Of a DNA stretch of 64,000 nucleotides, positions 1-64,000 are shown one piece after another. The stretch lies in the NCBI RefSeq assembly GCF_057098645.1, contig NZ_CM169472.1. One strand, given 5' to 3'. The notes under the pieces were generated by a model that saw only the letters and a list, made by a program, of their open reading frames with translations, made no database searches and was not told where the DNA came from. The position numbers were made by a program, and so were the translations under genes. The number at the start of each line of letters is the position of its first letter. Within the stretch, counting starts at the first letter, position 1.

Positions 1-131
1 AATAGCGATTTTTCCAACGACAAAAGCTAAATATCGCAAAAACCTCAGTAAAAATCTTGCTGGAGCTATTATTGCTAAGTAACATTTACCCCCTGAAGTT
101 AATGGATCAATCAACAGAGATGTGAGTTGTA

Positions 132-257
132 ATGAATCGTCTTATTGAATTAACAGGTTGGATCGTTCTTGTCGTTTCAGTCATTCTTCTTGGCGTGGCG
201 AGTCACATTGACAACTATCAGCCACCTGAACAGAGTACTACGGTACAACACAAGTAA
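132..257 (+). CDS. blr: Small membrane protein Blr, 41 aa (beta-lactam resistance / divisome-associated)
   Basis: Hand translation gives MNRLIELTGWIVLVVSVILLGVASHIDNYQPPEQSTTVQHK*, which I recognise as Blr; it lies just upstream of cnu as in K-12. Below the ORF-track size cutoff. Confidence 0.7.
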   Translation: MNRLIELTGWIVLVVSVILLGVASHIDNYQPPEQSTTVQHK

Positions 258-529
258 GCTCTGCACTTGTAGAGCGACATGCTGCCCGTCCGGGTGCATG
301 TTTTCACTTGTCGGATATTAAACCAGGAATTTATTATCTTGTTCGATGTTGTTGGTGATTGTCAGGGATAGTAAAGCGCGTTACTCTTTTCAGAGCAGTT
401 TTTCATCCCTGAATATTTGCCATCAGCGCATTCTTATTATTGTAATAACACAAGCGTTCACTTTTGGTGAAATTTTATCATCACTAATAATACCTACCCC
501 TTTGGTATTAATTATTTTATGGACCTTTT

Positions 530-745
530 ATGACTGTTCAGGACTACTTATTAAAATTTCGCAAAATCAATTCACTCGAAAGTCTGGAAAAACTCTACGA
601 CCATCTTAATTACACCCTGACGGACGATCAGGAACTGATAAATATGTATCGTGCTGCCGATCACCGTCGCGCAGAGCTGGTTTCTGGCGGGCGTTTGTTT
701 GACCTCGGCCAGGTACCGAAGTCCGTCTGGCACTATGTTCAATAA
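530..745 (+). CDS. cnu: Hha-family nucleoid-associated regulator Cnu (YdgT), 71 aa
   Basis: ORF-track protein [12 protein letters not shown]...VWHYVQ matches Cnu from memory; position upstream of ydgK-rsx. Confidence 0.9.
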
Positions 746-806
746 AGAAAGTAGCGATCGGTTATAAAAGCCTTATAATAACGCCCCTAAAATTAGATTT
801 GCCTGT

Positions 807-1271
807 TTGCGTCGCTATTCTGGAGAACCTATGACCACCACAACGCCACAACGTATTGGAGGCTGGTTGCTTGGCCCGTTGGCCTGGCTTTTAGTCGCTC
901 TGTTAAGTACGACGCTGGCGTTGTTGCTGTATACCGCTGCGTTATCTTCTCCGCAAACATTTCAAACGCTCGGCGCACAAGCACTGACGACACAAATCTT
1001 ATGGGGCGTTTCTTTTATTACCGCTATCGCCATGTGGTATTACACACTGTGGTTGACCATCGCTTTCTTTAAACGTCGGCGTTGTGTTCCTAAACACTAT
1101 ATTATCTGGCTGCTTATTTCCGTATTGCTGGCAGTAAAAGCGTTCGCTTTTTCCCCCGTGGAAGATGGCATAGCCGTTCGCCAGTTGCTGTTTACTTTGT
1201 TGGCAACCGCATTGATCGTCCCCTATTTCAAACGCTCGTCGCGGGTGAAAGCGACGTTTGTGAATCCGTAA
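807..1271 (+). CDS. ydgK: Inner membrane protein YdgK (DUF2569); annotated start probably at 831 (MTTTTPQ...)
   Basis: Hydrophobic ORF immediately upstream of rsxA; internal Met at 831 would give the 146-aa form. Confidence 0.8.
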   Translation: MRRYSGEPMTTTTPQRIGGWLLGPLAWLLVALLSTTLALLLYTAALSSPQTFQTLGAQALTTQILWGVSFITAIAMWYYTLWLTIAFFKRRRCVPKHYIIWLLISVLLAVKAFAFSPVEDGIAVRQLLFTLLATALIVPYFKRSSRVKATFVNP

Positions 1272-1347
1272 TAACCTTACAGTTAACCTGTTGTCGCCTG
1301 CTCTGGATTAACGGATAATAGGCGGCTTTTTTATTTCAGGCCGAAAA

Positions 1348-1928
1348 ATGACTGACTACCTGTTACTGTTTGTCGGAACTGTACTGGTCAATAACTTTGT
1401 ACTGGTCAAGTTTCTCGGTCTCTGTCCGTTTATGGGGGTTTCCAAAAAGCTGGAAACCGCGATGGGCATGGGGCTGGCAACAACGTTTGTGATGACGCTG
1501 GCGTCTATTTGCGCCTGGCTTATCGATACGTGGATTTTGATCCCACTTAATCTGATTTACCTGCGCACCCTGGCATTTATTCTGGTGATTGCTGTGGTCG
1601 TGCAGTTCACCGAGATGGTGGTGCGCAAAACCAGCCCGGTGCTTTACCGTTTGCTGGGGATTTTTTTGCCGCTTATCACCACCAACTGTGCCGTGCTCGG
1701 CGTGGCGTTGCTGAATATCAATCTCGGGCACAATTTCTTGCAGTCGGCGCTGTACGGTTTTTCCGCCGCTGTCGGTTTTTCGCTGGTGATGGTGCTCTTC
1801 GCAGCCATCCGCGAACGCCTTGCTGTGGCTGATGTCCCGGCTCCTTTTCGCGGTAATGCCATTGCGTTAATTACCGCAGGTCTTATGTCTCTGGCCTTTA
1901 TGGGCTTTAGTGGTTTGGTGAAGTTGTA

Positions 1929-1929
<1 letters not shown>
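1348..1929 (+). CDS. rsxA: Rnf/Rsx electron transport complex subunit A
   Basis: 193-aa polytopic membrane protein, first gene of the rsxABCDGE order. Confidence 0.92.
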
Positions 1930-4818
<2,889 letters not shown>

Positions 4819-5877
4819 ATGGTATTCAGAATAGCTAGCTCCCCTTATACCCATAACCAGCGCCAGACATCGCGCATTATGCTGTTGGTGTTGCTCGCAG
4901 CCGTGCCAGGAATCGCAGCGCAACTGTGGTTTTTTGGTTGGGGTACTCTCGTTCAGATCCTGTTGGCGTCGGTCAGTGCTCTGTTAGCCGAAGCTCTCGT
5001 ACTCAAACTACGCAAACAGTCGGTAGCCGCCACGTTGAAAGATAACTCAGCATTGCTGACAGGCTTATTGCTGGCGGTAAGTATTCCCCCCCTCGCGCCA
5101 TGGTGGATGGTCGTGCTGGGTACGGTGTTTGCGGTGATTATCGCTAAACAGTTATATGGCGGTCTGGGACAAAACCCGTTTAATCCGGCAATGATTGGTT
5201 ATGTGGTCTTACTGATCTCCTTCCCGGTGCAGATGACCAGCTGGTTACCGCCACATGAAATTGCGGTCAACCTCCCTGGTTTTATCGACGCCATACAGGT
5301 TATTTTCAGCGGGCATACCGCCAGTGGTGGTGATATGAACACACTACGCTTAGGTATTGATGGCATTAGTCAGGCGACACCGCTGGATACATTTAAAACC
5401 TCTGTCCGTGCCGGTCATTCGGTTGAACAGATTATGCAATATCCGATCTACAGCGGTATTCTGGCGGGCGCTGGTTGGCAATGGGTAAATCTCGCCTGGC
5501 TGGCTGGCGGCGTGTGGTTGCTATGGCAGAAAGCGATTCGCTGGCATATTCCCCTCAGCTTCTTAGTAACGCTGACGTTATGCGCAACGTTGGGCTGGTT
5601 GTTCTCACCAGAAACACTGGCAGCACCGCAAATTCATCTGCTGTCTGGAGCGACCATGCTCGGCGCATTCTTTATTTTGACTGACCCGGTTACCGCTTCT
5701 ACGACCAATCGTGGTCGTCTTATTTTCGGCGCGCTTGCGGGCTTATTAGTCTGGTTGATCCGCAGTTTCGGCGGCTATCCTGACGGCGTGGCTTTTGCCG
5801 TCCTGCTGGCGAACATCACGGTTCCTCTGATCGATTACTACACGCGTCCGCGCGTCTACGGCCATCGCAAAGGGTAA
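4819..5877 (+). CDS. rsxD: Rnf/Rsx complex subunit D
   Basis: 352-aa membrane protein in conserved operon position. Confidence 0.92.
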
Positions 5878-5880
5878 ACC

Positions 5881-6501
5881 ATGCTGAAAACTATCCGAAA
5901 ACACGGCATTACGTTGGCGCTATTTGCAGCGGGTTCAACAGGGTTAACTGCGGCCATCAACCAGATGACCAAAACGACGATTGCTGAACAGGCCAGTCTG
6001 CAACAAAAGGCTTTATTTGATCAGGTGCTGCCAGCCGAACGCTATAACAATGCGCTGGCACAGAGTTGCTATCTGGTAACTGCGCCAGAGTTAGGTAAAG
6101 GTGAGCATCGGGTTTACATCGCCAAACAGGATGACAAACCGGTAGCCGCCGTTCTGGAAGCAACCGCGCCAGATGGCTATTCCGGTGCGATTCAGCTGCT
6201 GGTGGGAGCCGATTTTAACGGCACGGTACTTGGCACGCGCGTGACAGAGCACCACGAAACGCCAGGGCTTGGCGATAAAATCGAACTGCGCCTTTCTGAC
6301 TGGATCACCCATTTTGCGGGTAAAAAAATCAGTGGTGCGGATGATGCGCACTGGGCGGTGAAGAAAGATGGTGGTGATTTCGACCAGTTCACCGGCGCAA
6401 CGATTACTCCCCGCGCGGTGGTTAATGCGGTAAAACGCGCCGGATTGTACGCTCAGACGTTACCGGCACAACTTTCTCAACGTCCTGCCTGTGGAGAATA
6501 A
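5881..6501 (+). CDS. rsxG: Rnf/Rsx complex subunit G
   Basis: 206 aa, conserved operon position. Confidence 0.9.
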
Positions 6502-6504
6502 AGC

Positions 6505-7200
6505 GTGAGCGAAATTAAAGACGTTATTGTTCAGGGGTTGTGGAAAAACAACTCTGCGCTGGTCCAGTTGCTCGGCCTTTGTCCTCTGTTGGCGGTCACG
6601 TCCACTGCCACTAACGCTCTGGGTTTAGGACTTGCGACTACGCTGGTACTGACGCTGACCAACCTGACCATTTCGACGCTGCGTCACTGGACGCCAGCCG
6701 AGATCCGCATTCCCATTTACGTGATGATCATCGCCTCGGTGGTCAGCGCTGTACAGATGCTGATCAACGCCTACGCCTTTGGCCTGTATCAATCATTAGG
6801 GATTTTTATTCCGCTGATTGTCACTAACTGTATCGTTGTGGGCCGCGCTGAAGCCTTCGCCGCCAAAAAAGGTCCGGCGCTTTCGGCACTGGACGGCTTT
6901 TCAATTGGTATGGGCGCAACCTGCGCCATGTTCGTGCTGGGTTCACTACGCGAAATTATCGGCAATGGCACATTGTTTGACGGTGCAGATGCGCTGTTAG
7001 GTAGCTGGGCAAAAGTATTACGCGTGGAGATTTTCCACACCGACTCCCCTTTCCTGCTGGCGATGCTGCCACCAGGTGCATTTATTGGCCTGGGACTGAT
7101 GCTGGCAGGAAAATACCTGATTGATGAAAGAATGAAAAAGCGCCGTACTGAAGCAGCTGCCGAACGTGCATTGCCAAACGGTGAAACAGGGAATGTCTGA
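6505..7200 (+). CDS. rsxE: Rnf/Rsx complex subunit E
   Basis: 231-aa membrane protein paralogous to RsxA; its stop overlaps the nth start (ATGA). Confidence 0.92.
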
Positions 7201-7835
7201 TGAACAAAGCAAAACGCCTGGAGATCCTCACTCGCCTGCGTGAGAACAATCCTCATCCCACCACCGAGCTTAATTTCAGTTCGCCTTTTGAATTGCTGAT
7301 TGCCGTACTGCTTTCCGCTCAGGCGACCGATGTCAGTGTTAATAAGGCGACGGCGAAACTCTACCCGGTGGCGAATACGCCTGCAGCGATGCTTGAACTG
7401 GGCGTTGAAGGGGTGAAAACCTATATCAAAACGATTGGGCTTTATAACAGCAAAGCAGAAAATATCATCAAAACCTGCCGTATCTTACTGGAGCAGCATA
7501 ATGGCGAGGTTCCGGAAGATCGTGCTGCGCTTGAAGCCCTGCCCGGCGTAGGTCGTAAAACAGCCAACGTCGTATTAAACACTGCATTCGGCTGGCCGAC
7601 TATTGCTGTCGACACGCACATTTTCCGCGTTTGTAATCGTACTCAATTTGCGCCGGGGAAAAACGTCGAACAGGTAGAAGAAAAGCTACTGAAAGTGGTT
7701 CCGGCAGAGTTTAAAGTCGACTGCCACCATTGGTTGATCCTGCACGGGCGTTATACCTGCATTGCCCGCAAGCCCCGCTGTGGCTCTTGTATTATTGAAG
7801 ATCTTTGTGAATACAAAGAGAAAGTTGACATCTGA
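7200..7835 (+). CDS. nth: Endonuclease III (DNA glycosylase/AP lyase)
   Basis: 211 aa with HhH-GPD region and C-terminal 4Cys cluster (CIARKPRCGSCIIEDLC). Confidence 0.93.
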   Translation: MNKAKRLEILTRLRENNPHPTTELNFSSPFELLIAVLLSAQATDVSVNKATAKLYPVANTPAAMLELGVEGVKTYIKTIGLYNSKAENIIKTCRILLEQHNGEVPEDRAALEALPGVGRKTANVVLNTAFGWPTIAVDTHIFRVCNRTQFAPGKNVEQVEEKLLKVVPAEFKVDCHHWLILHGRYTCIARKPRCGSCIIEDLCEYKEKVDI

Positions 7836-8445
7836 AGAAAAGGGGTAACACCGATTACCCCATTGATAACCTTTCTTTATCCTCTTTTAAAACATCTTTT
7901 TAACGTCAATGATGCCATTGCTTAGCGTTATCATCAGGTAATCCGTTTGCGGATAACCAAAAATGCAGGTTAATTGTTTTTTTAATAGCGAAATTTTCTA
8001 TTCATTCGTGATCAAGATCACGATGCTGTGGCAATGTAAAAACATTGCAAGAATCAGGTTAAAATCATTTAAATTTACACACGCAACAAATATTGACCTA
8101 CAAAACATTACACTGGCTATTTTTCAGAAACTGGACTATCTCACTAGGAAAAACGCTAAATAGCAGAACATATCGCCGTCAAGCCATCATCCCCCTCTCA
8201 ATGCAGTGAAAAAATCTGCCGTTACGTTTTTTGAAAAATTTAACGCTGGATAACATTTCCCGGAATGGTTGAATTCCCCGCCTCAGTTATATGTAACAGA
8301 TTATTACAAAGGACTTGTCTGAAAGTGCAAGATAGTGAACATTACCTGCCGTTTCCCCTCCCACTATAACAATTGCGCGTATGTTTTTTAGGCATAACGC
8401 GAGAAAGCACCCCCGTTAATATGGGATGTAAAAAAAGAGGTAAAA

Positions 8446-9948
8446 GTGTCCACTGCAAACCAAAAACCAACTGAAAGCGTCAGTTTGAACGCTTTCAAAC
8501 AACCGAAGGCGTTCTATCTCATCTTCTCGATTGAGTTATGGGAACGTTTTGGTTATTACGGCCTACAAGGAATTATGGCTGTTTACCTGGTTAAACAACT
8601 GGGTATGTCTGAAGCGGATTCAATCACCCTTTTCTCTTCCTTTAGTGCCCTGGTTTATGGTCTGGTCGCTATCGGCGGCTGGTTAGGTGACAAGGTACTG
8701 GGTACTAAACGCGTAATTATGCTCGGCGCTATTGTGCTGGCGATTGGTTATGCTCTGGTTGCCTGGTCTGGTCACGACGCCGGTATCGTTTATATGGGTA
8801 TGGCGGCTATTGCGGTCGGTAACGGCCTGTTTAAAGCTAACCCGTCTTCTCTGCTTTCTACATGCTATGAGAAAAACGACCCGCGTCTGGACGGTGCATT
8901 CACCATGTACTACATGTCCGTCAACATCGGCTCTTTCTTCTCTATGATCGCCACCCCGTGGCTGGCCGCGAAATACGGCTGGAGTGTTGCGTTTGCGTTG
9001 AGCGTTGTAGGCCTGCTGATCACTATCGTTAACTTCGCCTTCTGCCAACGCTGGGTTAAACAGTACGGTTCAAAACCAGATTTCGAGCCTATCAACTACC
9101 GTAACCTGCTGCTGACCATTATTGGTGTTGTGGCACTGATCGCTATCGCCACCTGGCTGCTGCACAATCAGGAAGTTGCGCGTATGGCGCTGGGCGTTGT
9201 TGCCTTCGGTATCGTGGTGATCTTCGGTAAAGAAGCCTTCGCGATGAAAGGTGCTGCGCGTCGTAAAATGATCGTTGCCTTCATCCTGATGCTCGAAGCC
9301 ATTATCTTCTTCGTGCTGTACAGCCAGATGCCAACGTCACTGAACTTCTTTGCGATTCGTAACGTTGAACACACCATTCTGGGCCTGGCCGTAGAACCTG
9401 AGCAGTATCAGGCACTGAACCCGTTCTGGATCATCATTGGTAGCCCGATTCTGGCCGCTATCTATAACAAGATGGGCGATACCCTGCCGATGCCAACTAA
9501 GTTTGCAATCGGTATGGTGATGTGTTCTGGTGCGTTCCTGATTCTGCCGCTGGGTGCAAAATTCGCGTCTGACGCAGGTATCGTGTCTGTAAGCTGGCTG
9601 GTCGCAAGCTATGGCCTGCAGAGTATCGGGGAACTGATGATCTCTGGTCTGGGTCTGGCAATGGTTGCTCAACTCGTTCCGCAGCGTCTGATGGGCTTCA
9701 TTATGGGTAGCTGGTTCCTGACCACTGCCGGTGCAAACCTGATTGGTGGTTATGTTGCGGGTATGATGGCTGTGCCGGATAACGTTACCGATCCGCTGAT
9801 GTCACTGGAAGTCTATGGTCGCGTATTCTTGCAGATTGGTGTCGCTACTGCCGTTATTGCAGTACTGATGCTGCTGACCGCGCCGAAACTGCACCGCATG
9901 ACGCAGGATGACGCTGCAGACAAAGCGGCGAAAGCAGCCGTAGCGTAA
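8446..9948 (+). CDS. dtpA: Proton-dependent di/tripeptide permease DtpA (TppB/YdgR), POT family
   Basis: 500-aa MFS/POT transporter with the ERFGYYG signature motif. Confidence 0.92.
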
Positions 9949-9972
9949 AATTCAGGGAAACTCTTTTACAAG

Positions 9973-10002
9973 TCGCTAACTTTTCGTTAGCGGCTTTTTT
10001 TT
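9973..10002 (+). terminator. Rho-independent terminator downstream of dtpA
   Basis: Hairpin cgctaac-tttt-cgttagcg followed by a run of T. Confidence 0.6.
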
Positions 10003-10052
10003 GTTCAGCAACGCACTACCATACTTTAAACCACAGACAAAAGGAGTTACCG

Positions 10053-10658
10053 ATGAAATTGTTCTACAAACCGGGCGCCTGCTCTCTCGCTTCCCATATC
10101 ACCCTGCGTGAGAGCGGAAAGGATTTTACGCTCGTCAGTGTGGATTTAATGAAAAAACGTCTCGAAAACGGTGACGATTACTTTGCCGTTAACCCTAAGG
10201 GGCAGGTGCCTGCATTGCTGCTGGACGATGGTACTTTGCTGACGGAAGGCGTTGCGATTATGCAGTATCTTGCCGACAGCGTCCCCGACCGCCAGTTGCT
10301 GGCACCGGTAAACAGTATTTCCCGCTATAAAACCATCGAATGGCTGAATTACATCGCCACCGAGCTGCATAAAGGTTTCACACCTCTGTTTCGCCCTGAT
10401 ACACCGGAAGAGTACAAACCGACAGTTCGCGCGCAACTGGAGAAGAAGCTGCAATATGTGAACGAGGCACTGAAGGATGAGCACTGGATCTGCGGGCAAA
10501 GATTTACAATTGCTGATGCCTATCTGTTTACGGTACTGCGCTGGGCATACGCGGTGAAACTGAATCTGGAAGGGTTAGAGCACATTGCGGCATTTATGCA
10601 ACGTATGGCTGAACGTCCGGAAGTACAAGACGCGCTGTCAGCGGAAGGCTTAAAGTAA
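10053..10658 (+). CDS. gstA: Glutathione S-transferase
   Basis: 201 aa, recognised GstA sequence ([18 protein letters not shown]...). Confidence 0.92.
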
Positions 10659-10701
10659 TAGCCATCGGCCCACAGATCGTTGTGGGCCGAAATGAGATAT
10701 T

Positions 10702-11565
10702 TCAGAGCTTTGTTGCGCTGAAGTAATGTTCTGGTTTGGCAATACGATCCTGAGCAGCCACCACTTGCAGCTCATATTCCTGCATTGCTTTGGTGGTCAC
10801 CATGATTTCGTAGACTGCAGCGGTCACATGTTCCAGGGCCTCCTGCAGCGTTGCCCCCTGAAGCAGTTTCACCAGCAGTAAACCGCTCGTCACATCACCA
10901 ACACCTACCGGCTGGCGCATACCAAAATCCACCAGTGGCCGGCTGATATGCCAGGCTTCATCGGCGGTGACCAGCAGCATTTCAAAACGGTCACGGCTGT
11001 AGCCAGCTCGCGCCAGGTGTTTAACTAACACAATTTGTGGCCCTTGCGCAATGAGTTCGCGCGCTGCCAGAACCGCTTCTTCGACGTTATTTACCGCATG
11101 CTCACAGAGTATTTCCAGCTCAACCAGATTTGGCGCAATGATATCGCTGGCAGGCAAACCGTGCCGCACATGAAACTCTGCGACACCCGGTGCAACGATA
11201 CAGCCTTTTTCCGGATGACCCATTACCGGATCGCAAAAATATTTCGCCTGCGGATTCGCGGCTTTCACCTGACGGACGATACCGAGAATATGTTCACCCT
11301 GCTCCGCCGATCCCAGATAGCCACTTAATACGGCATCACAGGTGTGTAATTTATCAATGGCGGCAATGCCTTGCACAATTTCGGTTAAATGGCTGGGCGG
11401 CATCACGCAGCCAGTCCATTTGCCGTATTGGGTGTGATTAGAAAATTGAACGGTGTTCAGCGGCCAGACGTTCGCGCCCAGGCGGCGCATCGGAAACTCT
11501 GCCGCACTGTTACCCGCATGACCATAAACAACGTGAGACTGGATAGCGAGAATATTTTTCATCAT
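10702..11565 (-). CDS. pdxY: Pyridoxal kinase 2
   Basis: 287 aa, ribokinase-like PdxY; sits in the pdxY-tyrS-pdxH cluster. Confidence 0.9.
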
Positions 11566-11623
11566 GTTCCCTGTATAAAAACCAGGGGGAGTGATTTCTC
11601 ACTCCCCCTTTCCACTTAATGCA

Positions 11624-12898
11624 TTATTTCCAGCAAATCAGACAGTAATTCTTTTTGCCGCGACGCAGTAAGGTAAAACGACCAAACAGACGATCTTCTT
11701 CTTTAAAGAAGTATTCAGGATCGGACTGTTTTTCACCGTTAATGGTGATGGCATTGGAGGCGATAGTTTTACGCGCCTGACCACGGGAAGGTTGCAGTTC
11801 AGAATCGACCAGCGCCTGCATCAGGTCTGCGCCCTTTTCCATCTCAACCATCGGTACGCCGTCCTGCGCCAGCTGTTCGAAGTCCGCTTCACTCAGCGCA
11901 CTCAAGGAACCGCTGAACAGGCATTCGGTAATACGTTTTGCCGCCTGCAAACCTTCTTCACCGTGAACCAGACGGGTCACCTGCTCCGCCAGTACATACT
12001 GGGCGCGCGGTGCTTTACCGCTGTTTTTATCTTCTTCTTCCAGGGCGTTGATCTCTTCAATGCTCATAAAGGTGAAGAACTTCAGGAAGCGGTAAACGTC
12101 GGCATCCGCAGTGTTGATCCAGAACTGGTAGAATTTGTACGGGCTGGTTTTCTTCGGATCCAACCAGACTGCGCCGCCTTCAGTTTTACCAAATTTGGTG
12201 CCATCTGCTTTGGTGATCAGCGGAACGGTCAGGCCAAACACCTGATTCTGATGCAGACGACGGGTCAGGTCGATACCAGAAGTGATGTTACCCCACTGAT
12301 CAGAACCACCAATTTGCAGCACCACACCGTACTGTTTGTTCAGACAGGCGAAGTCATAACCCTGCAACAGGTTGTAGGAAAACTCAGTGAACGAAATCCC
12401 CTGATCTTCACGGTTGAGACGCTGCTTAACCGCTTCTTTGTTGATCATCTGGTTAACGGAGAAGTGTTTGCCAATATCGCGCAGGAAGGTCAGCACATTC
12501 ATATTGCCGAACCAGTCATAGTTGTTCGCCGCGATAGCAGAGTTTTCTCCACAGTCGAAATCGAGGAACGGGGCAACCTGCTTACGGATTTTGTCCACCC
12601 ACTCCTGAACAGTTTCTTCAGTGTTCAGCTTACGCTCGGCAGCTTTGAAGCTCGGGTCGCCAATCAGACCCGTCGCGCCGCCTACCAGCGCAACCGGCTT
12701 GTGGCCCGCCTGCTGGAAGCGTTTCAGGCATAACAATGGAACAAGATGCCCCAAATGCAAGCTGTCAGCGGTAGGATCGAAGCCGCAATAGAGCGCGATC
12801 GGGCCTTGCGCCAGTCGCTCTGCTAACGCTTCCTCGTCCGTCACCTGGGCTACCAGCCCCCGCTCTTGCAATTGTTTAATCAAGTTACTGCTTGCCAT
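11624..12898 (-). CDS. tyrS: Tyrosyl-tRNA synthetase
   Basis: Class I aaRS with HLGH and KFGKT motifs; start taken at MASSNLIKQ (the ORF track extends 4 codons further upstream). Confidence 0.93.
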
Positions 12899-13026
12899 CA
12901 AAATCTCCATGTATATAACGACTGCACCTTTGCCGGTACACGACTTTTCGCCAGATGCGAAAGAGACATAGAATAAAGTGCCAGAATCAGGAGTACCAGC
13001 GATTAAAGCAAGATTTTTGCATCTTT

Positions 13027-13683
13027 TCAGGGTGCAAGACGATCAATCTTCCACGCATCATTTTCACGCTGGTACAAAAAGCGGTCATGCAGGCGATGCT
13101 CACCCCCCTGCCAGAACTCAATCTGTTCAAGGCTGACGCGAAAACCGCCCCAAAAGCTCGGCAATGGCACTTCGCCCTGTTGAAACTTCTGCTTCAGCTC
13201 CAGGAATTTACTTTCAAGGATACCGCGGGCAGAAATGCGACTGGACTGCTTCGAAACCCATGCACCAATCTGGCTATCACGCGGGCGGCTATGAAAATAT
13301 TTCATCACTTCGAGAGTCGAAAGTCGTTCCGCTTTACCGATCACCATCACCTGGCGCTCAAGGGTATGCCACGGGAACAGCAGGCTAACGCGCGGATTAT
13401 TTTCGATTTGATGTGCTTTACGGCTGCCGAGGTTGGTGTAAAACACCATGCCTTTTTCGTCGTAATGTTTGAGTAAAACGATGCGCTGATAAGGCTGACC
13501 ATGTTCATCCACGGTAGCGACCACCATCGCGGTAGGGTCCGCCAGTTTGGCTTCACAAGCCTGAGAGAGCCAGCGTTCAAAAAGGGTTAATGGATCGGCA
13601 GGAAGATCGCGGCGGCGTAACCCGCCTTTGGTGTATTCACGGCGCAGATGCGCGATTTGCTGCAATTCGTCGTTATCAGACAT
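13027..13683 (-). CDS. pdxH: Pyridoxine/pyridoxamine 5'-phosphate oxidase
   Basis: 218 aa, recognised PdxH sequence. Confidence 0.92.
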
Positions 13684-13741
13684 GGTTTTCTTTACGGATT
13701 GTCAGTGGGTGACGCTATTGTGCGCCGCCCCTGGAAAAATC

Positions 13742-14071
13742 TCAACGCTGTGGATTTTGTAACTGACAGTTATTCAATACGATGCGGTCGCGTTTATAGA
13801 CAGTCGCTTCATCGCCTTTCGACCAGAAAACATAGATTCCGTCAGTGTAACGCGCGCCAGAGGCTGAAATGCCCTGTTTGAGATGCAGTAGTTGATTATC
13901 GTAAACAAAACTGACCTCCTGGCGCGGATTATTCAGTTTGACCGTCAACGGTTTTTCATCACACTGGTATTCCAGCGTATCGGTTTGCATGCGCTCAACC
14001 AGCTGATTGAACGCGCTACAGCCGGTGAGAAGCACCGGCAAACAGATCAGTAACAGTTTTTTCATAGACAT
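13742..14071 (-). CDS. mliC: Membrane-bound lysozyme inhibitor of C-type lysozyme (lipoprotein)
   Basis: 109 aa with lipoprotein signal peptide (LLTGCSA). Confidence 0.88.
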
Positions 14072-14168
14072 ATCCCGAAGACTTTCCTGGTCTGGAGGGC
14101 AATACGCCCACCCTAACGTTCCAAGTGTAACGGCAGACGCGGTAAGAAAAATTCAGTTAACTCTGATA

Positions 14169-15278
14169 TCACGGGTTAGCGGGGAAAATAGCCCCGAGTA
14201 CCGTCTCCTGGCTTGCGCCAGTGACGGAAGGCAGATTTCCTGGTAATCCCGCCAGCGTACGCCAGGCAAGCCAGGCGAAAGCCAATGCTTCCATGTCATC
14301 GCCACTAATGCCAACGGCATCGGTGGTGGTGACTTCTGTGCCTGGCAGTAATGCCGCCAGACGCGCCATGAGTAGCGGATTACGACTTCCTCCACCACAT
14401 ACCAGCAATCGTTCACAGCCACCGCTCAACAAAACTTGTTCAGAAATGGTCACGGCGGTGAGTTCTGCCAGTGTGGCCTGCACATCACGGGGATCAACAC
14501 CCGGAAAATGGCGCAAATGGCGCTCCAGCCAGCCATAGTTAAAGTATTCGCGTCCGGTGCTTTTCGGTGCGGGTTGCGAGAAATACGGGTCGCTGAGCAT
14601 ATTTTGCAGTAGTGGGAGAATAACTTTACCCGCCCGTGCCCACTCGGCATCTTTATCGTAAGGTTTACCGGCCTGACGCCAGATCCAGGCATCCATCAGC
14701 ATGTTACCAGGACCGGTATCGTAGCCCCCAACCGGCTGCCCAGGAATGAGCAGTGACAGATTGGCGATGCCGCCAATATTGAGCACCATTCGTCGCTCGG
14801 TTGGGTGAGCCAGCAAGGCATGATGGAACGCAGGTACCAGCGGTGCGCCTTGTCCTCCCAAGGCAATATCGCGACGGCGAAAATCACCGACAACCGTAAT
14901 TCCGGTGCGTGCCACAATTTGATTATTATCGCCAATCTGTAAAGTGTGTGGTGCCACGCCCGTCGGTTCATGCCAGACGGTTTGACCGTGACAGCCGATC
15001 GCAACTATATCTCTCGCCTGCAGGTTTTGTTCCTTAAGCAAGGCATTGACCGCATCAGCAAAAAGTCGCCCGAGTTGAGTATCAAGCTGTCCAAACTGCG
15101 AAAGTGTAAGCTGCTGGCCCTGGCAAATATCCAGTACAGCCTGTTTCAGAGACACCGGGATCGGCCAGCTCAAACTTGCCAGCTGTGCGACCCGGTGTTC
15201 ATCAATTGTCGCCAACACAACATCAACACCATCAAGGCTGGTGCCTGACATAACGCCAATAAAGCGGCCCGATTTCAT
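14169..15278 (-). CDS. anmK: Anhydro-N-acetylmuramic acid kinase
   Basis: 369 aa, recognised AnmK; conserved position. Confidence 0.9.
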
Positions 15279-15551
15279 AGTTCATCCTTTTTCAATCTGA
15301 CGTTTGCGCACCACTCAAACATAAACTTTTCGTGAATACCATGCGGAATGACCGATTTTTACCGTTGGTAGTAAAACATTATCTTCAAATCAATAATCAT
15401 CATGAATGTTTTGTTTATAATTGGTTGATCCTACTTTCATTATGATTTGCTCATATTTGGTAGAACATGTAACCATGGATTCACATATGCCATATACTTT
15501 GACCATGAGGGATGCTTGCGTGGCGTTTCATGGTAAACAGGAGATTTTTCA

Positions 15552-16019
15552 ATGATTAAACGCGTATTGGTTGTTTCAATGGTAGGTCTGTCTCTTGTCG
15601 GTTGTGTTAATAACGACACCCTGTCAGGGGATGTTTATACCGCTTCTGAAGCGAAACAAGTACAGAATGTCAGCTATGGCACCATCGTTAACGTACGTCC
15701 GGTACAGATTCAGGGCGGTGATGATTCCAACGTGATCGGTGCAATTGGCGGTGCTGTTCTTGGTGGTTTCCTGGGAAATACTGTTGGTGGCGGAACCGGG
15801 CGTTCTCTGGCTACTGCAGCAGGCGCTGTTGCAGGTGGCGTAGCCGGTCAGGGCGTACAGAGTGCAATGAACAAAACGCAGGGTGTCGAGCTGGAAATTC
15901 GTAAAGACGATGGTAATACCATCATGGTGGTACAGAAACAAGGCAACACTCGTTTCTCTCCGGGCCAACGTGTCGTACTGGCCAGCAATGGCAGTCAGGT
16001 GACCGTTTCTCCGCGCTAA
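15552..16019 (+). CDS. slyB: Outer membrane lipoprotein SlyB
   Basis: 155 aa, lipobox LVGC, glycine-rich zipper region. Confidence 0.92.
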   Translation: MIKRVLVVSMVGLSLVGCVNNDTLSGDVYTASEAKQVQNVSYGTIVNVRPVQIQGGDDSNVIGAIGGAVLGGFLGNTVGGGTGRSLATAAGAVAGGVAGQGVQSAMNKTQGVELEIRKDDGNTIMVVQKQGNTRFSPGQRVVLASNGSQVTVSPR

Positions 16020-16026
16020 ATAGTTT

Positions 16027-16053
16027 GCGTGTGGTCAGGTTACTGACCACACG
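16027..16053. terminator. Hairpin between convergent slyB and slyA
   Basis: gcgtgtggtcag-gtta-ctgaccacacgc inverted repeat; the T tract is weak. Confidence 0.4.
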
Positions 16054-16064
16054 CCCCCTTCATT

Positions 16065-16505
16065 TCACCCTTTGGCCTGTAACTCAATGATATTATACTC
16101 AAGTTTTGCGATGAGCGTAATCAGTTGTTCCAGTTCCTCTGCGGAGATGCCATGTAAAATTTCCGCGCGGGTTTTGTTAATAACAGCTTCCATTTCGCTG
16201 ATCAGCGGCTCTGCCTTTTCCGTCAGTTTAATACGTTTAGCCCGACGATCGCTGGCACAAGTTTGACGCGAAATTAACCCTTTTTCTTCCAGTTGGTCCA
16301 GAGTACGGACCAGTGATGGCTGCTCGATGCCAATCGCTTTTGCCAGTTGAATTTGCGACTGGTCTGGAGGTAACTGATGGATATTGTGTAACGTAACCCA
16401 ATGGGTTTGTGTTAACTCCAGCGGTTTCAGGCGATGGTCTATCAGAGCACGCCATATGCGCACCAACCGTGCCAGATCAGAACCTAGTGGCGATTCCAAT
16501 TTCAT
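16065..16505 (-). CDS. slyA: MarR-family transcriptional regulator SlyA (annotated start may be the TTG two codons in)
   Basis: Recognised SlyA sequence ([23 protein letters not shown]...). Confidence 0.92.
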
Positions 16506-16699
16506 CTCCTTATAATTAGCTTGCTAAGATATTATGCGGCTTTTAGAATAGTGTGCAGCAATTGTATTGCTAAAACAAATGTATTGCTGCATTTGGTTAC
16601 CGTCAGACATATTTTTCAGAAATTGCGCGTAAATTTTTCGCACTTAAAGAATATTTATTAATCTAACGCAATATATTCGGTCGTAAAGGAATCTACTTT

Positions 16700-16936
16700 G
16701 TGAAGTTTATGCTCAATGCAACAGGATTGCCCTTACAAGATCTGGTGTTCGGTGCGTCCGTCTACTTTCCTCCGTTTTTCAAAGCCTTCGCGTTTGGATT
16801 CGTCATCTGGCTTGTCGTACACCGCCTGCTTCGTGGCTGGATCTACGCCGGTGACATCTGGCATCCCTTATTAATGGATTTATCGCTGTTTGCGATTTGC
16901 GTTTGCCTTGCTCTGGCAATACTGATTGCGTGGTAA
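16700..16936 (+). CDS. ydhI: Small inner membrane protein YdhI (DUF1656)
   Basis: 78-aa hydrophobic ORF, first gene of ydhIJK, divergent from slyA. Confidence 0.85.
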
Positions 16937-16938
16937 CT

Positions 16939-17796
16939 ATGTCAATTAAAACAATTAAGTATTTCTCAACAATCATTGTAGCGATAGTTGCGGTTCTTGC
17001 CGGATGGTGGTTGTGGAATTATTACATGCAATCTCCGTGGACACGCGACGGGAAAATACGCGCAGAACAGGTTTCTATCACCCCACAGGTGTCGGGACGT
17101 ATTGTTGAGCTGAATATAAAAGACAACCAGCTGGTTAACGCAGGGGATCTTCTGCTCACGATCGATAAAACGCCCTTTCAGATCGCCGAGCTGAATGCAC
17201 AGGCTCAGCTGGCGAAAGCGCAATCTGACCTCGCAAAAGCCAATAACGAAGCGAATCGTCGTCGTCATCTCTCACAAAATTTTATTTCTGCCGAAGAACT
17301 CGATACCGCTAACCTCAATGTTAAAGCGATGCAGGCCAGTGTTAATGCCGCACAGGCGACGCTGAAACAGACACAATGGCAACTGGCGCAAACGGAAATT
17401 CGCGCCCCGGTGAGTGGATGGGTGACTAACCTCACTACCCGCATCGGCGATTACGCTGACACCGGGAAACCGCTTTTTGCCCTTGTCGACAGCCACTCGT
17501 TTTACGTCATTGGTTATTTTGAAGAAACCAAGTTGCGCCATATCCGCGAAGGTGCACCAGCACAAATTACCCTCTATAGTGATAACAAAACGTTACAGGG
17601 TCACGTTTCCAGTATCGGTCGGGCGATTTATGATCAGAGCGTTGAAAGTGACTCAAGCCTTATTCCGGATGTGAAACCTAACGTCCCCTGGGTTCGTCTC
17701 GCCCAACGCGTTCCCGTCCGCTTTGCGCTGGATAAAGTTCCAGGCGATGTCACGCTGGTGTCGGGCACCACCTGTAGCATTGCCGTAGGTCAATAA
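16939..17796 (+). CDS. ydhJ: HlyD-family membrane fusion protein YdhJ
   Basis: Start taken at MSIKTIKYF (ATG at 16939); coiled-coil periplasmic adaptor features. Confidence 0.85.
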
Positions 17797-19808
17797 TGAA
17801 CGCATCGTCATGGTCCTTGCGCAATTTGCCCTGGTTCAGGGCCACGCTGGCGCAATGGCGTTATGCGTTACGCAATACCATTGCCATGTGTCTGGCGCTG
17901 ACGGTTGCCTATTATTTGAATCTGGATGAACCCTATTGGGCGATGACCTCGGCTGCAGTGGTTAGCTTTCCCACCGTTGGCGGTGTCATCAGCAAAAGCC
18001 TCGGACGCATCGCTGGCAGTTTACTGGGAGCCATTGCGGCACTGCTTCTTGCCGGGCATACGCTCAATGAGCCGTGGTTTTTTCTATTGAGCATGTTGGC
18101 GTGGCTTGGCTTTTGTACCTGGGCCTGTGCGCACTTCACGAATAACGTCGCGTATGCATTTCAACTGGCGGGCTACACGGCTGCCATCATCGCCTTTCCG
18201 ATGGTTAATATTACTGAGGCCAGCCAGCTGTGGGATATCGCTCAGGCGCGCGTTTGCGAGGTGATTGTCGGTATTTTGTGCGGCGGCATGATGATGATGA
18301 TCCTGCCTAGCAGTTCCGATGCTACAGCCCTTTTAACCGCATTGAAAAACATGCACGCCCGATTACTGGAACATGCCAGTTTACTCTGGCAGCCTGAAAC
18401 AACCGATGCCATTCGTGCAGCACATGAAGGGGTGATTGGGCAGATACTGACCATGAATTTGCTGCGTATCCAGGCTTTCTGGAGCCACTATCGTTTTCGC
18501 CAGCAAAACGCGCGCCTTAATGCGCTACTCCACCAGCAATTACGTATGACCAGTGTCATCTCCAGCCTGCGACGTATGTTGCTCAACTGGCCCTCACCGC
18601 CAGGTGCCACGCGAGAAATTCTCGAACAGTTGCTGACGGCGCTCGCCAGTTCGCAAACAGATGTTTACACCGTCGCACGTATTATCGCCCCGCTACGCCC
18701 GACCAACGTCGCCGACTATCGGCACGTCGCCTTCTGGCAGCGACTACGTTATTTTTGCCGCCTTTATCTGCAAAGTAGTCAGGAATTACATCGTCTGCAA
18801 AGCGGTGTAGATGAACATGCCAGACTCCCACGGACATCCGGCCTGGCTCGTCATACCGATAACGCCGAAGCTATGTGGAGCGGGCTGCGTACATTTTGTA
18901 CGTTGATGATGATTGGCGCATGGAGTATTGCTTCGCAATGGGATGCCGGTGCCAATGCATTAACGCTGGCAGCAATTAGCTGCGTACTCTACTCCGCCGT
19001 CGCAGCACCGTTTAAGTCGTTGTCACTGCTGATGCGCACGCTGGTGTTACTTTCGCTATTCAGCTTTGTGGTCAAATTTGGTCTGATGGTCCAGATTAGC
19101 GATCTGTGGCAATTTTTACTGTTTCTCTTTCCACTGCTGGCGACAATGCAGCTTCTTAAATTGCAGATGCCAAAATTTGCCGCACTGTGGGGGCAACTGA
19201 TTGTTTTTATGGGTTCGTTTATCGCTGTCACTAATCCCCCGGTGTATGATTTTGCTGATTTTCTTAACGATAATCTGGCGAAAATCGTTGGCGTCGCGTT
19301 GGCGTGGTTAGCGTTCGCCATTCTGCGTCCAGGATCGGATGCTCGTAAAAGCCGCCGCCATATTCGCGCGCTGCGTCGGGATTTTGTCGATCAACTAAGC
19401 CGCCATCCAACACTGAGTGAAAGCGAATTTGAATCGCTCACTTATCATCACGTCAGTCAGTTGAGTAACAGCCAGGATGCGCTGGCTCGCCGTTGGTTAT
19501 TACGCTGGGGTGTAGTGCTGCTGAACTGTTCTCATGTTGTCTGGCAATTACGCGACTGGGAATCGCGTTCCGATCCGTTATCGCGAGTACGGGATAACTG
19601 TATTTCACTGTTGCGGGGAGTGATGAGTGAGCGTGGCGTTCAGCAAAAATCACTGGCGGCCACACTTGAAGAATTACAGCGGATTTGCGACAGCCTTGCC
19701 CGTCATCATCAACCTGCCGCCCGTGAGCTGGCGGCAATTGTCTGGCGGCTGTACTGCTCGCTTTCGCAACTTGAGCAAGCACCACCGCAAGGTACGCTGG
19801 CCTCTTAA
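17796..19808 (+). CDS. ydhK: Putative efflux transporter YdhK (fusaric-acid-resistance / aromatic acid exporter family)
   Basis: 670-aa membrane protein; start overlaps the ydhJ stop. Confidence 0.85.
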
Positions 19809-20330
19809 TTACTTAATTACACCACAGGCATAGCGTTCACCGCCACCGCCCAGCGGTTTAGGTTGATCGGACATATTATCGCCGCCAACGTGGACCATCA
19901 GCGCTTTGTCTTTGATTTCATCCAGTGATTTCAGACGAGGCGCGATGACGGCATCGGTAGCTTTGCCGTCATTATTGACGACCAGTGCAGGCAGATCGCC
20001 TAAATGCCCGGCACCTTCTGGCCCTTCATGTTTACCGGTATTTTGTGGATCAAGATGCCCGCCTGCGGATTCCGCGGCGCTGGCTTTGCCATCTTTGGTG
20101 GCTGGCTGGCAGCTTCCTTTGGCATGAATATGGAAGCCATGTTCACCGGGGGGTAATGCTTTCAGATCGGGCGAAAACTCCAGACCTTTATCGGTTTCAG
20201 TAATGGTGACGCTACCAATTGACTGCCCAACCCCTTGCGACGTGACGAGGTTCATCTCGACTTTTTCACTGGCAGCTTGTGCGCCGGTCGCAACAACCAG
20301 CGCCAGAATAGCCAGACTAAAACGTTTCAT
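19809..20330 (-). CDS. sodC: Periplasmic Cu,Zn superoxide dismutase
   Basis: Start taken at MKRFSLAIL (signal peptide); Cu/Zn-binding His-rich core. Confidence 0.92.
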   Translation of the reverse strand: MKRFSLAILALVVATGAQAASEKVEMNLVTSQGVGQSIGSVTITETDKGLEFSPDLKALPPGEHGFHIHAKGSCQPATKDGKASAAESAGGHLDPQNTGKHEGPEGAGHLGDLPALVVNNDGKATDAVIAPRLKSLDEIKDKALMVHVGGDNMSDQPKPLGGGGERYACGVIK

Positions 20331-20410
20331 AGGACCTCCGTTCATTGTGCATTCCTGAATAAGTGTAAACCAGTGACACATTTTTGAACGGCGGCTATTC
20401 CTAAAAGTGC

Positions 20411-21307
20411 TTACGGTACGTCGTAACCCAGTGCCGCTTTACGGATACGAAACCATTGTTGACGGGTCATTTTCAGTGTTTCTGCTTCGACAGCTGCCCG
20501 TACGCGCTCAATTTTACCTGAGCCGATAATTGGCAGCGGCTGCGATGGTAAACGTAATACCCAGGCGTAAACCACCTGTTCAATCGAGCCCGCGTTTAAC
20601 TCCTCTGCCACCACAGCCAGTTCATCACGCAGCGGCTGGAAATAATCATCATTAAACAGACGACCACCACCAAGGCAGGACCACGCCATCGGACGAACAC
20701 GCAGTTGTTGCAGTTGGTCGAGCGTGCCATCCAGCAGTAACGGCTGATGTACCGGGGATATTTCCACCTGATTAGTGGCAAGGGTAAACGGCAGACGTGA
20801 TTGCAACAGGGCAAATTGCGCAGGCGTAAAGTTCGATACGCCAAAATGACGCACTTTGCCGCTCTGATGCAGATGTTTGAACGCGTCCGCCACTTCATCG
20901 GCATCCATTAACGGGTCCGGGCGGTGGATTAACAGCAGATCCAGATGATCGGTCGCAAGATTAATTAGCGACTGTTCGGCGCTCTTAATGATGTGATCGC
21001 GGTCAGTGATGTAATGACCAATGACGTTTTCTTCACGCGCGGTCGTCGCGATACCGCATTTACTGACGATTTCCATCCGCTCACGCAGGTGAGGTGCCAG
21101 TTTCAGCGCCTCGCCAAACGCCGCTTCGCACTGATAGCCACCATAAATATCAGCATGGTCCACGGTGGTCACGCCGAGATCCAGATGCTCTTCAATAAAA
21201 CTGACCAGCTGGCGGGCGGACATGTTCCAGTCCATCAATCGCCAGTAGCCCATCACAAAACGGGAAAACTCCGGGCCTTGCGGCGCAATAGTAATACGCT
21301 GAACCAT
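20411..21307 (-). CDS. ydhF: Aldo-keto reductase family oxidoreductase YdhF
   Basis: 298 aa, recognised AKR-family sequence; conserved position. Confidence 0.88.
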   Translation of the reverse strand: MVQRITIAPQGPEFSRFVMGYWRLMDWNMSARQLVSFIEEHLDLGVTTVDHADIYGGYQCEAAFGEALKLAPHLRERMEIVSKCGIATTAREENVIGHYITDRDHIIKSAEQSLINLATDHLDLLLIHRPDPLMDADEVADAFKHLHQSGKVRHFGVSNFTPAQFALLQSRLPFTLATNQVEISPVHQPLLLDGTLDQLQQLRVRPMAWSCLGGGRLFNDDYFQPLRDELAVVAEELNAGSIEQVVYAWVLRLPSQPLPIIGSGKIERVRAAVEAETLKMTRQQWFRIRKAALGYDVP

Positions 21308-21355
21308 AATCGCTTCCTCTTATCAGATATGAGAGGAGTATACGCAAGATTAGGC

Positions 21356-21595
21356 TCAAAAGAGTGATGGTTGCTCCGGTTCGTCTGATGACGCTGGCTT
21401 ATTTGCACGTAATTTGCGCATTAATCGTTGCCGACAAAGGCGCAGCACCTCTTGTTTTTCGCCATCGCTCATTTTATTCCAGTTAAAACGCTCATCCCGA
21501 CTACGAAAACAGCCGCGACAAAACCCGCGTTCGTCAGACTGGCAAATTCCCCGGCACGGGCTCTGGACGGGAAAGAACTCTAATTGCTCCGCCAC
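21356..21595 (-). CDS. ydhL: DUF1289 Cys-rich small protein YdhL (79 aa, GTG start)
   Basis: The track ORF is an upstream extension; GTG at 21593-21595 gives the 79-aa form with CRGICQSDERGFCRGC. Confidence 0.75.
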   Translation of the reverse strand: MAEQLEFFPVQSPCRGICQSDERGFCRGCFRSRDERFNWNKMSDGEKQEVLRLCRQRLMRKLRANKPASSDEPEQPSLF

Positions 21596-21697
21596 TTCGC
21601 CCTCCTCAAATAAGATTATTACCATTATTGAAGCTGTTAATGCCCAAAGTAGCAACTTTGCTTGCACTAGACCGACTGGTCTACTACACTCCAACGC

Positions 21698-22297
21698 ATG
21701 AACAAACACACCGAACATGATACTCGCGAACATCTCCTGGCGACGGGCGAGCAACTTTGCCTGCAACGTGGATTCACCGGGATGGGGCTAAGCGAATTAC
21801 TAAAAACCGCTGAAGTGCCGAAAGGGTCCTTCTATCACTACTTTCGCTCTAAAGAAGCGTTTGGCGTAGCCATGCTTGAGCGCCATTACGCCGCATATCA
21901 CCAGCGACTGACTGAGTTGCTGCAATCCGGCGAAGGTAACTACCGCGACCGCATACTGGCTTATTACCAGCAAACACTGAACCAGTTTTGCCAACATGGA
22001 ACCATCAGTGGTTGCCTGACAGTAAAACTCTCTGCCGAAGTGTGCGATCTGTCAGAAGATATGCGTAGCGCGATGGATAAAGGCGCTCGCGGCGTGATCG
22101 CCCTGCTCTCGCAGGCTCTGGAAAATGGCCGTGATAGCCATTGTTTAACCTTTTGTGGCGAACCGCTGCAACAGGCACAAGTGCTTTACGCACTATGGCT
22201 GGGTGCGAATCTGCAGGCCAAAATTTCGCGCAATTCCGAGCCACTGGAAAACGCGCTGGCACATGTAAAAACCATTATTGCGACGCCTGCCGTTTAG
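21698..22297 (+). CDS. nemR: TetR-family electrophile-sensing repressor NemR
   Basis: 199 aa, TetR-type N-terminal HTH; directly upstream of nemA. Confidence 0.9.
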   Translation: MNKHTEHDTREHLLATGEQLCLQRGFTGMGLSELLKTAEVPKGSFYHYFRSKEAFGVAMLERHYAAYHQRLTELLQSGEGNYRDRILAYYQQTLNQFCQHGTISGCLTVKLSAEVCDLSEDMRSAMDKGARGVIALLSQALENGRDSHCLTFCGEPLQQAQVLYALWLGANLQAKISRNSEPLENALAHVKTIIATPAV

Positions 22298-22333
22298 CAG
22301 GCATTTTTTATCACCAGACGACCGGGAGCCTTT

Positions 22334-23431
22334 ATGTCATCTGAAAAACTGTATTCCCCACTGAAAGTGGGCGCAATAACTGCGGCAAACCGTATTTTTA
22401 TGGCACCGCTGACGCGTCTGCGCAGTATTGAACCGGGTGACATCCCTACCCCGTTGATGGCGGAATACTATCGCCAACGTGCCAGTGCCGGTTTGATTAT
22501 TAGCGAAGCCACGCAAATTTCTGCCCAGGCAAAAGGGTATGCTGGTGCACCTGGCATCCATAGTCCGGAACAAATTGCCGCATGGAAAAAAATTACCGCT
22601 GGCGTTCATGCTGAAAATGGTCATATGGCCGTACAGCTGTGGCACACCGGACGCATTTCTCACGCCAGCCTGCAACCTGGCGGTCAGGCACCGGTAGCGC
22701 CTTCAGCACTTAGCGCGGGAACACGTACTTCTCTGCGCGATGAAAATGGTCAGGCGATCCGTGTTGAAACATCCATGCCGCGTGCGCTTGAACTGGAAGA
22801 GATTCCAGGTATCGTCAATGATTTCCGTCAGGCCATTGCTAACGCGCGTGAAGCCGGTTTTGATCTGGTAGAGCTCCACTCTGCTCACGGTTATTTGCTG
22901 CATCAGTTCCTTTCCCCTTCTTCAAACCATCGTACCGATCAGTACGGCGGCAGCGTGGAAAATCGCGCACGTTTGGTACTGGAAGTGGTCGATGCCGGGA
23001 TTGAAGAATGGGGTGCCGATCGCATTGGCATTCGCGTTTCGCCAATCGGTACTTTCCAGAACACAGATAACGGCCCGAATGAAGAAGCCGATGCACTGTA
23101 TCTGATTGAACAACTGGGTAAACGCGGCATTGCTTATCTGCATATGTCAGAACCAGATTGGGCGGGAGGTGAACCGTATACTGATGCGTTCCGCGAAAAA
23201 GTACGCGCCCGTTTCCACGGTCCGATTATCGGCGCAGGTGCATACACGGTAGAAAAAGCCGAAACGCTGATTGGCAAAGGGTTAATTGATGCGGTGGCAT
23301 TTGGTCGTGACTGGATTGCGAACCCGGATCTGGTCGCCCGCTTGCAGCGCAAAGCTGAGCTTAACCCACAGCGTGCTGAAAGTTTCTATGGTGGCGGTGC
23401 GGAAGGCTACACTGATTACCCGACGTTGTAA
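22334..23431 (+). CDS. nemA: N-ethylmaleimide reductase (Old Yellow Enzyme family, FMN)
   Basis: 365 aa OYE-family sequence. Confidence 0.92.
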
Positions 23432-23511
23432 TCCAACATTGCGAGCGGCGCAAAGCCGCCGCTATACTAAAACAACATTTTGAATCTGTTAGCCATTTTG
23501 AGGATAAAAAG

Positions 23512-23919
23512 ATGCGTCTTCTTCATACCATGCTGCGCGTTGGCGATTTGCAACGCTCCATCGATTTTTATACCAAAGTTCTGGGCATGAAACTGCTGCG
23601 TACCAGCGAAAACCCGGAATACAAATACTCACTGGCGTTTGTTGGCTACGGCCCGGAAACCGAAGAAGCGGTGATTGAACTGACCTACAACTGGGGCGTG
23701 GATAAATACGAACTCGGCACTGCTTATGGTCACATCGCGCTTAGCGTAGATAATGCCGCTGAAGCGTGCGAAAAAATCCGTCAAAACGGGGGTAACGTGA
23801 CCCGTGAAGCGGGTCCGGTAAAAGGCGGTACTACGGTTATCGCGTTTGTGGAAGATCCGGACGGTTACAAAATTGAGTTAATCGAAGAGAAAGACGCCGG
23901 TCGCGGTCTGGGCAACTAA
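23512..23919 (+). CDS. gloA: Glyoxalase I (lactoylglutathione lyase)
   Basis: 135 aa, recognised GloA ([21 protein letters not shown]...). Confidence 0.93.
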
Positions 23920-24021
23920 TCTCCTGCCGGGCGCGAACTCATCGCGCCCGCATCTTTACTGCATCGACAAGTAATATTTGTCATAATGCGCGCTGCAATT
24001 TATCCGTATTAAGAGAATCAG

Positions 24022-24669
24022 ATGTCCGATAACGCTCAACTTACCGGTCTGTGCGACCGTTTTCGTGGTTTTTATCCTGTTGTGATCGATGTTGAAACAG
24101 CTGGATTTAACGCCAAAACCGATGCGCTGCTTGAGATTGCCGCCATCACCCTGAAAATGGATGAACAAGGCTGGCTGATGCCGGACACCACATTACATTT
24201 CCACGTCGAACCATTTGTCGGCGCAAATTTGCAGCCAGAGGCCCTCGCCTTCAACGGCATTGACCCGAACGATCCCGATCGCGGCGCGGTCAGCGAATAC
24301 GAGGCGCTGCACGAAATTTTTAAAGTTGTACGTAAAGGTATTAAAGCGAGCGGCTGTAACCGCGCCATTATGGTGGCACACAACGCCAATTTCGATCACA
24401 GCTTTATGATGGCCGCCGCTGAACGCGCCTCACTGAAACGTAACCCGTTCCACCCTTTCGCCACTTTTGACACTGCTGCACTGGCCGGGCTGGCACTCGG
24501 ACAAACCGTATTGTCAAAGGCTTGCCAGACCGCTGGCATGGACTTCGACAGCACCCAGGCGCACTCCGCGCTGTACGACACCGAACGCACTGCGGTGCTG
24601 TTTTGTGAAATCGTCAACCGCTGGAAACGTCTGGGAGGCTGGCCGCTACCTGCCGCCGAAGAGGTGTAA
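24022..24669 (+). CDS. rnt: Ribonuclease T (DEDDh exonuclease)
   Basis: 215 aa, recognised RNase T sequence. Confidence 0.92.
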
Positions 24670-24761
24670 TCGAGTCGATGCCTGATGACATGCAATGATT
24701 CAGGCATCTATAGTGAGGCTATTCCACGCATCATGCATGATATTCACGGGGAATAGCGTTA

Positions 24762-27700
24762 ATGGCAGATAATCCAAACCCTTCATCGCCCCTGCCGGAC
24801 GTGTTTTCACCGGCGACCCGCGACTGGTTTCTTCGCGCCTTTAAACAGCCGACCGCTGTCCAGTCGCAAACCTGGCATGTGGCGGCGCGAGGCGAACATG
24901 CGCTGGTGATTGCACCGACCGGCTCCGGGAAAACGCTGGCAGCATTTCTCTACGCCCTCGATCGGCTCTTCCGCGAAGGCGGCGAAGATACCCGCGAGGC
25001 GCATAAGCGTAAAACCTCACGCATTCTCTATATTTCACCGATAAAAGCCCTGGGCACCGACGTTCAGCGCAACTTACAGATCCCGTTACAGGGTATTGCC
25101 GATGAACGGCGGCGGCGCGGCGAAACGGAAGTCAATCTTCGCGTGGGGATCCGTACTGGCGATACGCCTGCACAGGAACGCAGCAAACTCACCCGTAATC
25201 CGCCGGATATTCTGATCACCACACCCGAATCACTCTATCTGATGCTGACCTCCCGCGCGCGCGAAACGCTACGCGGCGTCGAAACGGTAATTATTGATGA
25301 AGTCCACGCGGTAGCGGGCAGTAAACGTGGTGCGCATCTGGCGTTAAGTCTGGAGCGGCTCGATGCGCTGCTCCACACCTCAGCACAGCGAATTGGCCTT
25401 TCTGCCACTGTGCGCTCAGCCAGCGATGTGGCAGCATTTCTTGGCGGCGATCGCCCGGTTACGGTAGTCAACCCGCCCGCAATGCGCCATCCGCAGATAC
25501 GGATTGTCGTACCAGTCGCCAATATGGATGATGTCTCACCGGTCGCCAGCGGCACTGGCGAAGACAGCCATGCCGGCCGGGAAGGCTCCATCTGGCCATA
25601 TATTGAAACGGGTATCCTTGATGAAGTGTTGCGCCATCGCTCGACCATTGTCTTTACTAATTCGCGGGGGCTGGCGGAAAAACTGACGGCACGATTAAAT
25701 GAGCTTTACGCCGCACGCTTACAGCGTTCCCCGTCTATCGCCGCTGATGCGGCCCATTTCGAGTCGACCTCTGGCGCAACCTCTAACCGTGTACAAAGTA
25801 GCGACGTTTTTATTGCCCGCTCACACCACGGCTCCGTCTCTAAAGAACAACGAGCAATCACCGAGCAGGCGCTGAAATCGGGTGAGTTACGCTGCGTGGT
25901 CGCAACTTCCAGTCTCGAACTGGGGATTGATATGGGCGCTGTGGATCTGGTGATTCAGGTGGCAACGCCGCTTTCTGTTGCCAGTGGGTTACAACGCATT
26001 GGACGTGCCGGACACCAGGTAGGAGGTATCTCCAAAGGGCTTTTTTTCCCCCGAACCCGGCGTGACTTAGTCGATTCCGCAGTCATTGTAGAGTGTATGT
26101 TCGCAGGCAGGCTGGAAAACCTGACACCTCCGCATAATCCACTCGACGTCCTTGCGCAGCAAACCGTTGCCGCCGCGGCGATGGATGCATTACAGGTAGA
26201 CGAATGGTACTCCCGCGTACGCCGTGCCGCACCGTGGAAAGATCTGCCAAGACGTGTTTTTGACGCCACGCTGGATATGCTTTCCGGGCGCTATCCCTCT
26301 GGCGATTTTTCTGCTTTTCGACCAAAACTGGTCTGGAACAGGGAGACCGGGATATTGACCGCCCGACCTGGCGCTCAGCTGTTGGCAGTTACCAGCGGTG
26401 GCACCATTCCGGATCGTGGCATGTATAGCGTGTTATTACCCGAAGGTGAAGAACAGGCCGGTTCGCGGCGGGTGGGTGAACTGGATGAGGAGATGGTATA
26501 TGAGTCGCGGGTGAACGATATTATCACTCTCGGCGCAACCTCATGGCGGATCCAGCAAATCACCCGCGATCAGGTGATTGTGACTCCTGCTCCGGGTCGT
26601 TCTGCCCGGCTCCCCTTCTGGCGTGGTGAAGGTAACGGACGTCCGGCTGAATTAGGCGAGATGATTGGCGATTTTCTTCATTTGCTGGCGGATGGAGCGT
26701 TCTTTTCCGGGACTATTCCCCCGTGGCTGGCTGAAGAAAATACGATCGCCAATATTCAGGGGTTGATTGACGAGCAGCGCAACGCGACGGGCATCGTTCC
26801 GGGGAGTCGTCATCTGGTCCTCGAACGGTGCCGTGATGAAATTGGCGACTGGCGTATTATTTTGCACTCTCCCTATGGAAGACGGGTGCATGAACCTTGG
26901 GCGCTGGCGATTGCCGGGCGAATACATGCGCTATGGGGCGCTGATGCGTCTGTGGTCGCCAGTGATGACGGCATTGTTGCGCGCATTCCTGACACTGATG
27001 GTAAATTGCCTGACGCCGCGATTTTTTTGTTTGAACCAGAAAAGTTGCTGCAAATTGTCCGCGAGGCGGTAGGCAGCTCAGCACTTTTCGCCGCCCGTTT
27101 TCGCGAATGCGCCGCGCGGGCGTTATTAATGCCGGGCCGCACGCCGGGCCATCGCACCCCGCTCTGGCAACAACGGCTGCGCGCCAGTCAGTTGCTGGAA
27201 ATCGCTCAGGGATATCCGGATTTTCCGGTCATTCTCGAAACCCTACGCGAATGTCTGCAAGATGTTTATGATCTTCCCGCACTGGAACGTTTGATGCGTC
27301 GCCTGAACGGTGGCGAAATTCAAATATCCGATGTAACGACTACTACGCCCTCGCCTTTCGCCACAAGTTTATTGTTCGGCTATGTCGCGGAATTTATGTA
27401 CCAGAGCGACGCCCCGCTGGCAGAGCGCCGGGCATCCGTACTGTCGCTGGACAGCGAGTTACTGCGCAATCTACTCGGACAGGTCGATCCGGGGGAATTA
27501 CTCGACCCGCAGGTCATTCGCCAGGTGGAAGAAGAGTTGCAACGACTGGCTCCTGGCAGAAGAGCGAAAGGTGAAGAAGGATTGTTCGACCTGCTGCGCG
27601 AACTGGGGCCAATGACCGTTGAAGACCTGGCGCAACGGCATACAGGCAGCAGTGAAGAGATTGCGTCGTATCTGGAAAATCTTCTTACAGTAAAACGAAT

Positions 27701-29378
27701 CTTCCCGGCGATGATTAGCGGACAGGAGCGTCTTGCCTGTATGGATGATGCCGCCAGGCTGCGCGATGCCCTCGGCGTACAACTACCAGAGTCTCTGCCA
27801 GAGATTTATTTGCATAGAGTCAGTTACCCGCTTCGCGACCTCTTTCTGCGCTATCTCCGGGCTCATGCTCTGGTCACGGCTGAACAACTGGCTCATGAGT
27901 TTAGTCTCGGTATTGCCATTGTCGAAGAGCAGCTTCAGCAACTGCGCGAACAGGGTCTGGTGATGAATCTGCAACAAGACATCTGGGTGAGCGATGAAGT
28001 ATTTCGTCGTCTGCGTTTGCGCTCGCTGCAAGCCGCCAGAGAAGCGACGCGTCCCGTTGCAGCCACGACCTATGCGCGATTGCTGCTGGAACGTCAGGGC
28101 GTATTACCCGCCACCGATGGTAGCCCGGCGCTCTTTGCCTCAACATCGCCAGGCGTTTATGAGGGCGTAGATGGCGTGATGCGGGTAATCGAACAGCTTG
28201 CCGGAGTCGGCTTACCCGCCTCACTCTGGGAAAGCCAGATCCTGCCTGCCCGCGTACGCGACTATTCGCCAGAAATGCTCGATGAATTACTGGCAACCGG
28301 TGCGGTTATCTGGTCGGGGCAAAAAAAACTGGGTGAAGATGACGGCCTGGTGGCACTGCATCTACAGGAATATGCTGCAGAATCGTTCACTCCCGCCGAA
28401 GCGGATCAGGCGAATCGTTCGGCGCTGCAACAAGCGATAGTCGCTGTTCTGGCTGACGGAGGAGCCTGGTTTGCACAACAAATCAGCCAACGGATACGCG
28501 ACAAAATCGGCGAATCGGTTGATCCCTCGGCACTGCAAGAGGCGTTATGGGCGCTGGTCTGGCAAGGCGTCATCACCAGCGATATTTGGGCACCGTTACG
28601 CGCCCTCACCCGCAGCAGTTCCAACGCACGCACCTCAACTCGCCGCAGTCACCGGGCTCGTCGTGGGCGTCCTGTCTATGCACACCCCGTCTCGCCGCGG
28701 GTATCTTACAACACACCAAATCTGGCTGGACGCTGGCCGTTATTGCAGGTGGAGCCACTAAACGATACCGAAAGGATGCTGGCGCTGGCGGAAAATATGC
28801 TCGACCGCTACGGCATCATCAGTCGTCAGGCGGTGATAGCCGAAAATATCCCTGGCGGGTTTCCATCGATGCAAACGCTTTGTCGAAGTATGGAAGACTC
28901 CGGGCGAATTATGCGAGGTCGTTTTGTAGAAGGTCTGGGGGGTGCGCAATTCGCTGAACGTCTGACTATTGACCGCTTGCGCGATCTGGCGACACAAGCC
29001 GCGCAAACGCGCCACTATACACCAGTGGCGCTCTCCGCCAACGATCCGGCTAATGTGTGGGGAAATCTTCTGCCCTGGCCTACACATCCGGCAACGCTGG
29101 TACCAACGCGTCGGGCGGGTGCGCTGGTGGTCGTTTCTGGCGGCAAATTGTTACTCTATCTGGCGCAAGGTGGCAAAAAAATGCTGGTCTGGCAGGAAAA
29201 AGAGGAATTACTCGCCCCAGAGGTTTTCCACGCGCTGACTACCGCACTGCGTCGCGAACCACGGCTGCGCTTTACGCTAACAGAAGTGAATGATCTACCG
29301 GTCCGGCAAACGCCGATGTTTACGCTGCTGCGTGAAGCGGGATTTTCAAGTTCGCCACAAGGGCTGGATTGGGGATAG
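24762..29378 (+). CDS. lhr: Large ATP-dependent helicase Lhr (superfamily 2)
   Basis: 1538 aa; Walker A (APTGSGKT) and DEVH box in the N-terminal helicase core. Confidence 0.92.
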   Translation: MADNPNPSSPLPDVFSPATRDWFLRAFKQPTAVQSQTWHVAARGEHALVIAPTGSGKTLAAFLYALDRLFREGGEDTREAHKRKTSRILYISPIKALGTDVQRNLQIPLQGIADERRRRGETEVNLRVGIRTGDTPAQERSKLTRNPPDILITTPESLYLMLTSRARETLRGVETVIIDEVHAVAGSKRGAHLALSLERLDALLHTSAQRIGLSATVRSASDVAAFLGGDRPVTVVNPPAMRHPQIRIVVPVANMDDVSPVASGTGEDSHAGREGSIWPYIETGILDEVLRHRSTIVFTNSRGLAEKLTARLNELYAARLQRSPSIAADAAHFESTSGATSNRVQSSDVFIARSHHGSVSKEQRAITEQALKSGELRCVVATSSLELGIDMGAVDLVIQVATPLSVASGLQRIGRAGHQVGGISKGLFFPRTRRDLVDSAVIVECMFAGRLENLTPPHNPLDVLAQQTVAAAAMDALQVDEWYSRVRRAAPWKDLPRRVFDATLDMLSGRYPSGDFSAFRPKLVWNRETGILTARPGAQLLAVTSGGTIPDRGMYSVLLPEGEEQAGSRRVGELDEEMVYESRVNDIITLGATSWRIQQITRDQVIVTPAPGRSARLPFWRGEGNGRPAELGEMIGDFLHLLADGAFFSGTIPPWLAEENTIANIQGLIDEQRNATGIVPGSRHLVLERCRDEIGDWRIILHSPYGRRVHEPWALAIAGRIHALWGADASVVASDDGIVARIPDTDGKLPDAAIFLFEPEKLLQIVREAVGSSALFAARFRECAARALLMPGRTPGHRTPLWQQRLRASQLLEIAQGYPDFPVILETLRECLQDVYDLPALERLMRRLNGGEIQISDVTTTTPSPFATSLLFGYVAEFMYQSDAPLAERRASVLSLDSELLRNLLGQVDPGELLDPQVIRQVEEELQRLAPGRRAKGEEGLFDLLRELGPMTVEDLAQRHTGSSEEIASYLENLLTVKRIFPAMISGQERLACMDDAARLRDALGVQLPESLPEIYLHRVSYPLRDLFLRYLRAHALVTAEQLAHEFSLGIAIVEEQLQQLREQGLVMNLQQDIWVSDEVFRRLRLRSLQAAREATRPVAATTYARLLLERQGVLPATDGSPALFASTSPGVYEGVDGVMRVIEQLAGVGLPASLWESQILPARVRDYSPEMLDELLATGAVIWSGQKKLGEDDGLVALHLQEYAAESFTPAEADQANRSALQQAIVAVLADGGAWFAQQISQRIRDKIGESVDPSALQEALWALVWQGVITSDIWAPLRALTRSSSNARTSTRRSHRARRGRPVYAHPVSPRVSYNTPNLAGRWPLLQVEPLNDTERMLALAENMLDRYGIISRQAVIAENIPGGFPSMQTLCRSMEDSGRIMRGRFVEGLGGAQFAERLTIDRLRDLATQAAQTRHYTPVALSANDPANVWGNLLPWPTHPATLVPTRRAGALVVVSGGKLLLYLAQGGKKMLVWQEKEELLAPEVFHALTTALRREPRLRFTLTEVNDLPVRQTPMFTLLREAGFSSSPQGLDWG

Positions 29379-29428
29379 AGAAAGGACTGACGGATGCCCG
29401 TTCGCATCCGTCAGTATTGCAGGACGGA

Positions 29429-29776
29429 TTATTCCGCGTCCGGCTCTTCAGACTTGTATTTAGCGGCAGTTTCTTTGATCAGCTGCTGCAGTTCGCCACG
29501 CTGATACATTTCGATCACGATATCACAACCGCCGACCAGCTCGCCGTCAACCCACAGTTGCGGGAAGGTCGGCCAGTTAGCATATTTCGGCAGTTCCGCA
29601 CGAATGTCCGGATTCTGCAGAATATCAACATAGGCAAAACGTTCGCCACATGCGGCAAGCGCCTGGACTGCCTGGGCAGAGAAACCGCAGCTCGGCAGTT
29701 TCGGTGAACCTTTCATGTACAGCAGGATCGGGTTTTCAGCAATCTGGCGTTGGATTTTTTCGATAGTGGTGCTCAT
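29429..29776 (-). CDS. grxD: Monothiol glutaredoxin Grx4
   Basis: 115 aa with the CGFS active-site motif. Confidence 0.93.
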   Translation of the reverse strand: MSTTIEKIQRQIAENPILLYMKGSPKLPSCGFSAQAVQALAACGERFAYVDILQNPDIRAELPKYANWPTFPQLWVDGELVGGCDIVIEMYQRGELQQLIKETAAKYKSEEPDAE

Positions 29777-30110
29777 TGTCTTGCTTCCTCAAACTTCTTT
29801 ACGGCAGTAATCTGACATTGTAGCGGGTCAGTGCGGCATCGGAAAATAACATTTTCATCACGCTTTAGCTATTTTATCCCTTTGCTCTATTTGTTGCATT
29901 TCAAATATTCGTTTCTTCCCAGATGCACGACAAACTGGCGTATTTATAACCATTTTTAGCTTTCACTGCTGCATTTTTTTGCGCTCGCCAACGAAACGTA
30001 TTTTTTAACAATAAAAGCTATTAACTTTCTCTTCTTCTATGCATTAGAATCATCAAGTTTTGTAAATCAGACGCAGGCATGGTAGACCTGCCTTAACAGA
30101 GGGACGCTCA

Positions 30111-30938
30111 GTGGCGCGGATAAACCGTATTTCGATCACGCTCTGTGCTTTACTTTTTACCACCCTGCCTTTAACGCCTATGGCCCATGCTTCAAAGCAA
30201 GCCAGGGAGAGTTCTGCTACCACTCATATCACCAAAAAAGCAGATAAAAAGAAAAGCACGGCAACCACCAAAAAGACCCAGAAAGCCAGCCAGAAAACAG
30301 CGAAAAAAGCCGCCAGTAAAAGTACGACCAAAAGCAAAACCGCTTCTTCCGTTAAAAAATCTTCCATTACCGCTTCTAAAAACGCCAAAACTCGCAGCAA
30401 ACTCGCCGTCAATAAAACGGCCTCAGCCAGCTTTACCGAAAAGTGTACCAAACGTAAGGGCTATAAATCGCATTGTGTGAAAGTCAAAAATGCCGCGTCA
30501 GGAACCCTTGCCGACGCACACAAAGCGAAGGTGCAAAAAGCCACAAAAGTGGCAATGAATAAACTGATGCAGCAAATTGGTAAGCCATATCGTTGGGGTG
30601 GCAGCTCACCGCGTACCGGTTTTGATTGCAGCGGCCTGGTTTATTACGCTTATAAAGATTTGGTGAAAATTCGAATTCCGCGTACGGCGAATGAAATGTA
30701 TCACCTGCGTGATGCAGCACCTATCGAACGTAGTGAACTGAAAAACGGCGACCTGGTCTTTTTCCGTACTCAGGGACGCGGTACAGCCGATCATGTCGGT
30801 GTGTATGTCGGCAACGGCAAATTTATTCAGTCACCGCGTACGGGTCAGGAAATTCAAATCACTTCTCTCAGTGAAGACTACTGGCAGCGCCACTATGTTG
30901 GCGCTCGCCGGGTAATGACCCCAAAAACACTTCGCTAA
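30111..30938 (+). CDS. mepH: Peptidoglycan DD-endopeptidase MepH (YdhO), NlpC/P60 family
   Basis: Signal peptide, Lys/Thr/Ser-rich linker, C-terminal NlpC/P60 domain (catalytic Cys in DCSGLV, His in DHVGVYVG). Confidence 0.88.
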   Translation: MARINRISITLCALLFTTLPLTPMAHASKQARESSATTHITKKADKKKSTATTKKTQKASQKTAKKAASKSTTKSKTASSVKKSSITASKNAKTRSKLAVNKTASASFTEKCTKRKGYKSHCVKVKNAASGTLADAHKAKVQKATKVAMNKLMQQIGKPYRWGGSSPRTGFDCSGLVYYAYKDLVKIRIPRTANEMYHLRDAAPIERSELKNGDLVFFRTQGRGTADHVGVYVGNGKFIQSPRTGQEIQITSLSEDYWQRHYVGARRVMTPKTLR

Positions 30939-31065
30939 AACTTTACCCTGTTGTTACGGCAACAGGGTAAGTTCATCTTTTGTCTCACCTTTTAATTTGC
31001 TACCCTATCCATACGCACAATAAGGCTATTGTACGTATGCAAATTAATAATAAAGGAGAGTAGCA

Positions 31066-31647
31066 ATGTCATTCGAATTACCTGCACTACCATATGCTAA
31101 AGATGCTCTGGCACCGCATATTTCTGCGGAAACTATCGAGTATCACTACGGCAAGCATCATCAGACTTATGTCACTAACCTGAACAACCTGATTAAAGGT
31201 ACCGCGTTTGAAGGTAAATCACTGGAAGAGATTATTCGCAGCTCTGAAGGTGGCGTATTCAACAACGCAGCTCAGGTCTGGAACCATACTTTCTACTGGA
31301 ACTGCCTGGCACCGAACGCCGGTGGCGAACCGACTGGAAAAGTCGCTGAAGCTATCGCCGCATCTTTTGGCAGCTTTGCCGATTTCAAAGCTCAGTTTAC
31401 TGATGCAGCGATCAAAAACTTTGGTTCTGGCTGGACCTGGCTGGTGAAAAACAGCGATGGCAAACTGGCTATCGTTTCAACCTCTAACGCGGGTACTCCA
31501 CTGACCACCGATGCGACTCCGCTGCTGACCGTTGATGTCTGGGAACACGCATATTACATCGATTATCGCAATGCACGTCCTGGTTATCTGGAGCACTTCT
31601 GGGCGCTGGTGAACTGGGAATTCGTAGCGAAAAATCTCGCTGCATAA
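31066..31647 (+). CDS. sodB: Fe superoxide dismutase
   Basis: 193 aa, recognised SodB ([20 protein letters not shown]...). Confidence 0.95.
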
Positions 31648-31757
31648 TAACTGATGGCAAATGCAGCATTGCCTGATGCGCTTCGCTTACCATGCCAACG
31701 CGGATGAGGCGTTAACAGCGCATTCGGCAAGATAAATCGCACGTTGTCAGCAACTGT

Positions 31758-31787
31758 AACGCAGAAGGTTATCCTTCTGCGTTTTTG
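31758..31787. terminator. Bidirectional terminator between sodB and ydhP
   Basis: aacgcagaagg-ttat-ccttctgcgtt followed by TTTTTG. Confidence 0.6.
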
Positions 31788-31792
31788 TTTAA

Positions 31793-32962
31793 TTAGCTGT
31801 TAGCAACGCAAACTGTTTCAGGTTGTTTTCTGGCTGACATAAACACCAGCAATAATGCCAGTCCCGCGACAATCGCCCCCATCACCGGCACAAAGCTGTA
31901 TCCCAGCCCAGCGGAAATTACCGCGCCACCAGCAGCTGCTCCCAGCGCATTTCCAAGATTAAAGGCACCAATATTGACTGATGAAGACAGACCTGGCGCT
32001 TCACTGGCGACACGCATCACGCGCATCTGTAACGGCGGTACGACCGCAAAGGTTGCTGCGCCCCACACCACCATGCTAATAGCTGCGCCGAACTCATTGC
32101 GGGCCAGGAACGGGATTGCCAGCATAATCACCATCAGCAGCAACAAAAAGCCTTTCAACGTGCCGTTAACTGAACGATCTGCCAGTTTGCCGCCGAGATA
32201 GTTACCGATAGAGAATCCGACACCAATCAGCACCAGCATTGCCGTGACGAACACTGGTGTTGCGTGGGTAATACTTTGCAGTACCGGAGAGATATAGGTG
32301 TAGAGAGTAAACATTGCACCAGCTCCCAGTACCGTCGTCAGCAATGCAGACAGCACCTGTGGACGCATTAATACCGCCAGCTCTTTTTTCACTTCAGGTC
32401 GTGCCCCTGCACCACCTTTAGGTAATGAGAAGAACAGACTTACCATTGAAATCACGCCCAGCCCCGCCGTTGCCAGAAATGACATCCGCCAGCCGATGGT
32501 TTCACCCAACCAGGTCGCCGCCGGCACGCCACCGATATTTGCCAGGGTTAACCCCATAAACATAGTGGCAACTGCGCTGGCCTGTTTATGTTTTGGCACC
32601 ACGCTTGCGGCCACGACTGAACCCAAACCAAAAAATGCTCCGTGATTCAGGCTGGTCAAAATGCGTGAAAGCATCAGGGTCATATAATCCGGCGCGATGG
32701 CGGAAAGTACGTTGCCTAGCGTGAAAATTGCCATCAGGAAAATCAACGCACTGCGGCGGGCACGATGAGAAAGTAGAAGCGTCATCAGCGGCGCGCCAAC
32801 CATTACGCCAACTGCATAGGCACTGATTAACATTCCGGCAGCGGGAATCGAGACATCCACACCGCGCGCAATGACGGGCAACAAGCCCATTGGCGAGAAC
32901 TCCGTTGTCCCGATACCAAACGCGCCAATCGCCAGCGCCAGCAACGGATAGTTAATTTTCAT
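31793..32962 (-). CDS. ydhP: MFS transporter YdhP
   Basis: 389-aa 12-TM MFS-like protein in conserved position. Confidence 0.88.
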   Translation of the reverse strand: MKINYPLLALAIGAFGIGTTEFSPMGLLPVIARGVDVSIPAAGMLISAYAVGVMVGAPLMTLLLSHRARRSALIFLMAIFTLGNVLSAIAPDYMTLMLSRILTSLNHGAFFGLGSVVAASVVPKHKQASAVATMFMGLTLANIGGVPAATWLGETIGWRMSFLATAGLGVISMVSLFFSLPKGGAGARPEVKKELAVLMRPQVLSALLTTVLGAGAMFTLYTYISPVLQSITHATPVFVTAMLVLIGVGFSIGNYLGGKLADRSVNGTLKGFLLLLMVIMLAIPFLARNEFGAAISMVVWGAATFAVVPPLQMRVMRVASEAPGLSSSVNIGAFNLGNALGAAAGGAVISAGLGYSFVPVMGAIVAGLALLLVFMSARKQPETVCVANS

Positions 32963-33127
32963 GCCTTATCTCCACCTCTTCGCGTCATTACGCGATATTC
33001 ATTAAAGTGGCGAAAGCATGACAGCAATCACAAAAAAATGAAAATAACAAAAAGAGAAAACACTTTTGCCATTTTGCTAACAAACAGGAAGGAGATGCGA
33101 GGGAGAACGCGCTCCCTCGAGAGGAAA

Positions 33128-33217
33128 TCAGTGCAGCGCGGCAGTCAAACCCACGGCTACGATCAAACCGAGGACGATAATCGTTGTTACCAGTGAAAAT
33201 TTAAGGTCGGTGCTCAT
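33128..33217 (-). CDS. ynhF: Small membrane protein YnhF (29 aa)
   Basis: Hand translation of the minus strand gives MSTDLKFSLVTTIIVLGLIVAVGLTAALH*; below the ORF-track cutoff. Confidence 0.75.
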   Translation of the reverse strand: MSTDLKFSLVTTIIVLGLIVAVGLTAALH

Positions 33218-33515
33218 CAAGTTTTCTCCTTTTTTATTACCACACAAAAAGTGATATTACGCATTTTTACACACTGTGATGAAAAAATCTCCCGTCATTT
33301 ATAATGATAAGTGTTTTTACCACTTCCCCTTTTCGTCAAGATCGGCCAAAATTCCACGCTTACACTATTTGCGTACTGGCCATTGACCCCTTCCTGACGC
33401 TCCGTGTCGTTTTTCCGGCGTACCGCAACACTTTTGTTGTGCGTAAGGTGTGTAAAGGCAAACGTTTACCTTGCGATTTTGCAGGAGCTGAAGTTAGGGT
33501 CTGGAGTGAAATGGA

Positions 33516-34541
33516 ATGGCAACAATAAAAGATGTAGCGAAACGAGCAAACGTTTCCACTACAACTGTGTCACACGTGATCAACAAAACACGTTTCGTCG
33601 CTGAAGAAACGCGCAACGCCGTGTGGGCAGCGATTAAAGAATTACACTACTCCCCTAGCGCGGTGGCGCGTAGCCTGAAGGTTAACCACACCAAGTCTAT
33701 CGGTTTGCTGGCGACCAGCAGCGAAGCGGCTTATTTTGCCGAGATCATTGAAGCAGTTGAAAAAAATTGCTTCCAGAAAGGTTACACCCTGATTCTGGGC
33801 AATGCGTGGAACAATCTTGAGAAACAGCGGGCTTATCTGTCGATGATGGCGCAAAAACGCGTCGATGGTCTGCTGGTGATGTGTTCTGAGTACCCAGAGC
33901 CGTTGCTGGCGATGCTGGAAGAGTATCGCCATATCCCAATGGTGGTGATGGACTGGGGTGAAGCAAAAGCTGACTTCACCGATGCGGTCATTGATAACGC
34001 GTTCGAAGGCGGCTACATGGCCGGGCGTTATCTGATTGAACGCGGTCACCGCGAAATCGGCGTTATACCCGGCCCGCTGGAACGTAACACTGGCGCAGGC
34101 CGCCTTGCCGGTTTTATGAAGGCGATGGAAGAAGCAATGATCAAGGTGCCGGAAAGCTGGATTGTGCAGGGTGACTTTGAACCTGAATCCGGTTATCGCG
34201 CCATGCAGCAAATCCTGTCGCAGCCGCATCGCCCTACTGCCGTCTTCTGTGGTGGCGATATCATGGCAATGGGCGCACTTTGTGCTGCTGATGAAATGGG
34301 GCTGCGCGTCCCGCAGGATGTTTCGCTGATCGGTTATGATAACGTGCGCAACGCCCGCTATTTTACGCCGGCGCTGACCACGATCCATCAGCCAAAAGAT
34401 TCGCTGGGTGAAACAGCGTTCAACATGCTGTTGGATCGTATCGTCAACAAACGTGAAGAACCGCAGTCCATTGAAGTGCATCCGCGCTTGATTGAACGCC
34501 GCTCCGTGGCTGACGGCCCGTTCCGCGACTATCGTCGTTAA
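33516..34541 (+). CDS. purR: Purine repressor PurR (LacI family)
   Basis: 341 aa, recognised PurR ([23 protein letters not shown]...). Confidence 0.95.
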
Positions 34542-35470
34542 TCACCCGTTGCGGGAGTCTCTTCCGGCTCCCGCAGCCACTCCTTATTCAGCGTCTCACT
34601 ATCGCCGAGATACTCAAGCAACCAGGTTAACGCAGGCGACATATCATTTTGCTGCCATGTCAGACAACATGCCGAATCCGGAAAGGGGTTTTCCAGTTCT
34701 AATGCTACCCACTTCCCCTCATTAAGCCACGGTTTGGCGAAATGTGTTGGCACCATCCCTATGCATAATCCTGCAGAGATACAGGTTGCCGATGATTCCC
34801 AGTCAGGTACGACAAGTCTTTTTTGGTTATCCAGCAACCAGGTAATACGTTTAGGTAGCGTTCGCGAGGTGTCTTCGCGCACCAACGACGGCCAGTTGCG
34901 CAACGTATCATCGCTGAACGGGCCATCCATCAACGCCAGCGGGTGGTGACTGGCAACAACGCAACTCCAGCTTAGCATCCCCATATCCCGGAAGGCATAA
35001 CGACCGCCTACCGGAATCGCGCGTGTTGCGCCAATCGCCAGTTCCACGCGCCCGTCGGAAAGCGCATCCCAGACACCGTTGAACACTTCCTGAAAGACAA
35101 GAAGTTCGACATCATCAAAATGGCGATAAAAATCAACGATCATCTGCCGTGTACGTTCTGGCCTGACAATATTATCCACTGCGATAGCTAACTGACCGCG
35201 CCAGCCGTTCGCTATCTGCTGACATTGCTGCCGAGTGATCTGCATTTTTTTGACAACAGAGCGCCCTTCTTTGAGAAACCACGCTCCGGCAGCGGTCAGC
35301 TCCACATCACGGTGCCGTCGTTCAAACAGCGGCACCGCCAGCCACTCTTCCAGCTGACGTACGGTATAGCTGACCGCAGAAGGAACGCGATGCAGCTCCT
35401 GTGCCGCAGCGCTAAAACTACCATTACGCGCTACCGCATCAACAACTTCGAGTGAATATTCTGACCACAT
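34538..35470 (-). CDS. punR: LysR-family regulator PunR (YdhB)
   Basis: 310-aa LysR-type protein, divergent from punC; its 3' end overlaps the purR stop. Confidence 0.85.
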
Positions 35471-35582
35471 AGTCTGCCTGCAAAATTTTTGAAACCAGTC
35501 ATCAAATATTACCGTTTCACAACACTAATTTCACTCCCTACACTTTGCGGCGGTGTTTAATTGAGAGATTTAGAGAATATAC

Positions 35583-36794
35583 ATGCAACCTGGGAAAAGA
35601 TTTTTAGTCTGGCTGGCGGGTTTGAGCGTACTCGGTTTTCTGGCAACCGATATGTATCTGCCTGCTTTCGCCGCCATACAGGCCGACCTGCAAACGCCTG
35701 CGTCTGCTGTCAGTGCCAGCCTTAGTCTGTTCCTTGCCGGTTTTGCCGCAGCCCAGCTTCTGTGGGGGCCGCTCTCCGACCGTTATGGTCGTAAACCGGT
35801 ATTATTAATCGGCCTGACAATTTTTGCGTTAGGTAGTCTGGGGATGCTGTGGGTAGAAAACGCCGCTATGCTGCTGGTATTGCGTTTTGTACAGGCTGTG
35901 GGTGTCTGCGCCGCGGCGGTTATCTGGCAAGCGTTAGTAACGGATTATTATCCTTCACAGAAAGTTAACCGAATTTTTGCGACCATCATGCCGCTGGTGG
36001 GTCTGTCTCCGGCCCTGGCTCCTCTGTTAGGAAGCTGGCTGCTGGTCCATTTTTCCTGGCAGGCGATTTTCGCCACCCTGTTTGCCATTACCGTTGTGCT
36101 GATTCTGCCTATTTTCTGGCTCAAACCCACGACGAAGGCCCGTAACAATAGTCAGGATGGTCTGACCTTTACCGACCTGCTACGTTCTAAAACCTATCGC
36201 GGCAACGTGCTGATATACGCAGCCTGTTCAGCCAGTTTTTTTGCATGGCTGACCGGTTCACCGTTCATCCTTAGTGAAATGGGCTACAGCCCGGCAGTTA
36301 TTGGTTTAAGTTATGTCCCGCAAACTATCGCGTTTCTGATTGGTGGTTATGGCTGTCGCGCCGCGCTGCAGAAATGGCAAGGCAAGCAGTTATTACCGTG
36401 GTTGCTGGTGCTGTTTGCTGTCAGCGTCATTGCGACCTGGGCTGCGGGCTTCATTAGCCATGTGTCGCTGGTCGAAATCCTGATCCCATTCTGTGTGATG
36501 GCGATTGCTAATGGCGCGATCTACCCGATTGTTGTCGCCCAGGCGCTGCGTCCCTTCCCACACGCAACTGGTCGCGCCGCAGCGTTGCAGAACACTCTTC
36601 AACTGGGTCTGTGCTTCCTCGCAAGTCTGGTAGTTTCCTGGCTGATCAGTATCAGCACGCCATTGCTCACCACCACCAGCGTGATGTTATCAACAGTAGT
36701 GCTGGTCGCGCTGGGTTACATGATGCAACGTTGTAAAGAAGTTGGCTGCCAGAATCATGGCAATGCCGAAGTCGCTCATAGCGAATCACACTGA
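35583..36794 (+). CDS. punC: MFS purine nucleoside transporter PunC (YdhC)
   Basis: 403-aa MFS transporter divergent from punR. Confidence 0.85.
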
Positions 36795-37084
36795 TCTATA
36801 TCGATATACTTATACTTAGGCTGCTAACAAAATTTTGTTGTATGATTGAAATTAGCGGCCTATACTAATTTCGAGTTGTTAAAGCTACGATAAATATTAT
36901 GTTTTTACGGGGACAGGATCGTTCCCGACTCACTATGGATGGTCATTTCGGCAAGGGTTCTTCCTTTCCCTCTGTTCTACGTCGGATTATAGACTCGCGG
37001 TTTTTTCTGCGAGATTTCTCACAAAGCCCAAAAAGCGTCTACGCTGTTTTAAGGTTCTGATCACCGACCAGTGATGGAGAAACT

Positions 37085-38233
37085 ATGAGTTCATCGTGTA
37101 TAGAAGAAGTCAGTGTACCGGATGACAACTGGTACCGTATCGCCAACGAATTACTTAGCCGTGCCGGTATAGCCATTAACGGTTCTGCCCCGGCGGATAT
37201 TCGTGTGAAAAACCCCGATTTTTTTAAACGCGTTCTGCAAGAAGGCTCTTTGGGGTTAGGCGAAAGTTATATGGATGGCTGGTGGGAATGTGACCGACTG
37301 GATATGTTTTTTAGCAAAGTCTTACGCGCAGGTCTCGAGAACCAACTCCCCCATCATTTCAAAGACACGCTGCGTATTGCCGGCGCTCGTCTCTTCAATC
37401 TGCAGAGTAAAAAACGTGCCTGGATAGTCGGCAAAGAGCATTACGATTTGGGTAATGACTTGTTCAGCCGCATGCTTGATCCCTTCATGCAATATTCCTG
37501 CGCTTACTGGAAAGATGCCGATAATCTGGAATCTGCCCAGCAGGCGAAGCTCAAAATGATTTGTGAAAAATTGCAGTTAAAACCAGGGATGCGCGTACTG
37601 GATATTGGCTGCGGCTGGGGCGGACTGGCGCACTACATGGCGTCTAATTATGACGTAAGCGTGGTTGGCGTCACCATTTCTGCCGAACAGCAAAAAATGG
37701 CTCAGGAACGCTGTGAAGGCCTGGATGTCACCATTTTGCTGCAAGATTATCGTGACCTGAACGACCAGTTTGATCGTATTGTTTCTGTGGGGATGTTCGA
37801 GCACGTCGGACCGAAAAATTACGATACCTATTTTGCGGTGGTGGATCGTAATTTGAAACCGGAAGGTATATTCCTGCTCCATACCATCGGTTCGAAAAAA
37901 ACCGATCTGAATGTTGATCCCTGGATTAATAAATATATTTTCCCGAACGGTTGCCTGCCCTCTGTACGCCAGATTGCTCAGTCCAGCGAACCCCACTTTG
38001 TGATGGAAGACTGGCATAACTTCGGTGCTGATTACGATACTACGTTGATGGCGTGGTATGAACGATTCCTCGCCGCATGGCCAGAAATTGCGGATAACTA
38101 CAGTGAACGCTTTAAACGAATGTTTACCTATTATCTGAATGCCTGTGCAGGTGCTTTCCGCGCCCGTGATATTCAGCTCTGGCAGGTGGTGTTCTCACGC
38201 GGTGTTGAAAACGGCCTTCGAGTGGCTCGCTAA
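37085..38233 (+). CDS. cfa: Cyclopropane-fatty-acyl-phospholipid synthase
   Basis: 382 aa with SAM-binding motif VLDIGCGWG. Confidence 0.93.
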   Translation: MSSSCIEEVSVPDDNWYRIANELLSRAGIAINGSAPADIRVKNPDFFKRVLQEGSLGLGESYMDGWWECDRLDMFFSKVLRAGLENQLPHHFKDTLRIAGARLFNLQSKKRAWIVGKEHYDLGNDLFSRMLDPFMQYSCAYWKDADNLESAQQAKLKMICEKLQLKPGMRVLDIGCGWGGLAHYMASNYDVSVVGVTISAEQQKMAQERCEGLDVTILLQDYRDLNDQFDRIVSVGMFEHVGPKNYDTYFAVVDRNLKPEGIFLLHTIGSKKTDLNVDPWINKYIFPNGCLPSVRQIAQSSEPHFVMEDWHNFGADYDTTLMAWYERFLAAWPEIADNYSERFKRMFTYYLNACAGAFRARDIQLWQVVFSRGVENGLRVAR

Positions 38234-38272
38234 AGGCTATTCTATCGCCCCCTCTCCGGGGGCGATTTCAGA

Positions 38273-38914
38273 TCAGGCTTCTGTACCTGGTTGATTCATG
38301 GCATTTTCTCGTGCCGCCAGCACACGTTCTACCGTATCTACCACTGCCTGAGTTTGTGGATCGATTTCAATGTTGACGCGTGCGCCAAGTTTTTTCTTCC
38401 CAAGAGTCGTGCGTTCCAGTGTTTCCGGAATTAAATGGACGCAAAAACGCGTTGGCGTGACTTCGCCGGCGGTCAGGCTAATACCGTCGATGCCAATAAA
38501 TCCTTTGTACAGGATATATTTCATCAACTGACTATCCTGGACTTTAAACCAGATCTGGCGATTATTTTCCGAGGTTAATATTTTCGCCACTTCAGCGGTG
38601 GTCATAATATGACCTGACATTAAGTGTCCGCCAATTTCATCACTGAATTTCGCCGCACGCTCAACGTTTACCCAATCCCCCACTTTTAAATCGCCAAGAT
38701 TGGTAATGCGCAACGTTTCTTTCATCAGGTCAAAACTGACATGGTTGCCGTTAATTTCCGTCACGGTCAGGCAGCAACCGTTATGCGCCACGGACGCACC
38801 GGTTTCCAGGCCGTCCAGCATGTGGTCGGGTAACTCCACCACATGCGTGCGAAAATTTGGTTTCTCGTCAATCGACACCAGTTTTGCGGTGCCCTGTACA
38901 ATCCCCGTAAACAT
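38273..38914 (-). CDS. ribC: Riboflavin synthase alpha subunit
   Basis: 213 aa, recognised sequence ([15 protein letters not shown]...). Confidence 0.92.
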
Positions 38915-39107
38915 ACTTACAACTCCTGAAATCAGTTAAGACATTCTGTTCAGCACAATAGCAGGTGGCAAACGCCCTTACCAGTGAAGGGGTAAGAATG
39001 ACTATTTTTTCACTGGAGAATTAATAAATCCTCGCTACAATAGACTGAATTTCCCCTGCTTCTTCTTTTTGCTGCCCATTCAGGCGGCTTTTTAGTCTCT
39101 CATATAA

Positions 39108-40502
<1,395 letters not shown>

Positions 40503-40510
40503 TAAAGACA

Positions 40511-40545
40511 AGGCGCAACCTTCACGGGGTGCGCCTGTGTTTTTA
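40511..40545 (+). terminator. Rho-independent terminator after mdtK (overlaps the ydhQ stop)
   Basis: aggcgcaacc-ttcacgg-ggtgcgcct followed by GTGTTTTT. Confidence 0.5.
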
Positions 40546-41799
40546 CGCAGGCTGGAGCGTTGCGCCAATCCCGTCTTCGTCTGGCTGTAGTTTCAGTGCG
40601 TTACACAGAGTTTGCCGACTGGCATCTGTTATCTCAACGCGTATATCCCCGGTAACTTCCCCTTTCACATTGATGAAGTCAGGTGAAATTTCTTTCGCAC
40701 TGGTTTGCAGGCAAATCGCTCCCTCTCCGCGCAGGCGTTTCACTTTCAGTTGCACATGCGTTGCCGCACCAGTGATCAGCCACAGTTTTCCGCCATTCAG
40801 ATTGATGTTACCAACAATGAAAGTGACACTGTCACCTTTTACCGTACTGCCGTCGAGAATCAACACACCGCCCTGCTGTACAGTAATCGTTGATTGTTGC
40901 AGATCTGCGTCATAGCCAATAATCATTGAAGCGCCGTCCAGTAATGCAACACTCCCGGTCAGTTCAACCGGTGCGCGATCTTCCTCTACGACAAAATTTT
41001 CGTCCGCGCTGGTGGGTGACAACAGGATCACTGTTCCACCTTGTATTACCGCATTTTCCAGCGTACCGGCATGCACTTCAGCCCGACCACCCACATTCAC
41101 GGACAGGTTTTGCGTCTTACCGGAACTGTAGAGCTGAAGGCCATCCGTCCCCAGACGATAAATGGATCCATTCTCAACAATAGTGTCAGAGTCTTCACCA
41201 CCGAGATTATTCATGGTGCCACCAGCAAGCAACGTATCACTGGCTTTCCCGGCCAGCATAAAAACGCCGCCCTGATTAATCTCACAATTGCTGGCTTCCC
41301 CACCTGGATACACCAACAATTCACCACCTTCATCTACCACGACCGCTGAGGTTGTCCCATTAACCAACAGGCCGCCCTCTTGATCGAGAATGATTTTTTC
41401 CGCGCGATGTCCTTCCAGTACACGCAGGTTACCGCCATTTTCCAGCAACAAACCGCAGGCATAACCCTGATCAACGCTGAATTCACCTTCGGGATGGCGG
41501 CCATTAACCGTAGCGAGCGTAGAGAGACTAATTGCGCCTCCCTCGGACTGAACAATATCTGTGGCAATGGCACCGTCGCTGACCGATAGCGTGCCATTGT
41601 TACCGTACTGTGTGCATTTGGCGATCCCACCGGTTGCCACTTTCAACCAGCCAGCCCCCGTGACCACGGTATTTTCGGCTCTTCCGCCAGCTTCAACAAT
41701 CAACTCGCCTTCAGTAAGTTGCGTCGCGCCAATGACCTCGCCGATCTTAACAATTTGCACATTCCCGTCGCTCATCAAGTTTTTCGCATCAGACCCCAT
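40543..41799 (-). CDS. ydhQ: Autotransporter-passenger-like beta-helical protein YdhQ
   Basis: 418 aa, Gly/Asn/Thr-rich repetitive beta-strand composition; no obvious C-terminal beta-barrel. Confidence 0.85.
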   Translation of the reverse strand: MGSDAKNLMSDGNVQIVKIGEVIGATQLTEGELIVEAGGRAENTVVTGAGWLKVATGGIAKCTQYGNNGTLSVSDGAIATDIVQSEGGAISLSTLATVNGRHPEGEFSVDQGYACGLLLENGGNLRVLEGHRAEKIILDQEGGLLVNGTTSAVVVDEGGELLVYPGGEASNCEINQGGVFMLAGKASDTLLAGGTMNNLGGEDSDTIVENGSIYRLGTDGLQLYSSGKTQNLSVNVGGRAEVHAGTLENAVIQGGTVILLSPTSADENFVVEEDRAPVELTGSVALLDGASMIIGYDADLQQSTITVQQGGVLILDGSTVKGDSVTFIVGNINLNGGKLWLITGAATHVQLKVKRLRGEGAICLQTSAKEISPDFINVKGEVTGDIRVEITDASRQTLCNALKLQPDEDGIGATLQPA

Positions 41800-42106
41800 G
41801 ATTTATTCCTTTGCTGCATCTGTGTGCCTTTATTGCTACCTAAGTGTAAAGGCTACGGAGGATTTATCCACGACAGATTTGAGATGGTGGCAAACAACTC
41901 TGTTTAAACTCTGATACACGAATTATTGGGTTGTATCAGATGTAAATGCGATCCTGAATAAAAATCGCCCTTGCAAATCAACAAAATATAGCCAATTTGC
42001 TTAAAAGCTCTGCAAATGGTCGAAATAGCGCAGAAAATTACGTTTTGCCTCTTGCCACCTTCCCACTCTGCCGCTAATATTCGTCCCCGTTGTCACCTAC
42101 AACGTT

Positions 42107-42183
42107 GCGTTCATAGCTCAGTTGGTTAGAGCACCACCTTGACATGGTGGGGGTCGTTGGTTCGAGTCCAATTGAACGCACCA
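42107..42183 (+). tRNA. valV: tRNA-Val (anticodon GAC)
   Basis: 77-nt cloverleaf including CCA; anticodon loop cttGACat. Confidence 0.93.
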
Positions 42184-42187
42184 TCCT

Positions 42188-42264
42188 GCGTCCGTAGCTC
42201 AGTTGGTTAGAGCACCACCTTGACATGGTGGGGGTCGGTGGTTCGAGTCCACTCGGACGCACCA
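42188..42264 (+). tRNA. valW: tRNA-Val (anticodon GAC), second copy
   Basis: 77 nt, 4-nt spacer after valV; differs from valV by compensatory changes in acceptor and T stems. Confidence 0.93.
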
Positions 42265-42371
42265 GATTTTCTTAATCTGGTCTTCTACTTTTTCCCTCTG
42301 CTTCTTCTCTGTATCCAATACGTTAAAAGATTTACACTGTCTTCGTATGCGTTATCAGAAGGAGAATCGCT

Positions 42372-42677
42372 ATGGCAACTTTGTTACAACTTCATTTTTC
42401 TTTCAATGGCCCATTTGGCGACGCAATGGCTGAGCAGCTTAAACCGCTTGCTGAGTCGATTAATCAGGAACCTGGTTTTCTGTGGAAGGTATGGACCGAA
42501 AGTGAAAAGAACCACGAAGCCGGTGGGATCTACCTTTTCACTGATGAAAAAAGCGCCCTTGCCTATCTGGAAAAACACACTGCCCGACTGAAAAATCTCG
42601 GCGTTGAGGAAGTTATCGCCAAAGTTTTCGATGTCAATGAGCCACTGAGTCAAATCAATCAGGCAAAACTCGCCTGA
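42372..42677 (+). CDS. ydhR: Putative monooxygenase-like small protein YdhR
   Basis: 101-aa ORF following valVW; hairpin plus T-run after its stop (42684..42705). Confidence 0.85.
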
Positions 42678-42802
42678 CAGATTTTAATCAAGGGCGGTTA
42701 GCGCCCTTTTCATCCCTGTCTGAAATTTCTCAAATTCTAAAAATTTCAACCAAACTTATCTGATAACACTAAATTCGAAAGAATGCGTACAGGTAAGTAA
42801 CA

Positions 42803-44407
42803 ATGAAAAAAATTGCTATTGTGGGTGCCGGGCCTACGGGGATCTACACCTTATCCTCGCTTCTACAGCAACAAACTCCACTTTCTATTTCTATCTTCGA
42901 GCAGGCTGACGAGGCCGGTGTCGGGATGCCATACAGTGATGAGGAAAACTCAAAAATGATGCTGGCAAATATTGCCAGTATTGAAATACCGCCGATTTAT
43001 TGTACGTATCTCGAATGGCTACAAAAGCAAGAAGCCAGCCATCTCCAGCGTTATGGCGTTAAAAAAGAAACCTTGCACGATCGTCAGTTTTTACCGCGAA
43101 TTCTGCTGGGCGAATATTTCCGCGATCAATTTTTACGATTAGTAGACCAGGCACGAAAGCAAAAATTTGCAGTGGCTGTTTATGAATCATGCCAGGTTAC
43201 CGATCTGCAAATTACAAATGCTGGCGTCATGCTCGCTACAAATCAGGATTTACCCAGCGAGACGTTTGATTTAGCGGTGATTGCCACGGGTCACGTCTGG
43301 CCTGATGAAGAAGAAGCAATCCGAACGTATTTTCCCAGCCCGTGGTCAGGCCTGATGGAAGCAAAGGTCGATGCGTGTAACATGGGTATTATGGGAACAT
43401 CCTTGAGCGGACTGGATGCGGCAATGGCAGTGGCAATTCAGCATGGTTCGTTCATTGAAGATGATAAACAACACGTCGTTTTTCACCGCGATAACGCAAG
43501 TGAAAAGCTAAATATTACGTTAATGTCGCGCACGGGTATTTTACCCGAAGCCGATTTCTATTGCCCTATTCCCTACGAGCCCTTACACATCGTCACTGAT
43601 CAGGCATTAAATGCTGAGATTCAAAAAGGCGAATATGGCCTTTTGGATCGGGTATTTAGATTGATAGTAGAGGAAATCAAGTTTGCTGATCCAGACTGGA
43701 GCCAACGCATAGCCTTAGAGAGCCTGAATGTCGATTCCTTTGCTCAAGCCTGGTTTGCCGAGCGCAAACAACGCGACCCATTTGACTGGGCAGAAAAAAA
43801 TCTCCAGGAAGTCGAACGCAATAAACGAGAAAAACATACTGTTCCCTGGCGTTATGTCATTCTGCGCCTGCATGAAGCAGTACAGGAAATTGTTCCACAT
43901 CTGAATGAACACGACCATAAACGGTTCAGTAAAGGCCTTGCCCGGGTTTTCATCGATAATTATGCCGCAATCCCTTCAGAGTCTATTCGTCGGCTGCTGG
44001 CCTTACGTGAAGCGGGAATCATTCATATTCTCGCTCTCAGTGAAGACTACAAAATGGAAATTAACGAGTCGCGCACCGTCCTGAAAACGGAAGACAACAG
44101 CTACTCGTTTGACGTTTTTATTGATGCCCGCGGGCAGCGTCCGCTTAAAGTGAAAGATATTCCTTTCCCTGGACTACGCGAACAATTACAGAAAACAGGG
44201 GATGAAATCCCTGATGTTGGTGAAGATTATACGTTACAGCAACCCGAAGATATTCGTGGGCGCGTAGCGTTCGGCGCGTTGCCCTGGTTAATGCACGACC
44301 AGCCTTTCGTTCAGGGACTTACGGCATGTGCAGAAATTGGTGAGGCGATGGCTCGGGCGGTCGTAAAACCTGCATCCCTTGCTCGTCGGCGTCTTTCGTT
44401 TGATTAA
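42803..44407 (+). CDS. ydhS: FAD/NAD(P)-binding protein YdhS
   Basis: N-terminal Rossmann motif IAIVGAGPTG; 534 aa. Confidence 0.85.
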   Translation: MKKIAIVGAGPTGIYTLSSLLQQQTPLSISIFEQADEAGVGMPYSDEENSKMMLANIASIEIPPIYCTYLEWLQKQEASHLQRYGVKKETLHDRQFLPRILLGEYFRDQFLRLVDQARKQKFAVAVYESCQVTDLQITNAGVMLATNQDLPSETFDLAVIATGHVWPDEEEAIRTYFPSPWSGLMEAKVDACNMGIMGTSLSGLDAAMAVAIQHGSFIEDDKQHVVFHRDNASEKLNITLMSRTGILPEADFYCPIPYEPLHIVTDQALNAEIQKGEYGLLDRVFRLIVEEIKFADPDWSQRIALESLNVDSFAQAWFAERKQRDPFDWAEKNLQEVERNKREKHTVPWRYVILRLHEAVQEIVPHLNEHDHKRFSKGLARVFIDNYAAIPSESIRRLLALREAGIIHILALSEDYKMEINESRTVLKTEDNSYSFDVFIDARGQRPLKVKDIPFPGLREQLQKTGDEIPDVGEDYTLQQPEDIRGRVAFGALPWLMHDQPFVQGLTACAEIGEAMARAVVKPASLARRRLSFD

Positions 44408-44418
44408 AGGTAAAGCTA

Positions 44419-45231
44419 TCAGCACTCAACAAACTGATGCTGTTCATTAAGACGATAGCGGACTCCGGCTCGAATATTGTTTTCACCTTCAATGGCGACG
44501 GCGAAACGAACTCTTTCGCCGTCATGATATGCCAGTGCGGCGCTTCCTCCTGGCCCGAGAATAATTGAGTCGACCACGCCCGTGCTCACTACCGTTGAAT
44601 TTTCACCGCTGGCAATGATGTGTACATTGTCGCCGCTGTTGGCAATTCTGGCGTTTGCGCCAAAGCTGGCGATTTGCACCAGGTCACCATTACTAGCGAC
44701 ATGACATCGTTCACCCAATGTACAAACGCGTACTCGCATTCCGGTATTCGCAATCCGACTGCTATCTCCAGCGCTGCTTATCCGCGAAGAATTGCCGGTT
44801 ACAGCAACCCGTGCGCGCTCACCGGAGCTGCCAATGTGACTGTTAAAGCCGACACTTCCAATCCGCACGCTATAACCCATACTGGCAATTTGTGCAGCAT
44901 ACCCAGCGGTTGCGATTCTGGCGTTATCCTCACAACAGCCGATGCGAGCATGATCGTCGCTGCGGGCAAACTGACTGCAAAATGGTATCTCTCCGGGGTC
45001 TGTGGCCAGTTTTTGCATAGAGGAAACTTCCTGATGCGCGAAGTTTTCATCCGCCAGCCATTTTTTCCACGCATACTCAACCAGACTCTCCGCCCAGTCC
45101 GTATATCCTTCCTCAATCAGTGCATGATGAATATCGGCATAACTACCGCCGCGTGGGAAATGGCGCAGGAACCAGCGATACATCACCGCTCCGATACGCC
45201 ATTCTCGCAGGTCTGCTCGTGTAATGATCAT
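44419..45231 (-). CDS. ydhT: YdhT, uncharacterised protein with a 9-residue periodic repeat
   Basis: 270 aa; about 15 consecutive xxRIxxxGx nonamer units; first gene read into the ydhUXWV block. Confidence 0.82.
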   Translation of the reverse strand: MIITRADLREWRIGAVMYRWFLRHFPRGGSYADIHHALIEEGYTDWAESLVEYAWKKWLADENFAHQEVSSMQKLATDPGEIPFCSQFARSDDHARIGCCEDNARIATAGYAAQIASMGYSVRIGSVGFNSHIGSSGERARVAVTGNSSRISSAGDSSRIANTGMRVRVCTLGERCHVASNGDLVQIASFGANARIANSGDNVHIIASGENSTVVSTGVVDSIILGPGGSAALAYHDGERVRFAVAIEGENNIRAGVRYRLNEQHQFVEC

Positions 45232-45234
45232 TCG

Positions 45235-46020
45235 TTAGTGCCGGTGATAGCCATCGACCATGCTTTTAAAGGTTTCGTGTGGCGTACGCCCCGTGGTGCA
45301 AAGATAAAGATGACCGAAGATAAAAAAGAGGCTTATAAATGCCAGAGCAAAATGCGCCTGCAATAACCAGTATCTTACGCCAGGAAACACATCTCCCACG
45401 GCTTGCGGATAGAGACACAGCAGCCCCGTCAATAGTAACAACGGCAGCAATCCATACATGACACCAACATAGGCAACCTGCTGTAAGGGATTAAATTTAG
45501 ACTGGGTTGTTGCCGGGAAAGGATGTTCTTCCCCCTGCATAATGCCAAACAAATAAAATCGCGTTTGTTTTGCCGCCCGCTCCAGCCAACCCTGACGACG
45601 AATGCGATAGTGGTGGCCATTACCCCCAACGGCATTGATCAGAACAAAGCCAAGCCAGCATGCCAGTAACAAAAATCCGCAAACTTCATGCACCGCAACC
45701 AGACTTTTAACCGCAGTTGCGCCCACCAGCGCAAAGTGATTTATCAGCCCACTTGCCAGCAACAATACAAAGAGTAACGCATTCGACCAGTGCCATAATC
45801 TGACCGCTTTGCTGTAAAGATAAATCCTCTCACCATGATCGGTGGCTGATTTCTTCACGCCACGAGCACGAAGCAAGGCGTGCTGCCCCAGCACCAACCA
45901 CATCCCAACCAGCAATACTCCGGCAATGATCAACCACACCGGCCAAAATTCGGGAGTGAACTGTGGCACATAGTTCGCTAACTGGCTCTGAAACTGTTCA
46001 GCATGTTGCGACGGGTTCAT
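45235..46020 (-). CDS. ydhU: Membrane cytochrome b-type subunit YdhU (PhsC/FdnI-like)
   Basis: 261 aa, polytopic with conserved His; overlaps ydhX by 4 nt. Confidence 0.85.
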   Translation of the reverse strand: MNPSQHAEQFQSQLANYVPQFTPEFWPVWLIIAGVLLVGMWLVLGQHALLRARGVKKSATDHGERIYLYSKAVRLWHWSNALLFVLLLASGLINHFALVGATAVKSLVAVHEVCGFLLLACWLGFVLINAVGGNGHHYRIRRQGWLERAAKQTRFYLFGIMQGEEHPFPATTQSKFNPLQQVAYVGVMYGLLPLLLLTGLLCLYPQAVGDVFPGVRYWLLQAHFALAFISLFFIFGHLYLCTTGRTPHETFKSMVDGYHRH

Positions 46021-46685
46021 ACATTTTCCTTTTTAATCAAATGTTGACCGAACCGGCGATACAGATGCGGTTTCCCGGCACCAGGTAGCTGATATTGATA
46101 GTATTTATTATCCTGCAACCACGCCTGAATTTCTGGGCTATCTTCGCGACCAAAGATCAATGCGTGTTCCGGGCAGGCGCTGACGCAAATGGGCGGAAAG
46201 CCTTTTGCCAGTCGGGACTCAGCGCAGAAATCACATTTATCTGCCACTTTAGTGACAGGGTTAAGGTAGCGAACCTGGTACGGACAAGCGCCAATGCAAT
46301 AACTGCAGCCGATGTACTGCGATTTTTCTACCCGCACGATCCCCTGCTCATCACGCCACGACGCCCCTGTCGGGCATACGTCGATGCACGGAGCATCTTC
46401 GCAGTGCTGACATGACTGGCGAAAAAAGTGATACTGCGTTTCGTTGTCGTTATCGGTGACTGGAATGTGTGCTATCGATAAACGGCTTCCCTGAGCGGGG
46501 ACGTGATTGGTTTTACGGCATGCGCGGGCGCAAATATTACAGCCATTGCACCGTGACTCGTCATGAATCATGGCATACCGAACTTCCTTTTCTTGCCTCG
46601 TGTTCGCTAACAGAGAAGACGCAGAACCAGTAAAAAAGATTACTGTTCCCATCCCCAGAACAAATTTGCGTCGAGTGAAGGACAT
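46017..46685 (-). CDS. ydhX: 4Fe-4S ferredoxin-like protein YdhX with Tat signal
   Basis: Start at MSFTRRKFVLG (twin-arginine motif); several CxxCxxCxxxCP clusters. Confidence 0.85.
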   Translation of the reverse strand: MSFTRRKFVLGMGTVIFFTGSASSLLANTRQEKEVRYAMIHDESRCNGCNICARACRKTNHVPAQGSRLSIAHIPVTDNDNETQYHFFRQSCQHCEDAPCIDVCPTGASWRDEQGIVRVEKSQYIGCSYCIGACPYQVRYLNPVTKVADKCDFCAESRLAKGFPPICVSACPEHALIFGREDSPEIQAWLQDNKYYQYQLPGAGKPHLYRRFGQHLIKKENV

Positions 46686-46748
46686 CTGATTATCCCCTAA
46701 TGCAGTGGCTGCAACTGTCCACCCTATCCATGACATCTCCCTGAAATT

Positions 46749-47396
46749 TCAGGGGTTCTGAAACTGCTCTACCTCGAACCATTCGCATAAGCCATAAGCC
46801 TTGCCATAGGTCATAAATCGCTCGCTAAACAAGTACAACACCGCCGTCGATGACTCCACCTGCCGTATATCGGCATATTCAGGTGCAACATCCATCGCGG
46901 CGATCGCGGCTTCAATCTGCGCTTCCTGGAAGTAATATGGCGCTTGCATCAGCATGGCGACTTTGTAAGGACGAGGATACGTCTGGCACTCAAAACGAAC
47001 GGCGTGTGCAATGGCGCGACAAATGTCCTGCTCCACAACTTGCAAAGACATCGCCGCGTAGTTTTCACTCATGGCCTGCGTTGAGTAATAGTAATCATCC
47101 TGGCTTCCCGTCATACACGCGATATCCGCGTAGTCTCCGTTCTGCTTGATGTTTTCCAGCAAAACTGACAGTTCCTCTTCTGCAACCGAATAGGGTGGCG
47201 AGAGAAACACGGTGCGCGCCACCAGCTGCCCAGCCGCAGAATGCTGGCGAATGAACTCTGCCAGGATTTCAGCCGGTTCTGGTTCCGTTACCGTATCAAC
47301 GGGGTGACGCATCCCCTGCAACCATTGCCGCTTCGCCTCGTCAACTTCGCTGACTTTCGCTAACGGCAATTCATCCCGATGGTTCATCTTACCCAT
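46749..47396 (-). CDS. ydhW: Uncharacterised protein YdhW
   Basis: 215-aa ORF in conserved position between ydhX and ydhV. Confidence 0.8.
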   Translation of the reverse strand: MGKMNHRDELPLAKVSEVDEAKRQWLQGMRHPVDTVTEPEPAEILAEFIRQHSAAGQLVARTVFLSPPYSVAEEELSVLLENIKQNGDYADIACMTGSQDDYYYSTQAMSENYAAMSLQVVEQDICRAIAHAVRFECQTYPRPYKVAMLMQAPYYFQEAQIEAAIAAMDVAPEYADIRQVESSTAVLYLFSERFMTYGKAYGLCEWFEVEQFQNP

Positions 47397-47399
47397 TCC

Positions 47400-49247
<1,848 letters not shown>

Positions 49248-49287
49248 TTACTGATTTAGTGTATGATGGTGTTTTTGAGGTGCTCCA

Positions 49288-49563
49288 GTGGCTTCTGTTT
49301 CTATCAGCTGTCCCTCCTGTTCAGCTACTGACGGGGTGGTGCGTAACGGCAAAAGCACCGCCGGACATCAGCGCTATCTCTGCTCTCACTGCCGTAAAAC
49401 ATGGCAACTGCAGTTCACTTACACCGCTTCTCAACCCGGTACGCACCAGAAAATCATTGATATGGCCATGAATGGCGTTGGATGCCGGGCAACCGCCCGC
49501 ATTATGGGCGTTGGCCTCAACACGATTTTCCGCCATTTAAAAAACTCAGGCCGCAGTCGGTAA
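49288..49563 (+). CDS. insA: IS1 InsA (transposition repressor / DNA-binding protein)
   Basis: 91-aa [27 protein letters not shown]... matches InsA. Confidence 0.93.
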
Positions 49564-49985
49564 CCTCGCGCATACAGCCGGGCAGTGACGTCATCGTCTG
49601 CGCGGAAATGGACGAACAGTGGGGATACGTCGGGGCTAAATCGCGCCAGCGCTGGCTGTTTTACGCGTATGACAGGCTCCGGAAGACGGTTGTTGCGCAC
49701 GTATTCGGTGAACGCACTATGGCGACGCTGGGGCGTCTTATGAGCCTGCTGTCACCCTTTGACGTGGTGATATGGATGACGGATGGCTGGCCGCTGTATG
49801 AATCCCGCCTGAAGGGAAAGCTGCACGTAATCAGCAAGCGATATACGCAGCGAATTGAGCGGCATAACCTGAATCTGAGGCAGCACCTGGCACGGCTGGG
49901 ACGGAAGTCGCTGTCGTTCTCAAAATCGGTGGAGCTGCATGACAAAGTCATCGGGCATTATCTGAACATAAAACACTATCAATAA
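49482..49985 (+). CDS. insB: IS1 InsB reading frame (expressed as InsAB' transposase by -1 frameshift)
   Basis: 167-aa ORF in the -1 frame overlapping insA; the A-run slippery site lies near 49535-49545. Confidence 0.9.
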
Positions 49986-50387
49986 GTTGGAGTCATTACC
50001 TACGCTGCTGACTCTGTCCCCAACACCAGATATTTTCCCTAACCCGATAGTGTATGAGAAAAGATTTAACGCCGATAAACTAATCCTTTATGGTTAGGAG
50101 AAAAAATAATGTGGTTATTCTGGGCTCTTAACATTGATCATTATCAATTAAAATTACAAAGCAAGAAATTATAAGTGAACTGATATTTATTATCATTTGA
50201 AATAAATTTAACTTAAGCGACAATTATTTGTGACGGTCATTGCAGAAAATAAAAATAATATTATCGCTATAAATTAAAATACATACCGAAATTCGTATAA
50301 TTTCAGCAGTTGTTATTTAGAATGATTAACTGGACCGCAACTGAAGCAAGAATATCAGGATGAAGCTTATCGCCTCATCCTGAATGG

Positions 50388-50597
50388 TCATTTTACCAGT
50401 GCGTTAATGACGGTTTCCATCGCCTGCTTTTCCAGCTCACTGCGCTGAATGCGTTTATTGGCTAATGCTGTACGTAATACGCCTGCGATAACAATATGCT
50501 TTGGTTCCTGCCCCAGATCGCGCATTTCCAGCACAACTTTACCGACAACTCTGCACATTTCTCGGTACAGTTCATCCTCTTTTGTCCGATTTCCCAT
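50388..50597 (-). CDS. fumD: Small protein YdhZ (FumD, fumarase D), 69 aa
   Basis: ORF MGNRTKEDELYREMCRVVGKV... in the position upstream of pykF. Confidence 0.8.
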   Translation of the reverse strand: MGNRTKEDELYREMCRVVGKVVLEMRDLGQEPKHIVIAGVLRTALANKRIQRSELEKQAMETVINALVK

Positions 50598-51153
50598 TCT
50601 TTATACCTATTTATCATGCCAACTATCAGCATATATCAATCTAACCAATTAAACAAAAATCAAACAAAATCAGACAAATAACGCGATAAATTATTTTAAC
50701 TGTAGCAATTGAGCGATGATGTATTTATACACCGGATGAACTTTCACTTATCTTCACAGTGACAACCCCGGCACCAGACGTTGCGCAAACAGCGAAGTTT
50801 TTGCGTAACCTTTTCCCTGGAACGTTAAATCTTTGATAACAATTTATTGTCTAACAAGTTGTATATTTTTTGAAACGCTGTTTTTGTTTTCCTTTTGGAT
50901 TAATTTCAGCGTATAATGCGCACCAATTGACTCTTGAATGGTTTCAGCACTTTGGACTGTAGAACTCAACGACTCAAAAACAGGCACTCACGTTGGGCTG
51001 AGACACAAGCACACATTCCTCTGCACGCTTTTTCGATGTCACCTATCCTTAAAGCGAGGCACCACCACTTTCGTAATACCGGATTCGCTTTCCGGCAGTG
51101 CGCCCAGAAAGCAAGTTTCTCCCATCCTTCTCAACTTAAAGACTAAGACTGTC

Positions 51154-52566
51154 ATGAAAAAGACCAAAATTGTTTGCACCATCGGACCGAAAACCGAATC
51201 TGAAGAGATGTTAGCTAAAATGCTGGACGCTGGCATGAACGTTATGCGTCTGAACTTCTCTCATGGTGACTATGCAGAACACGGTCAGCGCATTCAGAAT
51301 CTGCGCAACGTGATGAGCAAAACTGGTAAAACCGCCGCTATCCTGCTTGATACCAAAGGTCCGGAAATCCGCACCATGAAACTGGAAGGCGGTAACGACG
51401 TTTCTCTGAAAGCTGGTCAGACCTTTACTTTCACTACTGATAAATCTGTTATCGGCAACAGCGAAATGGTTGCGGTAACGTATGAAGGTTTCACAACTGA
51501 CCTGTCTGTTGGCAACACCGTACTGGTTGACGATGGTCTGATCGGTATGGAAGTTACTGCCATTGAAGGTAACAAAGTTATCTGTAAAGTGCTGAACAAC
51601 GGCGACCTGGGTGAAAACAAAGGTGTGAACCTGCCTGGCGTTTCCATTGCCCTGCCAGCACTGGCTGAAAAAGACAAACAGGACCTGATCTTTGGTTGCG
51701 AACAAGGCGTAGACTTTGTCGCTGCTTCCTTTATTCGTAAGCGTTCTGACGTTATCGAAATCCGTGAGCACCTGAAAGCGCACGGCGGCGAAAACATCCA
51801 CATCATCTCCAAAATCGAAAACCAGGAAGGCCTCAACAACTTCGACGAAATCCTCGAAGCCTCTGACGGCATCATGGTTGCGCGTGGCGACCTGGGTGTA
51901 GAAATCCCGGTAGAAGAAGTTATCTTCGCCCAGAAGATGATGATCGAAAAATGTATCCGTGCACGTAAAGTCGTTATCACTGCGACCCAGATGCTGGATT
52001 CCATGATCAAAAACCCACGCCCGACTCGCGCAGAAGCCGGTGACGTTGCAAACGCCATCCTCGACGGTACTGACGCAGTGATGCTGTCTGGTGAATCCGC
52101 AAAAGGTAAATACCCGCTGGAAGCGGTTTCTATCATGGCGACCATCTGCGAACGTACCGACCGCGTGATGAACAGCCGTCTCGAGTTCAACAATGACAAC
52201 CGTAAACTGCGCATTACCGAAGCGGTATGCCGTGGTGCCGTTGAAACTGCTGAAAAACTAGATGCTCCGCTGATCGTGGTTGCTACCCAGGGCGGTAAAT
52301 CTGCTCGCGCAGTACGTAAATACTTCCCGGATGCCACCATCCTGGCACTGACCACCAACGAAAAAACGGCTCATCAGTTGGTACTGAGCAAAGGCGTTGT
52401 GCCGCAGCTGGTTAAAGAGATCACTTCTACTGATGATTTCTACCGTCTGGGTAAAGAACTGGCTCTGCAGAGCGGTCTGGCACACAAAGGTGACGTTGTA
52501 GTTATGGTTTCTGGTGCACTGGTACCGAGCGGCACTACTAACACCGCATCTGTTCACGTCCTGTAA
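51154..52566 (+). CDS. pykF: Pyruvate kinase I
   Basis: Start taken at [15 protein letters not shown] (ATG 51154), giving 470 aa; the track ORF is an N-terminal over-extension. Confidence 0.95.
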
Positions 52567-52595
52567 TATTGCTTTTGTGAATTAATTTGTATATC

Positions 52596-52624
52596 GAAGC
52601 GCCCTGATGGGCGCTTTTTTTATT
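52596..52624 (+). terminator. Rho-independent terminator of pykF
   Basis: gaagcgccc-tgat-gggcgcttc followed by TTTTTTTAT. Confidence 0.65.
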
Positions 52625-52802
52625 TAATCGATAACCAGAAGCAATAAAAAATCAAATCGGATTTCACTATATAATCTCACTTTATCTAAGATGAATCCGA
52701 TGGAAGCATCCTGTTTTCTCTCAATTTTTTTATCTAAAACCCAGCGTTCGATGCTTCTTTGAGCGAACGATCAAAAATAAGTGCCTTCCCATCAAAAAAA
52801 TA

Positions 52803-52831
52803 TTCTCAACATAAAAAAGTTTGTGTAATAC
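52803..52831 (+). promoter_or_regulatory. lpp sigma70 promoter (-35 TTCTCA, 17-bp spacer, -10 TAATAC)
   Basis: Hexamers read directly at 52803-52808 and 52826-52831, upstream of the lpp RBS GAGGG. Confidence 0.6.
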
Positions 52832-52864
52832 TTGTAACGCTACATGGAGATTAACTCAATCTAG

Positions 52865-53113
<249 letters not shown>

Positions 53114-53134
53114 TAGTACCTGTGAAGTGAAAAA

Positions 53135-53160
53135 TGGCGCACATTGTGCGCCATTTTTTT
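53135..53160 (+). terminator. lpp rho-independent terminator
   Basis: ggcgcacattgtgcgcc followed by ATTTTTTT. Confidence 0.75.
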
Positions 53161-53175
53161 GTCTGCTATTTACCA

Positions 53176-54180
53176 TTACTGCGTCGCGCGTAACATATTC
53201 CCTTGCTCTGGTTCACCATTCTGCGCTGACTCTACTGAAGGCGCATTGCTGGCTGTGGGAGTTGCTCCACTGCTCACCGCAACCGGATACCCTGCCCGAC
53301 GATACAACGCTTTATCGACTAACTTCTGATCTACAGCCTTATTGTCTTTAAATTGCGTAAAGCCTGCTGGCAGTGTGTATGGCATTGTCTGAACGTTCTG
53401 CTGTTCTTCTGCCGATAGTGGTCGATGTACTTCAACATAACGCATCCCGTTAGGCTCCACGGAATATTTCACCGGTTCGTTGATCACTTTCACCGGCGTT
53501 CCCGTCCGCACGCTGGAGAACAAGGCTTTAATATCCGGTGCATTCATGCGAATACACCCTGAACTGACGCGCAAACCGACGCTGTCCGGCGCACTGGTGC
53601 CATGAATGAGGTATTCGCCATTACCATGCGCGAGGCGCAGTGCGTAACGTCCTAGCGGGTTATTTGGTCCGGCAGGAACGACTGGCGGTAATTTAATGCC
53701 ACGCTCCAGCGAACGTTGACGAATGCCTGCCGTAGGCGTCCAGGTTGGGTTAGGGATTTTCTGCCCCACACGCGTTTCCATCACCGGCGTTTCCAGCCCC
53801 TGCAAGCCAATACCTATCGGATAAACCTGCACGATATTTTCTCCCGGCGGATAATAATAAAGGCGCAGCTCTGCAAGGTTAACGATAATCCCCTGACGCG
53901 GCGCATCAGGTAATAACAGTTGCGAAGGAATAGTTATCGTCGTACCGGGTTTTGGCACCGGGGCGATAGTGTTATTGGCTTCAAGGATCAACATTGCCGC
54001 AGTATCAAAACGTCGGGCGATGGCCTGAAGGTTTTTATCCCCTTCCTGCACCGTATACGTTTGATTTTGCCCAACCAGTCGGCTTCCGGTTGGTGGTAGC
54101 GGATAATCAACCGCCCAGGCAGCCTGGATGGCGCTAAAAGCGCCGATAAGCGTGAGTGTAAGCAAAGACGCACGTTTCAT
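53176..54180 (-). CDS. ldtE: L,D-transpeptidase LdtE (YnhG), LysM + YkuD domains
   Basis: 334 aa with signal peptide; catalytic motif [20 protein letters not shown]. Confidence 0.9.
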
Positions 54181-54328
54181 TGTAAACCTCCTGTATTTGC
54201 CGGAGACTCACGCTGAAACGTCGGATGGCGCTTATGTTCACCTGAAACCGAAACACTCCTGTGCAGGTCAGTGTAAACATTGACCATCCGGCAATGTGAG
54301 CCAACCGGATGAAAGCTGTCCCTTTAGT

Positions 54329-54745
54329 TTAGCTAAGTGCAGCGGCTTTGGCGCGAATTGCGCGAATCATCGCTTCCAGACCTTGTGAACGAGATGGGGT
54401 GAGATGTTGGGTGAGCGCCATTTTTTCAAACCACGGACGCACATCGAAATTGACAATATCCTGCGGCGTCATCTGATCGTAGAGAATAAATACGACCGCA
54501 ATAAGCCCTTTTACAATCGCCGCATCGCTGTCGCCTTGCAATTCAATAATTCCCTGCGCATTCTGGCGCATGACAATCCACACCTGACTCTGGCAACCCT
54601 GAATGCTATTTTGTGGGCTTCTGTCTTCGTCGCGTAATTCTGGCAGACGCTGGCCCAGCTCAATAATGTAGAGATATTTCTCTTCCCAGTTGGCGCAGCG
54701 TAAAAAATTACGCAGCAATTTTTCTTTATCCGGCAATAAAGCCAT
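54329..54745 (-). CDS. sufE: Cysteine desulfuration protein SufE
   Basis: 138 aa; last gene of sufABCDSE. Confidence 0.92.
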
Positions 54746-54757
54746 AGTGCCTCCCTG

Positions 54758-55978
54758 TTATCCCAGCAGACGGTGAATACGTTGCAGGCCGGTCACCAGA
54801 CGATCCACTTCTTCATGGGTGTTATACATGGCCAGCGACGCCCGACACATCGCAGGGACGTTGTAATAGGCCATTAATGGCATAGCGCAGTGATGTCCGG
54901 TACGCACAGCAATGCCGTAATTATCGAGAAAACTGCCAACATCATAGGCGTGGTGTTTACCGAGATTAAAAGCAATAACGCCAAGCCTGTTCTGCGGACC
55001 ATAGAGAGTGAGATCCGGTACAGATTCCAACTGTGATAGCGCGTAATGCATCAGATTCTGTTCATACTCGGCTATGTTATTAAGCCCCAGCGCCGAAACA
55101 TACTCCAGCGCCGCGCCAAGACCAATGATGCCCCCGGTATTGGGTGTACCGGCTTCAAACCGCCATGGTGCTTTGGTCCAGGTAGTGCCTTCACTCAGGC
55201 TGACGGTGGCCATCATAGAACCGCCCCCTTCCCACGGCGGCATCTCCTGCAACAAGGCTTCTTTCACATAAAGAATGCCAATTCCGGTGGGGCCATACAG
55301 TTTATGCCCGGAGAACACGTAAAAGTCGCAATCCAGCGCCCGAACATCCACCGGATGATGCATCACCGCCTGAGCGCCATCCACCAGCACTTTTGCGCCA
55401 TGCTGGTGCGCAAGCGTGATCATTTCCGCCAGCGGATTTTCTGTTCCCATCACGTTGGAGACATGAGTAATTGCCAGCAGGCGAGTTTTCTCATCGAACA
55501 GATTAGGCAGCGTCTCCAGTTGCAACGTACCGTCGGGGTTGAGCGGGATCACACGCAGCTCTGCGCCAACGCGTGCGCAAAGCATCTGCCAGGGAACAAT
55601 GTTAGCGTGGTGCTCCATCTGACTTATGATGATGTTATCGCCCGCCCGCACGTTGCTGTTGCCCCAGCTATTGGCGACCAGATTGATCCCTTCCGTCGTG
55701 CCGCGGACGAACACCAGCTCTTCCGCCGAACGGGCATTAATAAACAGCGATGCCCGCTTGCGCACGTTCTCCATTTTCTCGGTCGCCTGGGCGCTTAAGG
55801 TATGAATACCACGATGCACCGCCGCGTAGCCATGACGATAAAACTCGGCCTCGGCGTCAATCACCTGGCTCGGTTTCTGCGCACTGGCGGCGCTGTCGAG
55901 ATAAGCCAGCGGCAAACCGTTTACCTCACGCGAAAGCACCGGAAAGTCGGCCCGCACTTTGTCGACGGAAAAAGTCAT
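54758..55978 (-). CDS. sufS: Cysteine desulfurase SufS (PLP-dependent)
   Basis: 406 aa, class V aminotransferase-like; active-site Cys near C-terminus (RTGHHCA). Confidence 0.93.
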
Positions 55979-57246
55979 CTTGCACCTCCTGGCAGCCGTT
56001 GACCGATTCGGGCCAGCACCTGCTGTTTAAGCCCCTCATCACGCAGTGCTTCCGTCAGTTCGGCAGCAAAGGCGTAAATGATCATCTGCTGGGCATCCTG
56101 CTGATTGATCCCGCGCGAGCGCAGATAGAACATCTGTTCATCATCAATACGCCCCACCGTCGCGCCGTGGCTGCATTTCACATCATCTGCATAGATTTCC
56201 AGCTGCGGTTTCGTATCCACTTCCGCCAGTTTGCCCATCAGCAGATTATTGTTGGTCATCTGACCATCCGTTTTGATGGCGTGCTGCGCGACGTTGATCA
56301 AACCGTTAAATACCGCGCGGCCTTTGTCGCTGACGATAGTTTTGTGCAACTGTCGGCTGTTACAAAAACCTTTATTGTGTTCCAGCCAGGTACGGGTATC
56401 ACACACCTCGTTTTTCACCGGCATCGCCAGGCTATTGATCCGCAACATGCTGTTTTCGCCATTGAGTTGCGTACTGGTGTTGTGTCGTAACACTGCGCCA
56501 CCCAGCAGGAAACTGTGGCTAAATGCGGTGGCATCGTCAGCCAGCAACAAATCGTTATGGGCAAAGTGGTGACTGACCGGGTTTTCAAACGCCAGCTTGA
56601 TATGCTGCAAGTGGGCATTCGCTGCGACGTTGATAGTGAACCGTGCCCCGGTAAAATGACGAGCATCATTAAGGCTGACAAAATGTTCGATCACCGTTGC
56701 TTCGGCACCTTCCGCCAGATCCAGATGATGTCGGTAATGGGCAGTGTTCACCTCTTCACCTGCCACGCCCTGGGTGATATGCATTAACAGCAATGGCTTT
56801 GCCGGCCGTTGACCGCGCTTCACGGCGATATGCGTCACGCTTTGTGCCAGGCTTTCCGTCAAATGCAGAAACACTTCCGCCTGAATAGCATCGGGTAACC
56901 CCTGACGGTCGTCGTTAATGCTCACTTCATACCCGCTGCCTTCAGTCGCATCGCTCAGCGCAGGCACGTAACGTCCATCGACAAACACCAGCCGCACGGC
57001 GTCTAACGTTAACGCTAAGGCATCTCGCTGCTGTGGGGATATCTCTCCCGCAATGCTGACAAACTGACTATTGGTCAGCCCTTCCAGCGGCGTATATTTC
57101 CAGTTTTCATGTTTACGTGTCGGCAGTCCGGTACGCAGCAATTGTTGTAAATGCTGTTGTGCTTGCGGGGAACGTTTCACCCCTTCAGCTTCAAACAAAT
57201 GATGCCACTGTTGCAGTGCGTTACTGCTGTTCGGTAAGCCAGCCAT
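55975..57246 (-). CDS. sufD: Fe-S cluster assembly protein SufD
   Basis: 423 aa; overlaps sufS by 4 nt and sufC by 26 nt. Confidence 0.92.
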
Positions 57247-57967
57247 AACCCTGCTCCTCCAGTTGTTTGACCAACGTGAAATCGCCGGATTTCACAATTC
57301 GTCCCTGATATAGCACATGGACGTAATCAGGCTTGATGTAGTCGAGAATGCGTTGGTAGTGCGTAACAATGATGAATGAGCGCTTGCCGTCACGCAGCGA
57401 GTTCACGCCATCGGCAACCACTTTTAATGCGTCAATATCCAGCCCGGAGTCCGATTCATCAAGAATGCATAACCCCGGTTCCAGCACCGCCATTTGCAAA
57501 ATATCGTTGCGCTTTTTCTCGCCGCCGGAAAAACCAACGTTTACCGAACGGGTTAATAAATCTTCCGGCATCTTCAGGAGAGCGATTTTCTCTTCCATCA
57601 AATCCTGAAAATCAAAGCGGTCGAGCGTTTCCTGGCCGCGATAGCTGCGCACCGCATTAAGTGCCGTTTGCAGGAAAAACTGGTTACTGACACCTGGAAT
57701 CTCCACCGGATACTGGAAGGCCATAAAGATGCCTTCGCCTGCACGATCTTCCGGCGACAGCGCAAGCAAATCTTTGCCTTTGAACTCAACCGTGCCGCCC
57801 GTCACTTCATAATCTTCGCGCCCGGCAAGCGTTGCCGATAAGGTACTTTTGCCCGAACCGTTTGGCCCCATAATGGCGTGAACTTCGCCGGGACGAACGT
57901 CGAGGCTTAATCCGCGCAGAATAGCTTTATCTTCCACGCTGACGTGTAAACCTTTAATACTTAACAT
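57221..57967 (-). CDS. sufC: Fe-S cluster assembly ATPase SufC (ABC-type)
   Basis: 248 aa; Walker A GPNGSGKST and ABC signature. Confidence 0.94.
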   Translation of the reverse strand: MLSIKGLHVSVEDKAILRGLSLDVRPGEVHAIMGPNGSGKSTLSATLAGREDYEVTGGTVEFKGKDLLALSPEDRAGEGIFMAFQYPVEIPGVSNQFFLQTALNAVRSYRGQETLDRFDFQDLMEEKIALLKMPEDLLTRSVNVGFSGGEKKRNDILQMAVLEPGLCILDESDSGLDIDALKVVADGVNSLRDGKRSFIIVTHYQRILDYIKPDYVHVLYQGRIVKSGDFTLVKQLEEQGYGWLTEQQ

Positions 57968-57976
57968 GTTTATTCC

Positions 57977-59464
57977 TTATCCGACGCTGTGTTCAAGACT
58001 GATGGCGAGGAGTTTTTGTGCTTCAACGGCAAATTCCAGCGGCAGTTCCGAGAACACGTCTTTGCAGAAACCGTTAACAATCATCGAGATGGCGTCTTCT
58101 TCGCTGATCCCGCGCTGCAGGCAGTAAAACAGTTGATCTTCACCAATACGTGATGTTGTTGCCTCGTGCTCCAGTTGTGCGCTGTTATTGCGACATTCGA
58201 CATACGGGAAGGTATGCGCCCCACAATTAGCGCCAATCAGCATTGAGTCGCACTGAGTGAAATTGCGCGCATTGGTTGCCGTCGGCATGATTTTCACTAA
58301 GCCGCGATAACTGTTCTGACTATGTCCGGCAGAGATCCCTTTCGAGATAATGGTCGATTTGGTGTTTTTACCGATGTGGATCATCTTGGTGCCGGTATCC
58401 GCTTGCTGATGACCGCTGGTCAACGCCACTGAGTAAAACTCACCAATGGAGTTATCGCCGCGCAGAATGCAGCTGGGATATTTCCACGTAATCGCGGATC
58501 CGGTTTCTGATTGCGTCCATGACATTTTGCTGTTTTCGCCTTCGCACAGAGCACGCTTGGTGACGAAGTTGAGAATACCGCCGGTGTTGTTATCGCCAGG
58601 GAACCAGTTTTGTACCGTGGAATATTTCACCTCGGCGTTTTTATGGATGATGACTTCCACCACTGCCGCGTGTAACTGATAGCTGTCACGCACCGGAGCG
58701 GAACAGCCTTCAATGTAGCTGACGTAGCTGTCTTCGTCGGCCACCAGAATGGTGCGCTCAAACTGCCCGGTTTTTTCCGCGTTAATGCGAAAATAGGTGG
58801 AAAGTTCCATCGGGCAGCGCACGCCTTTAGGCACATAAATAAACGTACCGTCAGAGGCTACCGCCGCATTAAGCGCGGCAAAGAAGTTGTCATTCCCCGG
58901 CACCACGGTGCCGAGATATTTACGCACCAGTTCCGGGTGATCGTGGATCGCCTCACCAAAGGAACAGAAAATAATTCCCTGCTCCGCCAGTTTTTCGCGA
59001 TAAGTAGTGGCAACCGAAACTGAGTCGAAAATGGCATCCACCGCCACCTCTTTGCCTTCCCGCACGGGAACGCCCAACTGCTCAAACGCCGCCTCCACCT
59101 CTTTACTTAAAAAGGCGTTCGCGCCAGTTTGCTGCACCGCGCCAGGTTCAGACGCGCAAGTGTCGTCACAATTACCGCACGATGGTGCCGAGTAGTAGCT
59201 GTAATCCTGATAATTCAGCTTGTCGTAGTGCGCTTTCAACCAGTGCGGTTCTTCCATCTCCAGCCATGCGCGATAGGCGTTTAGACGAAACTCCAGCATC
59301 CACTCCGGCTCATTACGCTTCGCCGAAATTGCGCGCACCACCTCTTCGTTTATCCCCTTTGCCAGCTCATCGGTGGCTAACTGGGTGAAGAATCCTTCTT
59401 TATAATTCAGCGGGCCGCCGGTCCAGGTTTTGACATCGTCAGTTGCTTCAGTATTACGAGACAT
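57977..59464 (-). CDS. sufB: Fe-S cluster assembly scaffold SufB
   Basis: Start taken at [10 protein letters not shown] (ATG 59462-59464), giving 495 aa; the track ORF is extended 13 codons upstream. Confidence 0.93.
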
Positions 59465-59472
59465 AGTACCGC

Positions 59473-59841
59473 CTATACCCCAAAGCTTTCGCCACAGCCA
59501 CATTCATTCTGGGCTTTAGGGTTGTGAAATTTGAATATCTGATTAAGTCCTTCACGAACGAAATCGACTTCCGTGCCATCAATAAACGGCATCGCTTGCA
59601 GCGGGACAAACAGCTTCGCGCCGTCGTGTTCAAACAGCAGATCGTCTTTGTCCGGCTCGCTAACACTGTCGAGCACATAGCCAAAGCCCGCGCAGCCCGT
59701 TTGCTTCACACCTAAGCGCACGCCGACCATACCTGGCTGCTTTGCCACCAGCTCGCGGATGTGTATCGCCGCTGCGGGTGTCAGCGTTAAGCCTTGCCAG
59801 GCGAAATCCTGTGGGTTAAAGGTTCCTGAATGCATGTCCAT
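59473..59841 (-). CDS. sufA: Fe-S cluster A-type carrier SufA
   Basis: 122 aa, C-terminal CGCGESF motif. Confidence 0.93.
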
Positions 59842-59885
59842 CGATTTACCTCACTTCATCGCTTTCAGCGTATAACAGCATGTTA

Positions 59886-59900
59886 GTGATAATGATTATC
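59886..59900. promoter_or_regulatory. Fur box in the suf promoter region
   Basis: gtGATAATGATTATC, a near-perfect Fur consensus half-site array, about 45 bp upstream of the sufA start. Confidence 0.55.
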
Positions 59901-60130
59901 AGTTCAACCCAGCAAACGCAGGGGCTTTACCGTAAAACATGCTTTTTGCCTGCTTTTAATAAGCATAGACCCTGATGTGTGGGTTAACAGGCACGCTAAG
60001 AATTAGGTATCTCATTGTTAGATAATGGTTATTATCTAAGGAGCATTAAGGCTGTGATGAAAAAGAAAAGTTGTATTGAAAATGACTATTTAAGAGATAG
60101 GTAAAAAAGTGCAGCATTCAGAAATAAGAA

Positions 60131-60215
60131 AACCCTTAAGTCTGTGCGACACAGGCTTAAGGGTTTCTACCCCATCCGGCGCTTATCTCCGGCACTCTCA
60201 GTGGCTTAGCTCTTG
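60131..60215 (-). ncRNA. rydB: Candidate small RNA RydB (sufA-ydiH intergenic); boundaries approximate
   Basis: Minus-strand hairpin (60140..60176) followed by a U-rich tract; position matches where I recall rydB lying in K-12. Sequence identity not verified. Confidence 0.3.
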
Positions 60216-60388
60216 AAGGGGCGATAAGAATAATCTCATAAAGCTAACCCGCCGTTTTAACACAAACTGCGATTAGTATTATTTTTGAACAATATCAGGC
60301 GGGTAGATAAGCAGTATTAAGAAGGTCATCGAACCTGGACGGAGGTTAATCCAGGTCGATTTGGCGAACTTGCGGCATTAAGTCAGGA

Positions 60389-60577
60389 TCAATGCACGCC
60401 CAGACGCCAGGCAAAGTAGATTTCTTCTTTTAATTCAGCAGAAGAGAGAGTAAGCAGGTCAGCAAATTCAAGTTCTAGTTGTTTCAGACGTTTGAGATAT
60501 TGGGCAGGTGAAAGATTGCTCTGGTCACGGCGTAAAAATTCAATGGCCAGCTGGGTGGGATCAAGTTGAGTAGACAT
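60389..60577 (-). CDS. ydiH: Small protein YdiH (62 aa)
   Basis: Start taken at MSTQLDPTQLAIEFL (ATG 60575-60577); the track ORF is extended 27 codons. Confidence 0.8.
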   Translation of the reverse strand: MSTQLDPTQLAIEFLRRDQSNLSPAQYLKRLKQLELEFADLLTLSSAELKEEIYFAWRLGVH

Positions 60578-60676
60578 AGCATCCTCGCTTTTAGACAAGA
60601 CCTGCACAGTATACCACCGTTTACTGTGCAGATAATGACCAAAAGCAATATGCGTCACACTTTTCTGGTGACAACG

Positions 60677-61087
60677 TCACAAAATGGCGGTCGTCAATCG
60701 TGACGAACAGCACAAACGCCCTTTCTCATCGAAGATTTCAATCTGCCAGACCTGGTGACGCGAACCGAGATGCAACGGTTTGCATACGCCGCGTACCCGC
60801 CCTTCTCGTGCCGAGCGGACGTGGTTAGCATTGATTTCCAGACCAACCACTTTTTGCTCACCTTCGGTACATAAATAACCGGCAACGGAACCGATACTTT
60901 CGGCCAGTACCACGGATGCACCTCCATGTAGCAACCCGAAAGGCTGCTTTGTCCGCGAGTCTACTGGCATTGTCGCTTCAAGGGTGTCATCACCAATATG
61001 TTCAAAGCGAATATCCAGTAACCCCACCATGTTTCCTTCACCCATGGCATTCAGTGCTTCCAGGGTGATTTTTCGTTTCCATATCAT
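60677..61087 (-). CDS. menI: 1,4-dihydroxy-2-naphthoyl-CoA hydrolase MenI (YdiI), hotdog-fold thioesterase
   Basis: 136-aa PaaI-type thioesterase; overlaps ydiJ by 4 nt. Confidence 0.88.
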   Translation of the reverse strand: MIWKRKITLEALNAMGEGNMVGLLDIRFEHIGDDTLEATMPVDSRTKQPFGLLHGGASVVLAESIGSVAGYLCTEGEQKVVGLEINANHVRSAREGRVRGVCKPLHLGSRHQVWQIEIFDEKGRLCCSSRLTTAIL

Positions 61088-64000
61088 TTAATAATCTCCA
61101 GTAAAGCCTGCACAGGATGGCGTACCCCCGTGCCTTCAACCCGTTTGACCTGACTACGGCAGGAATATCCGGTCGCCAGACAGCGGTTACGCGGCAGTCG
61201 CTGCATAGCCTGATGCCAGGATAACTCATAGATCCCGAGCGAATTTTTATGGTTTTTCGCTTCATGTCCGTAAGTCCCTGCCATGCCGCAGCAACCCACG
61301 CTGACATTTTCCAGTTTCGCGCCAAAACGGGCAAATATCGCGGCCCATTGTGCTGGCGCCCCCGGCAAGGAGGTAACTTCGGTACAGTGACCAAAGAAAT
61401 ACCATGATTCACCGCTGACTGTAGCCACTGGCTGTGACTCAAGTGCGCTTGCCAGCCATTCATTCGCCAGTAAGACGTTAAACTCGCCACGTTCCTCGCC
61501 CAGTGCCAGTTTATATTCATCGCGATAACAAAGTACCAGCGCCGGATCGACGCCTACCATTGGCATACCCAGCTTCGCCATACGGTTGAGGAAATCCGCC
61601 GTCTTTTTCGCCGTCTTCGCAAAACGATTAAGAAAACCTTTAATATGCTGGGCTTTGCCATTTGGCGAAAATGGCAGTAACACAGGCTGGAAACCTAATT
61701 TTTCGACCAGACGGACAAAATCCGCCACCACTTGCGCATCGTAATAGCTGGTAAAGGGGTCCTGCACCACCAACACCGTGCGCGCTTTCTGCTCTGCATT
61801 GAGAGCTTCAAGCTGTTCCAGCGTCATGTTTGCCGAGCGATGCCCCACCATTTGTTGTTGTAGCGAGGGGACCGACAGCAGCGGCAAATCAACCATGCCG
61901 ATATGTTTTTCCGAGAGTTTGCGCATCAGCGGCTGGTTAATGAAGAAGTTAAAGATTTTCGGCGCGCGTGCCATCAGCGGTGCGTAGCTCTCGACCGTAG
62001 CGACGAGGTGGTCGCGCAGCGGACGTAAATAACGGGTGTGATAGAGCTGCAGGAAACGAGAGCGAAACTCCGGCACATCAATTTTGATGGGGCACTGGGT
62101 CGAACAAGCTTTACAGGCCAGACAGCCCGACATCGCCTCTTTGACTTCGTGTGAGAAGTCATATTCGCCTTTATTCGCATGCCAGCTATTGCGCGTGCGG
62201 GCAATTAACGTCCGCAAACTGACGCCGGATTCAGGCAGTTCTTGTTCCAGTTTGAGTGGATCAACGCCGCGATCCGCCAACAAACGCAGCCATTCACGCA
62301 CCAGCGTTGCGCGCCCTTTCGGTGAATGAATCCGGTTCTGGGTGATCTTCATCGACGGACACATCGGACTACGGGCATCAAAGTTGAAGCATAAACCGTT
62401 GCCGTTACACTCCATCGCACCGCGCCACTGCTGGCGTACCGCAATGGGGATCTGCCGATCGAATGTACCGCGCTTCACCGCGTCCACTTTCATCATCGGC
62501 GCATCGAGACCTTCTGGCGGGCAAATCTTCCCTGGGTTGAGTCGGTTATGCGGATCAAATGCCGCTTTCACTTTGCGCAGTTCTGCAAAAAGTTCCTCAC
62601 CGAAAAACGCCGGGCTGTATTCAGCGCGAAAACCTTTGCCGTGCTCGCCCCACAACAAACCACCGTATTTCGCAGTCAGCGCCACCACGTCATCAGAGAT
62701 TTGCTTCATCAAAATCTCTTGTTGAGGATCGCACATATCCAGCGCTGGACGGACGTGCAAGACACCTGCGTCGACGTGACCGAACATACCGTAGCTTAAG
62801 CCGTGGCTGTCGAGCAGCGCGCGAAATTCAGCAATATAATCCGCCAGGTGTTCCGGCGGTACGCAGGTATCCTCAGCAAACGGAATTGGCTTAGCGGCAC
62901 CTTTGGCATTGCCAAGCAGACCAACGGCTTTTTTGCGCATTGCATAGATACGTTCAACCCCCGCCAGCTCACAGCACACCTGCCAGCCGATGACACCTGC
63001 TTGATGACTGGCGATCAGCTCATCCAACCGCGCACAGAGTGCATTTACCCGCTCATCAATCAGCGCCTCATCATCACCAGCAAATTCCACAATGTTCAGC
63101 CCGAGCATCTCTTTGTCAGGCACATCGGTAATCAACTCGCTGACGGAATGCCAGACAATATCTTCCCGCGCCAGATTCAGCACTTTTGAGTCCACCGTCT
63201 CTACCGAAAGCGCCCGCGCCTCAACCATAAACGGCGCGTTACGCAGCGCAGAGTCAAAAGAGTCATATTTGACATTCACCAGACGGCGCACTTTAGGCAA
63301 GCGCGTAATATCCAGCCGCGCTTCGGTAATAAAGGCCAGCGTCCCTTCTGAACCCGTCAGAATGCGCGTCAGGTCGAACTCGGTCATCTCATCGTTAAAG
63401 ACATGACGCAGATCGTAACCGGTAAGAAAGCGGTTAAGTTTGGGGAAGTTGTCGATGATTAACTGGCGTTGCTGACGGCAACGTTGATAAACCGTGTTAT
63501 AAATTCGCCCGATTGTGGTATTGGATTTACCCAGCGTTTCCGCCAGCTCGACGGGTAAAGGTTGCGTATCGAGAATATCGCCCCCCAACAACACCGCGCG
63601 TACGCCAAGTACGTGATCTGACGTTTTGCCATAGACCAGCGATCCCTGACCGGATGCATCGGTATTGATCATCCCACCGAGCGTTGCCCGGTTGCTGGTC
63701 GAAAGTTCCGGCGCAAAAAAGTAGCCGAACGGTTTCAGGTACTGATTGAGTTGATCTTTTATCACCCCGGCCTCAACGCGCACCCAGCCCTCTTCAGGGT
63801 TAATTTCGATGATGCAGTTCATATGGCGGGACATATCAACAATAATCCCCTGGTTGAGCGCCTGACCGTTAGTGCCGGTGCCGCCGCCGCGGGGGGTAAA
63901 GATCAGCGATGAATAGCGTTCCTGCGCGGCAAGACGGGCGATCAGCGCCACATCTGCGGTTGAACGCGGAAATACCACCGCATCGGGGAGAAGTTGGTAA
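61084..64000 (-). CDS. ydiJ: FAD-linked oxidoreductase with Fe-S domain YdiJ (partial; 5' end lies beyond the window)
   Basis: At least 964 codons of open frame to the window edge; FAD-binding/oxidase and CxxCxxC cluster regions recognised. Confidence 0.85.
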   Translation of the reverse strand, partial: YQLLPDAVVFPRSTADVALIARLAAQERYSSLIFTPRGGGTGTNGQALNQGIIVDMSRHMNCIIEINPEEGWVRVEAGVIKDQLNQYLKPFGYFFAPELSTSNRATLGGMINTDASGQGSLVYGKTSDHVLGVRAVLLGGDILDTQPLPVELAETLGKSNTTIGRIYNTVYQRCRQQRQLIIDNFPKLNRFLTGYDLRHVFNDEMTEFDLTRILTGSEGTLAFITEARLDITRLPKVRRLVNVKYDSFDSALRNAPFMVEARALSVETVDSKVLNLAREDIVWHSVSELITDVPDKEMLGLNIVEFAGDDEALIDERVNALCARLDELIASHQAGVIGWQVCCELAGVERIYAMRKKAVGLLGNAKGAAKPIPFAEDTCVPPEHLADYIAEFRALLDSHGLSYGMFGHVDAGVLHVRPALDMCDPQQEILMKQISDDVVALTAKYGGLLWGEHGKGFRAEYSPAFFGEELFAELRKVKAAFDPHNRLNPGKICPPEGLDAPMMKVDAVKRGTFDRQIPIAVRQQWRGAMECNGNGLCFNFDARSPMCPSMKITQNRIHSPKGRATLVREWLRLLADRGVDPLKLEQELPESGVSLRTLIARTRNSWHANKGEYDFSHEVKEAMSGCLACKACSTQCPIKIDVPEFRSRFLQLYHTRYLRPLRDHLVATVESYAPLMARAPKIFNFFINQPLMRKLSEKHIGMVDLPLLSVPSLQQQMVGHRSANMTLEQLEALNAEQKARTVLVVQDPFTSYYDAQVVADFVRLVEKLGFQPVLLPFSPNGKAQHIKGFLNRFAKTAKKTADFLNRMAKLGMPMVGVDPALVLCYRDEYKLALGEERGEFNVLLANEWLASALESQPVATVSGESWYFFGHCTEVTSLPGAPAQWAAIFARFGAKLENVSVGCCGMAGTYGHEAKNHKNSLGIYELSWHQAMQRLPRNRCLATGYSCRSQVKRVEGTGVRHPVQALLEIIK

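Follow-up and report, generated by a model that had tools for sequence, protein, structure and literature searches.

The valV-valW operon of Escherichia coli, historically known as tRNAVal2, is a tandem pair of tRNA genes which has been described by Mohanty and Kushner (2007, PMC2190699). Both genes are part of a single transcript with two starts, 18–19 nt upstream of mature valV. The operon has a sigma-70 promoter which matches the consensus at five of six positions in the -35 box and at four of six in the -10 box. The UCCU spacer between the genes has no RNase E site: RNase P cuts the 5' end of each tRNA, thereby separating valV from valW independently of RNase E, and the 3' trailer is taken off by exonucleases. 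The neighboring gene ydhR is not co-transcribed. No recognizable intrinsic terminator was found downstream of valW, and Rho-dependent termination was inferred from this absence of structure (PMC2190699). Later papers have upheld the RNase P dependence: Upon inactivation of this enzyme, mature Val2 falls below about 10–15% (PMC4176162; PMC7049720). The leuQ-leuP-leuV, valU and metT operons are likewise closely spaced, co-transcribed, and separated by RNase P without RNase E (PMC2190699, PMC4176162).

The products are also known. tRNA-Val(GAC) decodes GUU and GUC, and the tRNA-Val(UAC) with cmo5U34 can read all four valine codons (PMC11571807). Val2A and Val2B have been handled as distinct species, with acp3U47 in both (PMC6895100), and were quantified separately in classical abundance data (PMC4535986). 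Valine charging and translational use of the valV and valW tRNAs are taken here from the literature (PMC7049720, PMC4176162). The valine identity set consists of A35, C36, the discriminator A73, and the pairs G3-C70 and U4-A69 in a regular acceptor helix (PMC9976931).

We have analyzed a stretch of 64 kb, which we call the window. valV and valW are its only tRNA genes according to ARAGORN, and the anticodon is gac in both. Each of them is identical to the K-12 gene (string match). A 1-kb query around the pair matches 5425 of the 5426 complete E. coli genomes, with the RefSeq order ydhQ, tRNA-Val, tRNA-Val, ydhR. K-12 BW25113 has ribE, mdtK, ydhQ, the two tRNAs, ydhR, ydhS and ydhT in this order (PGAP). 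The arrangement ydhQ-tRNA-tRNA-ydhR is likewise found in strain C325, which is 99.95% identical to the window over 17.5 kb. The pair is the ydhQ–valV–valW–ydhR locus of E. coli, i.e., the known valV-valW operon. Throughout, we take valW to be Val2A and valV to be Val2B. Table 1 gives the coordinates.

Table 1. The valV-valW operon and other elements of the window (coordinates are those of the window).
Feature	Coordinates	Strand	Basis	Description
STnc550	33125-33515	-	Rfam, 396.5 bits	enterobacterial sRNA family
sigma-70 promoter of the valV-valW operon	42052..42080	+	consensus scan	-35 TTGCCA, 17-nt spacer, -10 TAATAT
5' leader of the primary transcript	42087..42106	+	primer-extension starts of PMC2190699	about 18-20 nt, removed by RNase P
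valV, tRNA-Val(GAC)	42107..42183	+	ARAGORN and Rfam tRNA model	acceptor stem GCGUUCA/UGAACGC, T stem U50-A64
valV-valW intergenic spacer	42184..42187	+	sequence	TCCT (UCCU in RNA), 4 nt
valW, tRNA-Val(GAC)	42188..42264	+	ARAGORN and Rfam tRNA model	acceptor stem GCGUCCG/CGGACGC, T stem G50-C64
3'-trailer hairpin	42261..42281	+	terminator-like scan and fold energy	ACCAGAUU-UUCUU-AAUCUGGU; 5' arm begins with the ACCA end of valW
IS1 element	49234-50000			replaces 984 bp of C325; element end reads GGTGATGCTGCCAACTTACTGATTTAGTG
167-aa ORF, InsB-sized	49482-49985			within IS1
rydB	60162-60222	-	Rfam, 81.6 bits	enterobacterial sRNA family

Other elements of the window are only briefly considered. 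The STnc550 and rydB matches are consistent with an E. coli origin. The 984 bp replaced by IS1 correspond to the 5' end of ydhV and most of ydhY, so ydhV is truncated, with an ORF of 606 aa instead of 700 aa. An insertion of IS1 together with a deletion next to it would account for this state. Rfam also reports a match to HPnc0260, a family labelled bacterial antisense RNA (42226-42388, minus strand, 108.7 bits), on the strand opposite the 3' half of valW and the leader of ydhR. Its score collapses to 41.9 bits without the tRNA part, when the gathering score is 59. What is recognized here is therefore mostly a tRNA T arm and acceptor end in reverse complement, and we do not count the match as evidence of an antisense RNA.

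A previous reading based on the sequence alone had proposed two intact tandem tRNA-Val(GAC) genes 4 nt apart, which is what we find. ARAGORN calls both genes, and they score 70.1 bits (valV) and 69.6 bits (valW) with the RF00005 model (Infernal, Rfam), whose gathering score is 29. Each gene has 77 nt with a genome-encoded CCA, and folds as a cloverleaf with stems of 7, 4, 5 and 5 bp, in which all 21 stem pairs are standard. Neither of them looks like a pseudogene. By inspection, the complete valine identity set (A35, C36, A73, G3-C70, U4-A69) is present in both. The minor valine determinant G20 is absent from both, the D loop being AGUUGGUUA. The same reading had called the two tRNAs isoacceptors; as they share the anticodon, they are strictly isodecoders.

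The promoter found by our scan and the UCCU spacer agree with the published description and start sites. We have placed these starts by counting back from 42107, with an off-by-one uncertainty (there are C residues at -19 and -20). A G+C-rich stretch, TCGTCCCC, comes after the -10 box, and the promoter sequence is unchanged in strains SCU-116 and Q65. From the literature, valV and valW would be co-transcribed from this single sigma-70 promoter, starting about 18–20 nt upstream of valV. As the spacer is just UCCU, RNase P cleavage at each tRNA 5' end should be enough to separate them, and 3' exonucleases would then trim both tRNAs back to the encoded CCA. Termination would be Rho-dependent, according to the published judgement.

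This last step is less certain: Rho dependence was deduced from a lack of structure, yet a modest hairpin is present in the 3' trailer. It has an 8-bp stem with three G-C pairs, an energy of -9.4 kcal/mol and a z-score of -5.7. The U-rich tract on its 3' side is interrupted and displaced, and the scan for terminator-like sites gives one site when 0.8 are expected by chance. Stronger equivalents (-14 to -19 kcal/mol), in which GCACCA of the tRNA pairs with a downstream UGGUGC, are found in 24 of the 45 listed valV..valW loci from other genera, compared to 2.5% of shuffled trailers. They are present in Citrobacter, Enterobacter, Klebsiella, Kluyvera and relatives. Two inner pairs of this hairpin show compensatory changes, in an alignment which was preselected for the hairpin and in which the two Escherichia sequences are misplaced. 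The published absence of structure downstream of valW deserves a second look, although this is a minor point.

A position-by-position comparison of valV and valW gives six differences, at positions 5, 7, 51, 65, 67 and 69 of the 77-nt genes. They form exactly three base pairs. From valV to valW, pair 5-69 (canonical 5-68) changes from U-A to C-G, pair 7-67 (canonical 7-66) from A-U to G-C, and pair 51-65 (canonical 50-64) from U-A to G-C; the canonical numbers are shifted because of an extra nucleotide in the D loop. Both partners have changed in all three cases, with Watson-Crick pairs in valV as in valW. Everywhere else the genes are identical: No difference is found in the D arm, the anticodon arm, the variable loop, the T loop, A73 or CCA. 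The chance that six random positions form three complete pairs is about 5.6e-6, and about 2e-7 if pairing must also be restored. Compensatory changes in the acceptor stem (tca...tga versus ccg...cgg) and in the T stem had been proposed from the sequence, and they account for all the differences. valW has three more G-C pairs than valV, and the imposed cloverleaf is 5 kcal/mol more stable (-31.3 compared to -26.2).

We have scanned one genome per species for two Val(GAC) anticodon arms 55–85 nt apart, and extracted the genes with ARAGORN. At least 120 loci were obtained. As an identical anticodon arm is required in two neighboring copies, the scan samples tandem arrays only. Exact valV followed by exact valW (77/77 each) is found in at least 45 loci, from at least 18 named genera of Enterobacteriaceae, including Citrobacter, Enterobacter, Klebsiella, Raoultella, Kosakonia, Cedecea, Mangrovibacter, Shimwellia and Siccibacter. 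Among the loci listed there are at least 56 identical copies of valV in other genera, and at least 99 of valW across Enterobacterales. The surroundings are much less conserved: In the listed valV-valW loci of other genera the spacer ranges from 2 to 18 nt, and the median identity to E. coli is 80% for the 80 nt upstream and 56% for the 80 nt downstream. The permanence of both exact sequences next to diverged spacers and downstream flanks shows that each gene is under strong purifying selection, and the split between them predates the family Enterobacteriaceae.

The two types do not have the same distribution among the loci listed. The valV type stays within Enterobacteriaceae, and the valW type extends to Serratia, Erwinia, Pantoea, Tatumella, Budvicia and others. 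In Erwiniaceae the partners of valW are variants with other acceptor stems, where compensation is also complete. Serratia, Edwardsiella, Rosenbergiella, one Cedecea species and one Lelliottia species have homogeneous arrays, with no gene of the valV type. In the 42 distinct 77-nt Val(GAC) sequences listed, 99.7% of the pair cells are standard, and double changes are found in 13 of the 21 pairs. When partners are slid by one to three columns, pairing drops to 29–50%. The covariation score of these sequences is 0.412, compared to 0.146 in shuffled data, and none of 500 shuffles reaches the observed value.

Some arrays are larger. Klebsiella, Raoultella, Trabulsiella, Pluralibacter and Kluyvera have three-gene arrays, whose middle gene has a GCGUUUA acceptor stem, with one further compensated pair. 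In Cedecea neteri, Enterobacter sp. Cy-643 and Cedecea davisae, valV-valW is followed by 2–4 kb of cargo, a third exact valV, and pykF. One ORF of this cargo has a LysR-like N-terminus, others look metabolic or regulatory, and no integrase is evident. This layout may come from a three-gene array split by insertion. The second gene of the Salmonella locus is another variant, with a GCGUCUG acceptor stem and A50-U64, which is also found, identical, in Enterobacter asburiae and Serratia silvae.

The explanation we favor, with a probability of about 0.95, is that this is the valV-valW operon, with two functional isodecoders whose differences are nearly neutral and whose mis-paired hybrids are selected out. 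In the simplest reading, the compensated states are nearly equivalent, and the path between them goes through mis-paired intermediates. The differences would persist because any partial exchange between the copies yields a tRNA with mismatched stems, and such hybrids would be removed by selection. We infer that a need for two different tRNAs is not required to explain the pattern.

Apparent exchanges between the copies can be seen in rare genomes. The canonical valV-valW junction is kept in 5406 of the 5425 E. coli genomes, and roughly 19–24 genomes are atypical. Junction queries (valW-valW and valV-valV) were run with BLAST, which joins pieces across copies, so the identity bands are approximate; the individual variants were then read directly, from assemblies as deposited. 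One of them is Q65, with a single gene made of a valV 5' part and a valW 3' part, which has a U5·G68 wobble and an A7·C66 mismatch. An unequal crossover in the core shared by both genes seems to have deleted the rest. Strain 2013C-3492 looks like the duplication counterpart: Between valV and valW it has a hybrid (valW 5', valV 3') with two mismatches and one wobble. Other variants are SCU-116, which has valV-valW-valW with an additional intact valW; CFE299, with valV-valW, 104 nt and another valW, a complex duplication; and CEC96047, where an IS3-family element precedes valW and valV is reduced to its last 5 nt, just before valW. Single changes are found in ST131 isolates, including isolate 86 (a G50·A64 mismatch in valV), and in 14EC047 (a U5·G68 wobble in valW). 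Given these rare hybrids and copy-number variants, unequal crossover and micro-conversion seem to take place. Their products remain uncommon, which fits selection against hybrids.

The main alternative is that valV and valW are functionally specialized, so that the difference itself is selected, for example through stability, modification, processing kinetics, sensitivity to stress nucleases or a non-translational role. We consider it improbable, with roughly one chance in ten, but several facts speak for it. At least 18 genera keep both exact sequences in the same order, next to diverging flanks, and the 77/77 conservation of both variants exceeds what simple neutrality predicts. The three extra G-C pairs of valW and its more stable cloverleaf could matter, and both species are reported as distinct in cells (PMC6895100, PMC4535986). 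On the other hand, the three variable pairs fall outside the listed ValRS determinants (PMC9976931). In the tables of Schrader and Uhlenbeck, U-A, G-C and A-U at 50-64 each have an average ddG of 0.0 for EF-Tu (PMC3239215). The pairs to which EF-Tu is sensitive, G49-U65 and U51-A63 (PMC3239215), are the same in valV and valW, and they are conserved in 40 of the 42 listed Val(GAC) sequences. We have thus rejected EF-Tu tuning as a basis for specialization, since both U-A and G-C are neutral at 50-64.

The distribution of the two types also argues against specialization. Serratia, Edwardsiella, Rosenbergiella, one Cedecea species and one Lelliottia species manage with arrays of the valW type or derivatives only, Salmonella has swapped the valW type for another variant, and Erwiniaceae combine valW with other acceptor stems. 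Within E. coli there are strains with valV-valW-valW, or with an IS3 element replacing valV ahead of valW. The sequence-only reading had described the two genes as variants maintained by selection. This is supported as far as each sequence is concerned, by the conserved loci with diverged surroundings. As for selection on the difference, it is not demonstrated, given the ValRS determinants avoided by the changes, the EF-Tu-neutral 50-64 pair, and the homogeneous arrays found elsewhere. The conserved order might still reflect a division of labor between valV and valW (thermal stability, stress turnover or co-transcriptional processing), a tentative idea to which we give little weight. Such a division could tie in with the conserved 3'-trailer hairpin, in which the CCA of the last gene is sequestered. 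Otherwise, compensatory epistasis would simply have trapped the two sequences.

A different question is whether the pair is a target for integration or recombination, as had also been suggested from the sequence. In its strongest form, the proposal would be that E. coli has an active attB in this pair, and that the ydhR-fumD block is an island which entered by site-specific recombination at valW. The neighborhood gives some reasons to consider it. According to a tblastn search with the E. coli neighbors, the loci listed share the backbone cfa-ribE-mdtK-[Val(GAC) array]-pykF-ldtE-sufE. pykF lies directly downstream of the array in most Enterobacterales: Serratia, Pantoea, Erwinia, Mangrovibacter, Cedecea, Budvicia and others, among the loci listed. 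In Escherichia, ydhQ is inserted upstream and about 8.9 kb (ydhR to fumD) downstream; Citrobacter and Enterobacter have other content. SPI-2 lies alongside tRNA-valV in Salmonella, and a T6SS island, SPI-22, is found at the same site in S. bongori (PMC3158058). In S. enterica arizonae, the tRNA pair is followed, at a distance of 181 nt, by the end of the T3SS genes sctR, S, T and U. The cargo between array copies in Cedecea and Enterobacter sp. Cy-643 points in the same direction.

In spite of this, we find an active attB in E. coli very unlikely. The 1-kb segment is uninterrupted in 5401 of the 5425 genomes, so the locus is essentially fixed. The 25-nt 3' end of valW, with up to three mismatches, has no copy in the 64-kb window beyond valV and valW themselves, and no flanking direct repeats were found around ydhQ-pykF. 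No integrase or recombinase is annotated between mdtK and pykF, either in K-12 or in C325. The ydhR-ydhV block shows no composition anomaly, its G+C content being 0.45–0.53, like that of the flanks. A single low value (0.37) is found at 50000-50999, in the fumD-pykF stretch beside IS1.

Phage genomes tell the same story. A blastn search in distant mode with positions 42100-42300 found no attP-like fragment of valV or valW in 50,697 phage records; the matches are otherwise phage-encoded tRNAs. The only full-length match, "Escherichia phage 503046" (CP025887.1), was rejected as an att site: It is collinear with positions 40889-48548 of the window, i.e., it is host DNA. This mislabelled 23-kb record is collinear over 7.65 kb (ydhQ to ydhV), with a junction inside ydhV, 6 kb away. 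Its second tRNA has 76 nt and follows a 3-nt spacer, probably a sequencing error. MT839008 was also rejected as attP, as it has an independent tRNA-Val(GAC) with a different acceptor stem. In summary, the suggestion of a target is right for the orthologous site in Salmonella and for the differences in gene content among genera, together with rare recombination between the copies, but not for integration within E. coli.

Finally, we reject the notion that one of the two genes is a duplicate in decay (either a pseudogene or the result of a recent duplication, still to be homogenized), for which the one argument is that the copies differ, and which their high and nearly equal Rfam scores, full pairing in every stem, invariance of each gene across genera, and experimental detection and study of both tRNAs in the literature make extremely improbable.

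The comparative results add nothing that is categorically new. The locus is already known, its two tRNAs have long been treated as distinct species, and their processing has been studied in detail. What is added here is the age of the two variants, the rare mis-paired hybrids, the variable neighborhood, and the EF-Tu-neutral change in the T stem. The pair is a clean example of compensatory evolution in tandem genes, and the hybrids with mismatched stems found in rare E. coli genomes show why gene conversion has left it unhomogenized. The mdtK–tRNA–pykF interval is a hotspot of gene-content change between enterobacterial genera, SPI-2 of Salmonella included.

The comparison with known systems may be summarized as follows. 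The closest one is the K-12 operon (tRNAVal2; PMC2190699), with the same genes, TCCT spacer, promoter, leader, and ydhQ and ydhR as neighbors. No difference is found inside the operon; the strain of the window differs by about 1.5% in the flanks, and has an IS1 element 7 kb downstream. Compared to the leuQ-leuP-leuV, valU and metT operons, valV-valW has the shortest spacer described in PMC2190699. valU has a canonical intrinsic terminator, whereas valV-valW is reported to have none (PMC2190699, PMC4176162). The Salmonella tRNA-valV locus is in the orthologous position, downstream of cfa-ribE-mdtK, and its first gene is an exact valV; it differs in its second gene, described above, in a 10-nt spacer, and in the presence of sctR-U in place of the E. 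coli ydhR. The Val(GAC) arrays of Serratia and Edwardsiella occupy the same mdtK-pykF site, with the valW type or near-identical sequences. They differ from the E. coli pair in having two or three mutually identical copies, with 20-nt spacers and no valV type: These identical copies indicate concerted evolution.

Follow-up and report, generated by a model that had tools for sequence, protein, structure and literature searches.

How is sufD translated when its start codon and Shine-Dalgarno (SD) sequence lie inside the coding sequence of sufC, and does this arrangement tie the output of the two genes together? A first-pass annotation of the locus read the overlaps of sufC with sufD and of sufD with sufS as signs of tight translational coupling. 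We examined the reality of the overlaps, the constraint that they place on both reading frames, and what they may mean for initiation at sufD.

The suf operon and its gene junctions

The window, a stretch of 64,000 nucleotides, is E. coli chromosome, and the operon is sufABCDSE of the Enterobacterales type. All six genes, in the order sufA-B-C-D-S-E on the minus strand, match NCBIfam equivalog models end to end above the curated cut-offs. SufC, the 248-aa ABC-type ATPase of the SufBC2D scaffold (57221-57967), scored 536.6 bits against model NF007134 (cut-off 400; residues 1-248 of 248), and the 423-aa SufD (55975-57246) scored 799.8 bits against NF008194 (cut-off 489; residues 1-422). Upstream of them are sufA (59473-59841) and sufB (57977-59464; 495 aa from the RefSeq start), with gaps of 8 nt between sufA and sufB and 9 nt between sufB and sufC. 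Downstream are sufS (54758-55978), encoding a 406-aa cysteine desulfurase, and, after a gap of 12 nt, sufE (54329-54745). The RefSeq annotation of a strain identical over the suf stretch gives the same coordinates. The longest sufB open reading frame (508 aa), beginning at 59503 on the minus strand, would share 31 nt with sufA; the ATG at 59464, which is the start in RefSeq and in the NCBIfam model, leaves the 8-nt gap.

When 1.5 kb around the overlaps were compared with other genomes, 100 % identity was found with strain O145 RM9872, and of 5,418 further complete E. coli genomes nearly all matched at 95-99 % identity. Genes, order and junctions are the same as in E. coli K-12 (b1684-b1679; EcoCyc/RefSeq), from which the operon differs by strain-level substitutions only; its SufD shares 98 % identity with the K-12 SufD held in the PDB. 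Both overlaps are already known, since they are part of standard annotation and are listed as explicit rows in a 2023 survey (PMC10666635), whose E. coli supplement gives sufA-sufB as +8, sufB-sufC as +9, sufC-sufD as -26, sufD-sufS as -4 and sufS-sufE as +12.

The first-pass annotation had placed the sufC stop region 26 nt inside sufD and the sufD stop region 4 nt inside sufS, and both placements were borne out by open reading frame coordinates and by RefSeq. The sufC stop codon TAA is at 57223-57221 and the sufD ATG at 57246-57244 on the minus strand, so that the genes share 26 nt (ATGGCTGGCTTACCGAACAGCAGTAA; 57221-57246). At the second junction the sufD stop TGA (55977-55975) and the sufS ATG (55978-55976) share the four bases ATGA (55975-55978). 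Among the eight same-strand overlaps in the window, that of sufC and sufD is the longest, the others being 1 to 8 nt.

Several other features were observed in the window. About 767 nt (49234-50000) do not align to RM9872 and match IS1 (IS1A-family transposase) beside ydhV/ydhY. Over this interval RM9872 is longer than the window by about 217 nt, and it appears that in the source strain part of the ydhY region has given way to an IS1 copy. At about 50389-50597, by coordinate transfer from RM9872, lies fumD, which is a frameshifted pseudogene in the annotation of the near-identical RefSeq strain. The small RNA rydB (Rfam RF00118, 81.6 bits; 60162-60222, minus strand) was found upstream of the suf promoter region, flanked by ydiH and sufA. 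Two further Rfam matches on the minus strand are the small RNA STnc550 (396 bits; 33125-33515) and HPnc0260 (108.7 bits; 42226-42388), the latter beginning antisense to the second gene of a tandem tRNA pair (42107-42261; tRNA-Val in RM9872) and extending downstream. Staggered BLAST self-matches in rsxC revealed an internal array of ~96-nt repeats with 86-92 % identity at about 4146-4771 (plus strand).

The sufD start and the dual-coding stretch

The sufD frame is shifted by one base from the sufC frame, and the overlap has length 3n+2 (26 = 3x8+2). It encodes SufC residues 241-248 (Y-G-W-L-T-E-Q-Q and the stop) and SufD residues 1-9 (M-A-G-L-P-N-S-S-N). An SD sequence for sufD, GGAGGAG (57254-57260, minus strand), lies 7 nt upstream of the ATG, within SufC codons L236-E237-E238, and its anti-SD duplex energy (-9.3 kcal/mol) is stronger than that of sufC (-6.2 kcal/mol) and also than that of sufB. 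Both start signals are thus carried by the conserved SufC C-terminal motif L-E-E-(Q/K)-G-Y-G-W: the L-E-E codons CTG GAG GAG give the SD sequence, and tAT-Ggc gives the sufD ATG. SufD accordingly starts M-(A/V/D)-G, since the SufC motif supplies the ATG and the wobble base of SufC Gly242 sets residue 2; the SufD cluster representatives nearest to E. coli begin in this manner.

For conservation analysis, 80 further Enterobacteriaceae genomes with SufD 74-98 % identical were used, giving 81 loci and 78 distinct aligned sequences. The position aligned to the sufD start is ATG in all 81 loci, and ATG together with the 26-nt overlap is found in 80 of them, the sole exception (L033) having a premature stop in the sufC frame. 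The SD sequence GGAGGAG is invariant in 78/78 sequences, and the 26 nt of the overlap vary hardly at all among them.

Long overlaps in general are often annotation errors, and in this strain in-frame TTG and GTG codons are present at sufD codons 17 and 23. It could accordingly be supposed that sufD is mis-annotated, that its true start is downstream (TTG codon 17, GTG codon 23 or Met36) and that the overlap is not real. We regard such a mis-annotation as effectively excluded. TTG17 occurs in 7/78 and GTG23 in 3/78 distinct sequences, and none of the alternative starts considered (TTG17, GTG23, Met36 and an upstream GTG at codon -13) is conserved. A downstream sufD start is ruled out by the conservation of SufD residues 10-19, by codon-3 periodicity that sets in directly behind the sufC stop in the sufD frame, and by the lack of conservation of TTG17 and GTG23. 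In the cell-free INRI-seq data (PMC9825163) the annotated sufD site is detected by the authors' own criterion, and the start-site tables consulted from that study list no alternative sufD start. PDB chains 2zu0, 5awf and 1vh4 are the same 423-residue SufD. With regard to N-terminal evidence, the consulted part of the TRAINSPOTTER N-terminomics supplement lists sufS and has neither sufD nor sufC, and a literature search returned nothing specific on the SufD N-terminus, the SufBC2D preprint containing no mass or N-terminal data. A different sufD start, backed by N-terminal proteomics, had been named as the finding that would refute the overlap; no conserved candidate emerged in the 81 loci.

The most direct evidence for dual coding comes from synonymous sites. 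In the 78 sequences, the mean entropy at third positions of degenerate sufC codons is 0.17 bits in the eight overlap codons and 1.07 bits elsewhere, and in the three codons that spell the SD sequence (CTG GAG GAG) it is 0.03 bits. Compared with all eight-codon windows of sufC, the last one has the lowest entropy (1st of 241; Mann-Whitney p = 2e-5). The sufD third positions show 0.00 bits in the overlap against 1.19 bits. Individual codons follow the same pattern. Tyr241, which gives the AT of the ATG, is TAT in 78/78 sequences, whereas the other seven sufC Tyr codons all mix TAT and TAC; Gly242, inside the overlap, is GGC in 78/78, whereas every other sufC Gly codon is polymorphic. As a control, the third position of Gly240, in the spacer two bases before the ATG, is free (T20/A10/C44/G4). 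The near-frozen synonymous sites of sufC, which are frozen exactly across the overlap, show dual-frame constraint and support the annotated sufD start. The first-pass annotation had held that the overlap constrains both frames at once and had proposed codon-level conservation analysis as the way to check it; once run, this analysis upholds the claim.

Within E. coli, the 40 nt comprising the SD sequence and the overlap are identical in 5388 of 5426 genomes, with the control stretches upstream and downstream identical in 5245 and 1102, respectively. Such within-species polymorphism barely discriminates, as sufC is conserved throughout. For a co-directional overlap with real dual coding one looks for conserved proteins in both frames and a conserved downstream start, and all of these were found here. 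The dual-coding stretch is real and selectively maintained, not an annotation error, and the annotated sufD start is confirmed.

The AlphaFold model of SufD has pLDDT <50 for residues 1-5 and a first helix at residues 9-20, and in that of SufC the codons of the SD sequence fall within the last long helix (231-239), which is followed by a short tail. Judging from these models, the overlap would sit in low-cost parts of both proteins, namely the C-terminal 8 residues of SufC and, in SufD, a tail (residues 1-8) that is predicted to be disordered.

Inside the overlap the 4-nt unit GGCT occurs twice in tandem (57237-57244, minus strand); if one of the two units is lost, sufC and sufD become one continuous reading frame. 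One database protein (P0002, 662 aa) reads ...LEEQGYG and then SufD, which matches a deletion of one GGCT unit exactly. We considered whether the SufC-SufD fusions (P0002, P0003, P0006 and P0008) and the SufD-SufS fusions (P0014, P0023 and P0095) are natural fusions or frameshift products, and rejected both ideas, as each occurs only once and small indels account for all of them. Errors of assembly or rare mutants are the probable source.

The overlap in relatives

SufD relatives with 39-53 % identity have the ATG at the same position. Four of their loci (L082, L084, L085 and L086) show an overlap of 26 nt, and it measures 29 nt in L083 and 32 nt in L087; SufC residues E237, G240 and Y241 are invariant across the loci. 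In a Psychromonas-type locus (L089; 2486-2511; GCA_000153405.2) the gene caller uses a second ATG, which gives an overlap of 11 nt. A conserved in-frame ATG five codons upstream (M-A-G-L-L-M...) gives 26 nt, and the sufD start in that record is likely a mis-call.

In more distant suf operons the spacing between sufC and sufD is -4, +8, +14 and -4. In the PMC10666635 survey, pairs of SufC followed by a gene of the SufB/D family have a median spacing of +2.6, with quartiles of -4 and +18.3 (n = 1139). As far as the sequences compared indicate, the -26 form is specific to the gammaproteobacterial sufABCDSE lineage but old within it.

This distribution bears on the view that there is no functional coupling and that sufD simply uses its own SD sequence and AUG, the overlap being a frozen by-product of the SufC motif followed by a short dispensable SufC tail. 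The variation in spacing among distant junctions (-4 to +14) and in the 1139-pair survey indicates that no particular spacing is needed for SUF function, and the two protein termini encoded by the overlap appear to be under weak constraint at long evolutionary distance. The motif E-x-(Q/K)-G-Y is also present in a SufC whose sufD starts elsewhere (L088), and the sufD SD duplex is, as noted, stronger than that of sufC or sufB. Persistence of the arrangement down to 39 % SufD identity speaks against this view, as do a predicted structure at the sufD site and an in vitro initiation about ten times lower than at sufC or sufS when the site is isolated (see below). We consider complete independence possible but doubtful.

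With more than 6 nt and a length of 3n+2, the sufC/sufD overlap belongs to the long phase-1 class, and this phase predominates among long co-directional overlaps (PMC3887535; PMC10666635). Other conserved long overlaps include the type VI secretion pair VasA (COG3519)/COG3520 (median -37) and LptC/LptA (-14) (PMC10666635). The sufC/sufD pair differs from other long phase-1 overlaps in that both start signals come from a conserved motif of the upstream protein. Whereas suspicion of mis-annotation falls on many long overlaps, this one is backed by conservation.

Initiation at sufD and its relation to sufC translation

The first-pass annotation had also inferred that the overlap implies tight coupling and fixes the stoichiometry of the SufBCD complex. 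Neither claim found support at sufC/sufD, where we saw no sequence sign of coupling and where the literature on spacing opposes it at about -25 nt. According to a 2025 review (PMC12548453), coupling drops faster with a longer overlap than with a longer gap, and the systematic series of Tian and Salis shows no coupling at -25 nt. Huber et al. reported that only spacings of -8 to +10 nt are predictive of termination-reinitiation and that about +20 nt nearly abolishes it (PMC10666635). Moreover, the physiological complex is SufB1C2D1 (PMC6006206), and a 1:1 ratio, as a hand-over between sufC and sufD would produce, is not the one needed. Our literature search found no published test of coupling at suf junctions.

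Tight termination-reinitiation at sufC/sufD would require the ribosome at the sufC UAA to move back 23 nt to the SD-guided sufD AUG, yielding a fixed ratio. The two genes do encode partners of one complex ('CMPLX yes' in PMC10666635, where overlapping pairs are enriched for such partners), sufD has a strong conserved SD sequence upstream, and its isolated start is weak in vitro. Set against the published spacing series, the narrow predictive range and the C:D ratio of 2:1 that SufBC2D requires, these points leave such a hand-over quite unlikely.

The second junction differs. By sequence, sufD/sufS is of the NTGA (-4) type and sufC/sufD is not. The ATGA is present by frame in 77 of the 81 loci, its four bases are invariant in 78/78 aligned sequences, and an SD sequence for sufS, AGGAGG (55985-55990, minus strand), lies within the SufD codons P-G-G with a duplex energy of -11.6 kcal/mol. 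The pair thus shares the ATGA geometry and an upstream SD sequence, both conserved, with the NTGA pairs for which termination-reinitiation has been described (Huber et al. 2019, 2023). It differs from stoichiometric NTGA pairs in that SufD and SufS are not subunits of one complex ('CMPLX not', PMC10666635), and the likeness is one of geometry.

Data on initiation strength are available from INRI-seq (PMC9825163), a single, noisy high-throughput cell-free data set obtained with fragments from -30 to +153 behind an artificial leader. There the annotated sufD start gave 0, 0, 6.1, 0 and 9.9 CPM in five replicates, compared with 41-67 CPM for sufC and 55-70 CPM for sufS, at a pool transcript abundance comparable to that of sufD. 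The annotated sufB start gave zero in all five replicates, although sufB has no overlap with a neighbour.

When RNA structure was predicted over positions -18 to +12, the median opening energy was 14.1 kcal/mol for sufD against 5.7 kcal/mol for sufC, and sufD was higher in 77/77 loci. The value for sufS (14.5 kcal/mol) is at the same level. The high opening energy of sufD is therefore not evidence of selection, because it is expected for any start embedded in coding sequence. A predicted hairpin pairs the sufD AUG region with the sufC UAA region (57220-57249, minus strand; -11.9 kcal/mol), and the evidence for it is weak: its z-score is -1.85, 10 of 200 shuffled sequences fold as well, and one pair is kept in only 24/83 sequences, with no covariation support. 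In distant loci that retain the overlap this hairpin is not kept and the folds differ. We thus rejected it as a conserved element and treat it as a weak hypothesis only.

The reading that we favour, at somewhat better than even confidence, is that sufD initiates at its own internal SD sequence and AUG with the aid of ribosomes that finish sufC and unfold the site, and that sufD/sufS has canonical ATGA geometry. Ribosomes would initiate sufD internally, with no return over 23 nt from the sufC stop. As naked mRNA the sufD start site would be structured and weak, and for this reason ribosomes finishing sufC probably assist by opening it; sufD output would in this way be linked to the translation of sufC, though not at 1:1. 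For sufS, the ATGA and the strong SD sequence may offer the standard geometry for termination-reinitiation after sufD. The classical model of coupling by RNA unfolding (PMC12548453) has a start inside the upstream open reading frame that is structured and weak when isolated; the sufD start lies inside sufC and, by prediction and the cell-free data, may share the other two traits, its predicted structure lacking covariation support.

Some dependence of sufD on sufC translation through unfolding is thus plausible. Counting against it are the marginal hairpin, the noise of the INRI-seq data and the zero signal of sufB in the same data. The strong SD sequence of sufD could also support adequate independent initiation in vivo.

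A more ambitious reading is that the SufC motif has been kept across the gammaproteobacterial lineage as a protein-encoded ribosome-binding site for sufD, and that the start/stop hairpin ties sufD initiation to ribosomes finishing sufC at -26, where ordinary reinitiation fails. The overlap would then be a dedicated device that sets C:D near 2:1, which we hold to be unlikely. In the opposite direction, ribosomes in the last 40 nt of sufC may cover the sufD SD sequence and AUG, limiting sufD and helping to set the 2:1 ratio. The geometry permits such interference, as the SD sequence and AUG lie 23-39 nt before the sufC stop. It is also compatible with the required C:D ratio of 2:1 (PMC6006206) and with a Salmonella Ribo-seq preprint, which attributes the proportions of SufBCD mainly to translation efficiency and does not address the overlap. 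We nevertheless judge it very unlikely, given that the predicted and cell-free weakness of the naked site suggests that upstream ribosomes help rather than hinder.

If coupling at -26 nt should prove true, sufC/sufD would provide a natural exception to the rule that coupling is lost in long overlaps. What is added here to the known overlaps is the confirmation of the sufD start, the quantified dual-frame constraint and the SufC motif that encodes the sufD ribosome-binding site; this is a tidy detail and no new kind of system, and beyond housekeeping the finding matters little. As it stands, sufC/sufD is a clean textbook example of an upstream protein whose conserved peptide motif provides the start signals of the next gene. 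Editing of the last 40 nt of sufC hits the ribosome-binding site and the N-terminus of sufD, which matters whenever sufC or sufD is to be deleted, tagged or recoded.

Follow-up and report, generated by a model that had tools for sequence, protein, structure and literature searches.

Which transcripts and control signals lie between ydiH and sufA, and to which of the neighbouring genes do they belong? The question was addressed in a window of 64 kb (the whole stretch of DNA that was analysed, 64,000 nt), in which the span 59842-60388 corresponds exactly to the sufA-ydiH spacer. The explanation that best accounts for the evidence as a whole, and to which we give a probability of about 85%, is that the spacer contains two adjacent minus-strand units under independent control, rydB and the promoter of the suf operon (PsufA). 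All the central features of this arrangement, rydB as well as the control of the suf promoter, are already known from the biology of K-12.

Gene order and conservation of the spacer

On the minus strand, the order of genes is menI (61087-60677), ydiH, the 547-bp spacer, sufA and sufB. The coding sequences of ydiH (60389..60577) and of sufA (59473..59841), the latter being the first gene of sufABCDSE, were taken from the list of open reading frames and from the RefSeq annotation of identical DNA, and both are encoded on the minus strand. Over the 1301 bp compared, the region 59400-60700 showed 100% identity with numerous chromosomes of E. coli O145:H28, and of 5426 complete E. coli genomes 5421 contain it.

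Elsewhere in the window, the minus strand of 33125-33515 gave a full-length match to the Rfam family STnc550 (396 bits), the 3′ part of which encodes a hydrophobic peptide of 29 aa, MSTDLKFSLVTTIIVLGLIVAVGLTAALH, which we take to be ynhF-like. Two tandem tRNA genes are present on the plus strand at 42107-42180 and 42188-42261, and a match to the 'antisense RNA' HPnc0260 (42226-42388, minus strand), which overlaps the complement of the second tRNA, is probably an artefact of the model.

Identity and structure of RydB

The earlier note on this DNA had placed rydB in the spacer and had proposed a Rfam/Infernal scan, in which the lack of any hit would speak against that placement. The scan matched RF00118 to the minus strand at 60222..60162 over the full length of the model (positions 1-61 of 61), with 81.6 bits (gathering score 50) and E = 9e-18, and a local scan with the same family gave E = 1.4e-19. 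In K-12, rydB (b4430) is annotated at the equivalent position (1764713-1764780, 68 nt, corresponding to about 60167-60234 of the window), and the K-12 sequence is identical across RydB. The placement was thus confirmed, and it is virtually certain that the RNA encoded in the spacer is RydB.

The RydB 61-mer occurs once per genome in 5421 of the 5426 complete E. coli genomes, its identity never falling below 95%, and the arrangement ydiH-rydB-sufA on one strand was found in 31 loci. Despite this, the gene is missing from RefSeq (PGAP) records of pathogenic E. coli: in records identical to the window, such as NZ_CP028379.1, rydB carries no feature of any kind, and the K-12 reference alone annotates it.

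Mature RydB, of 61 nt (60162..60222, minus strand), was delimited by the RF00118 match, by the 3′ end mapped in K-12 by Term-seq, by covariation in the closing helix P1 and by a 5′ end predicted from the promoter. Its body consists of P1 (GCCCC/GGGGU), which encloses two hairpins, P2 and P3 (CCGG/CCGG). Compensatory changes were found in all five pairs of P1 (5/5), both in 33 diverse homologues and in 90 unique copies. When 25 syntenic sequences were compared, the whole structure was 94.8% paired, with 15 pairs changed on both sides, a result matched by none of 500 shuffles, and slid controls collapsed in the same test. As the fold of the 61-nt body alone is thermodynamically ordinary (z = -0.01), support for the structure rests on this covariation.

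The downstream hairpin and the 3′ end of RydB

Next to the RydB body, an inverted repeat with arms of 17 nt, 94% complementary, was located at 60130-60146/60150-60166. As minus-strand RNA it folded with -22.0 kcal/mol (z = -6.35), none of 200 shuffles being equally stable, and it is followed by UUUUCUUAUUUCU. Compensatory changes affected 12 of its 17 pairs when the 25 syntenic sequences were compared, and 92% of the cells were paired. The hairpin is a real, selected RNA structure. The strong minus-strand hairpin with a U-run described in the earlier note does exist, but the coordinates given for it there, 60140-60176, were displaced by about 10 nt.

The stem-loop (60166-60130) and its U-run (about 60133-60120), which together occupy 60120..60166 of the minus strand and were delimited by the fold, the repeat finder and covariation, have the form of an intrinsic terminator, in that a stable G+C-containing stem-loop is directly followed by a U-rich tract. 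A scan for consensus terminators between 59400 and 60800 returned no sites, the hairpin having been missed presumably because of a C.A mismatch in its stem. A published list connects rydB with a Rho-independent terminator (PMC12306157).

The K-12 Term-seq data contain a single 3′ end for rydB, at 1764708(-), which corresponds to 60162 of the window, and two or more of the three growth conditions yielded reads in the millions there (2.17 and 4.14 million; Adams et al. 2021). The same study gives 0.9-2.2 million reads for ssrA, 1.2-3.9 million for csrB, 3.7-6.0 million for glmY and about 0.4 million for ssrS, and the end of RydB is among the most abundant small-RNA ends in the published Term-seq data, akin to those of tmRNA, CsrB and GlmY. 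Total RNA was sequenced there, and the 3′ ends may reflect termination or RNase processing (Adams et al. 2021). The end at 60162 lies 8 nt past P1, reaches 5 nt into the 5′ stem arm and has no U-tract. Its location inside the arm and the lack of a U-tract imply that it is not a point of intrinsic termination, and its dominance implies that mature RydB is about 61 nt long. That RydB ends at 60162 is highly likely. Judging from its sequence and covariation, the hairpin may well be the terminator of the primary transcript, to be removed later. Adams et al. (2021) list no 3′ end at the U-run (K-12 17646xx), which is compatible with rapid processing of such an end or with a signal below threshold.

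Alternatively, full-length RydB could extend to the U-run, with a size of about 95-103 nt, and the end at 60162 would then be a secondary product of decay or of library preparation. Such a product would agree with the conservation of the hairpin and U-run, with the minimum free energy fold of 60222-60122, in which both modules, the RydB body and the hairpin, are retained, and with the annotation of Salmonella rydB as 105 nt, which would take in the hairpin. However, millions of reads fall at 60162 and none is listed at the U-run, and the Rfam model stops at the very same nucleotide, 60162. Moreover, the original Northern blot reportedly gave an estimate of about 60 nt, which also counts against the longer form. 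We therefore regard full-length RydB as improbable and processing to 60162 as the preferred reading. With its 3′ end preceding the hairpin, mature RydB does not carry at that end the terminator hairpin and U-tail of an Hfq-dependent sRNA, and this fits its listing as Hfq-independent (PMC3933206).

The predicted rydB promoter and its independence from ydiH

Upstream of RydB, the invariant TGnGAnnAT columns of alignment A1 revealed a predicted extended -10 element (TGaGATTAT, 60230..60238, minus strand), located 7 nt upstream of G60222 and lacking a recognisable -35. A -10-like hexamer also lies 4-11 nt before P1 in 99 of 103 copies of the family (among the matches listed), non-syntenic members included. 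From this promoter geometry, the 5′ end of RydB is probably at about 60222. The 5′ end annotated for K-12 rydB (about 60234 of the window) lies 12 nt upstream of the predicted start, and would fall inside the predicted -10.

The arrangement of neighbouring genes was mapped by tblastn. In the Citrobacter loci L003, L009 and L032, about 2 kb are inserted after ydiH, and the distance from sufA to rydB with its hairpin is still about 350 bp. The reverse is found in L058 and L118, where rydB lies beside ydiH and about 2 kb are inserted before sufA, and in L120, L059 and L064 rydB directly follows menI, with no ydiH detected beside it by tblastn. These breaks in synteny indicate that the hairpin goes with rydB and is more than a terminator of ydiH, and also that RydB is not obligatorily a fragment of the ydiH 3′-UTR. 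The possibility, contemplated in the earlier note, that the hairpin was only the ydiH terminator was rejected, because the hairpin follows rydB where ydiH is distant or undetected.

It could still be argued that RydB is cut from the 3′-UTR of ydiH and that the hairpin serves as the terminator of the ydiH operon, as ydiH lies 167 nt upstream in the same orientation, the hairpin immediately after it is weak and has a poor U-run, and the K-12 Term-seq tables give no 3′ end for the interval from ydiH to rydB (Adams et al. 2021). The hairpin concerned (60324..60356, minus strand), a possible ydiH terminator, begins 33 nt past the ydiH stop, and its region folds with -17.8 kcal/mol (z = -2.2). An origin in ydiH is nevertheless very unlikely, given the Citrobacter loci in which a gap of about 2 kb separates ydiH from an rydB that remains with its hairpin by sufA, the three loci in which ydiH was undetected beside rydB, the invariance of TGnGAnnAT 7 nt before P1 and the fact that non-syntenic copies also begin 4-11 nt past a -10-like hexamer. 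Separately from the origin of RydB, the weakness of the 60324-60356 hairpin and the lack of a listed K-12 3′ end between the genes suggest that ydiH transcripts may run on into rydB.

The equation of RydB with the hairpin itself, as a short transcript made of hairpin and U-tail, which the earlier note had tentatively drawn, has a negligible probability. In its favour are the strength of the hairpin, the U-run behind it and an overlap of about 5 nt with the 3′ end of the Rfam model. Against it, the RydB body lies directly 5′ of the hairpin, where the K-12 annotation, the Rfam model and the core conserved throughout the family are also found, the abundant 3′ end at 60162 precedes the hairpin, and in other genera unrelated stems take the place of its sequence and the RydB core is kept.

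Candidate regulators of rydB

At 60255..60273 (minus strand), 18 bp upstream of the -10 of rydB, there is a marbox-like element, ATCGCAGTTTGTGTTAAAA, as a hypothetical site for SoxS, MarA or Rob. Class II marboxes lie in forward orientation over the -35 region and follow a spacing rule relative to the -10. The columns A..GC......TG.TAAA of this element (60273-60255) are invariant or nearly so in alignment A1. It has two mismatches to AYnGCACnnWnnRYYAAAY, and such matches occur 17 times in the window against 17.6 expected, that is, not above chance. In one array study, marR, marB and rydB were grouped in a single paraquat-induced cluster that depends on SoxR (PMC2064960). Because of its conservation, its spacing and this expression study, the marbox was kept as a hypothesis, and a direct SoxS/MarA/Rob site upstream of rydB is proposed tentatively, as a possibility with the odds somewhat against it. 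No open-access paper linking rydB to a marbox was found, nor any binding or mutational data in that literature.

A CRP half-site reading of TTTGTGTTAAAA was also considered for E. coli and discarded, as its centre would be at about -34.5 instead of -41.5, and conservation does not extend to the second half-site. Other reports tie RydB to CRP, ppGpp and FNR/RcsB. The functional literature that was found on RydB amounts to three statements: that its overproduction lowers the expression of rpoS, which is repeated in secondary sources, that deletion of rydB results in persister and H2O2 phenotypes (preprint), and that it is independent of Hfq.

A wider RydB family

An exact-pattern scan of species-representative genomes with GCCGGAGATAAGCGCCGG returned at least 120 loci, and the RydB core was recognised in 106 among the matches listed. 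RNAs of the RydB type make up a multi-copy family that extends through the Enterobacterales, with Pantoea, Erwinia, Rouxiella, Serratia, Sodalis, Kosakonia and Enterobacter among the genera represented. Genomes that carry two copies are frequent. Examples of the family among loci L003-L122 are L029/L030, L034/L035, L056/L057, L021/L022 and L084. The variants fall into classes (AGAGCUAAGCC, AGAGCUAACGCC and AGAGCUACC), each copy having its own promoter and terminator, and in the ACG class P2 is extended and covaries. The sampled variants all score above the gathering score of RF00118, so that the family is already within Rfam.

In six copies of the Sodalis or Acerihabitans type among the matches listed (L007, L041, L042, L084, L089 and L116), a CRP box close to the consensus (TGTGA-N6-TCACT) occupies a class II position, with its centre about 41-43 nt upstream of P1. 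In copies of this type the CRP box is followed by a conserved block, AGAAAAGCGCAUCGGCUACUUACCUCCUCGCAAGAGGGAGUACAGCAAAGG, for which no match was found in Rfam.

A RydB paralogue was also observed in Atlantibacter (L043, 3936-4000, minus strand), about 270 nt from the SraC/RyeA-SdsR locus.

The Fur box and the core of PsufA

Just upstream of sufA, the earlier note had marked a Fur box at 59886-59900, where the plus strand reads gtGATAATGATTATC. A Fur site was defined here by a match to the 19-bp consensus GATAATGATAATCATTATC or to the 7-1-7 motif TGATAATnATTATCA, and the sufA site matches both. The sequence TGATAATGATTATCA, at 59887-59901, is a perfect 7-1-7 motif (15/15), and 59882-59900 scores 16/19 against the 19-bp consensus, being the sole match to it in 64 kb (0.04 expected); the 13-mer GATAATCATTATC gave in addition an exact match on the minus strand. 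Allowing up to two mismatches, two sites for the 7-1-7 motif were found in the window, compared with 0.17 expected by chance. The Fur box (59882..59901, with no strand assigned) has the ATG of sufA (59841) 41 nt downstream, and both the box and the adjoining ACTAACATG are invariant in alignment A3, which comprises the sufA upstream regions of 18 Enterobacteriaceae.

The other 7-1-7-like site of the window is TGATATTTATTATCA, at 50181-50195 on the plus strand, with one mismatch.

The +1 of PsufA was placed by mapping published mutation coordinates onto the sequence, from which the hexamers were then read. In a 2025 paper on IscR, the Fur site of PsufA was mutated from ATA to TAT at -26 to -24, and the IscR-site mutants consisted of a deletion from -56 to -51 and a C to G change at -50 (PMC12594620). 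As the sole ATA of the Fur box is at 59899-59897, the +1 is A59873, and with this start position -50 is C59923, as the IscR-site mutant requires. The -10 is consequently TAACAT (59885-59880) and the -35 TTGAAC (59907-59902), and the promoter core (59873..59907, minus strand) is invariant in alignment A3. An extended -10 for PsufA at 59880-59872 was dropped, as it is incompatible with the +1 (59873) and the -10 (TAACAT) that follow from the published coordinates.

With this start, the Fur box spans -9 to -28 of PsufA, between the -35 and the -10 and covering part of the -10 hexamer. A Fur box that fills the gap between both hexamers is the classical occlusion geometry, and in the K-12 literature Fur is listed as a repressor of sufABCDSE. 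The position of the box, its conservation and the published Fur-site mutation all agree with the control of suf by Fur that had been proposed, and the box very probably functions as such at PsufA.

Further control elements of suf

With what we take to be the IscR type 2 consensus, an exact and unique match, AAAGCCCCTGCGTTTGCTGGGTTGAA, was placed on the minus strand at 59903..59928 (59928-59903), positions -30 to -55 of PsufA. This putative site is conserved in alignment A3 and agrees with the published IscR-site mutations (PMC12594620). Further upstream, the block CAGGGTCTATGCTTAnTAAAAG (59955..59974, minus strand, -82 to -101 of PsufA) is invariant in the 18 Enterobacteriaceae of A3. This block may be an NsrR half-site.

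Two more candidate elements on the minus strand were located with the help of A3. An IHF-like site, WATCAAnnnnTTR, lies at 60008..60020 and is exact in Citrobacter, with two mismatches in E. coli, and an OxyR-type activating site, CTAT-n7-ATAG-n7-CAAT, forms a conserved block at 60066..60100 (-193 to -227), which is retained even where rydB does not adjoin sufA. The strict tetranucleotide consensus of OxyR gave no match at up to three mismatches, and the putative OxyR block was assigned on the basis of its conservation in A3 and of the literature, according to which suf is activated by IHF, and OxyR binds far upstream of suf and needs IHF (PMC8593673). The putative OxyR, IHF and IscR sites, located here through motif matches and conservation, correspond to what reviews describe for the K-12 suf promoter, where these elements are established.

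A perfect 9-4-9 palindrome, TTAGATAAT/ATTATCTAA, was noticed at 60018-60039, in which Fur-like hexamers are arranged with non-canonical spacing. According to A3 it is Escherichia-specific, and it overlaps the IHF-like site. It was rejected as a second Fur site on account of its more than three mismatches to the 19-mer and its restriction to Escherichia. A promoter-like site, ATCACA-16-GATAAT, which a genomic SELEX study of sigma-70 assigned to sufA, also overlaps the palindrome.

Discussion

In the arrangement proposed here, transcription of rydB would start at or near G60222 from the conserved extended -10 and would pass through the 61-nt RydB body into the stem-loop and U-run (60166-60120), acting as an intrinsic terminator. 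This terminator would also insulate the upstream activating sites of suf, the first of which is reached about 20 bp beyond it. Cutting and trimming of the primary transcript would then leave the abundant 61-nt species ending at 60162, and RNase III or RNase E plus exonucleases are likely candidates for this maturation. In the adjacent unit, Fe-Fur would bind 59887-59901 and repress PsufA by promoter occlusion, apo-IscR at 59903-59928 would activate PsufA under iron limitation or oxidative stress, and OxyR (about 60066-60100), brought near by IHF (about 60008-60020), would do so in those conditions as well.

A further reading, speculative and, taken jointly, rather unlikely, is that RydB is not a classical base-pairing sRNA but a stable, highly abundant, 3′-processed structured RNA, matured like M1, 4.5S and tmRNA through loss of its own terminator, that its invariant loops UUCAAGAGCUAAGCC and GAGUGCCGGAGAUAAGCGCCGG bind a conserved protein and that its multi-copy family is wired, copy by copy, to different regulators. 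If that were true, the copies of Escherichia and Citrobacter would have a class II marbox for SoxS/MarA/Rob, and those of Sodalis-like genomes a CRP site of class II. RydB shows a Term-seq abundance like that of tmRNA and CsrB, has a covarying structure and lies beside a suf promoter controlled by oxidative stress and iron, and it is still an orphan; its processed 3′ end, its extended -10, the marbox-like element and the multi-copy family provide testable leads to its function.

Compared with RydB of K-12 (RF00118, b4430), the locus is the same, menI-ydiH-rydB-sufA, the RNA sequence is identical and the Rfam match is full-length. No biological difference was apparent, the K-12 annotation having 68 nt compared with the 61 nt of Rfam and Term-seq. 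Likewise, nothing differs from the Fur/IscR/OxyR-IHF promoter of K-12 sufABCDSE, as the same sites are found at the positions implied by the published mutations and reviews, with one more invariant block, 59955-59974, seen here. The promoter predicted for rydB recalls the class II marbox promoters, such as those of micF, fumC and inaA, in its candidate element in forward orientation 18 bp before the -10, in the lack of a recognisable -35 and in the SoxR-dependent induction of rydB seen in one array study, but the match to the marbox is at chance level in the window. Finally, M1 RNA, 4.5S RNA and tmRNA lose their terminator, and their ends are trimmed to a few nt past the closing helix. RydB is like them in its abundance, which is of the same order, in its lack of a U-tail and in ending 8 nt past P1, before the terminator hairpin, a likeness drawn by analogy only, RydB not being known as essential or as part of a ribonucleoprotein.
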